Positions 1 to 64,000 of a stretch of DNA of 64,000 bases are shown one piece after another. The position numbers and the translations under genes are program-made. Source of the DNA: Clostridia bacterium (GTDB lineage Bacteria > Bacillota > Clostridia > TANB77 > CAG-508); the NCBI GenBank assembly GCA_017458285.1, contig JAFTFU010000002.1, forward strand, positions 7,079 through 71,078, written 5' to 3'. Each line of letters opens with the position of its first letter. Within the stretch, counting starts at the first letter, position 1. The notes under the pieces are model-generated. The model did not search any database. It worked only from the letters and a program-made list of their open reading frames with translations, and was not told the DNA's origin.

Positions 1-2993
1 TTCCAAGCAACTCGAACTTTCTCACAATCCAAAGAAACGACTACACCTTCATCATTCCTTGATACAATGGCTGTTATATCAGTTTCAGTTTGCGTAATTC
101 GAGAAGTAGCACCTGTAATAGAATTGTTTGCAGTTATATCTAAGGCAGAGCCATCACCCTTAATATGAAGTGTGCCATTTTCATCTACATAAAAAATACT
201 TTCTGTAGTGTTATTAACAGTTTTAGAAATTGTTAATAAATTAGTAGAATTAGGATTAACATTGAAAATATTTTTGTCGTTCTTAACTGTAAATCCATCA
301 CTATCAAATTTCATACTTCCAGTTTCATTATATATTCCTAATTGTTCGCCTAAAATCAATCTGCCTACGATTGTATCACCATTGACACCATAAGCATATT
401 TTACTTCATTCGTTTCGGGGTCAATATAATAATATTTGCCTATTGCTGTTTTGACATTTAACCAATTATCATCTGTAACAGCAAGAGTGGAATTAATGAT
501 TTTTAGTTGACAATTATCGTATTCATCTAAAATATCATTATACTGTCTACATAAAATCCCATGTTCGTCCCATGTTTGAGTTTGGTTGGAAGCTCCATTG
601 ATAATCTTGTTATTTGTAACATCTAATCCTTTTTCTACCCAATGTGAGATTGTTTGTTTACTTTTTTCTCCTTGTTCCGCTTGATGCTGAGTATAACTAT
701 AAGAAGTTGCCATATTTGACATTGACTGCATTAAAGACTGTTGATCTGAATAACCATCAGCGGTTTTCATTACATCTGAAAACTCTACGGACATATCATC
801 TAAATTACTATAATCAATTTCATAGTTTATCAACCTTAATTTATATACGTTGTCATCAACTAATATTCTTATCCAGTTGCCAACCTTGAAATATTGTGTA
901 ATAATTTTAAATTTAGGAATCACTAATAGATTCAATAAAGAAGCAGTTATAGAGTGTTGTAACTCAGCAGAAGTATACAGTTCTTTTTGCGCTGTATCTA
1001 TAAACTCTAAAGCCTTTTCAAATAATTCCGTATTATTTAAGCCATCCGAAATATAGTTAGAATTTGAAAACTTATCCTCTCTTTTGTAAGCACAAAATTC
1101 TAACCATAAATCTAAACCAAGAAAATTTTCAAAATCTAAATTCTTTTGAATATTTGCTCTGTGTTCATTTAATATCGATTGCAGTCCATGCTGTATCAAA
1201 ACATCATTATCATATTTTCCGGTTATAATGTAGATTTCGTTTTGTCTAATGTTTTGTTCATTCTCAATGGCTTTCAATTTATTATAGTAATTTTTATAAA
1301 TTTTTTCGTATAGATTATTGCCACCCCACGTCTGATTAGTGGCAACACCTTGTTCAACTAAGATATCAATACATGATTGACATATATTCTGAAAACTATT
1401 CAAACTGTCAAGATTATATTTTTTTAGTTCACTCTTAAAATCAGAAATATCTTTTGCAAATAAACCTGTTATATCAGTTTTTTCTTGATTTTCTTGCGAT
1501 AACGCTTTTTGAATTTTCTGATTAACATAATTCTCGTAGTTCGCATTTATCAGCACAGTTATTTTTGCACTTGTAGCATTATCATCTTCGTCAGAATAAT
1601 TTTCAACATAAAAAATACCTTCCCATGTTGTTTTATTCAAACTCGACGAAGTTACTTTTATTCGATAATTGGCATTAACAAGACACTTTGCTACAGATAA
1701 TACGGCGTTATCTGCCGTAGCCAAAGATACACTATCGATATTTGTTACTGCAACAGGTGATATTGAAAATGAACCAAGTTTTGCTACTTCTTTTTCTGCA
1801 TTAGTTTCAATCGGTTCGACTGTAGGCATCATCTCGGACTGCAAATACATAGCAAAATCAATATTCTGATAATATGCAATCATTAAATTACCATATCCAA
1901 CAATAGGGGAAGATAAAGGTGTTAAATCCGTTTTTGAAACTCTATACTCATCTATTAATTGATTGTATTCATTTAGTAAATTTTGATCTATAGTTATTAA
2001 ATATTCTTTTTGATAGTATTCGTACAAATTATCGTACTCATTAATTTTTTGTACAAGATCATCTGACATATCTTCTTTAATATAATCAGGAATATACCAG
2101 ATGTAGTCAGACCCGTTAGGATTGCAACTACGAATTGTAGCTGTCATTAAATCATCGCCAGCTTCTAATTTAAAGCAGTTTTTTTGAGAATCTGTATCTG
2201 ATGTAAATTTAATATCTTTTCCTAATTCATCGGCGGTTATAAATATAGTGGTATCCTCGCCGTATCCCTCTAAAATATCCGAACTCCCACATTTTGTACA
2301 AACGTGTGTAAAATGTCCTCTTTCTCCACATTTAGTACAATACGACTGTACATCATAAACTGAAATACCTCTTCTTATATTTCCATTTTCATCTGAATCT
2401 GATTGAAAAATAAATATACAGCCAATTTCTTCGGCTATCTCAGAACAGGCATCGTATATAGATATATCGTCAAAAGAAAACGTTCGTTGAATATTAGCAA
2501 TAGTAGGGTCAACATGAACAATCTGATAATGTGGTGCTTTTTCTGTTATTCTATGCAATAATGAAATAGAATGATTATCTTGATTATATAATACAGTAGG
2601 ATTAATATAGTCATCCCTTGCAATATCGTTCTCAGTGTTAATTTCGATATCATATAGTATAATCTGTGACAACTCCGCTTGTGCCAGTTGCACGCACGAA
2701 ATATTTTTAACAGGACTCAATTCTTCATCTATATCTACTTTTATCTGAAACCATAAATCACATTCTTTACACCAGACGAGTTTATAATCTTTAATCTGAT
2801 TCCACAAATAATCCTGCTCATTATTAAGATACTTATTCACCGTAAAAGTAATCTCTGCGCCATTCACCATATCATCTTTAATGACAATATTTTGTGCATT
2901 GATTTTGCCTATTTTATTTCCACGCCTGTTTGCTAAAATTAGAGTAGGTTCTTCAGGGATATTCGCAGAATCGAAATTGATTTTTATTGCCAT
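1..2993 (-). CDS. Large tail-tip/minor tail protein (3' end truncated by the window edge)
   Basis: Absent from the ORF track, consistent with running off the window. ATG at 2993 (MAIKINFDSANIPEEPTLILANRRGNKIGKI...) preceded by AAGGCGGTGA; frame open at spot checks. Lies downstream of the Dit-like and tape-measure genes. Confidence 0.75.
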   Translation of the reverse strand, partial: MAIKINFDSANIPEEPTLILANRRGNKIGKINAQNIVIKDDMVNGAEITFTVNKYLNNEQDYLWNQIKDYKLVWCKECDLWFQIKVDIDEELSPVKNISCVQLAQAELSQIILYDIEINTENDIARDDYINPTVLYNQDNHSISLLHRITEKAPHYQIVHVDPTIANIQRTFSFDDISIYDACSEIAEEIGCIFIFQSDSDENGNIRRGISVYDVQSYCTKCGERGHFTHVCTKCGSSDILEGYGEDTTIFITADELGKDIKFTSDTDSQKNCFKLEAGDDLMTATIRSCNPNGSDYIWYIPDYIKEDMSDDLVQKINEYDNLYEYYQKEYLITIDQNLLNEYNQLIDEYRVSKTDLTPLSSPIVGYGNLMIAYYQNIDFAMYLQSEMMPTVEPIETNAEKEVAKLGSFSISPVAVTNIDSVSLATADNAVLSVAKCLVNANYRIKVTSSSLNKTTWEGIFYVENYSDEDDNATSAKITVLINANYENYVNQKIQKALSQENQEKTDITGLFAKDISDFKSELKKYNLDSLNSFQNICQSCIDILVEQGVATNQTWGGNNLYEKIYKNYYNKLKAIENEQNIRQNEIYIITGKYDNDVLIQHGLQSILNEHRANIQKNLDFENFLGLDLWLEFCAYKREDKFSNSNYISDGLNNTELFEKALEFIDTAQKELYTSAELQHSITASLLNLLVIPKFKIITQYFKVGNWIRILVDDNVYKLRLINYEIDYSNLDDMSVEFSDVMKTADGYSDQQSLMQSMSNMATSYSYTQHQAEQGEKSKQTISHWVEKGLDVTNNKIINGASNQTQTWDEHGILCRQYNDILDEYDNCQLKIINSTLAVTDDNWLNVKTAIGKYYYIDPETNEVKYAYGVNGDTIVGRLILGEQLGIYNETGSMKFDSDGFTVKNDKNIFNVNPNSTNLLTISKTVNNTTESIFYVDENGTLHIKGDGSALDITANNSITGATSRITQTETDITAIVSRNDEGVVVSLDCEKVRVAW

Positions 2994-3006
2994 TTGACTC
3001 ACCGCC

Positions 3007-3822
3007 TTATATACTAACTTTGACAATAGGGGAGTAGACCATTTTTATTTCACATGGCAACGAAATAGAAATTTGATTTATACTGTAATTAAATGTACTT
3101 ACCAATCGAAAAAAATTCCAGTTGAAATCATTTTGTATTTTATGTGAACTCAAAGATGTCTGAATAATAGGGTAATCAAGAGTGATTCTTTCTCCGACTT
3201 CGCAGTTAGCAATATACATATTCCTATCTTCGCTTTGATTATAAATACTTAAATCTCCATTTTCTTTAACTGTAATTTCCATATGTGGATAGACAAAACC
3301 TTCTTCGTCAGACAAATTAATAATTTTTCGTTCTTGATTTGCCTCGGAGGTTTCAAGCATTATAGATATAGGATTGTGTAAAGCAAAAGGTCTATTCGTT
3401 ATCATATTAAGTTCTAATCCACATAATTTACCATCAGATTCAATGCGACTAATATTAAAACTTGCTTCAAAATATACATCTGAATATTCATCATTATAAT
3501 CAAGAAATTGTATTTTGTGGAATCCTTTTCTATTTAGCCAACTAATTAGGTCACGGCACTCATCAAATGACATCTCTAAATCTCTATTTTCACAAGTATT
3601 TTTACATATCTGAAAAGTCGTTTCCAGACATTCATTGTATTCTGCACTTGTTAATTCATGCTTTTCGCCATTGCGGACAGAAACAGTATTGAATGTCAAA
3701 TTAGAACCACTTGATACCGTTTGCAATCCTTTTGAACCGAAAGAACAAATTATGTAACCAAAGTCACTCAATCTTAAATTATCGTATTCAAAATCATAAA
3801 CATTCATGACTATCTCCTCCAA
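3007..3822 (-). CDS. Distal tail (Dit-like) protein
   Basis: 271 aa, begins with a DFEYD..LSDFG pattern; typical position after the tape measure in siphophages. Assignment is mainly by synteny. Confidence 0.65.
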   Translation of the reverse strand: MEEIVMNVYDFEYDNLRLSDFGYIICSFGSKGLQTVSSGSNLTFNTVSVRNGEKHELTSAEYNECLETTFQICKNTCENRDLEMSFDECRDLISWLNRKGFHKIQFLDYNDEYSDVYFEASFNISRIESDGKLCGLELNMITNRPFALHNPISIMLETSEANQERKIINLSDEEGFVYPHMEITVKENGDLSIYNQSEDRNMYIANCEVGERITLDYPIIQTSLSSHKIQNDFNWNFFRLVSTFNYSINQISISLPCEIKMVYSPIVKVSI

Positions 3823-3834
3823 TCATTGTAAATA

Positions 3835-4167
3835 TTAATATTTTTTTACACTTAAAATTCGTATTTTAAGTTTTGTGAAAATCGAAATTTTGGATTTTAA
3901 CCCATCGTCTATAATTAATTTTTTGATTTTATTAATCTGTGTTATCAGGTTTTTATACTCTGTTTGATACTGTTTCAACTCCGATATTACTTCTTGCCAA
4001 TTTTCTTGTGTTTCTTGTAATGTCAAAATTAATTGCTCTAAATATTGTTCATTATGTACTTGAAAATCATTCAATATAATCCTATCCCTTAAATCCTTTA
4101 GTTGCTTTATCTCATTATCGTTATTTATGTTCTTATTCCTCATATTTCTCGACCTCGCTTCTATCAT
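3835..4167 (-). CDS. Hypothetical coiled-coil protein
   Basis: 110-aa ORF co-oriented with the tail operon. Confidence 0.55.
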   Translation of the reverse strand: MIEARSRNMRNKNINNDNEIKQLKDLRDRIILNDFQVHNEQYLEQLILTLQETQENWQEVISELKQYQTEYKNLITQINKIKKLIIDDGLKSKISIFTKLKIRILSVKKY

Positions 4168-4169
4168 AG

Positions 4170-4203
4170 AAAAAAGAGCGTTAGCTATACAAAGCTAACG
4201 CTC
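4170..4203 (-). terminator. Rho-independent terminator after the tape-measure gene
   Basis: GAGCGTTAGC-N8-GCTAACGCTC stem followed by a T-run on the minus strand. Confidence 0.75.
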
Positions 4204-4296
4204 CTAAATTATATTATCTACGGCATAGTGTATTCTATATCTCAAATACTTTCATAAATATACTAAGTATGATATCATCTCCGCTCTCAATAATAT

Positions 4297-7200
4297 TTAT
4301 ATGTGATATTTTTTTAGAGAACTTCCTCCGAAAAGCCTGTCAGTAGTCATGGATTTGATTAAAGATTCAAACTTCTTATCGTGCTGCATGGCATAAATAA
4401 ATTCATCATAGTTCTTTACGTTTGGCAAATTGAAATTAACATTATCCAAACTGACAGAGATACTATTCGTATTATTACTAATATTTGGTGCAACATCAGA
4501 ACTATTATTATCAAATAAATTATCTTTGATAAATGCACTGGGGTCATTCATCATACTAAATAAATTGGAAGTTGCATTGCCATTTAAAATCATATCTCCT
4601 TTGGCGAGAGGGGTAAGGATAGCACCGTCAGAAGGTCTAATGATTGCTTCGGGAATACTATTCTCTTGTGTCCACGCCATTTGAGATTTGTTGACTGATT
4701 GCGTACCTTGCTTAAATTTTGGAACACCGCTCAAACCACTCAAAAAACTTTTAGCATTACGTGTAATATCACCAACACCGCTCAAACCACTCAAAAAACT
4801 TTTAATATTACTTGTATTAGAACTATTGTTTTTTGTAGCAGACTTAGAATTTGTGTTCTTTACATTTGTATCATTATTAGCTTTTTTATCAAGAGCGGAC
4901 ACCATCGTATTAACACTGTTTGTCAAAGAATTGATAGCACTAATAACATTTGTAGTGGCATTAGTAAAATTAATCCCATATTCAGATAATACAGGTTGTG
5001 CGCCACCTTTCCAAATATTATTCATAGTAGAAGAAATTTTATAACCAACATCACTTGCTTGTTCAATCAGTGTATCTTTGATAACATTAGCATCTTCATT
5101 AATATTTACAATCATATCAGAGATTAAACTATCAACATCGTCTAATCTTTCGTTCAATACCTTTTCATATTCATTATACAAATCATCAAGCAATTTCTTT
5201 TGGTCGCTAACAAATTTATCGTATTGCGTTTCTTCCAGATTTTCTTTTGCTTCTTCCAAAGATACTTTAATTTGTTGTACTTTTGACTTTGTTTCTTCGG
5301 ATGTATCGCCTGTATAAGCGGCTAATTGTTTCTGTAATGAGGTTATTTCCTTGGTTTGATCTTTAATCTTTTTTTGATAATCGTATAAATCTTTCTGACT
5401 ATCTAACGCCTCATTATACTTATCAATTAGATCCTGTAAGGCATTTAACTCTAATTCAATGCCTTCTTTGACCATATCTACAATAGCCTGTTTTTCATCC
5501 TCGGCAGATAAAATCATCTGCTGTTGTAATTTCAGCAGCTCTTCTCTGCGTTCTGCAAGGTCTTGATTATAAGGGTCTTTCGCCAACTGTTTGTCAATTT
5601 TAATGATTTCTTTAGCGTACTTATCAGCTTGTGCCATATAAGTATTATAATTAACTCCATGCAACCCCATAGTAGCCTTGCCATTATTTGTAAGTTGTCC
5701 AGCACCTTGACCTTCTTCTTTGTAAAGCTTGTCATTTTGCATAAGTTTAATCAAAAAATCAGACTCTTGCGTTATTTGAGATATCTTCTCTTGAATTAAA
5801 TCAAAAATTTGCCACTTAATATCTCTTATAGAGTTATTAAATTCAATAAGAGATGTCGTTGATTGTTGAATGGCAATATCAGTCTTTTCGATTTCATCCG
5901 TTAATTCATACCATGCTTGCGAACCAACTTTTATATCACCCGATGCAATCGCTGTTTGTAATTTAATGGATAATTCATTTTTCTTAGAAACAAGTTCGGC
6001 GTTATTTTTCTTTTCATTTTTTATCTGTGCTTCGTAATATTTCGTACTAACAAGATAGCCCTTTGCCTGAGTTTGTGCAATACTCTCATTTAATTTAGTT
6101 GCTTGATTTGTAATCTGGTTAAGCTTGTTATCGTGTTTAGTAGCGATATCATTAAATTCTTCAACGGCTAATTCATGAATTGTTTTCTTGTATTCCTCGG
6201 CGTTTTCTTTTGCCTTTTTAATATTCTCTGTCCATTCGTACCAAGCTTTACTGTATTTTTGAATATCACCATTTTTTACCGCTTCGCCAAGTTTTTTCTG
6301 TAACTCACTTGCTTCGTTTAAAGCATAAACACTTTGTTGTTTATATGCCGACCTTAAACCACTGTAATTTTTAGTGGTTTTGCGTGTAGTATCACTGGCT
6401 TTAGTTTCAATCATACTGATTTTACTGCCATATGTTCCACTACGATTTTCCCAACGTGTTTGTATATCGCCAAGTTCTTCAACTGCTAATTGATGTCTTG
6501 CGTTTGCGGCTTGTCTCGCATTTGATTGAGCGTTCTTGATATCAGTTTTGTATTTATAATAATCATCATCGCCAACTTTGATTCTGCCATGTTTGATATC
6601 ATCTTGAAGTTGACCATACAGATTCGCTGCCTTGTCCGTTTCGTATTTTTCAGTTTTCTTATAATTTTTGCCAAGCTTTTTATAATTCTTGTTTATAGAC
6701 CGTGTGTCCTTATCGAGATTATTATAATAATCACTATCGGCATTGATATAATTAATTCTGTTTTCATAATATGTTTCAATATTATCTAATCGTTGTCTTA
6801 TATATTCTTTTTCAGTCTCTTTTAAATCTGAAACCGCATCCCTACAACTAATAGCTTTATCATACAATTCCTGATAATTTTCTATCTTTTCTTTCAAATC
6901 AGCATTTTTTATTTCAGAAAGATTTATGCCACCTTCCCGTACAGCCTTTTTCCAATAACTACCAAGACCTACCTTATTAGCTTCGTTCATATAATAACCA
7001 TAAGCATTTTTATTAAAGGAAATTTCTTTTTCAATAGCGTTGATTGATTTTGAAATCTGTTTATTTTTCCCTTTAAAAGTGATATAATCTCCGACTTTTG
7101 AAAACACTTGTTTGGTATTATTAGCGAATTTCTTTAATCTACGTTCAATCCAATCGAAAACTTTTCCAGTCTCAGTTGTTGACGTATCTAACCCCGAATC

Positions 7201-10053
7201 ACTTGAATCACCTGAGCTTTTTGTATTGCCAGTCAATTTATTCCATGTGTTAGTCGTGATTTTGTAAGGTTTGATGAGTTCATCTAAGACTTTTTCTAAT
7301 GCTGCATTGCCAGATCGAGTAAATTGTCCATGATCTCTATAATTAGCATAATCAGCATAAGTTAAGCCATAAGATGATAATAAAGCATTTATTTTTTCTT
7401 GTGCTTCTGGCGAAGCATATCTTTTTAATTTACCAGTGTTTTTATCTAAAAATGCGCCACTTTTACTGTCATTATCAATTATATTGTTAATCTTAGAATA
7501 TACTTGCGATTCTTCAAAATGTTTTTGTATTTCGGCTTTAGCTTTAATCGCATTAGAAAAATTAGTAATGTCATCATTATATAATTGTCCGAAATCTTTA
7601 ATGAGTTTGCCTTGTTTAGATAATAATTCTGCATTAGTATTTTGTAATGCTGCCTTTTTAATTTCAGATAAATTATCCCAATTAGTAATATCAATTCCAT
7701 AAAAGTCATTAAAATACTTTATCTCATCTTGAATTTGTTTTATAGAATCGCCTAATAAGTTTTCATTATCTTTTTCTTTCTCTTGAACTGCTTTATGATA
7801 CGCCTCATAGTCATTTTCATACATTTCAGCGTTGTACAAATCTTCATAAGCATCTTTTTGTTTAGCAACTAATTCAGTAATAGCAGTTTGCATACCTTCC
7901 ATATCATTGATATATGGACGTAAAGATTGATAAGTGTCATCTGTCATTATAGTGTCGATACTGGAAAGCGATAAAGAACCATTTTCGCTGATTTCTTTTG
8001 TAAAACCAATAAGAGTTGATATACTACTTGATACACCTTTAATAGCCTTTTGAATGTCCTCAATTAAAGTCTTAGTGTCTTTAAGTTCAGGCTTTAACTG
8101 CTTTAATGCGGCAATCATACTTTGAATAGATTTTTTCGCTTCATCAGATAAATCCTGTGTATTTAGTACTTTTTCTAATTGACCTATTAATTCTTGTGGA
8201 CGTTCTTTTATTACCTTATCTATTCCTTCTGCTAAATTGCCAAACTTTTCATCTGTCCAGTCAACATATTCGCCAAGAGTAGGGAAGAGGTCAACTAATT
8301 CAACAACATCATTTGTTGTTAATTTTCCAGCAAAAAGGTTTTGATATGCTTTGTTGAGTTTATCAACATCGGAATGAACAGATTTTAATTCTTTTGTTTG
8401 GTCTTTGGATAATGCAAAAGATGATTCATCGTTTTTTTCTGCGACCTTTGTTTTAACAATTCCAAGTTTTTCTAATGCACCAATATATTGTTCAACTGTA
8501 ATTTCAGCTTGACCAGTAGCATCAGTCATACCGTTCCATAAATCTATATAACCTTTAATATTATCATATAAATTTTTCTCATCACCCGACAAAGATTCGT
8601 AATTCAAATCCCCTTTTGATAATATTGAATTAATATCATCAGATGTATAATTATTCTTATTAACAATTTCTTTTATTTTATTACTATAACCATCGGGCGA
8701 ACCTTCCAATTCTGCTTGAACATCAACAATAATAGGTGTTTCTTTTGATTGTTGGTACACTTGTTTTTGTACATCAGCAAACCAATTTTTTATACTTTCA
8801 CCAGAAACATTATCCTCATCAACAAAATCAAGATTAAATATATCATGAAAAATGTCACGTAATTCAGTGTATGCTTGCGTGATTTCATCTTGATTGCCTG
8901 AAGCAAGTGCCTCTGTATAAGCCTTTTTCTTTTCAACTATTTTTTCGTAATATTCAGAATACTTATCATCAGTCAATATCAGATTTTCTACAGCCGTATC
9001 ATAAATCGTTTTATTAGTTTTATATTCATCACTACTTAATAATTCACTTTTTCTTTCTAATATTTCTGATTTTAATTCCTTAAATCCTTGTAATTCTTGT
9101 TGTTCATACCAATTTAAACTATCTTTAGACTCATATTCCTTTATTTTAGTTTCTACGGCATTATGAAATTCATCCATAGTAGCCAAAATTTCATCAATAG
9201 TACCACTAAATCCAACTTGTGTGCCGCTACTATTAGGCATAATATAAATATTTTTACCATTTTCATCAGCCCATTGGTTTATCCATTTTTTACTACTAAC
9301 TTGTTGTCCGCTTCCCCAATTAACACCCAAGAAACTATTTCCGTTAAAATATTGATTAGCGTTTTTAGTTTCTGTAACATGAGTATCGTTCCAGTTTTTT
9401 GCCGCTTCTTTTTTTAATTGGATTAAAGCACTGGTTTCACCTTGTATAGATTCAGTTATATAACCTACAGCATCCTTTTCCTGACCATATTTCTTTATCA
9501 GTTCTTCTTGAATTTCGAGTAATTGTTTTCTTTTTTCTGTAGCTTCTGTTTGAGAAATACTATCATAATTTAAAGCTGTTTTTAAATCATTAATTTTACT
9601 AATATAACTATCAATATCATCAAAAGATTTTTTTAAATCATTTGCGCTATCAGCAACATCTTCAATGCTATTAGACCAATTAGAAAATACCGTAACAGCA
9701 GTCGAAACAACACCAATTACTGTTGCTGCTGCAACCGCTATCGCACCAATAGGATTGCTTGCCATCGCTACTGTCAAACCTCTAAAAGCAGCACTTAAAC
9801 CACCTGTTGCCGTTGTCAACGCTCCTGTGGATGCAGTTGCTGCCATTTCGGCTTGTGAAGCTGCTAAAGTAGCAGCAATTTGTTTTGCCTCTGCCTCAAC
9901 AACACCATGATTCATAAGAATTTGTTGCATCTGTTCTTTATTTAATCCTGTCTTAACAAGGCAAGCCTTTAAATCTTCTACAGACATATTTTTAGTTACG
10001 GTATTAACTAATTCTAAACTTGTCGCACCCTCAATTCCCAGAATTTTTAATTG
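4297..10053 (-). CDS. Tail tape-measure protein, exon 2 (C-terminal ~1918 aa)
   Basis: Long helical/coiled-coil protein. The annotated TTG start has no RBS. The frame continues exon 1 once 10054-10924 is removed (…KNLD|QLKIL…). Confidence 0.85.
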   Translation of the reverse strand, partial: QLKILGIEGATSLELVNTVTKNMSVEDLKACLVKTGLNKEQMQQILMNHGVVEAEAKQIAATLAASQAEMAATASTGALTTATGGLSAAFRGLTVAMASNPIGAIAVAAATVIGVVSTAVTVFSNWSNSIEDVADSANDLKKSFDDIDSYISKINDLKTALNYDSISQTEATEKRKQLLEIQEELIKKYGQEKDAVGYITESIQGETSALIQLKKEAAKNWNDTHVTETKNANQYFNGNSFLGVNWGSGQQVSSKKWINQWADENGKNIYIMPNSSGTQVGFSGTIDEILATMDEFHNAVETKIKEYESKDSLNWYEQQELQGFKELKSEILERKSELLSSDEYKTNKTIYDTAVENLILTDDKYSEYYEKIVEKKKAYTEALASGNQDEITQAYTELRDIFHDIFNLDFVDEDNVSGESIKNWFADVQKQVYQQSKETPIIVDVQAELEGSPDGYSNKIKEIVNKNNYTSDDINSILSKGDLNYESLSGDEKNLYDNIKGYIDLWNGMTDATGQAEITVEQYIGALEKLGIVKTKVAEKNDESSFALSKDQTKELKSVHSDVDKLNKAYQNLFAGKLTTNDVVELVDLFPTLGEYVDWTDEKFGNLAEGIDKVIKERPQELIGQLEKVLNTQDLSDEAKKSIQSMIAALKQLKPELKDTKTLIEDIQKAIKGVSSSISTLIGFTKEISENGSLSLSSIDTIMTDDTYQSLRPYINDMEGMQTAITELVAKQKDAYEDLYNAEMYENDYEAYHKAVQEKEKDNENLLGDSIKQIQDEIKYFNDFYGIDITNWDNLSEIKKAALQNTNAELLSKQGKLIKDFGQLYNDDITNFSNAIKAKAEIQKHFEESQVYSKINNIIDNDSKSGAFLDKNTGKLKRYASPEAQEKINALLSSYGLTYADYANYRDHGQFTRSGNAALEKVLDELIKPYKITTNTWNKLTGNTKSSGDSSDSGLDTSTTETGKVFDWIERRLKKFANNTKQVFSKVGDYITFKGKNKQISKSINAIEKEISFNKNAYGYYMNEANKVGLGSYWKKAVREGGINLSEIKNADLKEKIENYQELYDKAISCRDAVSDLKETEKEYIRQRLDNIETYYENRINYINADSDYYNNLDKDTRSINKNYKKLGKNYKKTEKYETDKAANLYGQLQDDIKHGRIKVGDDDYYKYKTDIKNAQSNARQAANARHQLAVEELGDIQTRWENRSGTYGSKISMIETKASDTTRKTTKNYSGLRSAYKQQSVYALNEASELQKKLGEAVKNGDIQKYSKAWYEWTENIKKAKENAEEYKKTIHELAVEEFNDIATKHDNKLNQITNQATKLNESIAQTQAKGYLVSTKYYEAQIKNEKKNNAELVSKKNELSIKLQTAIASGDIKVGSQAWYELTDEIEKTDIAIQQSTTSLIEFNNSIRDIKWQIFDLIQEKISQITQESDFLIKLMQNDKLYKEEGQGAGQLTNNGKATMGLHGVNYNTYMAQADKYAKEIIKIDKQLAKDPYNQDLAERREELLKLQQQMILSAEDEKQAIVDMVKEGIELELNALQDLIDKYNEALDSQKDLYDYQKKIKDQTKEITSLQKQLAAYTGDTSEETKSKVQQIKVSLEEAKENLEETQYDKFVSDQKKLLDDLYNEYEKVLNERLDDVDSLISDMIVNINEDANVIKDTLIEQASDVGYKISSTMNNIWKGGAQPVLSEYGINFTNATTNVISAINSLTNSVNTMVSALDKKANNDTNVKNTNSKSATKNNSSNTSNIKSFLSGLSGVGDITRNAKSFLSGLSGVPKFKQGTQSVNKSQMAWTQENSIPEAIIRPSDGAILTPLAKGDMILNGNATSNLFSMMNDPSAFIKDNLFDNNSSDVAPNISNNTNSISVSLDNVNFNLPNVKNYDEFIYAMQHDKKFESLIKSMTTDRLFGGSSLKKYHI
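4723..4804. repeat. 31-bp direct repeat, two copies (4723-4753, 4774-4804), encoding KSFLSGLSGV twice
   Basis: aacaccgctcaaaccactcaaaaaactttta occurs twice with a 51-bp period. Confidence 0.85.
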
Positions 10054-10080
10054 CAATATAATTAAAGGCTATAAAGTTAC

Positions 10081-10109
10081 TTGACATTATTCAAATAAAA
10101 CGATATAAT
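10081..10109 (+). promoter_or_regulatory. Consensus sigmaA promoter for the intron cargo gene
   Basis: TTGACA(10081-86)-17 bp-TATAAT(10104-09). Confidence 0.9.
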
Positions 10110-10134
10110 ATTATCAAAAAGGTAGGTGTTGTAT

Positions 10135-10455
10135 ATGAGTGATAATATTCGTACTATCGGAATAATAGATTATGATTGTCCGTTTTGTCATCATAACAAA
10201 TCTTATGTTAAAATGTATTTAGAATATACAGAATTTGGTGAATGTATGTCTTGTGGGAAAGAGACTTATCAAAAGGTTTTAAAAACATTTGACTTTAATA
10301 AACCAAAATCTGTTCAATGTCCTTATTGTCATTCAACAAATACTAAAAAAATATCCACAACTTCAAAAGTTGGTAGTGTTGCCCTCTTTGGTATTTTTGC
10401 CGCCGGCAAAGTTGCTAAAGAATGGCATTGTAATACTTGTAAAAGTGATTTTTAA
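10135..10455 (+). CDS. Double zinc-ribbon protein with a short hydrophobic segment; antisense cargo inside the intron
   Basis: Four CxxC pairs (CPFC, CMSC, CPYC, CNTC) and segment VGSVALFGIFAAG; RBS AAAGGTAGGTG upstream of ATG 10135; own promoter and terminator. Confidence 0.85.
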   Translation: MSDNIRTIGIIDYDCPFCHHNKSYVKMYLEYTEFGECMSCGKETYQKVLKTFDFNKPKSVQCPYCHSTNTKKISTTSKVGSVALFGIFAAGKVAKEWHCNTCKSDF

Positions 10456-10459
10456 TTTT

Positions 10460-10485
10460 AACCGTCATAGAAATATGGCGGTTTT
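10460..10485 (+). terminator. Terminator hairpin of the cargo gene
   Basis: AACCGTCATA-GAAA-TATGGCGGTT then a short T-run, 4 nt after the stop codon; the G·U pair favours the plus strand. Confidence 0.7.
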
Positions 10486-20872: not shown

Positions 20873-21355
20873 TTATGTATTTTTCTTATAATTTGTGTTG
20901 TTGAATGTATTTGGAATACTATTTTTATCTTTTGTTAGGCTAAACCAAGCATAACGTGATAACAGTCCTTCGTTCTCAGATAAAAGAGTATCGTGCATAG
21001 ACAATAGTTTGTCTAACTGATTTGCATTACTAAAAGCATGAAAGTCATTTGAACTTAAATTGACTTTTAATAACGTAGGTGTGCGTATATATGTAGAATC
21101 AAGATACTCTAACAACAAATAATTACTTATTATCTCTATTTCTAAATCAGATAAATCACAATTAAATTGTTTTAACTCATCGTCTTTATCATTTAGATTT
21201 ATTCGACATATATAAAACTTCGGTATTGCCGAAATTAAAAAATCATATAAATACTCCTCTATTTCTTCTGATGTCATTATAGGAATTTCATAAGAATGGA
21301 ACTTAGATAACACATTTGAATATATTTTGTTATATGGAGTAGACATATTAATCAC
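20873..21355 (-). CDS. Putative head-tail adaptor
   Basis: MSTPYNKIYS...LS(K)F start, helical; position after the capsid genes. Confidence 0.55.
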   Translation of the reverse strand: MINMSTPYNKIYSNVLSKFHSYEIPIMTSEEIEEYLYDFLISAIPKFYICRINLNDKDDELKQFNCDLSDLEIEIISNYLLLEYLDSTYIRTPTLLKVNLSSNDFHAFSNANQLDKLLSMHDTLLSENEGLLSRYAWFSLTKDKNSIPNTFNNTNYKKNT

Positions 21356-21372
21356 CCATTCCTATGTTTAAA

Positions 21373-21954
21373 TCAAAGTAAAGAAATTAAATCTAAGTTT
21401 AAGTATCTTTCCAAAGTTCTAATGACTGAAATATCTGTAATTTCACCATTGGCAATCATACTCTTAATCTTATTGAAAACCGCAATTTTCAAACCAGTAG
21501 GAGTAGCAATAATATTTTCACAAATGTCGCAAATAGTTGCTCTTGTATAATTTTCTCCATTCATAAGCAATTCGTATTTTTTATAATTTTTAGTCAGACC
21601 GAATTTATTAATTACCCTATCGTCAAGTGGCTTTAACCATAAATCTTTAAAGTAACCCTTTGAATTTCGCCACATATTTTTTAAAGTATCGTAAGTTAAA
21701 AATTCTGAATGACCTACTTGTTCCCATTCATAAAAATCATTAGTTCTATTATCTTGATAACTGACATGGGGAATAAGGGAAATTACTTCAATTTCATCTG
21801 TATCAACAAGTGGCTTAACCACTTCTGTATTTTTTATTTCAACACCATTATCCATATTGTTGATAGCAGAGCTGTCTTTTACAACAGCTCCGTCATCAAC
21901 AACGCTGGATTTAGATGTGGATTTTGTTCTTGCCATATTTGCTCCACCTTTCAA
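21373..21954 (-). CDS. Hypothetical protein following the major capsid gene
   Basis: ~190-aa ORF in the head operon. Confidence 0.6.
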   Translation of the reverse strand: MKGGANMARTKSTSKSSVVDDGAVVKDSSAINNMDNGVEIKNTEVVKPLVDTDEIEVISLIPHVSYQDNRTNDFYEWEQVGHSEFLTYDTLKNMWRNSKGYFKDLWLKPLDDRVINKFGLTKNYKKYELLMNGENYTRATICDICENIIATPTGLKIAVFNKIKSMIANGEITDISVIRTLERYLNLDLISLL

Positions 21955-22005
21955 TCTAAAACCAATTTATAATTATATAAATAAACAGACAAAACCATTT
22001 TACGG

Positions 22006-23040
22006 TTAATTAAAAGTAAACAATCCAGTGTAAGTAGGAAGTACAAGTCCCATTCCAATAAGTGTCTGAACTTGAAAATCAATAGTCATATCATTGTTCT
22101 TCTTGCCTGTAGTGTCCATGTCTGACCTTGTGTCACCAATAACCTCCAGTTTAATAGGTTTAGTATCGCCGCCAAGAATAAAGAGTTGAGAATCATTAAG
22201 TGCAAGATTAAATGTACCAGACTGAAGCGTTTGAGGAATAACCATAAGTTTATTACCTTCCCACTCACCGATAGAACCTGTAGCTGCTTTTGCCTCTTTC
22301 TGAGAGTTAGAGAACATCTTGTCAGGAACGATACCAGCGAGTTTTCTTAAAGCACCTTTAGTACCAGCAATAGTAAGACTTGCATAACCACCAGCAGCGG
22401 CTACTTTATCACAAAGACCGCCAACAGCAGCTTCGGAGTTTCCGTTTGAAGAGAAATCAGAAGGAATAGCATTGGCAACATTTTGGAACTGTGCATAAAG
22501 TCTATCCTGTATATATTTATTAATTGAAAGATAAACTTTATCAATCAGTTTCTCCAAAGGTGTAATGCCAATAAGGAATCTTTCAAGCTCCTCATAAACA
22601 TGAATATAAATCCACTCTTTAGGAAGTGTAATCTCAGAACCAAGATCAATAGCTTGTCTATTAGTGTCCCAGTGGTTACCGGCGAATGTTGCAACAGAAA
22701 GCAAGCCACCTTCAGAATAAAAAGCAGACTTATCGCCCAATGCTCTATTCTTAACCTCCACAAAAGAGTCAATAAAAGGAGATTCAAGAACGTTATCGCC
22801 GATAGTGACATTTACAATCTCCTCAATAATCTCAAACATTACGATATTATTACGTCTAAATGCCTGATAAAGAGTTTTCCCTTTAAGAATGTCCTCTTGA
22901 ATAGTTTTTCTCAAATAATTTTCAAGGTCTTTCTTTGTAACCTTTTCATTATCAATATGTGCAGAATAATCATTCCTTGCAAGGTCAAGAGCAAGGTCAA
23001 ATACTTGCTGTTCTTGCTGTGTAAAATTAGTATATGCCAT
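22006..23040 (-). CDS. Major capsid protein
   Basis: 344 aa with strong RBS (AAGGAGTG); order portal-protease-decoration-capsid; codon usage suggests high expression. Confidence 0.8.
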   Translation of the reverse strand: MAYTNFTQQEQQVFDLALDLARNDYSAHIDNEKVTKKDLENYLRKTIQEDILKGKTLYQAFRRNNIVMFEIIEEIVNVTIGDNVLESPFIDSFVEVKNRALGDKSAFYSEGGLLSVATFAGNHWDTNRQAIDLGSEITLPKEWIYIHVYEELERFLIGITPLEKLIDKVYLSINKYIQDRLYAQFQNVANAIPSDFSSNGNSEAAVGGLCDKVAAAGGYASLTIAGTKGALRKLAGIVPDKMFSNSQKEAKAATGSIGEWEGNKLMVIPQTLQSGTFNLALNDSQLFILGGDTKPIKLEVIGDTRSDMDTTGKKNNDMTIDFQVQTLIGMGLVLPTYTGLFTFN

Positions 23041-23063
23041 AATTAATCACTCCTTTTCTTTGA

Positions 23064-23639
23064 TTATACGGTTACATCTGTAATTTTAATTTCATATATA
23101 TCCGTCTTACTACCGTATGTATGTGCAGCAGTTACAAGAGTAGCACCAGATATACGCTTACGCATAACCTGACCAACAACTACACCAGATGAAGGTTTAG
23201 TAGTAGCGGCAACAAGTTTACCTGTTGTACTATCAATAGATGTATATACGGCGGTTGTAGTAAAGTCTGTAACAGTAGTAACGACAGACTGGGTAGCAGA
23301 TGTCACGCCATCAATAGAAATACCAAATTCATCATTTTTCTTTACTACTCTTACTCTAAATCTTGTGCCAGCAGGAATAATATAGTTATCCCTACGCTGA
23401 TTTGTAATTCTACTTGTATCTTCAGTCCATGCAGGATTATCTACTACAACAATATCACCAATTTTAAGACCTGATTTTGTACCAGCCTTAAAGTTATATG
23501 TATTAGATTCACCAGTTGCAAGACCGTCAAGATAACCAAATGTACCATTTTCAATATCTGTAGTTGCAACAGCATCAAAAATTCTTTCCGCATAACGTGT
23601 GCTACCAAGGTTTACGCTTTCAAAAACTGTATATGCCAT
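23064..23639 (-). CDS. Capsid decoration/auxiliary head protein
   Basis: 191 aa, Thr/Gly-rich, DIENGTFG motif; between scaffold and capsid genes. Confidence 0.6.
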   Translation of the reverse strand: MAYTVFESVNLGSTRYAERIFDAVATTDIENGTFGYLDGLATGESNTYNFKAGTKSGLKIGDIVVVDNPAWTEDTSRITNQRRDNYIIPAGTRFRVRVVKKNDEFGISIDGVTSATQSVVTTVTDFTTTAVYTSIDSTTGKLVAATTKPSSGVVVGQVMRKRISGATLVTAAHTYGSKTDIYEIKITDVTV

Positions 23640-23660
23640 AATAAAACTCCTCCTTAAATT

Positions 23661-25202
23661 TTATTCGCCGACAGGAATGTTACCGTATTTTGTAACAACA
23701 AATTTACTGTCAGTAGTATCATCATCCATAATTCCTAACTTAACTGAATCATTTTTACTGAAATTTGTTCCCATATTTTGCTTACCAAAAATTGCATAAC
23801 ATTTTACTTCAATATCAGAAACAGTCATATCTTCTAAAAGACCTTTTTCAAAATTGTCTTTTAAAGAAATAAAATCAGCATTATCTTTTAATGCTGATTC
23901 AAATTTTGTAAATATTTGATTTTTCTCAGCTATTTCCGCAGTTTTGTTTCTTACCTGTTCATCTTGAACATAAGCATCATACTTGATTTTCATATCATCA
24001 TATTTCGCTTTTATAGCAATATAATCTTTTTGTACGGCAGTACAATCATTTTGTACAGCTGTATAATCAGCCTGTATGTCTGCGACCTTTTGATTTGCTT
24101 CTTCGACTTTCTGAAATGCTTTATCTTCAATTTGAGTAATATCAGCGCCAATATCAAAAACAGTTTCAGAAGATTGTGTACCATCTACATAATCTTCATA
24201 AACTATTTTCTTTCTTTTAGCGGATTCAAAATTAACAATAGGTTTATCACCATCTACTGTATAAGGACAGCCGTAAAATCCATAATTCTTTCTATCACGA
24301 ACAATTACTTCGCTGTCTTGAATATCTACTAAACGATAACGAGAGATAGAATCACCCCATCTATCTGTTATCATTTCACTTTGAGAAACAATATTGCCAA
24401 TATCTTCAAATTGTTCTATTGTAGTCTGAAAGTCTGTATTAGAATTAGACATTTTTTCATTACCTCCTTGCGTAAAATCAGTGTTTTGACTTTGTGTTGA
24501 ATTAGAATTTATTTTTGCAAATTCCGTGTATTTATTATTCAATTCATCTTGTATTTTCTTTATAAAATCTGATACAGTAAATTGAACTTCAACAGTTGAG
24601 TTAATCATTGCAGGACTATATTTGTCGCCTAAAATACAAGCAGCTCTAAATGAAAACTTTGTAAAATGGAACAATCCATTTTCATCCTCATATCCATCAT
24701 AGGAATCTTCATCATCCCATAATTCCATAGAATGAGATTTAATAATATCTCTTTTCATTATTTCTGAGCTATCTTCAAACATATCCCACATTATACCATC
24801 AACGACTAAAAATGTTCTTGTCTCACCATCATCACATAATCTTTCCTCGTAATGTGCATTATTATCTTCAGATGATAAAATAACACCATAAGCTGAACCA
24901 ACATATTTATGTTCAATCCCATTTTCAGTTTTTACGATAATATATCTATGGTCAGAAAAATCGTTTGTATCTTTATCATCTTTACTCCCATTATCTTCTA
25001 CGAAGCCAACAATAGGTACATATTGTAAAGTAGGAATAGCTTTATCAACTACTTCTTTTTCAAAAACTGAACCGTTAAAGTTCTGACCAAGATGTAAAAG
25101 CCATATTTTTACTTTGATAAATCTTTTACTTTCGTCATTTATATCATCTATCTTTTGAAACATTACAGGAAGTGATAATTTTGACTTGACTTTTACTGAC
25201 AT
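23661..25202 (-). CDS. Prohead protease/scaffold
   Basis: HLGQNFNGSVF, SHSMEL and ACILG motifs followed by a C-terminal coiled coil. Confidence 0.75.
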   Translation of the reverse strand: MSVKVKSKLSLPVMFQKIDDINDESKRFIKVKIWLLHLGQNFNGSVFEKEVVDKAIPTLQYVPIVGFVEDNGSKDDKDTNDFSDHRYIIVKTENGIEHKYVGSAYGVILSSEDNNAHYEERLCDDGETRTFLVVDGIMWDMFEDSSEIMKRDIIKSHSMELWDDEDSYDGYEDENGLFHFTKFSFRAACILGDKYSPAMINSTVEVQFTVSDFIKKIQDELNNKYTEFAKINSNSTQSQNTDFTQGGNEKMSNSNTDFQTTIEQFEDIGNIVSQSEMITDRWGDSISRYRLVDIQDSEVIVRDRKNYGFYGCPYTVDGDKPIVNFESAKRKKIVYEDYVDGTQSSETVFDIGADITQIEDKAFQKVEEANQKVADIQADYTAVQNDCTAVQKDYIAIKAKYDDMKIKYDAYVQDEQVRNKTAEIAEKNQIFTKFESALKDNADFISLKDNFEKGLLEDMTVSDIEVKCYAIFGKQNMGTNFSKNDSVKLGIMDDDTTDSKFVVTKYGNIPVGE

Positions 25203-25214
25203 ACCATCACCGCC

Positions 25215-26768
25215 TTACATATTATTTTTATCTCCATCAACACTCTTTTCACCTTCATCAGATAATGGTTTGCCTACCGAATCATTTGTAGGTCTGCCAG
25301 TCTGACTCGAAGAATTATAAGAAGAATTGAGGGGAACAAAGTTATTTTTAAAATCAAAAATATCTTTATGCAAAATATAAGACCCCATCGTTCTTGATGG
25401 AGTCATGTCTAATGTTGCTAACCATTTATCAATAACCGTTGCACCTAAAGTACAAGCCTCCTTGTATCGTTTAGAAACATTATCTCTATTAAAAATTGTA
25501 ATATCCAATAGATAAAAATTGAACTTATATGTTTTTTTGTTATATCCTTTTAATTTAATATAACGATTGCACCATCGTTCTAATTGTCTATAAATATTGT
25601 AAATAAAAGCAGAATCATTTTCTATAGAATACGTAACTGCTGTAGCTGAAGCAGAACCATTAAACAATTCCTTGGTTTCGCCGGAGCTATTGTATAATTC
25701 ATCAACTGCATCAGATACATTATTCCGAGTATTAGCAGAATCTTTAAAACTTATAGCTTGACCCGTAGAACCCAATGTATGTATTAAACCAATATCATCA
25801 CTCATATTCTCTTTGTTAATCTCTGCAAATATTCGCAATGTATCGGGTGTCAGTAAAGGCTTGTCAACCATTTTTTCATCAATAGGAACTTTCACCATAA
25901 TTGCCTTATAGTTATCAGTTCTTGCTGATTGTAGTTTTAATTGTTTATAAACATCGACATCTAAAATATCTTTAATCAAATTAATTAAAACAGGGAATGG
26001 GTAAGACCATTGATTGTTAAACTTTATACAGATCTGTTTATCTGAGGGTGGCAAATACCATTTATCAATTATGTCTTTTTTGTAATCATTGTATGCCTGT
26101 TGTACATAATCAGGATAAGCAGATAGTTTATCTTTGTTTATAGCAGATAAGTTTATTATAAAATTATATAATCCATCGTCGATTTGATATAATTTACAAA
26201 TATTATAATTTATCTCTTGATAATAAAAAGTATTATCATTTTCTACAACTAAACCACAATAAATATCTTGATAAGGCAATACTCTTACTATTTTTGAAAA
26301 TTCATGTTTAATATTCATATTTTCAAATTTTGATGCGATAGCATTATAAGCTGTTTTAACAGTTTTAATATTTGCTTTATGTGAAATATCATATAAGTCT
26401 ATCCACCAACAAAATAAAGCCATATTACCATATAACATATTTAATCTATAATAATGAGGCGAACTGTGCATTAACATTCTTGATACCGATAATAATACTT
26501 TCCAATAATGCTTTGGATATTTTATGGCAGTTAAAATTGTATCTAACTTATATTCTCCCAAACAACCAGTTTCTAATATATTGGTATTTAAACATAAATC
26601 ATTTATCATCAATCTTCTAAAAGAGCTATAATCAATATTATTATTTTTTATTGAATCATTGAATCTTTGTTCATCTTTTTTGTAGTCTTCTTTAGAGTAA
26701 ATAGTTCGATATTGATATTGTTTTTGTTTACTTTCTTTCTTAGATTTTTTGCCCATAACACAATTCAC
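25215..26768 (-). CDS. Portal protein
   Basis: 517 aa directly after the terminase large subunit; C-terminal GRPT motif. Confidence 0.75.
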   Translation of the reverse strand: MNCVMGKKSKKESKQKQYQYRTIYSKEDYKKDEQRFNDSIKNNNIDYSSFRRLMINDLCLNTNILETGCLGEYKLDTILTAIKYPKHYWKVLLSVSRMLMHSSPHYYRLNMLYGNMALFCWWIDLYDISHKANIKTVKTAYNAIASKFENMNIKHEFSKIVRVLPYQDIYCGLVVENDNTFYYQEINYNICKLYQIDDGLYNFIINLSAINKDKLSAYPDYVQQAYNDYKKDIIDKWYLPPSDKQICIKFNNQWSYPFPVLINLIKDILDVDVYKQLKLQSARTDNYKAIMVKVPIDEKMVDKPLLTPDTLRIFAEINKENMSDDIGLIHTLGSTGQAISFKDSANTRNNVSDAVDELYNSSGETKELFNGSASATAVTYSIENDSAFIYNIYRQLERWCNRYIKLKGYNKKTYKFNFYLLDITIFNRDNVSKRYKEACTLGATVIDKWLATLDMTPSRTMGSYILHKDIFDFKNNFVPLNSSYNSSSQTGRPTNDSVGKPLSDEGEKSVDGDKNNM

Positions 26769-26775
26769 CTCAATT

Positions 26776-28686
26776 CTAATATATTTTAGGTTTGCGATTT
26801 AATTGCCTTAACCCTTTAGCATAATTCCTCATTGTATAATCATGCGGTAGTTTTTTAAACAATTCTTTTTCTATTTGTCTTTGCACCCAATAATTATACG
26901 CAGCAGAACTATATCTATCTTTTCTCGCACCTGATTTTTCCTTTATCTGAATTTGCGTACCTACAACTTTATGCTGTAAACCTACTAATTCTCTGACGAA
27001 CAAATCTGTGTTGATATATGGTAATTGCAAGGACAATCTATCACTTGGTATCATTTTATTATAACCTTTAAAGTTATCTTTTAATATTTCTTCACTTTCA
27101 TCTTTAGAAACTAATAAATTAATTTTATTATTTTGAATACCTGTTCGCAGTTGAGTACATAATTCTGTGTTTAAACTATCATACGCTTGTATAGCCCATA
27201 TTACCTTCTGTGCATTTTGTTGAGCAAACGACTCATTCAAATCCTTATTCTTTTTTAAAACATCAGTTTCGTAACAAGCTAATGCTGGATATACTATTCC
27301 TGTATGGGTATCAATTAAATCTTTCATCAATTCTTGTACAATAGGCAATCCTAAACCTCCAGCATCTATTGCTAAATCAGTTGCTTTAAAATAATCAAAT
27401 AGTATTCTTATTTTTAATGCCAAATCACTACCGATAATTCCCTCTATGCTTGTTAAATAAACAAAATTTCCAATATATGTATTTCTATTTGTAGGTATAG
27501 CACGATTTAAAATAATAGAACTTGCATCGTTTTTATGCCTTGTAGAAGCCATCAATGCAATATCTACCGATAATATTCTTCTTTCGTTTAACAATAAATC
27601 GGGTATAGCAGGAATAACTAAATTTTTAGACAAGTCATTTTTAAAATAATAAGGTATTTCAATTTTTCGTATGTTTAACAAATCATCATAATCAAAGAAA
27701 GCACCATCTGAGTCTCCAAAAAACAACCCTTCCATTTCAATAGAAAATTTTATTTCGTCAAAATCATCTTCGCTCATTTCATCTTGTATTTGTTCTCTCG
27801 ATAATAAATTATTTTTAATTGCGATTTGATATGGTAGATCGCAAACAAAGTATTTTTTATCATCTCTTAACATATTTTTAAAATACGTTCGTGCTTTTGT
27901 GAAAGACCAGTGACTTTTATAATAAGCCGAGCCTGTATATATTTCTTTGTTTCTTTCTTGTAAATGTGCGTATTCTGGTAAATCTAAATATGCTGGATGT
28001 CTTGGTGCTGTTAAAAATCTACGCAATACAGTGTTGATTGTATTCAAATCTAACATCCAAAATTCATCAATAAAAAGAATATTTGCTCTTGCACCTCTGG
28101 CTGTATCAGATGGTGTAACGACTTTAATCCAAGAACCATTTGCAAATTGTATTTCAGCTTTGTTTTCACCAACAACAGAATACGTTATTTCTTTCCGTAG
28201 ATTTTCCGAACCCCATCCATAGTTCTTCATTAAATCTTCTGTTATCTTTAACAACATTTCATTTCCTTGCCTTCTTGTACTTGCAGCAACTACTATTTTA
28301 GTATGTGGAAATAAAATAGCATAAGTACAAGCACATATACTATCAAGAAATGTTTTACCTTGCCCCCTACTGGCGATATATAGACTATAGTTGTTATGTA
28401 AAAATTCCCATAACAATACCTTTTGAAAATTCTTTAAATTAATATTAAGATAATGCTCCACAAAGAGATGCGGATTTGCTCTAAATATCCCCACAAATTT
28501 AGCAATCTTTTTTAAAAATTCTAAATACTTATCATTTATTTGAATAGTCTTGTGTTTTTCTATTGCCTCATTAACACTATTATCTTTGTCATAATCCTCA
28601 TAATCATTATCAGAAACATTTCTATCTAAAACCACGCCATCATCTATGTTTTTAATATTCATTTCGTCAATCATAATATCGCCCAC
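26776..28686 (-). CDS. terL: Terminase large subunit
   Basis: Walker A ASRGQGKT, ARGARAN, Walker B ILFIDE; nuclease motifs SVDIA and RKDRYS. Confidence 0.93.
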   Translation of the reverse strand: MGDIMIDEMNIKNIDDGVVLDRNVSDNDYEDYDKDNSVNEAIEKHKTIQINDKYLEFLKKIAKFVGIFRANPHLFVEHYLNINLKNFQKVLLWEFLHNNYSLYIASRGQGKTFLDSICACTYAILFPHTKIVVAASTRRQGNEMLLKITEDLMKNYGWGSENLRKEITYSVVGENKAEIQFANGSWIKVVTPSDTARGARANILFIDEFWMLDLNTINTVLRRFLTAPRHPAYLDLPEYAHLQERNKEIYTGSAYYKSHWSFTKARTYFKNMLRDDKKYFVCDLPYQIAIKNNLLSREQIQDEMSEDDFDEIKFSIEMEGLFFGDSDGAFFDYDDLLNIRKIEIPYYFKNDLSKNLVIPAIPDLLLNERRILSVDIALMASTRHKNDASSIILNRAIPTNRNTYIGNFVYLTSIEGIIGSDLALKIRILFDYFKATDLAIDAGGLGLPIVQELMKDLIDTHTGIVYPALACYETDVLKKNKDLNESFAQQNAQKVIWAIQAYDSLNTELCTQLRTGIQNNKINLLVSKDESEEILKDNFKGYNKMIPSDRLSLQLPYINTDLFVRELVGLQHKVVGTQIQIKEKSGARKDRYSSAAYNYWVQRQIEKELFKKLPHDYTMRNYAKGLRQLNRKPKIY

Positions 28687-29795
28687 TACTCTTCAGAATT
28701 GGAGTTGCCGCCTATACCACCAAAAATGTTATCAAATGATGTTTCCGAATCATAATCATCTTCATATTGTGGTTTATTAACAGTAAATTGTTTCATTAGT
28801 TTAGAGTATGTTTCAGAATAAAAGTTCTGTATTCCGACCGCTTTGCAAGTATGTCCTCTTATAAATCCATCTAATTCGCCTATATGATCTATATCAGCCA
28901 AATGTCCTTGTGGCGTAGGAATAGGTTTTAAAATTGTATCTTCCCATATTTCTGCCATTTCACCCAATGTGCGTTTATCGGTAGATAAAATATCGTTTTC
29001 TTTACTTTGTTTCGGCTGTAATTTACCTGTGTCAAGCAAATCTTTAAATGTCCTATCTAAGTCTTTTGTATCTTCACCAGCGATATTAGCTTTATGTGCT
29101 TTCCATCTATTAAAACATATTGCCTTAAATACTTCTTCTTGTGCTTTAGTCTGACATTCATGCCGAGAAGTCCAATCGTCATATTCGTTTTGTAAAAACA
29201 CATAATCGTCTGAATTAAGACCACTACCAAAAAACTTACTTGCTTTAGTAACAATAGCTTCTTGATTAAAATCATCATCATTAAAACTCGACATTAGTTT
29301 TTGTTTTTTTTTTATATCTTGATAATCTTTAAAAATTGTATCATTGTAATCTTTGGTTTTATATTGAAGTAATTTAACATGACGAAAATAATAAGGCATA
29401 AAACTCAATTCATTTTTTGAATTATCATTCTTTTTGGTAAATTCTGTCATTGCATTTTCATACAAATCATCTGAATAATATAAATCAAATGACATACATA
29501 TTCGTTGTGTTGCTTTTTTGTCAGGATTTTTATACTCTCTATTTTGACATTCTTTTAAGTATTCATCATATATTTTATTAATACAATCTTTACAATACGG
29601 CAATTTACCTTTTGCTTTGTATAAAATACTATCAGAATCATAGTATTCATTTATATCATTATCCTCGCCACAACAAGCACAAGACATCATAATCTTTGCT
29701 GTTTTGTCTTTGGGAGGTCTACCTCTTGGTCTTGGGTTGGATTGCACATCAGAAAGTGATATATCAATTTTAGGTGGTCTACCTCTTTTACTCAT
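28686..29795 (-). CDS. Putative terminase small subunit / DNA-binding protein with AT-hooks and Zn finger
   Basis: Immediately upstream of terL; KRGRPPK and PRGRPPK AT-hook-like motifs; CACC...CKDC. Confidence 0.6.
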   Translation of the reverse strand: MSKRGRPPKIDISLSDVQSNPRPRGRPPKDKTAKIMMSCACCGEDNDINEYYDSDSILYKAKGKLPYCKDCINKIYDEYLKECQNREYKNPDKKATQRICMSFDLYYSDDLYENAMTEFTKKNDNSKNELSFMPYYFRHVKLLQYKTKDYNDTIFKDYQDIKKKQKLMSSFNDDDFNQEAIVTKASKFFGSGLNSDDYVFLQNEYDDWTSRHECQTKAQEEVFKAICFNRWKAHKANIAGEDTKDLDRTFKDLLDTGKLQPKQSKENDILSTDKRTLGEMAEIWEDTILKPIPTPQGHLADIDHIGELDGFIRGHTCKAVGIQNFYSETYSKLMKQFTVNKPQYEDDYDSETSFDNIFGGIGGNSNSEE

Positions 29796-29826
29796 ACTTC
29801 ACACCATCTTTCAATTTTCTTTTTTG

Positions 29827-31236
29827 TCATTTATTCATTTGTACCCTATTAGATTTAATGGGTGTGTAAATAACATCCGTTAAACCATCCTCAATATCAA
29901 AAATAAATGTTTTACATTGTCGTTTAGAAGAATACCCATTGTCTGTAGTCCACTTAGACTTTGCGCTAATAGTGGGTAATCTTTGTATTCGCATATTAAA
30001 CTCTTCCATTAAAACATTCTCAGTATGTAAATGTTGTAAAAACACCTCTGTTGTATCAACATCTGACCAATACTCTCTCGCTTCGTCTGCAATGAGCATA
30101 GGTAATTTCTTAACATTTGCATCATGAGCAAAGCATAATAATGTTTTGCCGAATTTCATATACTTTCTTGCAAGCGGTAAATAATCAACATTTATCGTAT
30201 TATCGTTTCTGTACCACGCATCAATAAACTTTGCTATCTTAAAACCAGTTTGTTCATCATGATTAGCAGGAACGTATATTACTTTTACTTTAGCTTTTTG
30301 ACTTAATATATCAATAGCTTTGATTAACATATCACAACATCTTTCATAAGCATCATAATAATGAATATCGCAATCCTGTGCCGTGCCTTTGGTTGTCGTA
30401 TTCTGTATGCTATCATTATTCAGCATATCACCGCCTATAATAAAAACTATTTCATTAAATTTATAATTGTTCGTTCTTGTGACTATATCTTCAATAACAT
30501 AGGAAAACAAATCTTCCGCAATATCACAATCATATTCGTTTCCTGTTGTTAGCATTGAAGCTTGCAAATTCATATGTAAATCAGCTATATTTATCAAAAG
30601 CAATTTATCGCCTTGTAAATAATCATTTCTTTCTTTAATCTTAGGCAAAGAGTAATTTCTATCTAATTTATCAAAAACTTCTTCTATCTTTGAAAGCGAA
30701 ATATTATTATCCTGTATAGGTTTAACTGTCAAATAACTTGCATAGAGAGTAACAATACCATCTTGCTTACTTATAACTTGACGAATGGTATTTCTTGCAC
30801 TTGATATTTGCCATAATGAACTGTCAAACCCATGAGCTTTTAAAAGATATTCGGGATCTTTACTATCATTTTCAGTCATTTCTAATAGTTTACTGCTTGA
30901 TAACGAGCCATCTTTGTTAATAGATACTTCACAGCCAAAACGCTTTTGAATATCATCAATTTTATTCTCTTGCTTGTGTTCATCACTTTGGTTATTTGTA
31001 TTATTATTTTTTAATGAATTTTTGTGTTTCAAGTATTCATAAATAAAATAACCACCAAAAATCGTACCATTCGCTTTTCTGAGACTGTCGGTTGATATAG
31101 GTAATTGATATTGGTTGCATATTTCAGACCAATCTAAATCAATGTCACCATTCTTTTTATTAATAATAGTTCGCAAACATTCTTCGTATTGTTCTGCTGA
31201 CAAGTCATATTGTTCCAATTCTTTTAAAATATCCAT
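29827..31236 (-). CDS. Calcineurin-like metallophosphoesterase
   Basis: ADLH, GGD, ANHD, AH and QHLH motifs. Confidence 0.8.
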   Translation of the reverse strand: MDILKELEQYDLSAEQYEECLRTIINKKNGDIDLDWSEICNQYQLPISTDSLRKANGTIFGGYFIYEYLKHKNSLKNNNTNNQSDEHKQENKIDDIQKRFGCEVSINKDGSLSSSKLLEMTENDSKDPEYLLKAHGFDSSLWQISSARNTIRQVISKQDGIVTLYASYLTVKPIQDNNISLSKIEEVFDKLDRNYSLPKIKERNDYLQGDKLLLINIADLHMNLQASMLTTGNEYDCDIAEDLFSYVIEDIVTRTNNYKFNEIVFIIGGDMLNNDSIQNTTTKGTAQDCDIHYYDAYERCCDMLIKAIDILSQKAKVKVIYVPANHDEQTGFKIAKFIDAWYRNDNTINVDYLPLARKYMKFGKTLLCFAHDANVKKLPMLIADEAREYWSDVDTTEVFLQHLHTENVLMEEFNMRIQRLPTISAKSKWTTDNGYSSKRQCKTFIFDIEDGLTDVIYTPIKSNRVQMNK

Positions 31237-31446
31237 ATATTCACACTACTTTCTTTTGTTTTTATTTAGTTTGGTTATTGGTAGGGCGACGTATCCTACA
31301 TTTCGGATACCTTTCCGGATGTATCGGAAACCATTTCCGCTCTCAATAACCTAATAAGGCACAGTGACAGACTATAAAGCCTACCGCTGTGCCGACCCGT
31401 AAAGAGTATATCTTTGTTTATAAGACCCGCAAGGGGTAGAATTGTT

Positions 31447-31522
31447 TGGGTGCAGAGGCAAGACTTGAACTTGCAATCTTCAGGATATGAACCTGCCGAG
31501 CTACCATTGCTACTACTCTGCA
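31447..31522 (-). tRNA. tRNA-Met (CAT anticodon)
   Basis: TGCAGAG/CTCTGCA acceptor stem, anticodon loop TTCATAT, T-loop GTTCAAG, encoded CCA. Confidence 0.85.
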
Positions 31523-31709
31523 ATATAATATTTGCAACAACAAAACAATCAAATATCCGATAATAAAAAATTAAAGCTGCGACTTACCACAGTCACAGCT
31601 TTAACATAATAAAAGAAAGGTGTTAAAATATGAATATTATATATAAACAGCTATTGCTGTTCATACCAAAAAATAAATAAATTAAGTATAGGACTCACTC
31701 GTAATCCTA

Positions 31710-32039
31710 CTATTTGGAATTTAGTTTTTGACAATATGTTCTGGTGATATTAACTTTTGGTTTAATTCTACTTGATATAGTCATTTGCTTACCAGTTAAA
31801 TTATTAACCTTTGTTTGCTCAGGTGCATATTCACCTTGAATCGTCATACCTTCAAACAACTTGATTTTTATATTTTGCTCATTTGTTGTCATAGATAAAT
31901 ATTGTCTTATATTATTTTCCAGTTCATTATAAATCATACGAATAGTATCTATGTCATATAATCTACCATTCTTTGCTATATCTCTTATAAGTTTGTCTTT
32001 TGTAATTGTAATTGTTTTTGTAGTTATTTCATTATTCAA
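31710..32039 (-). CDS. HU/IHF-like DNA-binding protein
   Basis: KDKLIRDIA helix and beta-arm NNLTGKQMTISSRIKPK; next to the YonO-like gene as yonN is in SPbeta. Confidence 0.7.
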   Translation of the reverse strand: MNNEITTKTITITKDKLIRDIAKNGRLYDIDTIRMIYNELENNIRQYLSMTTNEQNIKIKLFEGMTIQGEYAPEQTKVNNLTGKQMTISSRIKPKVNITRTYCQKLNSK

Positions 32040-32194
32040 TTCCCTTCACACCTCTATTATAAAATTATTCTATTATGGGTTATTTTTTCTTGTTTCCCCT
32101 ATTAGCAACTTTTTTTGATTTTTATAATACCTAAAAATAAGGTAATTCAGTTTTGATTAAATATTCTAAATTACCCTAAATTTAGGCATTATAT

Positions 32195-35152
32195 TTATTT
32201 CTCTTGTGAACTACTTAATTCCTTCCTTTTTAAATACGCACGTTTGTTTTGTTCTTTTCGCAATATTTTATTATGAACTTCATTACACTTATTGCATCTA
32301 CAAGTTTGATTATCTTTATTCTTTATTTCAAACCAATCACCACAATCAATACATTGAATTACTTTTGTTATTTGTCTCTTGTGTTTTGATAAATTTTCAT
32401 ATAATACATTTCCATAGCAAGTCCATAATAAATCTTTATACTTACTGTCTTTTATACCATATAAATACTTAACAAGAATATCAGCAACTTCTCTATCTGA
32501 ATATCCAAACTGCGATAATTCATTAGTAATGTCATTTATTATTGTCTGATATTTAGCCTTTTGACGTGTTTCAGTTTGCAATAAAGCATCTCTTGGTATA
32601 GTTTGCGAATCCATAGTATGTATTTTGCCAAAATATAATTTAGCTTTTTCAATATACTTTAATACAACAGGATTTGTACCTTCAATCAATCTACCATTAT
32701 CTGCTTTGCATATTTGAAATTCAATATCAGGATTACTCATTAATAATTTATAATCAGGTTTAGGCAATTTTTTTGATTTATGATTTTTAGTATATTTACA
32801 ACTTATTCTCGGATTTGGTATTAAAGAATTAAGTTTATTGACAAAACTATTGTTTATAGATACTGTTTGTTCATCAGACTTATCTTTAGCATATTTAAAA
32901 AAATAGGGGAGAAGATTATTTGTAAAAGATGTTATTTGTTGTTTAACCTGTTGTGGGAACTCAGGTTTATAAAGTGTTTTTGCGTAATCCACAATGTAAT
33001 TATTTTGACAACATAATCTTTTAATACAATCTATTGTTTGTTTTTTTTGCTCATCATTTCCATAAATAAAAACATCATCATTCCATATTTTAGAAATGTT
33101 ATTACTATAAATTCCTATATTACCACCTGTAAATGCAGTAATTAAACCATTATAAATATTCTCATCATTTATCAAAGATGGTTTTGCCTTTTTCATTTCA
33201 TAATATAATGGCACAATATTAAATTTTCTTATATTTCGTTCAGCCACATCTATTATGGCTTTGTCTGATACTACAAGCGATTTATCTCCGTCAACATCGA
33301 ACTGGAGAACTTTACTTATCATATCACTGCTACTTGTATATAAAGCATTAGTACAAAACCATTCTCTTATTTTCTCTTGTCTTTCGTTTTTATTACAAGC
33401 AATATTATTCCTAATACAATGTTCCATAAATAAATGCGGCGAACGTAAACAGTCTAACTTATCATTTAATCTAAACAGCCAACAAAACACTTCACCATCT
33501 TTTAACAATCCTCGTGGTGTTTCTATTCCCATAAACCAATGTTCGCAGGCAGCATAAAAATCAGGAAGAATAAAAGTGTATTTACCTTTGACCTGTAATT
33601 TACCTGATTTATATTTTTTTATCAAACTATCCTTTATATCTTTTAATTTAATTCTGATATATACGTCATTAAGCAATTCAGGATAAATCTCAATAGCCTT
33701 CTGAAATGAAGTCTTATATAGATTATAAGGTGTAACGCCAAATACATTTTTAATATTATCAACTGAGGAACAAAGATTGTTTAATTTATCAATAGAAGAT
33801 TTTGCGATTTGATATATTTCCTCATCTGTAATATCAGTTAAACTTTGAAGCATTTGATAATTGATAGTTGCATCTTTAATTCGTTCTTCTTCCGGATTGG
33901 TATAATTAGCAGAACAACGATATTGTTTAAAATATTCTTTGTACTGTTCCCAATTACAGTAATACGAATTAAACTTAAACTGACTTTTTGTAAATATAAC
34001 TTGTATATCTTCTTTTATAATATCGTGTTCTACACCATATATATCTTTTATTATAGATGAACATTTATTGTCTTTTATAAATTTTACAAAATCAAACACT
34101 CCAAGAAGTCCTTTAACAAATGGCATCCTCGCCATCTTATTACATTGCTTAACACCAAAAGCATTTGGTAATATCATTCCTGCACCGTCAGTATGTGTTA
34201 TAGGTATATAGTCTTTTTTTCGTGTAATCGAAAAATCTGCATCATCTATAAAATCAAACTCACCATAAACATTGGTTTCAAAATCATCTATGACTATTGT
34301 TTTATCTATATCAAATTCTGTCCATTCATCTGTTGCACTATTGATTAAGGCAAGATAACTAAGATACTTATTAGAATTGCAACCGCCTTGTCTATTTATC
34401 TCATCAACAGTCAAACCACACATTAAAGTTTTTTCATATTTCTTCCATACGCTTTCTTTGATAAATATACATTTTTTTGTTCTTATCTGTCCAGCTGAAG
34501 AAGTAAAGTAAATATATTTTTCACCTTTATATTTATAGCCATTAAATAGAATATCTCTTAATATATCAAAATAATATATTTGGATAACCATAAAATCATT
34601 AGTTAATTCATTTGGTTTAGCACCGATTGTTCTTGTAAAAGCTGATTCAAAGAAAGATATAATCTTCACATTTTTATCATTTAGTTGTCTTATATGGTCT
34701 TTGCCTTTTGTTTTTATATTATAATCTGCTTTATTCTGTAAAAGTTTAAGCAGTTGATTTTTTATATCTTTAATCTTTTTTGTTTTTAATTCTACAATTC
34801 TTTTAAGTTTAACATATTGACCAGTTAATTCTAAAATTTCTTTTGCATTATCTTTATTATCATCATTAAAAGTCATAAAAAAACTATTATCTGATTCTGC
34901 CTGTTTATAAACAGACAATAAATCTTTTTTAGACAGACCATATTCATATAATTGCCTTTCGATATTTTTAAGCCCTACATAAGTTCGTTTACCTTTACTA
35001 TGAAAGTTTTTATATACCCCACCTTTAAGCAACTGTTTGCGTTCCATTCTAATCTGATGATTAAGTTTATGTAGATACGCTTCGTGATTACTATAAAAAT
35101 CACCTGTATCAGCAGCGTATATTTGAATTTGAGAATCAAGCAATATAATCAC
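32195..35152 (-). CDS. yonO: YonO-like single-subunit phage RNA polymerase
   Basis: 985 aa; catalytic DxDGD (QFDVDGDKSL), SSAGQIR, HTDGAG, LRSPH and VDYAK motifs; lies upstream of the late genes. Confidence 0.88.
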   Translation of the reverse strand: MIILLDSQIQIYAADTGDFYSNHEAYLHKLNHQIRMERKQLLKGGVYKNFHSKGKRTYVGLKNIERQLYEYGLSKKDLLSVYKQAESDNSFFMTFNDDNKDNAKEILELTGQYVKLKRIVELKTKKIKDIKNQLLKLLQNKADYNIKTKGKDHIRQLNDKNVKIISFFESAFTRTIGAKPNELTNDFMVIQIYYFDILRDILFNGYKYKGEKYIYFTSSAGQIRTKKCIFIKESVWKKYEKTLMCGLTVDEINRQGGCNSNKYLSYLALINSATDEWTEFDIDKTIVIDDFETNVYGEFDFIDDADFSITRKKDYIPITHTDGAGMILPNAFGVKQCNKMARMPFVKGLLGVFDFVKFIKDNKCSSIIKDIYGVEHDIIKEDIQVIFTKSQFKFNSYYCNWEQYKEYFKQYRCSANYTNPEEERIKDATINYQMLQSLTDITDEEIYQIAKSSIDKLNNLCSSVDNIKNVFGVTPYNLYKTSFQKAIEIYPELLNDVYIRIKLKDIKDSLIKKYKSGKLQVKGKYTFILPDFYAACEHWFMGIETPRGLLKDGEVFCWLFRLNDKLDCLRSPHLFMEHCIRNNIACNKNERQEKIREWFCTNALYTSSSDMISKVLQFDVDGDKSLVVSDKAIIDVAERNIRKFNIVPLYYEMKKAKPSLINDENIYNGLITAFTGGNIGIYSNNISKIWNDDVFIYGNDEQKKQTIDCIKRLCCQNNYIVDYAKTLYKPEFPQQVKQQITSFTNNLLPYFFKYAKDKSDEQTVSINNSFVNKLNSLIPNPRISCKYTKNHKSKKLPKPDYKLLMSNPDIEFQICKADNGRLIEGTNPVVLKYIEKAKLYFGKIHTMDSQTIPRDALLQTETRQKAKYQTIINDITNELSQFGYSDREVADILVKYLYGIKDSKYKDLLWTCYGNVLYENLSKHKRQITKVIQCIDCGDWFEIKNKDNQTCRCNKCNEVHNKILRKEQNKRAYLKRKELSSSQEK

Positions 35153-36099
35153 CTACTTTTTGATATTCTATTATTTTGATTTTTAATTCTCTGTATTAAT
35201 GTCGTAACACCACACATAGGATACCATGTTTTAATATAATCAATGCATTTATCATACTGCTTATTAGGCGTACACTCTGTTCTGCTACTTAAAATTCCTT
35301 TTCTTTTCATTTCTTTGTATAATTCATTTTTAAATCCTATAATATACTTTAAATTATTCTTGTCTGAATAATCTACAATATCTTGTAAGACATATAAAAC
35401 TCTATTATGAATTGTATTTTTTATTACATCATGTTGAAATGTAGTTATTTCATCACAAGGATTAATTTGTCTAAAATCATGTTCAACATCAACAATACTA
35501 TTAAGATTTATATTATCTACTGTATTTTTCGCCCAATCAATTATTAGTTGTAAGCTATCAATATATTGTTGTTTAGTTTGTTTATCAAATAAATCTAACT
35601 CATTTGATAACAAATAATACTCACTTTGACGTTGTATGAAATCTTTACAGTTAATACAAAATTGTATAGCCTGTTTTTTAAATTTATTATGCCATTCCAA
35701 TAAAATAGCATTATGAATAGGATTACTATAATCATTAAAATATTTCTTATCTCGTATTCTTATTAGTTCATTAAATCTATTATCAATTTTACTGTCATAT
35801 AAATTTCGACAAGACGACATATTCATCATAATCATATCTTCGATAATATCATCATCGTTATCATAAATTTTAACATCTACCATAACAATATCTTTCCCTA
35901 ATTCTTTGCAAGCTCTAACTCGCTGGTGTCCTGACACGATTACCTTATCCTGCGTGATAACAATAGGCTCGATAACTCCACTTGTTTTGATTGACTCTAA
36001 AAACTCCTGCCATTTGTCACCCGACATATCATCAAAAAATTCTGAATTTCTTGGATGAGGTTTCAGCTCCTCAATTTTCATTAACTGCATATTTTTCAC
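35149..36099 (-). CDS. ParB-like N-terminal domain protein with possible ORF6C-type C-terminus
   Basis: LKPHPRN...GVIEPIVIT...IVSGHQRVRA ParB motif. Confidence 0.75.
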   Translation of the reverse strand: MKNMQLMKIEELKPHPRNSEFFDDMSGDKWQEFLESIKTSGVIEPIVITQDKVIVSGHQRVRACKELGKDIVMVDVKIYDNDDDIIEDMIMMNMSSCRNLYDSKIDNRFNELIRIRDKKYFNDYSNPIHNAILLEWHNKFKKQAIQFCINCKDFIQRQSEYYLLSNELDLFDKQTKQQYIDSLQLIIDWAKNTVDNINLNSIVDVEHDFRQINPCDEITTFQHDVIKNTIHNRVLYVLQDIVDYSDKNNLKYIIGFKNELYKEMKRKGILSSRTECTPNKQYDKCIDYIKTWYPMCGVTTLIQRIKNQNNRISKSR

Positions 36100-36185
36100 C
36101 TTTCTTTATTACATTATTAAATTATACATATTTATTAGTTGGATAAAATTAAAATCAAATTTACTGTTTTTAATATCAATAGTCA

Positions 36186-36488
36186 TCAATTATCTTCATA
36201 TAAATCCTCGAAACATTCTTTATAGTAACTATAAAATTCTTTCGCATAATCCTCATAGTTATCACCATTGACTATATCATACACATTAGATTTATATTCT
36301 ATTTCATCTAAGCCACTACACTCATCAATATTATCTATCATATCACAAAGACTTTGCTCTATTTGTTTTATATTTTCATTTTCCGCTTTCTGTTTTAACC
36401 TCAAAATATAATATCTATTTTGTTTTGAAACAGTAGGTTTTCTTCTAATTCTATATTTTGGTTTTTGATTTCCCATTTTAACCACCAC
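36186..36488 (-). CDS. Hypothetical protein
   Basis: 100-aa ORF with RBS AAGGTGG. Confidence 0.55.
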   Translation of the reverse strand: MVVKMGNQKPKYRIRRKPTVSKQNRYYILRLKQKAENENIKQIEQSLCDMIDNIDECSGLDEIEYKSNVYDIVNGDNYEDYAKEFYSYYKECFEDLYEDN

Positions 36489-36513
36489 CTTTCTATTTCA
36501 TATAGTGCCAGAT

Positions 36514-37329
36514 TTATAATATATTGTGTTCCTCCAAATACTTAATCTTGTTTTCTACTTCTACTGAATAGTAACCATCACCTTTCGCTTCTAAGTACAC
36601 ATCAGCACCTCTTTTTTTTCGTTTATAAGTATTGCAGAAAATATTAGTAGGCGTTCTGAATTTATATTCTTTTGTTTTTTTATCGTAATACTTAACAGGA
36701 CTTCTTTCTCTAACATATGTCAAACCTAAGTCAACAAGAACGCTAACCGCTTTAGATACCGTTCTTTCTGACAGCCCTATATCATCTCCTATTGATTTAT
36801 AATAAGCATTAAATGCTTCTGCGTTATCGCAATACTCATTATGCCTTATTGGTATATTGGCTCTTAGATAAAGGAACACGAGAAGAACTATAGAACTGTC
36901 AAACCTGTTGTCATAAATATTATTGCTCCTATCCGATAAAATTATATTCAGCTCATCTAAATAGATAACAGCAAATCTATTATTTAAACAGTAATTATGT
37001 ATCTTATCTTTATCAAAATACAACTCTTTGCACTGCCTTTTTTTGATGTTGCCGTCATAAGATAAAAACCATTGATATTTCATATAATCTAATAGTGGCA
37101 ATATTTTTTCTGTATATGTATCATCCTTATGTGCCACACCTGTTTTTTTGCCTGCGTATTGTTTAAGATTTTCAGTATTGAATAACAGTGTATTATCTAT
37201 ACCTGTTTTTGAATATAAATATGAATATACCAGTCCTCTACGTTTATCTACTGTTTTTTCAATAATAATGTCATAGGGGATTAGAATATATTTACTTTGT
37301 TGTCCTGTTAATTTCTCTTTATCAATCAT
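36514..37329 (-). CDS. Winged-helix DNA-binding protein
   Basis: YKSIGDDIGLSERTVSKAVSVLVDLGL HTH; ATG at 37329 with RBS GGAGG. Confidence 0.65.
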   Translation of the reverse strand: MIDKEKLTGQQSKYILIPYDIIIEKTVDKRRGLVYSYLYSKTGIDNTLLFNTENLKQYAGKKTGVAHKDDTYTEKILPLLDYMKYQWFLSYDGNIKKRQCKELYFDKDKIHNYCLNNRFAVIYLDELNIILSDRSNNIYDNRFDSSIVLLVFLYLRANIPIRHNEYCDNAEAFNAYYKSIGDDIGLSERTVSKAVSVLVDLGLTYVRERSPVKYYDKKTKEYKFRTPTNIFCNTYKRKKRGADVYLEAKGDGYYSVEVENKIKYLEEHNIL

Positions 37330-38838
37330 TATAAACCTCCAGTTAATTATTAAATATTTCAAAATCATATTACCCCCTAAAAATAAGGGGTGTTATTTTT
37401 AAAAATTAAGAAAATCTTGATTTACACCACCGTATTTTAGTAGGTAGTTCAACATTCTTCTACAAATAGATACAATATAACAAATAGATAATTGTGGCTA
37501 CGCCACTTTGTGAATGATATTTTACAAAAAATAAGAATAAATTTATATTGTTATTATATATCCGTATTAGTTAGGTAAATAAAAAATAATAATATTATTG
37601 TGATTGTTATTTTGTTATATAAATTTATTAGTTTAATTCTATTATAATATATTATTATATATTTGTCAAGAAAATATATAAAATTTTTATGAAATATTTT
37701 TATTCCCATATTTTAGTTTTTATGTTTAAATCTATATTCTTGTTTAATCTATAGTTTTATTTAGTCCTATGGCTGATCTGAGCAGCTATGCTGCTAACCA
37801 TTAGAACTATAGACTATAAATTTATAGTAAGAAGTATTCCTTGTTTCTTTTTTCTTTGTCGTTTACATTATTGATATTGTGTATGAATAAGGAATAGGGG
37901 ATAAGATATGTATGAGTATAGATAAACTACTTTTTATTTTTTTATCGGTAATTATTATTAGAATTATTTTTTGATTTTTTATTTTAGAAAAATATATTTA
38001 TAAAATACATAAGTTTCAGGTAATTTATCGAAATAATTCTATTCAACGGATTTTTTTAATCGGTAAATCGTTAATAATAGGTTGGTTTATTAGAAAATAG
38101 ATTGCATAAAAATAAGGTTATTTAATGTATTGGTTTCCTGAGTTAGTTAGCTTATTTAAAATAATTTTATCGTTATTTAATTGGTAATTTGGTATTTTAA
38201 TTATTTGTTTTAAATTTTTAAATAATTTACTTTTGTTTATTATTTTGCCTATATTTGTCTTTGTTTTAAGGTCGTATTTTCTTATAAGTTAAAGTTTATA
38301 TTTTTATTTTTTTTATTTTAAATAATATATTACCGATGGATTTTCCGATAGCAAAAATATAGATTTGTGAAAATATTTTTCGTATTTGCAATTTATTGAC
38401 GTGTTATTTTGTAAATTTTTTACGAGTGATAGATGAAGCAGACTATGAAAAAAATGTGAATATAAAACGCTTTTTGTAGTGTAAAACACCCCCGATCATA
38501 GATGATTAAAATTGAATATGATATTATTTGATTTTATCATATTCAACTCTATTTCAATTCTATGCTTGTTTAAATTCTATGCTTGTTTATATGATATGAT
38601 ATAATATGATATATCAATATGGTATTTATATATCGGTATACTATGTGTTACATAGTATTATATTTCACTATTTATTCATTAACCTTCTTGAAGCTTCATA
38701 CGTTCATAAAATGTTCATAATTTATTTAAAATTTATTCATGCAATCAGAGTAAAGCTATGGTATACTATAGTTATAGCAAAAACAAAGCAGCCCTTCAAG
38801 CAGTCGAAAAAAAGTTTGAAAAAACTTTAAAAATCTAC

Positions 38839-38867
38839 TTGACAAATTGTTTTAATTATGCTATAAT
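38839..38867 (+). promoter_or_regulatory. Consensus sigmaA early promoter 1
   Basis: TTGACA-17 bp-TATAAT, A-rich upstream element. Confidence 0.85.
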
Positions 38868-39087
38868 AGTTACAGTAAATAAAGCAAATGACATTTTGAA
38901 GGCGTCGACTGTATGACTAATATACAAATTTTGTGTAGTTAGTCAAAAGTTTAAAAGTTTAAAAGTCTACTATTAAGTTTTAAAATCTGAATGATACATT
39001 AAAGCAACAGATCTGACGACTGAAAACAATTAATTTAAAATCAGAAATTAAAACTTAAAAAAACTTAAAAAAACTTTTAAAAAATAC

Positions 39088-39117
39088 TTGACAAACTACA
39101 AAAAAATGATGTATAAT
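39088..39117 (+). promoter_or_regulatory. Consensus sigmaA early promoter 2
   Basis: TTGACA-18 bp-TATAAT; flanks resemble promoter 1 (aaaaaacttt...acttgacaaa...tacagtaaa). Confidence 0.8.
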
Positions 39118-39615
39118 ATAAGTACAGTAAAGCTGATTAAAGTTAGAAGCTTTATTCTACCCGACTCTAATGTGAGTCATTACCCAAACTAATTATTATA
39201 TATAGTGAAATTAAAAAGTATTAAAAACTATATGTAATAACAACATGACTGTTGAAAAAAAGTCCGAGTCCATAGCAGCGTTATCGTTTTGGCGTATAGT
39301 CAGAGTATACGGCACATTGAAAATAAAACAAGATGTCCAGCGAGTAGGTTAAAACTCCGTGTCTGAAGACTCGGCACATTGTATTGTGCATTATCGAGAA
39401 GGCTTAGTCAATCTCGCCGACCGAAATAGAATTAAATCCTTTTTCTTTATCTTTTCAACAAATGCAACTGTATAATTGAGAGTGTTTTACACAAACGGTT
39501 ATACAGTTGCACCAACACTAAAAACAGTACCTTGACGTGGTGTGTTGGCGTGATGCTCTAAAATTAGAGTGACTAAAACTGTACTATAATCATATTGAAA
39601 AGGTAAGTAATAGTT

Positions 39616-39798
39616 ATGAAAATTACAAAACGTACAATTAATCAAGAAATGCAAATGTCAATTTTCGATTTTGAGGGTTTTATTTCTGATGAAGTAATAC
39701 TTCTTATGAGAATAATTAACAGATGCAAAGCACATAATGAAGCATTTGAAATGTCAAAAAGTGTAGAAAAAATCTATAAAACAATAACACAAAATTGA
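39616..39798 (+). CDS. Small early protein
   Basis: 60 aa, RBS AAAGGT; QMSIFDF resembles a beta-clamp-binding motif. Confidence 0.6.
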   Translation: MKITKRTINQEMQMSIFDFEGFISDEVILLMRIINRCKAHNEAFEMSKSVEKIYKTITQN

Positions 39799-39921
39799 CA
39801 AGCCGAAACAGAGACAATATATCTAATATATTTCTCTGTCGCAACAAGGTAGTAACTTGTTGCCTGACGATGGCAAACTGTCAGCATTAAAAAATTTAAA
39901 AGATAAAGGTAGGTAATAATT

Positions 39922-40311
39922 ATGACAAAAACAGTATGGATAAGTGAGTATTTTTGTGGTAATAAAATCTCTGATGAAGGACTCCGACGCGGTTATGTTG
40001 ACTATGGAACGCTTGCAAAATCTTTTGACTGCATACTCAATAACGATATTATATTTAAAACTACAAATATCGGCTACTGGGATATAGTCAATGGCTCTGA
40101 ATACGATGAGGAAACAGACACCTATACAGAAATATTTCAGTATTATATCATTGACGATAAAGGTTATGATATATTGTCTGATTATACAGATGAGATAATT
40201 TTCTATAATGAAGAGCTGGATATGTATGTTTGGGGTGTAACTCATTTCGGTACAAGCTGGGATTATGTTCTGACTGACATTAAAATCGTCAAAGATAATG
40301 CAGAAAATTAA
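39922..40311 (+). CDS. Acidic early phage protein
   Basis: 129 aa, RBS AGGTAGGT. Confidence 0.75.
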   Translation: MTKTVWISEYFCGNKISDEGLRRGYVDYGTLAKSFDCILNNDIIFKTTNIGYWDIVNGSEYDEETDTYTEIFQYYIIDDKGYDILSDYTDEIIFYNEELDMYVWGVTHFGTSWDYVLTDIKIVKDNAEN

Positions 40312-40449
40312 AGGCTGAGCAAGATTGTACTCAATGAACTTTACGATGATTAAACAAAGCAAGGTTTTCTAAAAGGTTTGTACCTTCACAAAACAAGCCT
40401 TATTCCAGCGGTTTATCCGCAAATTTAAAAGATAAAGGAGTGCTATATC

Positions 40450-40848
40450 ATGGTAGATATTAACAGGAATTTTTACAAGCGTATTAATGCTATTGCAGCA
40501 GAAGGACAATTTGATATTGAACCGATGCGACTCACTTCTGGTTATTGTTGTGTTCTGATGAGGGCGAGAAGTGTAGATGAGTATAGTAAAATGCTTGCTG
40601 TACTCAGAAGAAAACGTAATATTGTTATAGCGGATTTTAATCACAATACGTATTCTGTACGATGCTTTTATCCTGATGACTATGCGAAAAATCAAGAATT
40701 TTATGAAAAACAACGTAATTTAATTGATGTTTTTTGGACTGCAAAACATAATGAAAAATCGGCAGAAGAGTCAAAACAATTAGTATATAAATATGCAGTA
40801 GAACATGATGCCGTTAATGTTTACAATTCAATCTATCATACGGCATAA
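40450..40848 (+). CDS. Hypothetical early protein
   Basis: 132 aa, RBS AAGGAG. Confidence 0.7.
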   Translation: MVDINRNFYKRINAIAAEGQFDIEPMRLTSGYCCVLMRARSVDEYSKMLAVLRRKRNIVIADFNHNTYSVRCFYPDDYAKNQEFYEKQRNLIDVFWTAKHNEKSAEESKQLVYKYAVEHDAVNVYNSIYHTA

Positions 40849-40925
40849 TAGAAATTGACTGTCAACTAAAAATTGGCAGTCACTATAATGCACCTATGGA
40901 AAACTAATACTATAGGTGTGTTATA

Positions 40926-41315
40926 GTGACTACTACAGTCACGAAAAATAAAGATAAAGGAGCAATGATTATGTATATCAATAACGCAAACTTCAGCCCT
41001 GATACACTATGGATAATTGACCTAAACAGTAAATACGCTGTAATAAATAACGATGGTTTTATTATCCATACGGAAAAAAATCTTGATGATATGTATAAAT
41101 TCATTAAATCGGATTTTGCAGGAACATACACAAAAGGTAAAGTATTTGAGGATTTTTCACATCCTTGCTATGACCCTGAACATGGAAATTATTATACAAC
41201 TCGAAGATTAGAATTTGAGTTTAATGCAAGTCCAGAGTTAAAACAAGAATACAAATACTTTAATTTGTGGATGGAAGAAATACTTGGAAAAAACGGCACT
41301 TTGATTTATTTATAA
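40926..41315 (+). CDS. Hypothetical early protein (true start probably ~40965-40971)
   Basis: RBS AAGGAG at ~40957-40962. Confidence 0.65.
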   Translation: MTTTVTKNKDKGAMIMYINNANFSPDTLWIIDLNSKYAVINNDGFIIHTEKNLDDMYKFIKSDFAGTYTKGKVFEDFSHPCYDPEHGNYYTTRRLEFEFNASPELKQEYKYFNLWMEEILGKNGTLIYL

Positions 41316-41316
41316 G

Positions 41317-41562
41317 GTGGAATTAAATATGTATGTATATGAAATAACTGTATTTCCTAAAAAAGACAATTGGGGATATTCGTATAAAAACGGAAAAACA
41401 TACAAAAGACTTGCAAATGCTGTTAAATTAGCAGAAAAACTATCAGTCAATAATGAATGTGTTTTGATAAGAATAAACGATATTGATGACGATGACGGCA
41501 GAGAATGGAGTACAGCACCATTCATAAAGTACGAAAACGGAAAAGTTATAAAACGTTGGTAA
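41317..41562 (+). CDS. Hypothetical early protein
   Basis: Co-oriented small ORF. Confidence 0.6.
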   Translation: MELNMYVYEITVFPKKDNWGYSYKNGKTYKRLANAVKLAEKLSVNNECVLIRINDIDDDDGREWSTAPFIKYENGKVIKRW

Positions 41563-41680
41563 ATACTCATTCATAGTACATAATTCAAGCTAAACGAGCG
41601 GAAAAATGAATTATGTACTTTAATGAGTGTTTAGCAAATACCCTTTAACACTCAAATTTAAGGAAAAGGAGGTACAAATA

Positions 41681-41872
41681 ATGGGATATTTAGGGGAAAT
41701 GTCTGACGGAAATTATATACTGTATGTTGAAGTAGGTTGTATTACTGTAGTCAAAATCTTTAAGCCTGCGGAAATATCGTTAGACAAAGTATCACAAACT
41801 CCCATGCCTAATGGATTTTATCTTAAAATTCCTGATGTGGACTCTTTCGGCAGTAATGACGATGACGAGTAA
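41681..41872 (+). CDS. Hypothetical early protein
   Basis: ATG 41681 after RBS AAGGAGGT. Confidence 0.6.
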   Translation: MGYLGEMSDGNYILYVEVGCITVVKIFKPAEISLDKVSQTPMPNGFYLKIPDVDSFGSNDDDE

Positions 41873-42085
41873 ACAGACGGATAAACGGTAAATGAAATTA
41901 AGCGGAGACAGCAGATGGAAAAAATAGCAAATATCAATAGTACAATTCCTAAATCTATCTGCTGTCTCTTTGTACCAACCTTGACTTAAAAATATTATTG
42001 AAAAGAGGTATTGACGGAAAATTATTCATCAAATAATTACATCAAATAGTTGAAGTTAGCGGAATAAAATGCTATAATGTAAGGG

Positions 42086-42310
42086 GTGAAAAATATGAAA
42101 AAGAAATATAAATATTTTTGTAATTCTTGCGGAAAACATTTTGTATGTGAGTCTCCTAAAAGAGACAAATTGGGATTGCTGAATGATATTGTTTGTCCTA
42201 AATGTGGAACTTACGACATTTATCCCGATACTACAGAAGGAAGTTATCAAGCAATAAAAGATTGTTTGGAATACGAAAATCAAATTGAACAATATTTTGA
42301 GGAGGAATAA
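42086..42310 (+). CDS. Small zinc-ribbon protein
   Basis: CNSC...CPKC. Confidence 0.7.
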   Translation: MKNMKKKYKYFCNSCGKHFVCESPKRDKLGLLNDIVCPKCGTYDIYPDTTEGSYQAIKDCLEYENQIEQYFEEE

Positions 42311-42312
42311 AT

Positions 42313-42501
42313 ATGACAATTAGGGATTTAATATCAGAATTAGAACAATTTGACGATAATCAACAAGTTGTTATTAAAGACGATGATTATATACATGAAA
42401 TCAGAAATGTCGCACAACGAAAAATCATAGCGACTTTTGGCGATGATAACGAACAATATATTTGCCTTTCGGCAGGAATACAAATCGGCGGAGTACAATG
42501 A
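42313..42501 (+). CDS. Small phage protein (MTIRDLISELEQFD type)
   Basis: RBS GAGGAGG. Confidence 0.7.
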   Translation: MTIRDLISELEQFDDNQQVVIKDDDYIHEIRNVAQRKIIATFGDDNEQYICLSAGIQIGGVQ

Positions 42502-42794
42502 TGTTTAAGAGGAGGAAAAAAACGTAAAAGTGTTAGATAACGAAGAAACTAATGGCGGTATTAATCTTAGCGATGTTGTGGACGATTCGTCATGGAAAAT
42601 TTTTGAAGATGTTGAAAATCTGGAGGAATGGTTAGGAATAGACTACAGCAATTCAGATACACCAAGAATAATAGAAAAATTAAATTTTGAATAATAACAA
42701 CAAAGGACTGTATTCAACGGAAAATTTGAATACAGTCCTTTATCGTTGCAAAGAGAAAAATTCAACCTATTATAAAATATCAGGAGGTATTTAT

Positions 42795-43406
42795 ATGAAA
42801 CAGACAAAAACAAGTATCAGGCAGGATAAAATGAATAGGCTTGCAAGATGTTTCGGGGCAGAAACAGGAACAAGAACGGGAAAGGCTTGCAGAGGAAAAT
42901 ATAGCGGTTGTACTGATTATTCAGTCACATTCAATAACAGTGAAAGACTTTATATCTGTACGGGTACAAAATACTTTGATACAAAATTAGATGAACAACT
43001 GGCTATATATGAAAATTTTTCCACAATGAAGCCGGAAATTCTGAACACACTACACGAGATGGAGACGAAAGACAACATCAAAGCTGCGGAGATGGGTTTA
43101 CATCAGTATCATTTAATCAATGTTGACTTTGTAAAAAATGATGATTGGAATATGGGAAAGTTTTATTTTGAAATTGAAGTAAACGGTATCCATATCTATA
43201 TGGTAGAAGCAGGGCTTATTTATGCGATATATAATTCTTGTAGAGACAGGAAAACAGATTATATACCTTATGAATATAGTAATAAATTCTTTGTAGCCGG
43301 AGGGATTGAAAAAGAAAAAGCAGATTTTATCTTTAACGGTGTAGGACATCAGTCAGACGGAGATATGTACAGATTGGATGGAAATTTATTTACGAAAATG
43401 GTGTAA
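42795..43406 (+). CDS. Hypothetical early protein
   Basis: ATG ~42795 after RBS AGGAGGT, within ORF 42687-43406. Confidence 0.65.
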   Translation: MKQTKTSIRQDKMNRLARCFGAETGTRTGKACRGKYSGCTDYSVTFNNSERLYICTGTKYFDTKLDEQLAIYENFSTMKPEILNTLHEMETKDNIKAAEMGLHQYHLINVDFVKNDDWNMGKFYFEIEVNGIHIYMVEAGLIYAIYNSCRDRKTDYIPYEYSNKFFVAGGIEKEKADFIFNGVGHQSDGDMYRLDGNLFTKMV

Positions 43407-43434
43407 GAGTAGATAAAATAGGAGGTAATTTATT

Positions 43435-43764
43435 ATGAATGGTATAGAAAAATTGATAACACCATACATTTATGAACTAATGGTAAACGGAAATAACATT
43501 ATGTTATTCCCTGACAACAAGCAAATTATCTTGAATGAAGAAATTGATGAATGGAATTTTACACACGAGAGTATCAATAATCCAATAGATAGAATTACAT
43601 TCTTCAATCATGGTGACGGATATGTAATTCATAGGCACGGAATAAAAGGCGGTGCAACGGATATTGTAATTGCAATGCAGGATATACAGAAGGGATATGA
43701 ACATTTAATAAACCTTCCTTTTGAAAACACCGGAACTTTCAATTATGAGTGGTGGAAAATATAA
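43435..43764 (+). CDS. Hypothetical protein
   Basis: RBS AGGAGGT. Confidence 0.7.
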   Translation: MNGIEKLITPYIYELMVNGNNIMLFPDNKQIILNEEIDEWNFTHESINNPIDRITFFNHGDGYVIHRHGIKGGATDIVIAMQDIQKGYEHLINLPFENTGTFNYEWWKI

Positions 43765-43799
43765 ACTTAAAATGATAATTTTATTAGGAGGTATTAATT

Positions 43800-44402
43800 A
43801 TGGGACAGCGTTCACAGATTTATGTTAGATACGAGGGAAAGTTGATTATTGCCAGATATTATCAATGGAATTATGGAGAGCGTATGATAAGTCGTGCAAG
43901 ATATGGGATCGAACATATCAAGTGTGATATTGATGAAGGTTATACTTTTTGTTTTACTACAGAACGCTATATTAACCGTTATATCCATATCTTTGATACA
44001 AATTTTGATATGAAGGATGTAGCGATTAGTACGGATATCTTCAAAGAGTTTGAAGAATGGAAAGTCGAAGAACCCGAACTTGATTTCAAACAATATTGTT
44101 TTACGTATCAAGATAACAATGACGGAAAACTTCTAATTGATATATCAGGGAAAACTATAAAATATGCTTTCCTTGACAGTGAAACAGACATTAAACATAT
44201 TATGTCAGCAAGACAATATATGGCTTGGGATAGCATAAATTGGAGGCACTCCAAATATATTGGTGCTGCTGGAATCCGTGCTTGCAAAGATAATATTCAG
44301 TCTATTAATTCAATGGCAAGACTTATGACAGAGCAAGAGGTTATAGATTTTCTGCAAACTGATGATTATTTTGGAAAATCACAATCAGAATTAATGTTTT
44401 AA
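43800..44402 (+). CDS. Hypothetical phage protein (MGQRSQIY...)
   Basis: 200 aa, RBS AGGAGGT. Confidence 0.7.
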   Translation: MGQRSQIYVRYEGKLIIARYYQWNYGERMISRARYGIEHIKCDIDEGYTFCFTTERYINRYIHIFDTNFDMKDVAISTDIFKEFEEWKVEEPELDFKQYCFTYQDNNDGKLLIDISGKTIKYAFLDSETDIKHIMSARQYMAWDSINWRHSKYIGAAGIRACKDNIQSINSMARLMTEQEVIDFLQTDDYFGKSQSELMF

Positions 44403-44442
44403 AATGGCAATTTTAATATTTGTTTAAACGGAAAATCTGACC

Positions 44443-44469
44443 GCTGACCTACCGGCAATACGGGGAGAA
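44443..44469 (+). repeat. 27-nt leader motif, copy 1
   Basis: gctgacctaccggcaatacggggagaa; 25/27 identical to 45180-45206. Confidence 0.85.
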
Positions 44470-44484
44470 AAGCGAGGTAAAATT

Positions 44485-45168
44485 ATGAGCTTTAAAATTG
44501 AAAACGGTGTACTCAAAAAGTATGTAGAAGAACCAGAAGTTACAAATATAGTTATTCCCAACGGCATAAAGAGCATTGATGATAATGCATTTGAGGGTTG
44601 TGAAAGTCTAACAAGTATCACCATACCCGACAGCGTGACGAGTATTGGCGATGGGGTATTTGAGGGTTGTGAAAGTCTAACAAGTATCACCATACCCGAC
44701 AGCGTGACGAGCATTGGAGATTGGGCATTTGACGGTTGCAGCAGTCTTACAAGCATCACCATACCCGACAGCGTGACGAGCATTGGAGATTGGGCATTTG
44801 ACGGTTGCAGCAGTCTTACAAGCATCACCATTGACAACAGCGTGACGAGAATTGGATGGATGGCATTTGAGGGTTGCACCAACCTAACAAGCATTACCAT
44901 CCCCGACAGCGTGACGAGTATTGGCGATGGGGCATTTGAGGGTTGTGAAAGTCTAACAAGTATCAACATCCCTGATAGTGTGACGAGCATTGGATATAGG
45001 GCATTTTACGGTTGCGAAAGCCTAACAAGTATCATCATTCCTGACAGTGTAACAAACATTGGAATTGATGCATTTAGGGGTTGCAACAGCTTAACCATAT
45101 ATGGAAATCGTGGGAGTTATGCGGAAAAGTATGCTAAAGGCAGGGGTATAAATTTTATTACTGTTTAA
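44485..45168 (+). CDS. BspA-type leucine-rich repeat (LRR_5) protein
   Basis: About 8 tandem 23-aa repeats of IPDSVTSIGxxAFxGCxSLTSIT; near-identical 69-bp DNA units. Confidence 0.93.
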   Translation: MSFKIENGVLKKYVEEPEVTNIVIPNGIKSIDDNAFEGCESLTSITIPDSVTSIGDGVFEGCESLTSITIPDSVTSIGDWAFDGCSSLTSITIPDSVTSIGDWAFDGCSSLTSITIDNSVTRIGWMAFEGCTNLTSITIPDSVTSIGDGAFEGCESLTSINIPDSVTSIGYRAFYGCESLTSIIIPDSVTNIGIDAFRGCNSLTIYGNRGSYAEKYAKGRGINFITV

Positions 45169-45179
45169 CAAAATAAAAA

Positions 45180-45206
45180 GCTGACCTATCGGCTATACGG
45201 GGAGAA
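45180..45206 (+). repeat. 27-nt leader motif, copy 2
   Basis: gctgacctatcggctatacggggagaa, just upstream of the next start codon. Confidence 0.85.
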
Positions 45207-45217
45207 CGGAGTTTATT

Positions 45218-45718
45218 ATGAGAACACAGGAACAGATTTTAATGACAATTTTGAAATGCGGCTCTCACGATTTAATGTTTTTAGACAAAATTGGATATGA
45301 TGTTGATGAGATTGTCAAGGATTTAATGGATAATGGAATCCTAAATTACAATGAAATTTGGAGAGGGGTTTTTTACAAGGCTATATCTGACCTAACAAGT
45401 ATTATTCAAGATAAAAAAGATGAAATTATTGAAGAAATACAGTCTCAATTAGATGAAGAACAGGAAGGTATTAGTAATAGTGAATACACAGAGGAAGAAA
45501 TAAAGGGTTGCTCCGAGCATCAGCAACTAATAGCGGACTTAAAACTTATTACAAGTGGAGAATTAGATGATTTAGATGACTATTATGACTATTATCTAAA
45601 TTATACAGACACACATATATATATTAAATATCTTGACTTTTTTGAAAGATATTTGCCAGATGATATTGACGAACTTGAAAACAATATGGGTGTTTATTTT
45701 GAACGTATGAATCATTAA
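45218..45718 (+). CDS. Highly acidic hypothetical protein
   Basis: 166 aa, D/E-rich. Confidence 0.7.
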   Translation: MRTQEQILMTILKCGSHDLMFLDKIGYDVDEIVKDLMDNGILNYNEIWRGVFYKAISDLTSIIQDKKDEIIEEIQSQLDEEQEGISNSEYTEEEIKGCSEHQQLIADLKLITSGELDDLDDYYDYYLNYTDTHIYIKYLDFFERYLPDDIDELENNMGVYFERMNH

Positions 45719-45757
45719 GGAACAAGTAAGTAAAAATAATATTAGGAGGTAAATAAA

Positions 45758-45958
45758 ATGACAATAAGCGAATTTTTTGAAAACTTTAGGGATAATCAAG
45801 TATTTGATATTGTGATTTATGATTGCAATGATGATATGGAATATTATACCACTACTGACGATATTGAAAAAGATTTTAATAAAGACTATCTTGACAATGT
45901 GGAGATTGTTAATTGGTATATGAGAGATGGCACATTTAATCTTGATGTATGTGAATGA
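45758..45958 (+). CDS. Small acidic hypothetical protein
   Basis: RBS AGGAGGT. Confidence 0.65.
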   Translation: MTISEFFENFRDNQVFDIVIYDCNDDMEYYTTTDDIEKDFNKDYLDNVEIVNWYMRDGTFNLDVCE

Positions 45959-46148
45959 GGAGGTATCGTTATGAGTAGAAGAATGAGTGCAAGTAGTTAT
46001 AACAAAATGTTAAACAGTTATCATTTCTTTGATACAAGAGAGGACGCCCTTGCGTATATTAAATCGCACAGATGGAGAAAATATACATTATCCAGTAACG
46101 AATCAGGTACTTGTTGGACTGTATATCATAAAGAGAGGTGAATGTTGT

Positions 46149-46469
46149 ATGCCGTTTAAATCAGAAAAAATAAAGCTACCGAAACAGTACGACAGAAGGA
46201 TTAAACTAACTGATGAGCAAAGAGAGGAAATAAAAGAAAAATATGCTTCAGGTGTGTATAGCCAAAGAGCGTTGGCGTTAGAATATCATGTATCACGCAG
46301 GCTTATTTCTTTTATTATAGATCCTGAGAAATATGAAATATCAAAAGAACAATATAGGGAACGGAGAAAGGATGGAAGATATAAGCCGGATAGAGAATCG
46401 TGGAATGAGACTCAACGGAAACACAGAGAATACAAAAATAGGTTATATGCAGAAGGCAAAATCGGATAA
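46149..46469 (+). CDS. HTH DNA-binding protein
   Basis: KLTDEQREEI...SQRALALEYHVSRRLISFI; start MPFKSEK after RBS GAGGTG. Confidence 0.7.
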   Translation: MPFKSEKIKLPKQYDRRIKLTDEQREEIKEKYASGVYSQRALALEYHVSRRLISFIIDPEKYEISKEQYRERRKDGRYKPDRESWNETQRKHREYKNRLYAEGKIG

Positions 46470-46483
46470 CGGCAGGTGATATT

Positions 46484-47323
46484 ATGTCGGAAGTTTTTAG
46501 AGTAAACAAAACAAAAGATTATACAGTGATGTCTAATCATCATTTCAAAAATAAAAACTTATCACTCAAAGCAAAAGGTTTGTTGTCTTTGATGTTGTCA
46601 TTACCGGATGATTGGAATTATTCTATTAAGGGTTTGGTTACACTAAATAAAGATGGTAGAGATTCTATTATCGCTGCACTCAAAGAGTTAGAAAAAGAAA
46701 AATACGTTATTAGACGGAGACTGAGAAATAAAAAAGGACAGGTGACTACAACAGAATACATTATATCTGAAACACCTATTACGGATTTTCCTACACAGGG
46801 AAATCCTATGCAGGCAAACCCTATTCAGGGAGAACCTATTCAGGAAAATCCGACACTATCAAATACTAATCAATCAAATACTTATGGTATAAAATATCTA
46901 TCTATCAATCACTCATCTAATAGTAAAACGGAAAATTCAAATGTTGAAAGTTATGTTGAAAACTTTCATAATATCGTAAAGCAAGTTAAAGAACAGATCG
47001 ACTACATAAAATTTATTTATCAGAATAAGAACACAGATAAGTTAGACGAGATTGTAAATATTATAGCTGAGATATACATATCTAATAAAGACAGAAAAAT
47101 TAATGGTTATACAGTACCGTATAGTGTTATTCAAAATGTTTTTAGTAAACTGGATTATGATTGCATCGTGTATGTTGTTGACTGCATTGAAGAACAAAGT
47201 AAAAAGAAAAGAATAACAAATATAAAAAGTTATTTAATAACAGCTCTTTACAATGCGCCTTTTACGATTGGCAATTACTATTCAGCACAATGCAATTATG
47301 ATATAGAAAATAATGATAATTAA
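46484..47323 (+). CDS. Phage replication-initiator-like protein (N-terminal HTH)
   Basis: DYTVMSNHHF..LSLKAKGLLSLMLSLPDDWNYS motif; internal PxQxN repeats; C-terminal NIKSYLITALYNAP. Confidence 0.78.
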   Translation: MSEVFRVNKTKDYTVMSNHHFKNKNLSLKAKGLLSLMLSLPDDWNYSIKGLVTLNKDGRDSIIAALKELEKEKYVIRRRLRNKKGQVTTTEYIISETPITDFPTQGNPMQANPIQGEPIQENPTLSNTNQSNTYGIKYLSINHSSNSKTENSNVESYVENFHNIVKQVKEQIDYIKFIYQNKNTDKLDEIVNIIAEIYISNKDRKINGYTVPYSVIQNVFSKLDYDCIVYVVDCIEEQSKKKRITNIKSYLITALYNAPFTIGNYYSAQCNYDIENNDN

Positions 47324-47333
47324 TAATAACTAC

Positions 47334-47362
47334 TTGACAAACAGATTTGTTTATGGTACAAT
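47334..47362 (+). promoter_or_regulatory. sigmaA promoter
   Basis: TTGACA-17 bp-TACAAT with extended TG. Confidence 0.75.
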
Positions 47363-47404
47363 ATTGTTGTAAAATTGTTATTTGAGTAAAAGGAGTGTTG
47401 TTAT

Positions 47405-47605
47405 ATGGAAGAAGATAAGAGAGTAACTTTTAACACTACGATTCGTAAGTCAACTGCGGATATGTTTCGTAGTTATTGCAAAGAAAACTCTTTGCCAATG
47501 AATACTGTCATGGAAACCTTTTTCAAACAGTTTGCAGATGGAGAATTTATTGTTAAAATTGGTAATGGAACAATGAAATTAGAGCTTTCAGATTCCGAAA
47601 AGTAG
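47405..47605 (+). CDS. Ribbon-helix-helix protein
   Basis: RVTFNTTI beta-strand followed by two helices; RBS AAGGAG. Confidence 0.7.
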   Translation: MEEDKRVTFNTTIRKSTADMFRSYCKENSLPMNTVMETFFKQFADGEFIVKIGNGTMKLELSDSEK

Positions 47606-47643
47606 CAAATAAACGGAGGATAAATTTTCCTCCGTTTATTTGC
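47605..47643. terminator. 16-bp perfect inverted-repeat terminator
   Basis: GCAAATAAACGGAGGA-N7-TCCTCCGTTTATTTGC. Confidence 0.8.
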
Positions 47644-47703
47644 ATTAAATTTCTAACAATGAAAATAATATAATTATATAAATTTATTTATTGAGGTGGT
47701 AAT

Positions 47704-48138
47704 ATGTTTTTAAATTTATTGTTGTCCGCTTTGTTTTTAGGTAGAGAATACATCAAAGAAAAAACTACACCTGTTATTCCTGCAAGTTATTGGAATAACA
47801 AAGAATTGATTTACAAAGATAGAGTAGGAAGATGTATCTCGCCCGAACAGTTTATGAAAAATCTTGAAAGTGGTAAATACTATCTGCCTGATAAACCAAA
47901 AGAAGTAACTAAAGAATCTGCGAGAGAACCAATTAAAGAGACTAAAACGGTTTATATAGTAAGACATTCACCACATGATGGTTATTTTAGTGGGAGAAAA
48001 CAATATCATGAGTTTTTACCTTCCGGCAAAAAGTTTTATCAAGCTTATGATAGTGATTGGAAAGTGTGGATTACTGTAGGTGAAAATAATGTCGATATAA
48101 AAGATTGTGACTTTATATATTTGGGTGACAAATGGTAA
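47704..48138 (+). CDS. Hypothetical protein with hydrophobic N-terminus
   Basis: 144 aa, RBS GAGGTGG. Confidence 0.65.
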   Translation: MFLNLLLSALFLGREYIKEKTTPVIPASYWNNKELIYKDRVGRCISPEQFMKNLESGKYYLPDKPKEVTKESAREPIKETKTVYIVRHSPHDGYFSGRKQYHEFLPSGKKFYQAYDSDWKVWITVGENNVDIKDCDFIYLGDKW

Positions 48139-48154
48139 TTAAATAAAGTGAGGT

Positions 48155-48982
48155 ATGGTTATGAATAATTCAATGGTATTGACAAATCATAATACAGATA
48201 ATATAATTTACATGACGGAAATTATTAAACCAAAAGAAAACCCAAAAAAGAAACCAAAATTAAACAAAGATGGAACTATATCAAAAAGACATTCAAACAA
48301 AGTAGCCGGTGTTTCGTCTGAAGTATTCTCTTTTAAAACCAAAGAAGAAATTAATGCTATGATAAGTGTTTTTGATAAACGCATAAATGATGCCCCTGAT
48401 GCTGATAAGTTAAGAATAGCAAGACGAAATAAATTGTTGTTTATACTTGGTATTAATTTAGGACTTAGAGCTTCGGATCTAAGAAAGATTACATTTAAAT
48501 TCTTTTTTTCAGAAACTGATAATGGTGGATATGAATGGAATGAATATTATTCATTAGTGCCTGAGAAACAAAAAAGACAGCGTAAGTATATAAAATTATT
48601 CTTCAATGATACTGTACGAAATGCAATTCTTAATTATATCGAGTATTATCCTATAAGCGACATAGACGATTTTGTTTTTGTATCAAGGATAGGGAAAGGA
48701 AAATGTTCGATTAGCGAACCAGCGATCTGGGATATTTTAAATAAGACTGCTTTAGAAGCAGGAATACAACAAAATATAGGCAGTCATAGTCTACGGAAAA
48801 CTTTTGGTTATTGGATATGGCATGAAGCAGTTGACAAAGACAAGGCTTTAGTTATTTTACAACAATGCTTTGCTCATTCATCTACACAGATAACAATGAA
48901 GTATATCGGAATACTTGACGATGAGATTAAAGATACTTATTACAGTATCAGTTTGGGCAGTGATGGTGTATCATTCGGATAG
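48155..48982 (+). CDS. Tyrosine recombinase/integrase-family protein
   Basis: GINLGLRASDL, HSLRKTFG and AHSS...TMKY motifs. Confidence 0.9.
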   Translation: MVMNNSMVLTNHNTDNIIYMTEIIKPKENPKKKPKLNKDGTISKRHSNKVAGVSSEVFSFKTKEEINAMISVFDKRINDAPDADKLRIARRNKLLFILGINLGLRASDLRKITFKFFFSETDNGGYEWNEYYSLVPEKQKRQRKYIKLFFNDTVRNAILNYIEYYPISDIDDFVFVSRIGKGKCSISEPAIWDILNKTALEAGIQQNIGSHSLRKTFGYWIWHEAVDKDKALVILQQCFAHSSTQITMKYIGILDDEIKDTYYSISLGSDGVSFG

Positions 48983-49000
48983 AATAAATGGAGTGATTTT

Positions 49001-49249
49001 ATGTTATTTGGTAATAAAATATATGACAAATATAGTTTAAGCTATAGTAGAAAAGGGAAAAAAAATGGATACAATGCTGAAATTGTATATTCTTGTATTC
49101 ATAATTATTATTTCTTCTTAATCGAAAATACAAAACGAGATTATATATTTAATTCTTTATGGCATTTTAATGGGTTTAGCGATGAAGAAGAATGTATGAT
49201 TGCTTGTGAAAACAAAATCGATGAATTAATAAGTAATAAATATAATTAG
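49001..49249 (+). CDS. Hypothetical protein
   Basis: 82 aa, RBS GGAGTG. Confidence 0.6.
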   Translation: MLFGNKIYDKYSLSYSRKGKKNGYNAEIVYSCIHNYYFFLIENTKRDYIFNSLWHFNGFSDEEECMIACENKIDELISNKYN

Positions 49250-49303
49250 GATTTTAAGATATGAGTTATAAAGAAAATAGTCATTATTTTAGGAGGTATT
49301 ATT

Positions 49304-50350
49304 ATGAGTCTTGAAAAATCAAACATCGCTTGGTCAGCAAAGCAGATAGCAGCAATGGTTAAGAATGGAAAAATTGACTTCAATCATATTGTTCAGAGAT
49401 CGTTTGTTTGGGAACGTAGCAGAAAATCAGCATTGATTGAAAGTATGATACTTGGTTATCCTGTACCGAGTATTTTTGCAAAAAGAATTGATGATGGTAC
49501 AGGTAAGCGTGGTGGTAATATATATTACATTATGGATGGCAAACAGCGTTTATCAACTATTAAAGAATATCTTAGTGATGAGTTTGAATTGACAGATTTA
49601 CCAACAGTTAAATATATAGATAATGAGACTGGCAATGAAACCGAAGAAGATATTTCAGGAATGACTTTTAGTGAACTGCCTGAAAGTTTGCAAGATATAT
49701 TGAAAGATGTAATGTTTAGTATTATTTATTTTGATAACCTTACCAAAGAAGAGGAAAGGGAGCTATTCAAAAGACTTAATGCTGGAAAACCATTATCAAC
49801 AAAATCAAAGGTACTTGCATCTTGTAGGGATATTGAGGGTATTCTTGACATAGGCGAACACGAATTGTTCAAAGAAATGCTCACAGAAAAAGCAAGAATG
49901 AATAAAAATCAGGTGTCTATTATAGTTAAGGCGTGGTGTATGTTAAATAAGCCTATTGAGGATATATCTTTTGAAGGTAAATCTTTAAATCCATTTACGG
50001 AAAATCTTGTTATATCTCAGGATGAAAGAGAAAGACTCGATGAAGTATTTAATTTAATCCTTGATACACACACAACATTGTTATTTCATAAGCATAATAA
50101 AGTAGCAAAGAAGCTTTATACAGAAACACACATGATTTCGTTTATTCCATATTTTGCGAAAGCTATAGATAGTGATTATAATAGTGACATTATGGCTGAA
50201 TGGATATTCAGTTTCTTCGATAGCGACAATGGCGCAAGCATCAATTCTGAATACAATGCTGCTGCTGGTGCTGGTTCTGCAAAGCCTGTAACTATTCAGA
50301 TTAGGAATAAGGCATTAGATGAAAGTTTCAAAGAATTTTTTAATAAATGA
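49304..50350 (+). CDS. DUF262 (ParB/Srx-fold, GmrS-like) protein
   Basis: QRSFVW, LIESMILGYPVP, DGKQR and FKRLN motifs. Confidence 0.85.
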   Translation: MSLEKSNIAWSAKQIAAMVKNGKIDFNHIVQRSFVWERSRKSALIESMILGYPVPSIFAKRIDDGTGKRGGNIYYIMDGKQRLSTIKEYLSDEFELTDLPTVKYIDNETGNETEEDISGMTFSELPESLQDILKDVMFSIIYFDNLTKEEERELFKRLNAGKPLSTKSKVLASCRDIEGILDIGEHELFKEMLTEKARMNKNQVSIIVKAWCMLNKPIEDISFEGKSLNPFTENLVISQDERERLDEVFNLILDTHTTLLFHKHNKVAKKLYTETHMISFIPYFAKAIDSDYNSDIMAEWIFSFFDSDNGASINSEYNAAAGAGSAKPVTIQIRNKALDESFKEFFNK

Positions 50351-50413
50351 TAAGTTAAATTATACAAATTGTATAATTTCATAAAGTAAATAATAGTTGA
50401 TTTTAGGATAACG

Positions 50414-51403
50414 TTGTGTTATAATTATACTACTATATATAACAATCGGGTGATGACTATGAACGAACAATATCAAAAATTTATAGACTCCAATGATAGT
50501 GACAGTACAAAGAAAAGCTTAAAGTTTTATTTTGAGTTGTTGGATAAGCATTATATAGATATAAGCAGCGAAACAATCACAACTATTGAACAGTTAGAAA
50601 AAGTATTTGTTATCTGCGGTATAAATAATTTTAATAGTTTAATTAGTTTTCGTTCTGTTTTAAAGGCGTATGCGATTTTTATTAACGATAAGGTATTATT
50701 TAATTTGGTTAGGAAACTTGATATTTATAAGGTTTTAAAGAAAATCAAACCAAATATGAAGCATACTTATCTTTCATCGTCTGAATTTCAAGACATTTAT
50801 AATGCTATTGGTGTATATAATGAAGATACTTTTTCTTATAATGCTCTGTATTATAAGTCTTTGTTTCAGTCAATATACGAGGGTATATATTGCGAAGATA
50901 TGAGCGTATTAAAAAATCTTAGAGCATCCGATATTGAAGGTAATGTTGTTACAATTCGTGACGATAATGGTTCTGAATGGAAAACTGATATTTCAGAACA
51001 ACTTGCATCTGATTTACTTGTGCTTGCTAATAAGTCTATATGGTATAGAAAAAATCGTAATGGATTATGTAATATTAAAACAGAGGGATTGTATTATGAT
51101 TCTGTTTTCAAAGTTGAAATAAGAGCATATGATTCTAAATATTCTTATCGTAGTAGTTATTATATAAGACTGCGTAAAATTACCAAAGAGTATATAGGTT
51201 ATTCTGTAGCGCCTAAAAATTTATTTCTTAGCGGCATTATTAATCGCATAAAAGAACAATACGGCAAATCCGATGAGGAATTTGTTTTAGGTATTCAAAA
51301 TAGTGACCCATTATTAGTAGAGATTTACAATCAAGAAGCCAAAAGATGTAATTATAATGTGGGCTTTTGGAATTTTAGACAAACTGTAAGTGGTAGGATA
51401 TAA
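50414..51403 (+). CDS. Degenerate integrase-fold protein, candidate MrpR/YopR-like lytic repressor
   Basis: N-terminal helical domain, YEGI...LKNLRASDI; no HxxR motif found; synteny recombinase-ParB-like-this-XRE. Confidence 0.55.
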   Translation: MCYNYTTIYNNRVMTMNEQYQKFIDSNDSDSTKKSLKFYFELLDKHYIDISSETITTIEQLEKVFVICGINNFNSLISFRSVLKAYAIFINDKVLFNLVRKLDIYKVLKKIKPNMKHTYLSSSEFQDIYNAIGVYNEDTFSYNALYYKSLFQSIYEGIYCEDMSVLKNLRASDIEGNVVTIRDDNGSEWKTDISEQLASDLLVLANKSIWYRKNRNGLCNIKTEGLYYDSVFKVEIRAYDSKYSYRSSYYIRLRKITKEYIGYSVAPKNLFLSGIINRIKEQYGKSDEEFVLGIQNSDPLLVEIYNQEAKRCNYNVGFWNFRQTVSGRI

Positions 51404-51409
51404 GTAACG

Positions 51410-51442
51410 AATTGGCTGCCGTAAAATAAGCGACAGCCAATT
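51410..51442. terminator. Bidirectional terminator between convergent genes
   Basis: AATTGGCTG...CAGCCAATT inverted repeat. Confidence 0.65.
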
Positions 51443-51451
51443 ATTTGTGGT

Positions 51452-52033
51452 TTATCCTTTTTTGTTCTTTTGAATATAAGAATCGAATTGTTCATAAACT
51501 TTTCGTTCAAGAGTAGAAATTAAGAACATATTTCGTTGATATAATATTTTCATTCGTTCTGCACGAAATTTAGCAGCTTGATACGATATATTGCATACCT
51601 CTTGTATTTCTTCAGGTGTATGGAGATTTAATCCCCATAGGACACAAGCAGGGGCAAGTAGTCGAGCTGCAAACATATCAGCTTCTTGTTCTTCCGGATT
51701 ACGCTTTTGGAAAGTACGATACTTTTTGTCGGCAACAAGCAAATGCCCTAATAGGATATGTCCTATTTCATGAGCAACCGTAAATCTTCTCGCCGGAATA
51801 GATTCTTTTTCGTTGTAGATAACATACCAATTCCCCTCCGCTAATATAGCCAGACCTCTTTCGCCTGACGATAATAAAGGATATTCAAGGTCGCAATTTC
51901 GTATTTGTTTTATTCCTAATTCTTTGGTAATAAAATCAACTGAAACAGGTAATTGGTTGATTTTCAATTCTATTATCGTTTTCCAAACTGCATCTCTGAC
52001 ATTTTTATATTTTCCATATAACATAAAATCCAC
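51452..52033 (-). CDS. ImmA/IrrE-family metallopeptidase
   Basis: RRFTVAHEIGH (HExxH) and EQEADMFAARLLAP. Confidence 0.9.
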   Translation of the reverse strand: MDFMLYGKYKNVRDAVWKTIIELKINQLPVSVDFITKELGIKQIRNCDLEYPLLSSGERGLAILAEGNWYVIYNEKESIPARRFTVAHEIGHILLGHLLVADKKYRTFQKRNPEEQEADMFAARLLAPACVLWGLNLHTPEEIQEVCNISYQAAKFRAERMKILYQRNMFLISTLERKVYEQFDSYIQKNKKG

Positions 52034-52072
52034 CTCATAGGATATTGTAACCTATAAGGTGGATTTTTATTT

Positions 52073-52567
52073 CTATTCTTCTGACGGTTTACTAATCACA
52101 GTCTTTAGATTTTCAACATTAATCTCTTTATGTTCGGATATACCGTTTCTTGCCGCTTTTGATGTCGTATCGGGTGGAATTGGTAGTCCTGTGATGTTTT
52201 CGATATGTTTGTTTGAAGATTGCACTTGCGACCGTGATAACAAATATTTCAAATAATCTAAGACAATATTTTGTGTTGATGAAGGTAATTGATGGTATAT
52301 ATTTAATAGTTCTTGCTCATTTGAATTAACAGCAGGAGATTCGTCTGAATAATTGCTTCTCGTAGTCCTGCCGAGTAAATAATCAACGGAACAATCAAGG
52401 TAGTCGGCTATTTTTGCAAGTCTATCGCTTTTTATCATCCTACCGTCATAAAGATTAGTCATAGTATTAGCTGTAAATCCTAAATCAATAAACATTTTTT
52501 GCAATACTATATTTTTTTCAAAAGCTAAAGTTTTAATTCTTTGTGCAATATCAACAGGTGAATACAT
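52073..52567 (-). CDS. XRE-family HTH repressor (ImmR/CI-like)
   Basis: LAKIADYLDCSVDYLLGRT motif; paired with the ImmA-like gene. Confidence 0.88.
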   Translation of the reverse strand: MYSPVDIAQRIKTLAFEKNIVLQKMFIDLGFTANTMTNLYDGRMIKSDRLAKIADYLDCSVDYLLGRTTRSNYSDESPAVNSNEQELLNIYHQLPSSTQNIVLDYLKYLLSRSQVQSSNKHIENITGLPIPPDTTSKAARNGISEHKEINVENLKTVISKPSEE

Positions 52568-52625
52568 ATAAAACCGTCCTTTATTGTGAGAAATAACATT
52601 TGTGCTTAAAAGTAGAAAAATAGTA

Positions 52626-52654
52626 TTGACTTCTACTTATTGAGGTATTATAAT
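52626..52654 (+). promoter_or_regulatory. sigmaA promoter divergent from the repressor
   Basis: TTGACT-17 bp-TATAAT. Confidence 0.75.
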
Positions 52655-52748
52655 TATAACATAATCAATCAAGAAAGAACAAAATTAAATCTTTCTTGAT
52701 AAAATTATAACATAGACTGTTAATAAAAGCAAGTTAAATTTAGAAAGG

Positions 52749-53261
52749 ATGTTCATTATGAAACAGAATACAGTAGAGTACACAAAGGCAAGCAATATCA
52801 ATATCAATGCAGAGTTTGAACGGTTGAAAAATATAGACTTTGTTCAATTAAGACCTTATCAGATTCACTTTATAGAAAATGTTATGTCGATGAGAGAGTT
52901 TGAAGAAACTAATAATAATTTCTGCCTGTTGAAAAAAGCATTGTTTGAAAAAGAAATTAATACAATCGGTGTTTCAGTTGGTAAGAAATATAAGAATTGT
53001 TTCACAGAACATCTTCATGTACATACGGATTCACCTCGTATAGCAATAGGCAACTGGAATAAGACAGAGCCTACATTTAGCGTTAGTGATAATAATTATA
53101 CGAATGTTGTCCTGTGTTCAATCAATTTGGCTTGTATTGAAAACCTTGAAGTGAGTGTCAGCGAATTTGATGATTGTGATGTGTATGACATTTATTTTAC
53201 TTATCGTGGCAGTTGTGGAATGAAACTGGATTATAACATTACGGTCAAGACTAAGAAATGA
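52749..53261 (+). CDS. Hypothetical protein
   Basis: 170 aa, RBS AAAGGA. Confidence 0.65.
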   Translation: MFIMKQNTVEYTKASNININAEFERLKNIDFVQLRPYQIHFIENVMSMREFEETNNNFCLLKKALFEKEINTIGVSVGKKYKNCFTEHLHVHTDSPRIAIGNWNKTEPTFSVSDNNYTNVVLCSINLACIENLEVSVSEFDDCDVYDIYFTYRGSCGMKLDYNITVKTKK

Positions 53262-53438
53262 ACGGAGGGAAAACAAAATAAATGTTTTACAATATTACAA
53301 TAGTAATTTCAGATGTGATTATCTTAGATGATTTTTGCTTAAATAGGCGAGAAGCCCCACCTATTTAAGCAAAAAAGATGTTGATAATAGACAGCATAAG
53401 AAGTTCTATAAAAATTTTAATATTTTTTTTAAAAAGTC

Positions 53439-53467
53439 TTGACAAATCAATCTGTATAGTTTATAAT
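53439..53467 (+). promoter_or_regulatory. Consensus sigmaA promoter of the tRNA cluster
   Basis: TTGACA-17 bp-TATAAT. Confidence 0.85.
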
Positions 53468-53742
53468 ATTATATAGACTAAGAAAGCGAAAAAGTAATAA
53501 TGAAAATCCTAAAATAACTTAACTAATAAATATATATAATAACAAAGGTTGTGATACTAATGAGATTGATTAAAAGAGTTAATCATCTTATTTCTAATAG
53601 TGGGTTTATCCTAAAAGGCGAGTGTTGCTGATTAGCTCGCCAAAAATAAATCAGCCGTATCAGACTTAATAGCGGTTAGGTAAGCGCAACTTAACAAGGC
53701 AGTGAAGTACAAGCGATAAGTTAAGTCTAATATGTTTAGTAT

Positions 53743-53815
53743 GTGTTCGTAACTCAGTTGGTAGAGTATCTGACTTTTAATCAGAGAGTCGGGAGTTCGA
53801 GTCTCCTCGGACACA
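53743..53815 (+). tRNA. tRNA-Lys (TTT)
   Basis: Cloverleaf; anticodon arm TCTGA-CTTTTAA-TCAGA; GTTCGA T-loop; no encoded CCA. Confidence 0.92.
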
Positions 53816-53823
53816 CTACATAA

Positions 53824-53898
53824 TGCGGTATGTGTGTAATGGCAGCACATCAGACTTTGACTCTGAGAGTACAGGTTCGAGTCCTGTTACCGCAGCCA
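53824..53898 (+). tRNA. tRNA-Gln (TTG)
   Basis: TGCGGTA/TACCGCA acceptor stem, anticodon loop CTTTGAC, CCA end. Confidence 0.92.
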
Positions 53899-53903
53899 AA
53901 TAT

Positions 53904-53991
53904 GGAGGTATGGCGAAATAGGAAGTACGCTACAGACTTAAAATCTGTTGGTAGAAATACCGTGTGGGTTCAAGTCCCACTACCTCCACCA
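53904..53991 (+). tRNA. tRNA-Leu (TAA), copy 1
   Basis: GGAGGTA/TACCTCC acceptor stem, anticodon loop CTTAAAA, long variable arm, CCA. Confidence 0.92.
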
Positions 53992-54029
53992 ATTACAACA
54001 ATACATTTATATACCTCCTTTTTCTTTAA

Positions 54030-54111
54030 GACAAATCGGAAAGACGGTTGACAAATTGGAAAGACAGTTTGACAAATTGGAAAGACAGTTTGACAGCTCG
54101 GAAAGACGAGC
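54030..54111 (+). repeat. Four tandem 20-21-nt hairpin units GACA-stem-GGAAAGAC-stem
   Basis: gacaaatcggaaagacggtt / gacaaattggaaagacagttt (twice) / gacagctcggaaagacgagc. Confidence 0.9.
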
Positions 54112-54117
54112 AAATAC

Positions 54118-54201
54118 GCTGGTGTGGCGAAATCGGCAGACGCAAGGGACTTAAAATCCCTCGGTAGCAATACCGTACCGGTTCAAATCCGGTCACCAGC
54201 A
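54118..54201 (+). tRNA. tRNA-Leu (TAA), copy 2
   Basis: GCTGGTG/CACCAGC acceptor stem, AGGGA-CTTAAAA-TCCCT, long variable arm. Confidence 0.92.
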
Positions 54202-54256
54202 CTCTACTTTGATAGAAAAATAAAACAAAACACAATGAAAGGAAAGCCAAAATATA

Positions 54257-54781
54257 ATGATTAGAATTGTAGAAAAGAATTTGTTTGACAGCAAAGCAAA
54301 TTTTATCGTTCATCAGGTGAACGTTCAGGGCGTTATGGGATCAGGTGTAGCTAAACAAATAGCCGAGCAATATCCATTTGTTGACAAAGAATATAGAAAA
54401 TATGTATTTCATTGTCAAAAGAAAAATAAAAAGATACTTGGTACAGTACAATATGTTCCAACAGAAGTATGGGCTATTGGTTTAGTTGATACTATTAAAA
54501 ATAACAGAATAGAAAAATACGATGTAGATTATAAATATATCGTAAATTTATTCGGTCAAGAAAATTACGGCACAGGACTTCAAACAGATTTAGCGGAGAT
54601 GAAAAATGCTTTTATAGATATTCGTAAAAAGGCTTTAAGTGTGGGTGCATCAATAGCAATGCCCTTTAAGATAGGCAGTTGTCGTGGGGGTGCTGATTGG
54701 AAAGATGTCTATGCTATTATTAAAGAAGTCTTTGGCGATAGCGGATTAGACGTTGAAATATGTAGGTGCGATATGAAATAA
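54257..54781 (+). CDS. Macrodomain (ADP-ribose processing) protein
   Basis: NLFD, IVHQVNVQGVMGSGVAKQI, IVNLFGQ and PFKIGSCRGGADW motifs. Confidence 0.88.
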   Translation: MIRIVEKNLFDSKANFIVHQVNVQGVMGSGVAKQIAEQYPFVDKEYRKYVFHCQKKNKKILGTVQYVPTEVWAIGLVDTIKNNRIEKYDVDYKYIVNLFGQENYGTGLQTDLAEMKNAFIDIRKKALSVGASIAMPFKIGSCRGGADWKDVYAIIKEVFGDSGLDVEICRCDMK

Positions 54782-54812
54782 TTTATGCAACTAATCGATA
54801 TATATAGGAACT

Positions 54813-55358
54813 ATGAATAATTTAAATAAAGAACAGCAAAAATTAGTTGAAGATAACCATAACTTAATTTATAGTTTTGCTAAATCACGAATGGTAGATA
54901 CAGAGGAATATTATGATGTGTTTGCAATAGGACTGTGTAAAGCTGCTTTAATATACGATAAAAGCAAAGGAGCATTTTCTACATTGGCTTATAAATGTAT
55001 GAGTAATGAATATCATATGATTCGAAGCATAGAAACCAGACAAAAGACTATTCCTGAATCATTAATTATATCATTAGATGAGCCGATTGGTGTTTCTGAG
55101 GAAGATGGTAATGAATCTACATTATATGATTATATAATAAAAGATGTATTTCCTACTCCTGAAAATAGTACAGTAAATTCTATTGTATTTAATGATTTTT
55201 ATAATAGCGAACTAACCAAACAACAACAAGATGTTGTTAAGATTTTACTACAAGGCGAAACACAGTTTGAGATTAGCAAGATGTTGGGATTAACACATCA
55301 AAGAATTAGTGCGATAGTGCATAGAATAAGAGAGAAATGGGTTAAATTCAACAAATAA
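54813..55358 (+). CDS. Phage sigma-70-family sigma factor
   Basis: LVEDNHNLIY...GLCKAA..YDKSKGAFSTLA (region 2) and TQFEISKMLGLTHQRIS HTH (region 4). Confidence 0.85.
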   Translation: MNNLNKEQQKLVEDNHNLIYSFAKSRMVDTEEYYDVFAIGLCKAALIYDKSKGAFSTLAYKCMSNEYHMIRSIETRQKTIPESLIISLDEPIGVSEEDGNESTLYDYIIKDVFPTPENSTVNSIVFNDFYNSELTKQQQDVVKILLQGETQFEISKMLGLTHQRISAIVHRIREKWVKFNK

Positions 55359-55414
55359 AGATGTATAACATATCTTAAAACTATTCTTTTAAGTGATAAC
55401 ATAGGAGGGTTTGA

Positions 55415-57798
55415 ATGGTAAATGTATTGAGTTTGTTTGATGGGATGAGCTGCGGAATGTTGGCTATGATGGGTGCAGGAGTTAAGGTTGATAATTATTA
55501 TGCGTATGAGATTGACAAATACGCTGTAAAAACAAGTCAACATAATTTCCCACAAATAAAGCAATGTGGTGATGTATTCAAAGGAGACTATACTTAATAC
55601 GAGGGGATTGATTATCTTATAGGTGGAAGTCCCTGTGTCCCTGCTGATACAAAAATTAAAACAGATAAAGGTTATAAAAAAATCGTTGATATACAAATTG
55701 GAGATATGGTATTGACTCACTTAAACAGATATATGCCTGTATCAAGATTATATAAGCGTAAAACCGAACATTTGTATAATATAAAATTTAATGGTAATGA
55801 AGTTTTGAAAATTACAGGCAATCATCCTGTTTACGTATATAGAAACAATAAATTTGAATTTGTGAGAACAGACCAGCTTACAATAAATGACTATGTTTGT
55901 GTCAACATCAATCAAAAAACAAATAAATTAGAATATTCAGACGATATATTATGGTTAGCTGGTAGAGCAATAGCAGATGGTTATTTGTCAAAAGATAAAA
56001 ATAAAGTTGTGATTTCTGTAGGTAAGAATAAAATATTAGAATTTGAACAACATCTTTCAAATATATCTTATTATATTTTACATAAAGATAGAGCTGCACC
56101 AGAATATTGCATTAACTCGCAAGAATTAACTGAGTTTTATGCTTATTTCGGAAATAGAAAAGCGTTAGATAAATATATACCAGATGAAATATTAAATCTT
56201 CCAAAACAATTATTAAAGAAAATATATGATGGCTATATATCAGGCGATGGATTTTTAAGAAAAGATAGACCTAATACTGTAATGTGGTGCAGTTCAAGTG
56301 AAGATTTAATATTATCTATGGGGTTGTTGACAGCAAAATTATTTGGCAAATATCCAACGACGACTATTCGTGAGGGTGAATATAAGCAGCTACCAAGTGG
56401 AATGTGTCATACAAATAAATCATATAATAGTCAAATTAGCATTACAAATAGATTGAATCCTGATTGTAAAATTATAGAAGATAAATTATTACTTAGAATT
56501 AAAAGCATAGATAAAAACAGCATTAATACAGATGTGTATAATATAGAAGTCGCAAAAGACCATTCTTATACGGTTAATAATGTTATTGTGCATAATTGTA
56601 CGTATTGGAGTATTGCCCAATCTCCAGATAAACGAGAGACAACGGCAAGCGGATTAGGCTGGGACTTATTCAGTCAGTATGTAAGAGCTTTGCGAGAAGC
56701 GAAACCAAAATACTTCATATACGAAAATAACAAATCAATGTCAAAAGAAATTCGTAAATCAATAACGGAGACATTTGGATTTGAACCTATTATGATAAAT
56801 TCCGCACTTGTTTCGGCACAAAACCGTCAAAGACTTTATTGGGTTGGCAAAAGAAACGATGATGGTACATATAGCAAAGTCGATGTTGAACAGCCAGAGG
56901 ACAGAGGGATACTGCTGAGAGATGTTTTGGACGGAGTGGCAATTAAAGAAAAATCCCCTTGTATAGATGCAAATTATTATAAAGGCGGTAATTACACAAA
57001 CGTAAAAAAACAAAGTGGACAAAGAATGTGTGTTGCCGAACCAGTGGCTTGCCGTTGTCGTGGTCGTACTGATAAAAATGGAAATGGTTATGCTAAATAC
57101 GAATGTAGAGATGATTGTAAATCTAATACTCTTGATACTAATAGCACAAACGGAAATATGGTTGCTGAACCTGTTAATAAATCAATTAGAGTAGGAATTT
57201 ATCCTACATCAGATGGTCGTATGTTAAATTCTCAGGGAATGAGAATTTACAGCGTGGATGGCAAATCGGTAACACAGTCTGCACAAGGAGGAGGTATGGG
57301 AGCTAAAACAGGATTGTATGCAATACCTGTTACAAAGAATTAACTGATAGTGAAATGGATTATATGGTTCGTGACTATTCGGACAGACGTTGGAATTTTT
57401 GCCAAAGACCTGCACAAGATAATAAGGCAAAATGTTTGGTAGCAAATATTGCAAAAGGTGTTCCGTATAATGTATGTGCAATACCTGTTGAGTTTGAAGA
57501 TGGAATACCAACAAAAGCTATATCGTATGCTGATGGCAAGACGTATAAAGTTTATGAAGTAAAAGAGGGTCAAATAACTATTAAAGAAAAACAATATCCT
57601 ATTAAGTTACAAGATGGATATTACATTATTCGTAAATTGACTGTATCTGAATGTAAGAGATTGCAAACTGTTCCGGAATGGTTTGAATTTCCTGTAAGTG
57701 ATACTCAGGCGTACCGACAATTAGGGAATGGCTGGAGCGTTGATGTAATAGCACATTTAATAAAAGCGACATTAAAAGACAAACAAGAAAGTGTGTGA
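55415..57798 (+). pseudogene. C5-cytosine DNA methyltransferase with intein, interrupted by an in-frame TAA (55595-97) and a frameshift (~57335)
   Basis: Motif I SLFDGMSCG, IV GGSP|C, VI YENN, VIII QNRQRLYW, IX RKLTVSECKRLQ and X YRQLGNGW, spread over three ORF fragments. Confidence 0.85.
55634..56596 (+). mobile_element. Intein (321 aa) with LAGLIDADG homing endonuclease
   Basis: Starts CVPADTKI; block B ITGNHP; LAGRAIADG and YDGYISGDG motifs; VYNIEVAKDHSY; ends VHN followed by Cys+1. Confidence 0.93.
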
Positions 57799-57804
57799 TT
57801 AGTA

Positions 57805-58041
57805 ATGATAAAGTCAATATCATTATCTGCAAATGATATAGAAGAAGTAAATCGTATTGCTATGGAACAGGATAAACGAGCAACAATTCAAATCTCGCAG
57901 AATAATATAAATATAAGTGCAAGGTCTATACTCGGTTATCATATTTTAGACTTTTCTAAACCGATGAATTTGATTGTATATGATTATGATACAGAAAATA
58001 TAATGAATAGGTTTAGTAAATGGTTTGTTGATACTATATAA
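57805..58041 (+). CDS. HPr-like protein
   Basis: 78 aa; ISARSILG resembles the HPr Ser46 motif (NAKSIMG). Confidence 0.6.
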   Translation: MIKSISLSANDIEEVNRIAMEQDKRATIQISQNNINISARSILGYHILDFSKPMNLIVYDYDTENIMNRFSKWFVDTI

Positions 58042-58102
58042 AAATAAGATTTTATAGTATATCAACAACTAAATATATATAATAATTATAAAGAAAGAGA
58101 GG

Positions 58103-58891
58103 ATGTTAAAAATGAAGAATATTAAAAAGTGGATTATTGGCGGTTTGATTATAGGTATGATTTCAGGTGTAGGTATTATTGCTACTGTGAATAATAACAC
58201 AGTAGATACAAATGCTGTTGATACTGTTCCTTGCGTATCAGACAATGTAATCATTAGTGATGATATTTGCACAAATAGTTCTGAAGAATATACGATGGAT
58301 GTGGTTTATACGACAGACTGGTTGCGAGTAAGAACGAATCCATCGTTTGATGCTGATATAGTAGATGTGTTTTCACCTGATACTGCTGTAATGAGAATTG
58401 CAACGCTTGATAATGGATGGTCTAAAGTTGTTTATAACGAAGAAATAAAGTATATGCACTCTGATTATTTAAGTGAAACAGCTATTGATTATCCAGTCGA
58501 TGAAAACGACATTGATGATACTGTTGAAAATAATGATTGTATAACTGATACAGGTGTATATTATGATTGTGACAATGAAGCTTATTGCGAAAGTAATTAC
58601 TGCAATGCGGATTATACAGCAGAGGAATTTCAAGAATTAGGGGTTATTTCTTGGGGAATGTATCGTTATACTTGGTATAGCGAATTAGTATTAACAGGCG
58701 AGGGGCTTGACATTGAAGGCAGACATACTGATGAAAATGGTTTCGTATGTGATATAGATAATTATATTTGTGTTGCATCTGATTCATTAGATAGAGGAAC
58801 GATAGTAGATACTCCGTTTGGTAAGCAAGGAAAGGTTTATGATTGCGGTTGTGATTCAGATGATATCATAGATTGTTATGTATCGTGGTGA
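58103..58891 (+). CDS. Secreted/membrane-anchored SH3b protein with C-terminal 3D-like cell-wall domain
   Basis: N-terminal TM segment; WLRVRTNPS...NGWSKV...YMHSDYL (SH3b); VASD..GTIVDTPFG.GKVYDCG...IDCY. Confidence 0.7.
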   Translation: MLKMKNIKKWIIGGLIIGMISGVGIIATVNNNTVDTNAVDTVPCVSDNVIISDDICTNSSEEYTMDVVYTTDWLRVRTNPSFDADIVDVFSPDTAVMRIATLDNGWSKVVYNEEIKYMHSDYLSETAIDYPVDENDIDDTVENNDCITDTGVYYDCDNEAYCESNYCNADYTAEEFQELGVISWGMYRYTWYSELVLTGEGLDIEGRHTDENGFVCDIDNYICVASDSLDRGTIVDTPFGKQGKVYDCGCDSDDIIDCYVSW

Positions 58892-59113
58892 TGGCATGAA
58901 ATACAATTATTACAAAAATGCGTTAGCATTTATGTTGTTTTTATATTTATCAAATGATAAAAAATAATAAAATTCGGTTGGCATAAGGTATCTACTATGT
59001 CGTAAAACCAAAAAAGAGTATATATTTTAACTGTTATACTATTTCGCCTGATTGGTTTCCTTTACATAAATTAAAAAAAATACGCAAACAACACAAATGA
59101 TTGATTTAACGAG

Positions 59114-59650
59114 GTGTTTATTATGGAAAATATATTTTATGTTTTTGATGATTTTTACAATGATAATTTGAGTAAGTCAGAACAAGATTCTATTAAAGGT
59201 ATTAAGAATATTAACAAAACTACAAACAATAAGAAAAATAAAACGAAAACTAATAAGAATCCTGCAAAGGTAGATAGTGGTAATAAAAATGATGTTATGC
59301 AGAATGAGACAATAGAAGATGTTAAACCTTTCGATATAGATACTGCTATTGCAAATGCGAAATTAAAACAAGAACAAGGCGATACTATTGTTATTGTTCA
59401 TTACACAAATGATTTGACAAATTATATAAATGCTGCTATTAGACAAGCAAGCGTTGATGGGTTTAGAGTTTGTATTGTAGATGTTTATAATATTCTTGAC
59501 CGTAGATTTGGCGAGCTTGACTTTGACATACAGACAGAAATTATTGGTAAGGTTGCTAATAAATTTAGAGAAGGAGGATATAGTGTTTTTATGTCGCTTC
59601 GATGGGAGTTTGGTAAGATCAAGAGAAGAGCAATAAAGATTAGTTGGTAA
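59114..59650 (+). CDS. Hypothetical protein
   Basis: 178-aa ORF, RBS GAGGTG. Confidence 0.6.
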   Translation: MFIMENIFYVFDDFYNDNLSKSEQDSIKGIKNINKTTNNKKNKTKTNKNPAKVDSGNKNDVMQNETIEDVKPFDIDTAIANAKLKQEQGDTIVIVHYTNDLTNYINAAIRQASVDGFRVCIVDVYNILDRRFGELDFDIQTEIIGKVANKFREGGYSVFMSLRWEFGKIKRRAIKISW

Positions 59651-60183
59651 TAGTAAAAGAAAGGCGAAAAAATATGTTTACAGTTTTTAGAAATGACAAA
59701 GTAGTTCTTATTAAAGAATTTGATAAAATGAGTACGGTCGGACAAGAATATGAAGTTGCAAATGTTACAGATACAGCAATTGTACTAAGAGATACCGAAA
59801 CAAAGATAGTTGTCGGAGTTGTTTGTATTGATGATTTTGATAAGTATTTTGCAAAGTCTTTAAAGTCTAAGAAGTGGACTGAGTGGACAAAACTTATTGC
59901 TAATAATGATAGTGTTGTATTCTATAGAACGAATGGCGTTAAGGTACAAGTTAAATCTGTAAGTAATGTCATTGGTACTGCTTGTTGTAATTCAAAAGAT
60001 ATTTTTAATCTTTATGTAGGCATAAGAATTGCTTATTTACGTATGCAAAATAAGATACTTAATGCAACTATTGAAAAGATGGATATGGTTAGTGATATTG
60101 AGGACTGGAAGAAACTTAAAGATATTGTTTATAACAATAATAATACTATCAATAAGATTGTAAAAGATTACATAAAGACATAA
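59644..60183 (+). CDS. Hypothetical phage protein
   Basis: ~170-aa ORF, co-oriented. Confidence 0.6.
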   Translation: MVIVKERRKNMFTVFRNDKVVLIKEFDKMSTVGQEYEVANVTDTAIVLRDTETKIVVGVVCIDDFDKYFAKSLKSKKWTEWTKLIANNDSVVFYRTNGVKVQVKSVSNVIGTACCNSKDIFNLYVGIRIAYLRMQNKILNATIEKMDMVSDIEDWKKLKDIVYNNNNTINKIVKDYIKT

Positions 60184-60201
60184 CAGGAGGGGGGTGAAAA
60201 T

Positions 60202-60405
60202 ATGAGTTTGATAAGCGGGAAAAGAGAAATAACAAAAGAACAGTACGAAAGAGCAAAATGCAATCGTAATTATATAGCTGATGAAGATATGACTGATATT
60301 TTCAATGCAAGTGAATTATATGGCTATGGTGTTTATGGTGCAAGAGTATATAAAGAAGATGATAAATATTATGTTTATTATAGTATAGGTGATAGTTGCG
60401 ATTAG
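60202..60405 (+). CDS. Hypothetical protein
   Basis: RBS AGGAGG. Confidence 0.65.
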   Translation: MSLISGKREITKEQYERAKCNRNYIADEDMTDIFNASELYGYGVYGARVYKEDDKYYVYYSIGDSCD

Positions 60406-60425
60406 TTTACAGAGGTGTTGTTAAA

Positions 60426-61628
60426 ATGATTTATTTAGATAATGCTGCAACTACAAAACCACTAAAAGAAGTACAAGAGTGTGTTGTTGAATATATGACT
60501 GATAAATGGCATAACCCTTCTGCTTTATATACAAATGCAAATAAGGTTCGTTTGGATATTGAAAACGCAAGAAAAAATATAGCTAAATTTATCAATGCTA
60601 ATAGTGATGAAATATATTTTACATCTGGTGCAACCGAAAGCAACAACTGGGCTTTAAGAGGTTTTGTTGATTATTGTATTGCAAATAAGTATAAACCCAT
60701 TATTATAACTTCTGCAATGGAACATAAGTCAATTACCGATTGTTTAATTGGAATGATGTCTATTTATTCTGAGTTAAGAGTGTATGAAGTTCGTGTTCAT
60801 AAAAAAACAGGATTTATAGACGAAAAACATTTGCAAAATATATTACAGATAGTTTTTGACAAATACTATAATCTATATAAATACAAAATTCTTGTTTCAG
60901 TTCAATATGCTAATTCAGAAATAGGGACTATTCAGGATATAAAAAGGATAGCACCAATAGTACACGCATATGGTGGTATTATTCATACTGATGCAACGCA
61001 AGCTTTTGGTCATACATCTATTAATGTTGATTATGAAGATATAGATATGTTAAGTGCTTCAGCACAAAAATGTGGAGGTTTAAAAGGAACTGGAATATTG
61101 TATAAATCCAAACATTATAATTTTATCAAGCCTTTAATTTATGGCACACAAGAGAATGGCGAACGTGGCGGTACTGAAAATGTTATAGGTATTATGGCTA
61201 TGAGCAAAGCGGTTGATTATTGTAGAAATGTACAAATAAACACAGAGGTAGTGATAAAAAATAGAAATTATTTTGTTTATCAGTTAATAACAAGATTTGA
61301 TTGTAAAGTCAATGGAATCATAGGAGATTATTTACATGGATTCTTTGATAATAGATCACCAAATAATATCAATGTAACATTTCCGCAAAACATAACAGGC
61401 GAGGCATTGATTTATATGCTTGATTCTGCTGGTATTATGATTTCTTCTGGTTCAGCTTGTAATTCTCGTACTAATAAATTATCGCCTGTTTTAAAAGCTA
61501 TTGGTTTGTCGGACGAAGAAATAATAAAAACGATTAGAATTACAATACCTGATAACATTACAAAAGAAGAAATAGATATTGTATTAAATGAAATTGATAG
61601 AGCAATTAAGGTATTGACAAATAGTTAA
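60426..61628 (+). CDS. iscS: Cysteine desulfurase (IscS/NifS family)
   Basis: MIYLDNAATT, FTSGATESNN, HTDATQ, SAQK (PLP lysine), GGTEN and SSGSAC (catalytic Cys). Confidence 0.92.
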   Translation: MIYLDNAATTKPLKEVQECVVEYMTDKWHNPSALYTNANKVRLDIENARKNIAKFINANSDEIYFTSGATESNNWALRGFVDYCIANKYKPIIITSAMEHKSITDCLIGMMSIYSELRVYEVRVHKKTGFIDEKHLQNILQIVFDKYYNLYKYKILVSVQYANSEIGTIQDIKRIAPIVHAYGGIIHTDATQAFGHTSINVDYEDIDMLSASAQKCGGLKGTGILYKSKHYNFIKPLIYGTQENGERGGTENVIGIMAMSKAVDYCRNVQINTEVVIKNRNYFVYQLITRFDCKVNGIIGDYLHGFFDNRSPNNINVTFPQNITGEALIYMLDSAGIMISSGSACNSRTNKLSPVLKAIGLSDEEIIKTIRITIPDNITKEEIDIVLNEIDRAIKVLTNS

Positions 61629-61640
61629 TATATAAGAGAG

Positions 61641-64000: not shown

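Follow-up and report, generated by a model that had tools for sequence, protein, structure and literature searches.

A group I intron in a phage tape measure gene carries an antisense gene whose N-terminal domain tracks the variable start of the following exon

The 64,000-nucleotide stretch of phage DNA analysed in this study (hereafter the window) contains a tape measure protein (TMP) gene on the minus strand which is interrupted between 10925 and 10053 by what sequence comparison identifies as a real group I intron of the self-splicing type. A small passenger gene lies inside this intron in antisense orientation. The gene is not a random passenger, since its family occupies the last position before the 3' splice site in nearly all complete introns, and comparison of alleles indicates that the N-terminal domain of its product is co-inherited with the first part of TMP exon 2. 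Based on sequence and on analogy with characterised prophage proteins, the reading favoured here, at a probability of about 0.4, is that the passenger may act as a membrane-tethered exclusion or tail-blocking factor which recognises the corresponding TMP segment and is shut off when the late genes are transcribed. The features discussed below are listed in Table 1.

Table 1. Features of the TMP gene, its intron and the passenger gene, in window coordinates.
Feature	Position	Strand	Details and basis
TMP exon 1	10925..14029	-	1035 codons from first start codon; PhageMin_Tail E 7.8e-18; PHROG tape measure matches; RNA contig joint
Group I intron (871 nt, ending in G10054)	10054..10924	-	RNA joint; covariation; G precedes first exon-2 codon in homologs
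TMP exon 2, 1918 codons	4297..10053	-	PHROG tape measure matches; hydropathy
Variable start of TMP exon 2, ~50-65 codons	9859..10053	-	co-inherited with passenger N-domain
Internal guide sequence UUGGUC	10879..10884	-	P1 with last three exon-1 bases (U.G wobble); P10 with first three exon-2 bases
Ribozyme core	10494..10808	-	pair counts on 29 non-redundant introns; fold z-score -4.0
P3	10808-10804/10543-10539	-	core helix
P4	10797-10793/10655-10651	-	core helix
P6	10649-10647/10560-10558	-	core helix
P7	10554-10548/10499-10494	-	core helix
P8	from 10538/10507	-	core helix
Promoter TTGACA-17-TATAAT, perfect sigma-70/sigma-A consensus	10081..10109	+	sequence scan
Shine-Dalgarno-like purine-rich ribosome site	10119..10128	+	sequence; similar tract in homologs
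Passenger gene ORF, 106 aa	ATG 10135..TAA 10455	+	antisense in intron; alignments; models; pN < pS
Terminator-like 10-bp hairpin with only four T	10460..10485 (hairpin 10460-10483)	+	folding; homolog loci

The window corresponds to positions 7079-71078 of contig C48, in which a 109,317-bp unit is succeeded by 57,834 bp that repeat the start of that unit exactly. C48 is a circular phage with an overlap in the assembly, and the second copy of the passenger gene in the contig, which lies in the repeat, is the same DNA as the first. The phage is probably temperate because its gene content includes a terminase, tail genes, two tyrosine recombinases, an RdRP-like polymerase, and a Peptidase_M78 and HTH pair, and we take it to resemble SPbeta. 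Near-identical DNA is contained in bovine and sheep gut runs, and the named genomes with homologous loci are mostly Lachnospiraceae and other Clostridia. The arrangement is present in the cultured lysogens [Clostridium] asparagiforme DSM 15981 (L151), [C.] symbiosum ATCC 14940 (L153) and Enterocloster lavalensis KCTC 15153 (L160). The passenger gene was found in none of the 40 searched relatives of the 28% GC genome into which the contig is binned, and the host of the phage is therefore not fixed by the binning. Elsewhere in the window, a 985-aa protein with a Pfam RdRP match (32195-35152, minus strand; E 5.5e-10) is probably a phage RNA polymerase, presumably of the YonO kind; an intein domain interrupts a C-5 cytosine methylase (55706-57343, plus strand); and Rfam matches correspond to a skipping-rope RNA adjoining a tRNA (31273-31522, minus strand) and to a four-tRNA cluster (53743-54201, plus strand). 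A tyrosine recombinase (14079-15137, minus strand) is encoded immediately upstream of the TMP gene, as also seen in relatives L005, L007 and L016. Possible host-interaction or counter-defence genes, all on the plus strand, encode a BspA-type leucine-rich-repeat protein (44485-45168), a GmrSD-N protein (49304-50350) and a Macro-domain protein (54257-54781).

TMP exon 1 ends in an Asp codon, the last base of which, U10925, is the 5' splice site. In alignments with relatives, the guide at 10884-10879 pairs with both exon ends, and the intron is therefore assigned to 10924-10054, in frame; in relative L016, the guide and exon 2 are altered in concert. After these boundaries had been set from the alignments, a 1421-nt contig of metatranscriptome run X19 was found in which 10053 is joined to 10925 without ambiguity and 871 nt are skipped. 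This contig, found in one of the four RNA runs, belongs to a relative (24 differences in 398 nt and 154 in 1015 nt); the ribozyme occurs in run X19 as a contig of its own, and in run X16 one contig begins exactly at 10925. The X19 contig could be an intron-less DNA allele rather than spliced RNA, but no such joint occurs in four DNA-type runs, all from other samples, or in a junction-pattern scan for intron-less alleles, which returned two chance matches only, and those intron-less alleles that did turn up differ in sequence at this point. Two other arrangements were rejected, namely a 3' splice site at G10069, after which the frame first opens (its P10 is poor, it is not conserved, and the RNA joint lies at 10054), and separate translation of exon 2 from TTG 10056, which has no ribosome site and is TAG, ACG or AAG in homologs. 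Hydropathy analysis places a hydrophobic segment at exon-2 residues ~95-122, just after the variable segment. TMPs with this intron are currently annotated as two broken genes. A distant TMP gene (L001, 739-4004) is uninterrupted at the site studied here and has two interruptions at other sites, each insert with a sense-strand ORF of ~400 aa, possibly encoding endonucleases. In L100 and L123, the base that follows the terminal G and opens exon 2 is G and not C, so that the first pair of P10 is a G-G mismatch.

Covariation was assessed on 29 introns of less than 93% identity, out of 75 near-full matches, using an alignment built without structure, although the helices had been read from these same sequences. 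Compensatory changes with pairing kept were observed in P1, P3, P4, P6, P7 and P8. P1 is paired at all three positions in 28/28 introns, with compensatory changes at the middle one and the U.G pair in all 28, and P3 is paired in 144 of 145 cells. The P7 bulge covaries (GAC in 23/29, ACT in 5/29), and the guanosine-binding-site G-C pair is present in 23/29, the six misses being probably misaligned. The Rfam Intron_gpI model (RF00028) gave 12.3 bits against a gathering score of 50, with no intron at gathering level, which is a library miss and not a structural failure. The P10 run varies from 3 to 12 bp across introns and is mostly 8-12 bp in long introns and 3-9 in short ones. The first-pass annotation, made from the letters of the window, had described the gene as intron cargo, and the covariation and the X19 RNA joint support the intron.

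The passenger ORF has the features of an independent transcription unit under purifying selection, as judged from sequence comparison. Its promoter, a consensus as the first-pass annotation had claimed, is the only 12/12 match among 17 sites in 9000-12000, and none of 200 shuffles of the upstream 110 nt reached a score of 12. Among 20 window-type loci, the match is 12/12 in six and at least 10 in 12, and a hairpin followed by a T-run is found behind the stop codon in 18/20 (judged by eye); promoter, ribosome site and hairpin keep their places in these loci despite differing sequences. The terminator scan did not call the hairpin at 10460-10483. On the intron strand, the 10460-10485 element is the first hairpin after P7, and the earlier claim that the terminator ends just before P7 agrees with the 3' strand of that helix ending at 10494. 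The gene has its own promoter and terminator inside the late operon, as expected of a moron. RNA contigs cover 10132-10358 and 10405-10586 and touch the ORF, these contigs carrying no strand, level or lysogen state; the constitutive expression stated in the first-pass annotation is a prediction. Across 13 loci, pN is below pS in both halves of the protein (0.39 and 0.20 versus 0.68 and 0.66).

It has also been considered that the transcript and not the protein matters, with head-on transcription from the strong antisense promoter damping leaky tail expression in the lysogen. The conserved placement of promoter and terminator, and a terminator that ends short of P7, would suit such a role, but selection is seen at the protein level in both modules, third codon positions account for 8 of the 11 differences listed for run X6, and the passenger mRNA overlaps neither splice site nor guide, leaving this explanation highly improbable. 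The predicted transcription start lies ~60 nt from the 3' splice site G10054, which is upstream and is not overlapped by the mRNA, so that the transcript pairing near the 3' splice site suggested in the first-pass annotation is not upheld.

The passenger protein contains the four CxxC pairs reported from the first inspection of the sequence (C15/18, C37/40, C62/65 and C99/102), with the hydrophobic stretch between the last two confirmed at residues 79-91. The best 19-residue Kyte-Doolittle mean is 1.23, and the stretch is too short for a membrane-spanning helix. Instead of the double zinc ribbon originally described, the protein is made up of two modules, a variable, exchangeable N-terminal zinc ribbon (~residues 1-50) and a conserved C-terminal CxxC-helix-CxxC module of ~47 residues (~60-106), and reads of runs X5 and X7 depart from the window sequence at 10314-10316, which is the module border. 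The model of the C-module, based on 145 sequences, predicts a knuckle, a strand, a helix at residues 79-89, a strand and a knuckle (pLDDT 71.7, helix 56-57). This predicted layout is LITAF-like, although the module is not filed as LITAF and the profile match is weak (PF10601, E 0.05, 14.2 bits versus a cut-off of 23.8); LITAF is not among the 25 families listed for 145 family members, and the Atlas value of 0.88 for the LITAF likeness is a lead only. Fold searches with the whole model returned generic zinc-ribbon or beta-sheet matches only (best E 0.13, Z 5.1), those with the C-module reached Z 2.8 at best, with two family-like viral matches (E 0.006 and 0.011), and a PDB sequence search gave generic ribbons only. 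The HMM and structure searches named in the first-pass annotation as a check on the gene gave the weak LITAF match and yielded no clear fold match. The family is large and without a name, with 2949 representatives at E up to 0.001 and 1054 at 1e-10 (clusters at 50% identity). Scans of viral contigs with the single protein gave few matches, and GenBank phages gave one partial protein match and no intron match.

The absence of GIY-YIG, HNH or LAGLIDADG motifs noted at first inspection holds more broadly, since no nuclease family, PD-(D/E)xK included, was found in Pfam, PHROGs, PADLOC or NCBIfam for the passenger protein or for 145 family members, and PADLOC gave no match of any kind for the passenger protein. 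Introns usually carry a homing endonuclease, a bottom-strand one is described in phage LittleE (PMC3706429), and intron-less TMP alleles exist, all of which would be compatible with a new kind of homing endonuclease or the remnant of one. Besides the library results, this explanation has to contend with invariant residues that comprise four cysteines and one glycine and include no His or acidic residue, a histidine that is missing in the second C-module type, N-domains that are exchangeable, and intron-less alleles that differ at the site; it is considered very remote.

The place of the gene within the wider intron family was assessed by a scan with an intron motif, independent of the gene, which identified 51 loci, 41 with both ends; this set is redundant, as 33 belong to one human-gut group. 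An antisense gene of the passenger family is the last before the terminal G in 40 of the 41 complete introns, the exception being L130, a window-type intron whose last antisense gene (10977-11441) encodes a zinc-ribbon and DUF4177 protein. The count of 158/158 antisense cases owes part of its value to how the loci were selected; free of that bias, it is 40/40. Intron lengths range from 825 to 5835 nt; a 9-kb span in L178 contains tail genes and is probably not a single intron. A TMP exon flanks the gene in 73/80 viral, 43/80 genome and 50/80 metagenome loci, many of the rest being short, while 25 genome loci with at least 2 kb upstream show no exon marker and have mostly non-phage surroundings. 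The other cargo comprises 87 families, of which ~11 are defence- or toxin-antitoxin-like (AbiD, DarT, DarG, KwaA, ThsB-TIR, two PemK, GmrSD/NsnA-like, Panacea, PBECR3, PDC-M13 and Fic). Terminator-like hairpins on the sense strand were detected in 21/42 cargo regions (L087-L134) and not in the window; long introns would therefore need antitermination or trans-splicing.

The link between passenger and TMP is seen in the human-gut group, represented by 25 distinct alleles after exclusion of L122, which has an internal deletion. About eight N-domain types occur, each with one type of exon-2 start (residues 10-50). Over these exon-2 residues, mean identity is 98% for pairs with the same N-domain and 25% for pairs with different N-domains, and 298 of 300 allele pairs are concordant at a 75% cut, whereas the C-module, exon 1, the ribozyme and later exon 2 are common to different types at 99-100% identity. 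For 34 non-redundant cassettes, N-domain similarity correlates with that of the exon-2 start (r 0.57; partial 0.55, permutation p 0.0005) and more weakly with the C-module of the same protein (0.29) and with later exon 2 (0.25). These alleles are related and the co-inheritance statistics consequently overstate the link. Twenty pairs among the 34 cassettes are discordant: 12 involve the deletion contig L059, five (L013/L180/L274 and L166/L205/L266) look like offset errors on inspection, and three (L045 with L069, L071 and L072) lie at the threshold. L059, identical to L122, keeps the gene and has lost ~75 codons of the exon-2 start in-frame between two short repeats, which is either real or an assembly error. 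Window-type exon-2 starts were all paired with window-type zinc ribbons, except in L130. Taken as a whole, TMP is a mosaic of swappable blocks. Among L087-L134, the last 100 residues of exon 1 likewise fall into several deep alleles that reassort freely, as does exon 2 after the hydrophobic segment.

The two variable parts are separated by ~27 conserved bases and are less than 100 bp apart, so that co-inheritance is expected from proximity alone if recombination seldom falls between them, and the same pattern could arise without binding. The N-domains include zinc ribbons as well as helical and membrane-spanning forms that are unrelated to one another, while the TMP segments resemble a single kind of helical loop; in the N-domain and in the TMP segment alike pN stays below pS, with no sign of positive selection in either. 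These points weigh against the blocker reading, as do the weak LITAF likeness, the lack of a PADLOC match, and the alleles L059 and L130. The main rival to the blocker reading is a generic moron, that is, a lysogen-expressed accessory or defence gene with a target other than TMP, in which cargo swaps use the conserved C-terminal DNA as their recombination anchor, the exon-2 link reflecting hitchhiking between two crossover zones. In agreement with this proposal, the C-module DNA is homogenised (pS 0.24 between the window and L135, versus 0.54 and 0.59 in the N-domain and TMP segment), partial C-modules occur inside the cargo arrays of L115 and L116, 53 of 240 loci contain several copies of the family, the surroundings are non-phage in ~25/80 genome loci, and the N-domains are unrelated. 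It leaves unexplained, however, the deep types at the exon-2 start while the flanks are common, and the last position held by one family while 87 other cargo families turn over. The generic moron is a credible possibility that falls short of even odds.

Copies of the gene outside the intron are relevant to both of these explanations. A scan by the later part of exon 2 identified 21 loci, of which 14 have the intron and gene and seven have an uninterrupted TMP with another variable-segment sequence. The gene is absent at this place in the seven intron-less alleles, three of which are on contigs that carry it elsewhere (L300, L314 and L311, the same records as L060, L066 and L076). In two of these three contigs, a captured ~850-bp cassette shows 94-96% identity to intron versions, with the ORF intact and an adjoining TMP remnant that is frameshifted or truncated. 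Captured cassettes sit in intron-less phage contigs of ~25-46 kb whose TMP segment differs, 11 of 38 copies without exon markers keep a TMP remnant, and bacterial chromosomes also hold the captured cassette. Because the captured ORFs are intact beside a decaying TMP remnant, the gene is retained without the intron and without its own linked TMP, although such copies fit any useful defence gene as well. The moron-type anti-phage role put forward in the first-pass annotation is the best reading, in view of the defence genes at the same intron position of relatives and the persistence of the gene outside introns.

A third possibility is that the passenger helps its own tail gene, either as a chaperone for the cognate TMP segment or as a splicing aid across a long 3' insert. 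Its near-constant presence and tight pairing with its own exon-2 start suit a helper as well as a blocker, and the long introns have no obvious P9.0 pairing. Nevertheless, the promoter is of host type and points against the late operon, so its activity would be lowest at the very time a helper is required; in addition, intron-less phages and chromosomes retain the gene, L130 does without it, and the 8-12 bp P10 of long introns can itself fix the 3' site. A helper function is therefore regarded as improbable.

A blocker acting on TMP is proposed because prophage defences are known to target TMP (Tab, Ltp and gp15) and the variable segment lies just before the hydrophobic segment. According to this proposal, host polymerase would make the passenger mRNA in the lysogen; the C-module would bind one zinc and its short helix would dip into the inner membrane, as in LITAF; and the N-domain would bind its cognate TMP segment in a phage that is entering or being assembled, blocking DNA entry or tail building. 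Once the phage grows lytically, late transcription running head-on into the gene, together with intron RNA complementary to its mRNA, would turn the gene down and spare the phage's own tail. The intron would let lock and key sit less than 100 bp apart in an essential gene and be swapped as one ~0.85-kb cassette. In its full form, this family of introns would have become a lock-and-key immunity cassette which places a membrane-anchored blocker in the essential TMP gene; the blocker's swappable N-domain would read a hypervariable segment across the 3' splice site and set exclusion types among gut phages, late transcription and excised intron RNA would switch the blocker off, and defence genes would accumulate by the kilobase in the same intron loop, as at a hotspot. 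This combination is speculative and, taken as a whole, rather unlikely. If the TMP pairing is true, it would explain the deep types in a stretch of an essential tail protein and would amount to a tail-based exclusion code for abundant gut phages, with natural matched and mismatched pairs. Even if the pairing is false, anti-phage genes can be mined from the intron. The common view of phage group I introns is that of selfish endonuclease carriers, and the present intron family carries a large unnamed protein family together with known defence genes, over as much as several kb of its 3' end.

Among known systems, both TMP group I introns and an antisense frame in a phage intron have been described, with endonucleases or none (PMC2504315, PMC3706429). 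The introns TMP-IVS1-3 of Bacillus cereus group prophages resemble the present one in being in-frame group I introns in a prophage TMP gene, with a stop codon at the start and with P1 and P10; as described there, they are of the IA1/IA2 type and carry a homing endonuclease or nothing (PMC2504315). In the present intron, unlike in TMP-IVS, P3 follows directly after P7 and the P1 loop is long and hairpinned, and non-nuclease genes with promoters of their own take up 0.4-5 kb or more at the 3' end of these introns. The capsid intron of mycobacteriophage LittleE is likewise a virion-gene group I intron with an opposite-strand frame, but that frame is reported to resemble a LAGLIDADG endonuclease (PMC3706429). 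A literature search, with supplements and most subscription journals outside its scope, returned no description of this intron family or protein. The LITAF domain (PF10601), described as monotopic, shares with the C-module two cysteine pairs around a hydrophobic stretch and, by prediction, a knuckle-helix-knuckle order, although the stretch here has 13 residues versus 22, and zinc and membrane binding here are predicted (PMC5095921). With regard to function, HK97 gp15, encoded beside the TMP gene, keeps its own phage from entering in a way that depends on the tail (PMC3594210), and Ltp interacts with TMP (PMC3952083). Both are small membrane-associated prophage proteins that block DNA entry via tail or TMP features, as the passenger is proposed to do; Ltp is a lipoprotein, whereas gp15 is inserted into the inner membrane, and neither is a zinc protein, intron-borne, or provided with an exchangeable N-domain. 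Tab, from Pseudomonas phage JBD26, acts on TMP to block tail assembly, and differs in being encoded between terminase genes, in needing anti-Tab, and in having no intron or linked variable TMP segment (PMC10884400). The comparison with Tab is one of layout, and at that level the likeness is that of a minus-strand gene with its own promoter in the late operon, expressed from the prophage and targeting the TMP of close relatives (PMC10884400), as would be predicted for the passenger.
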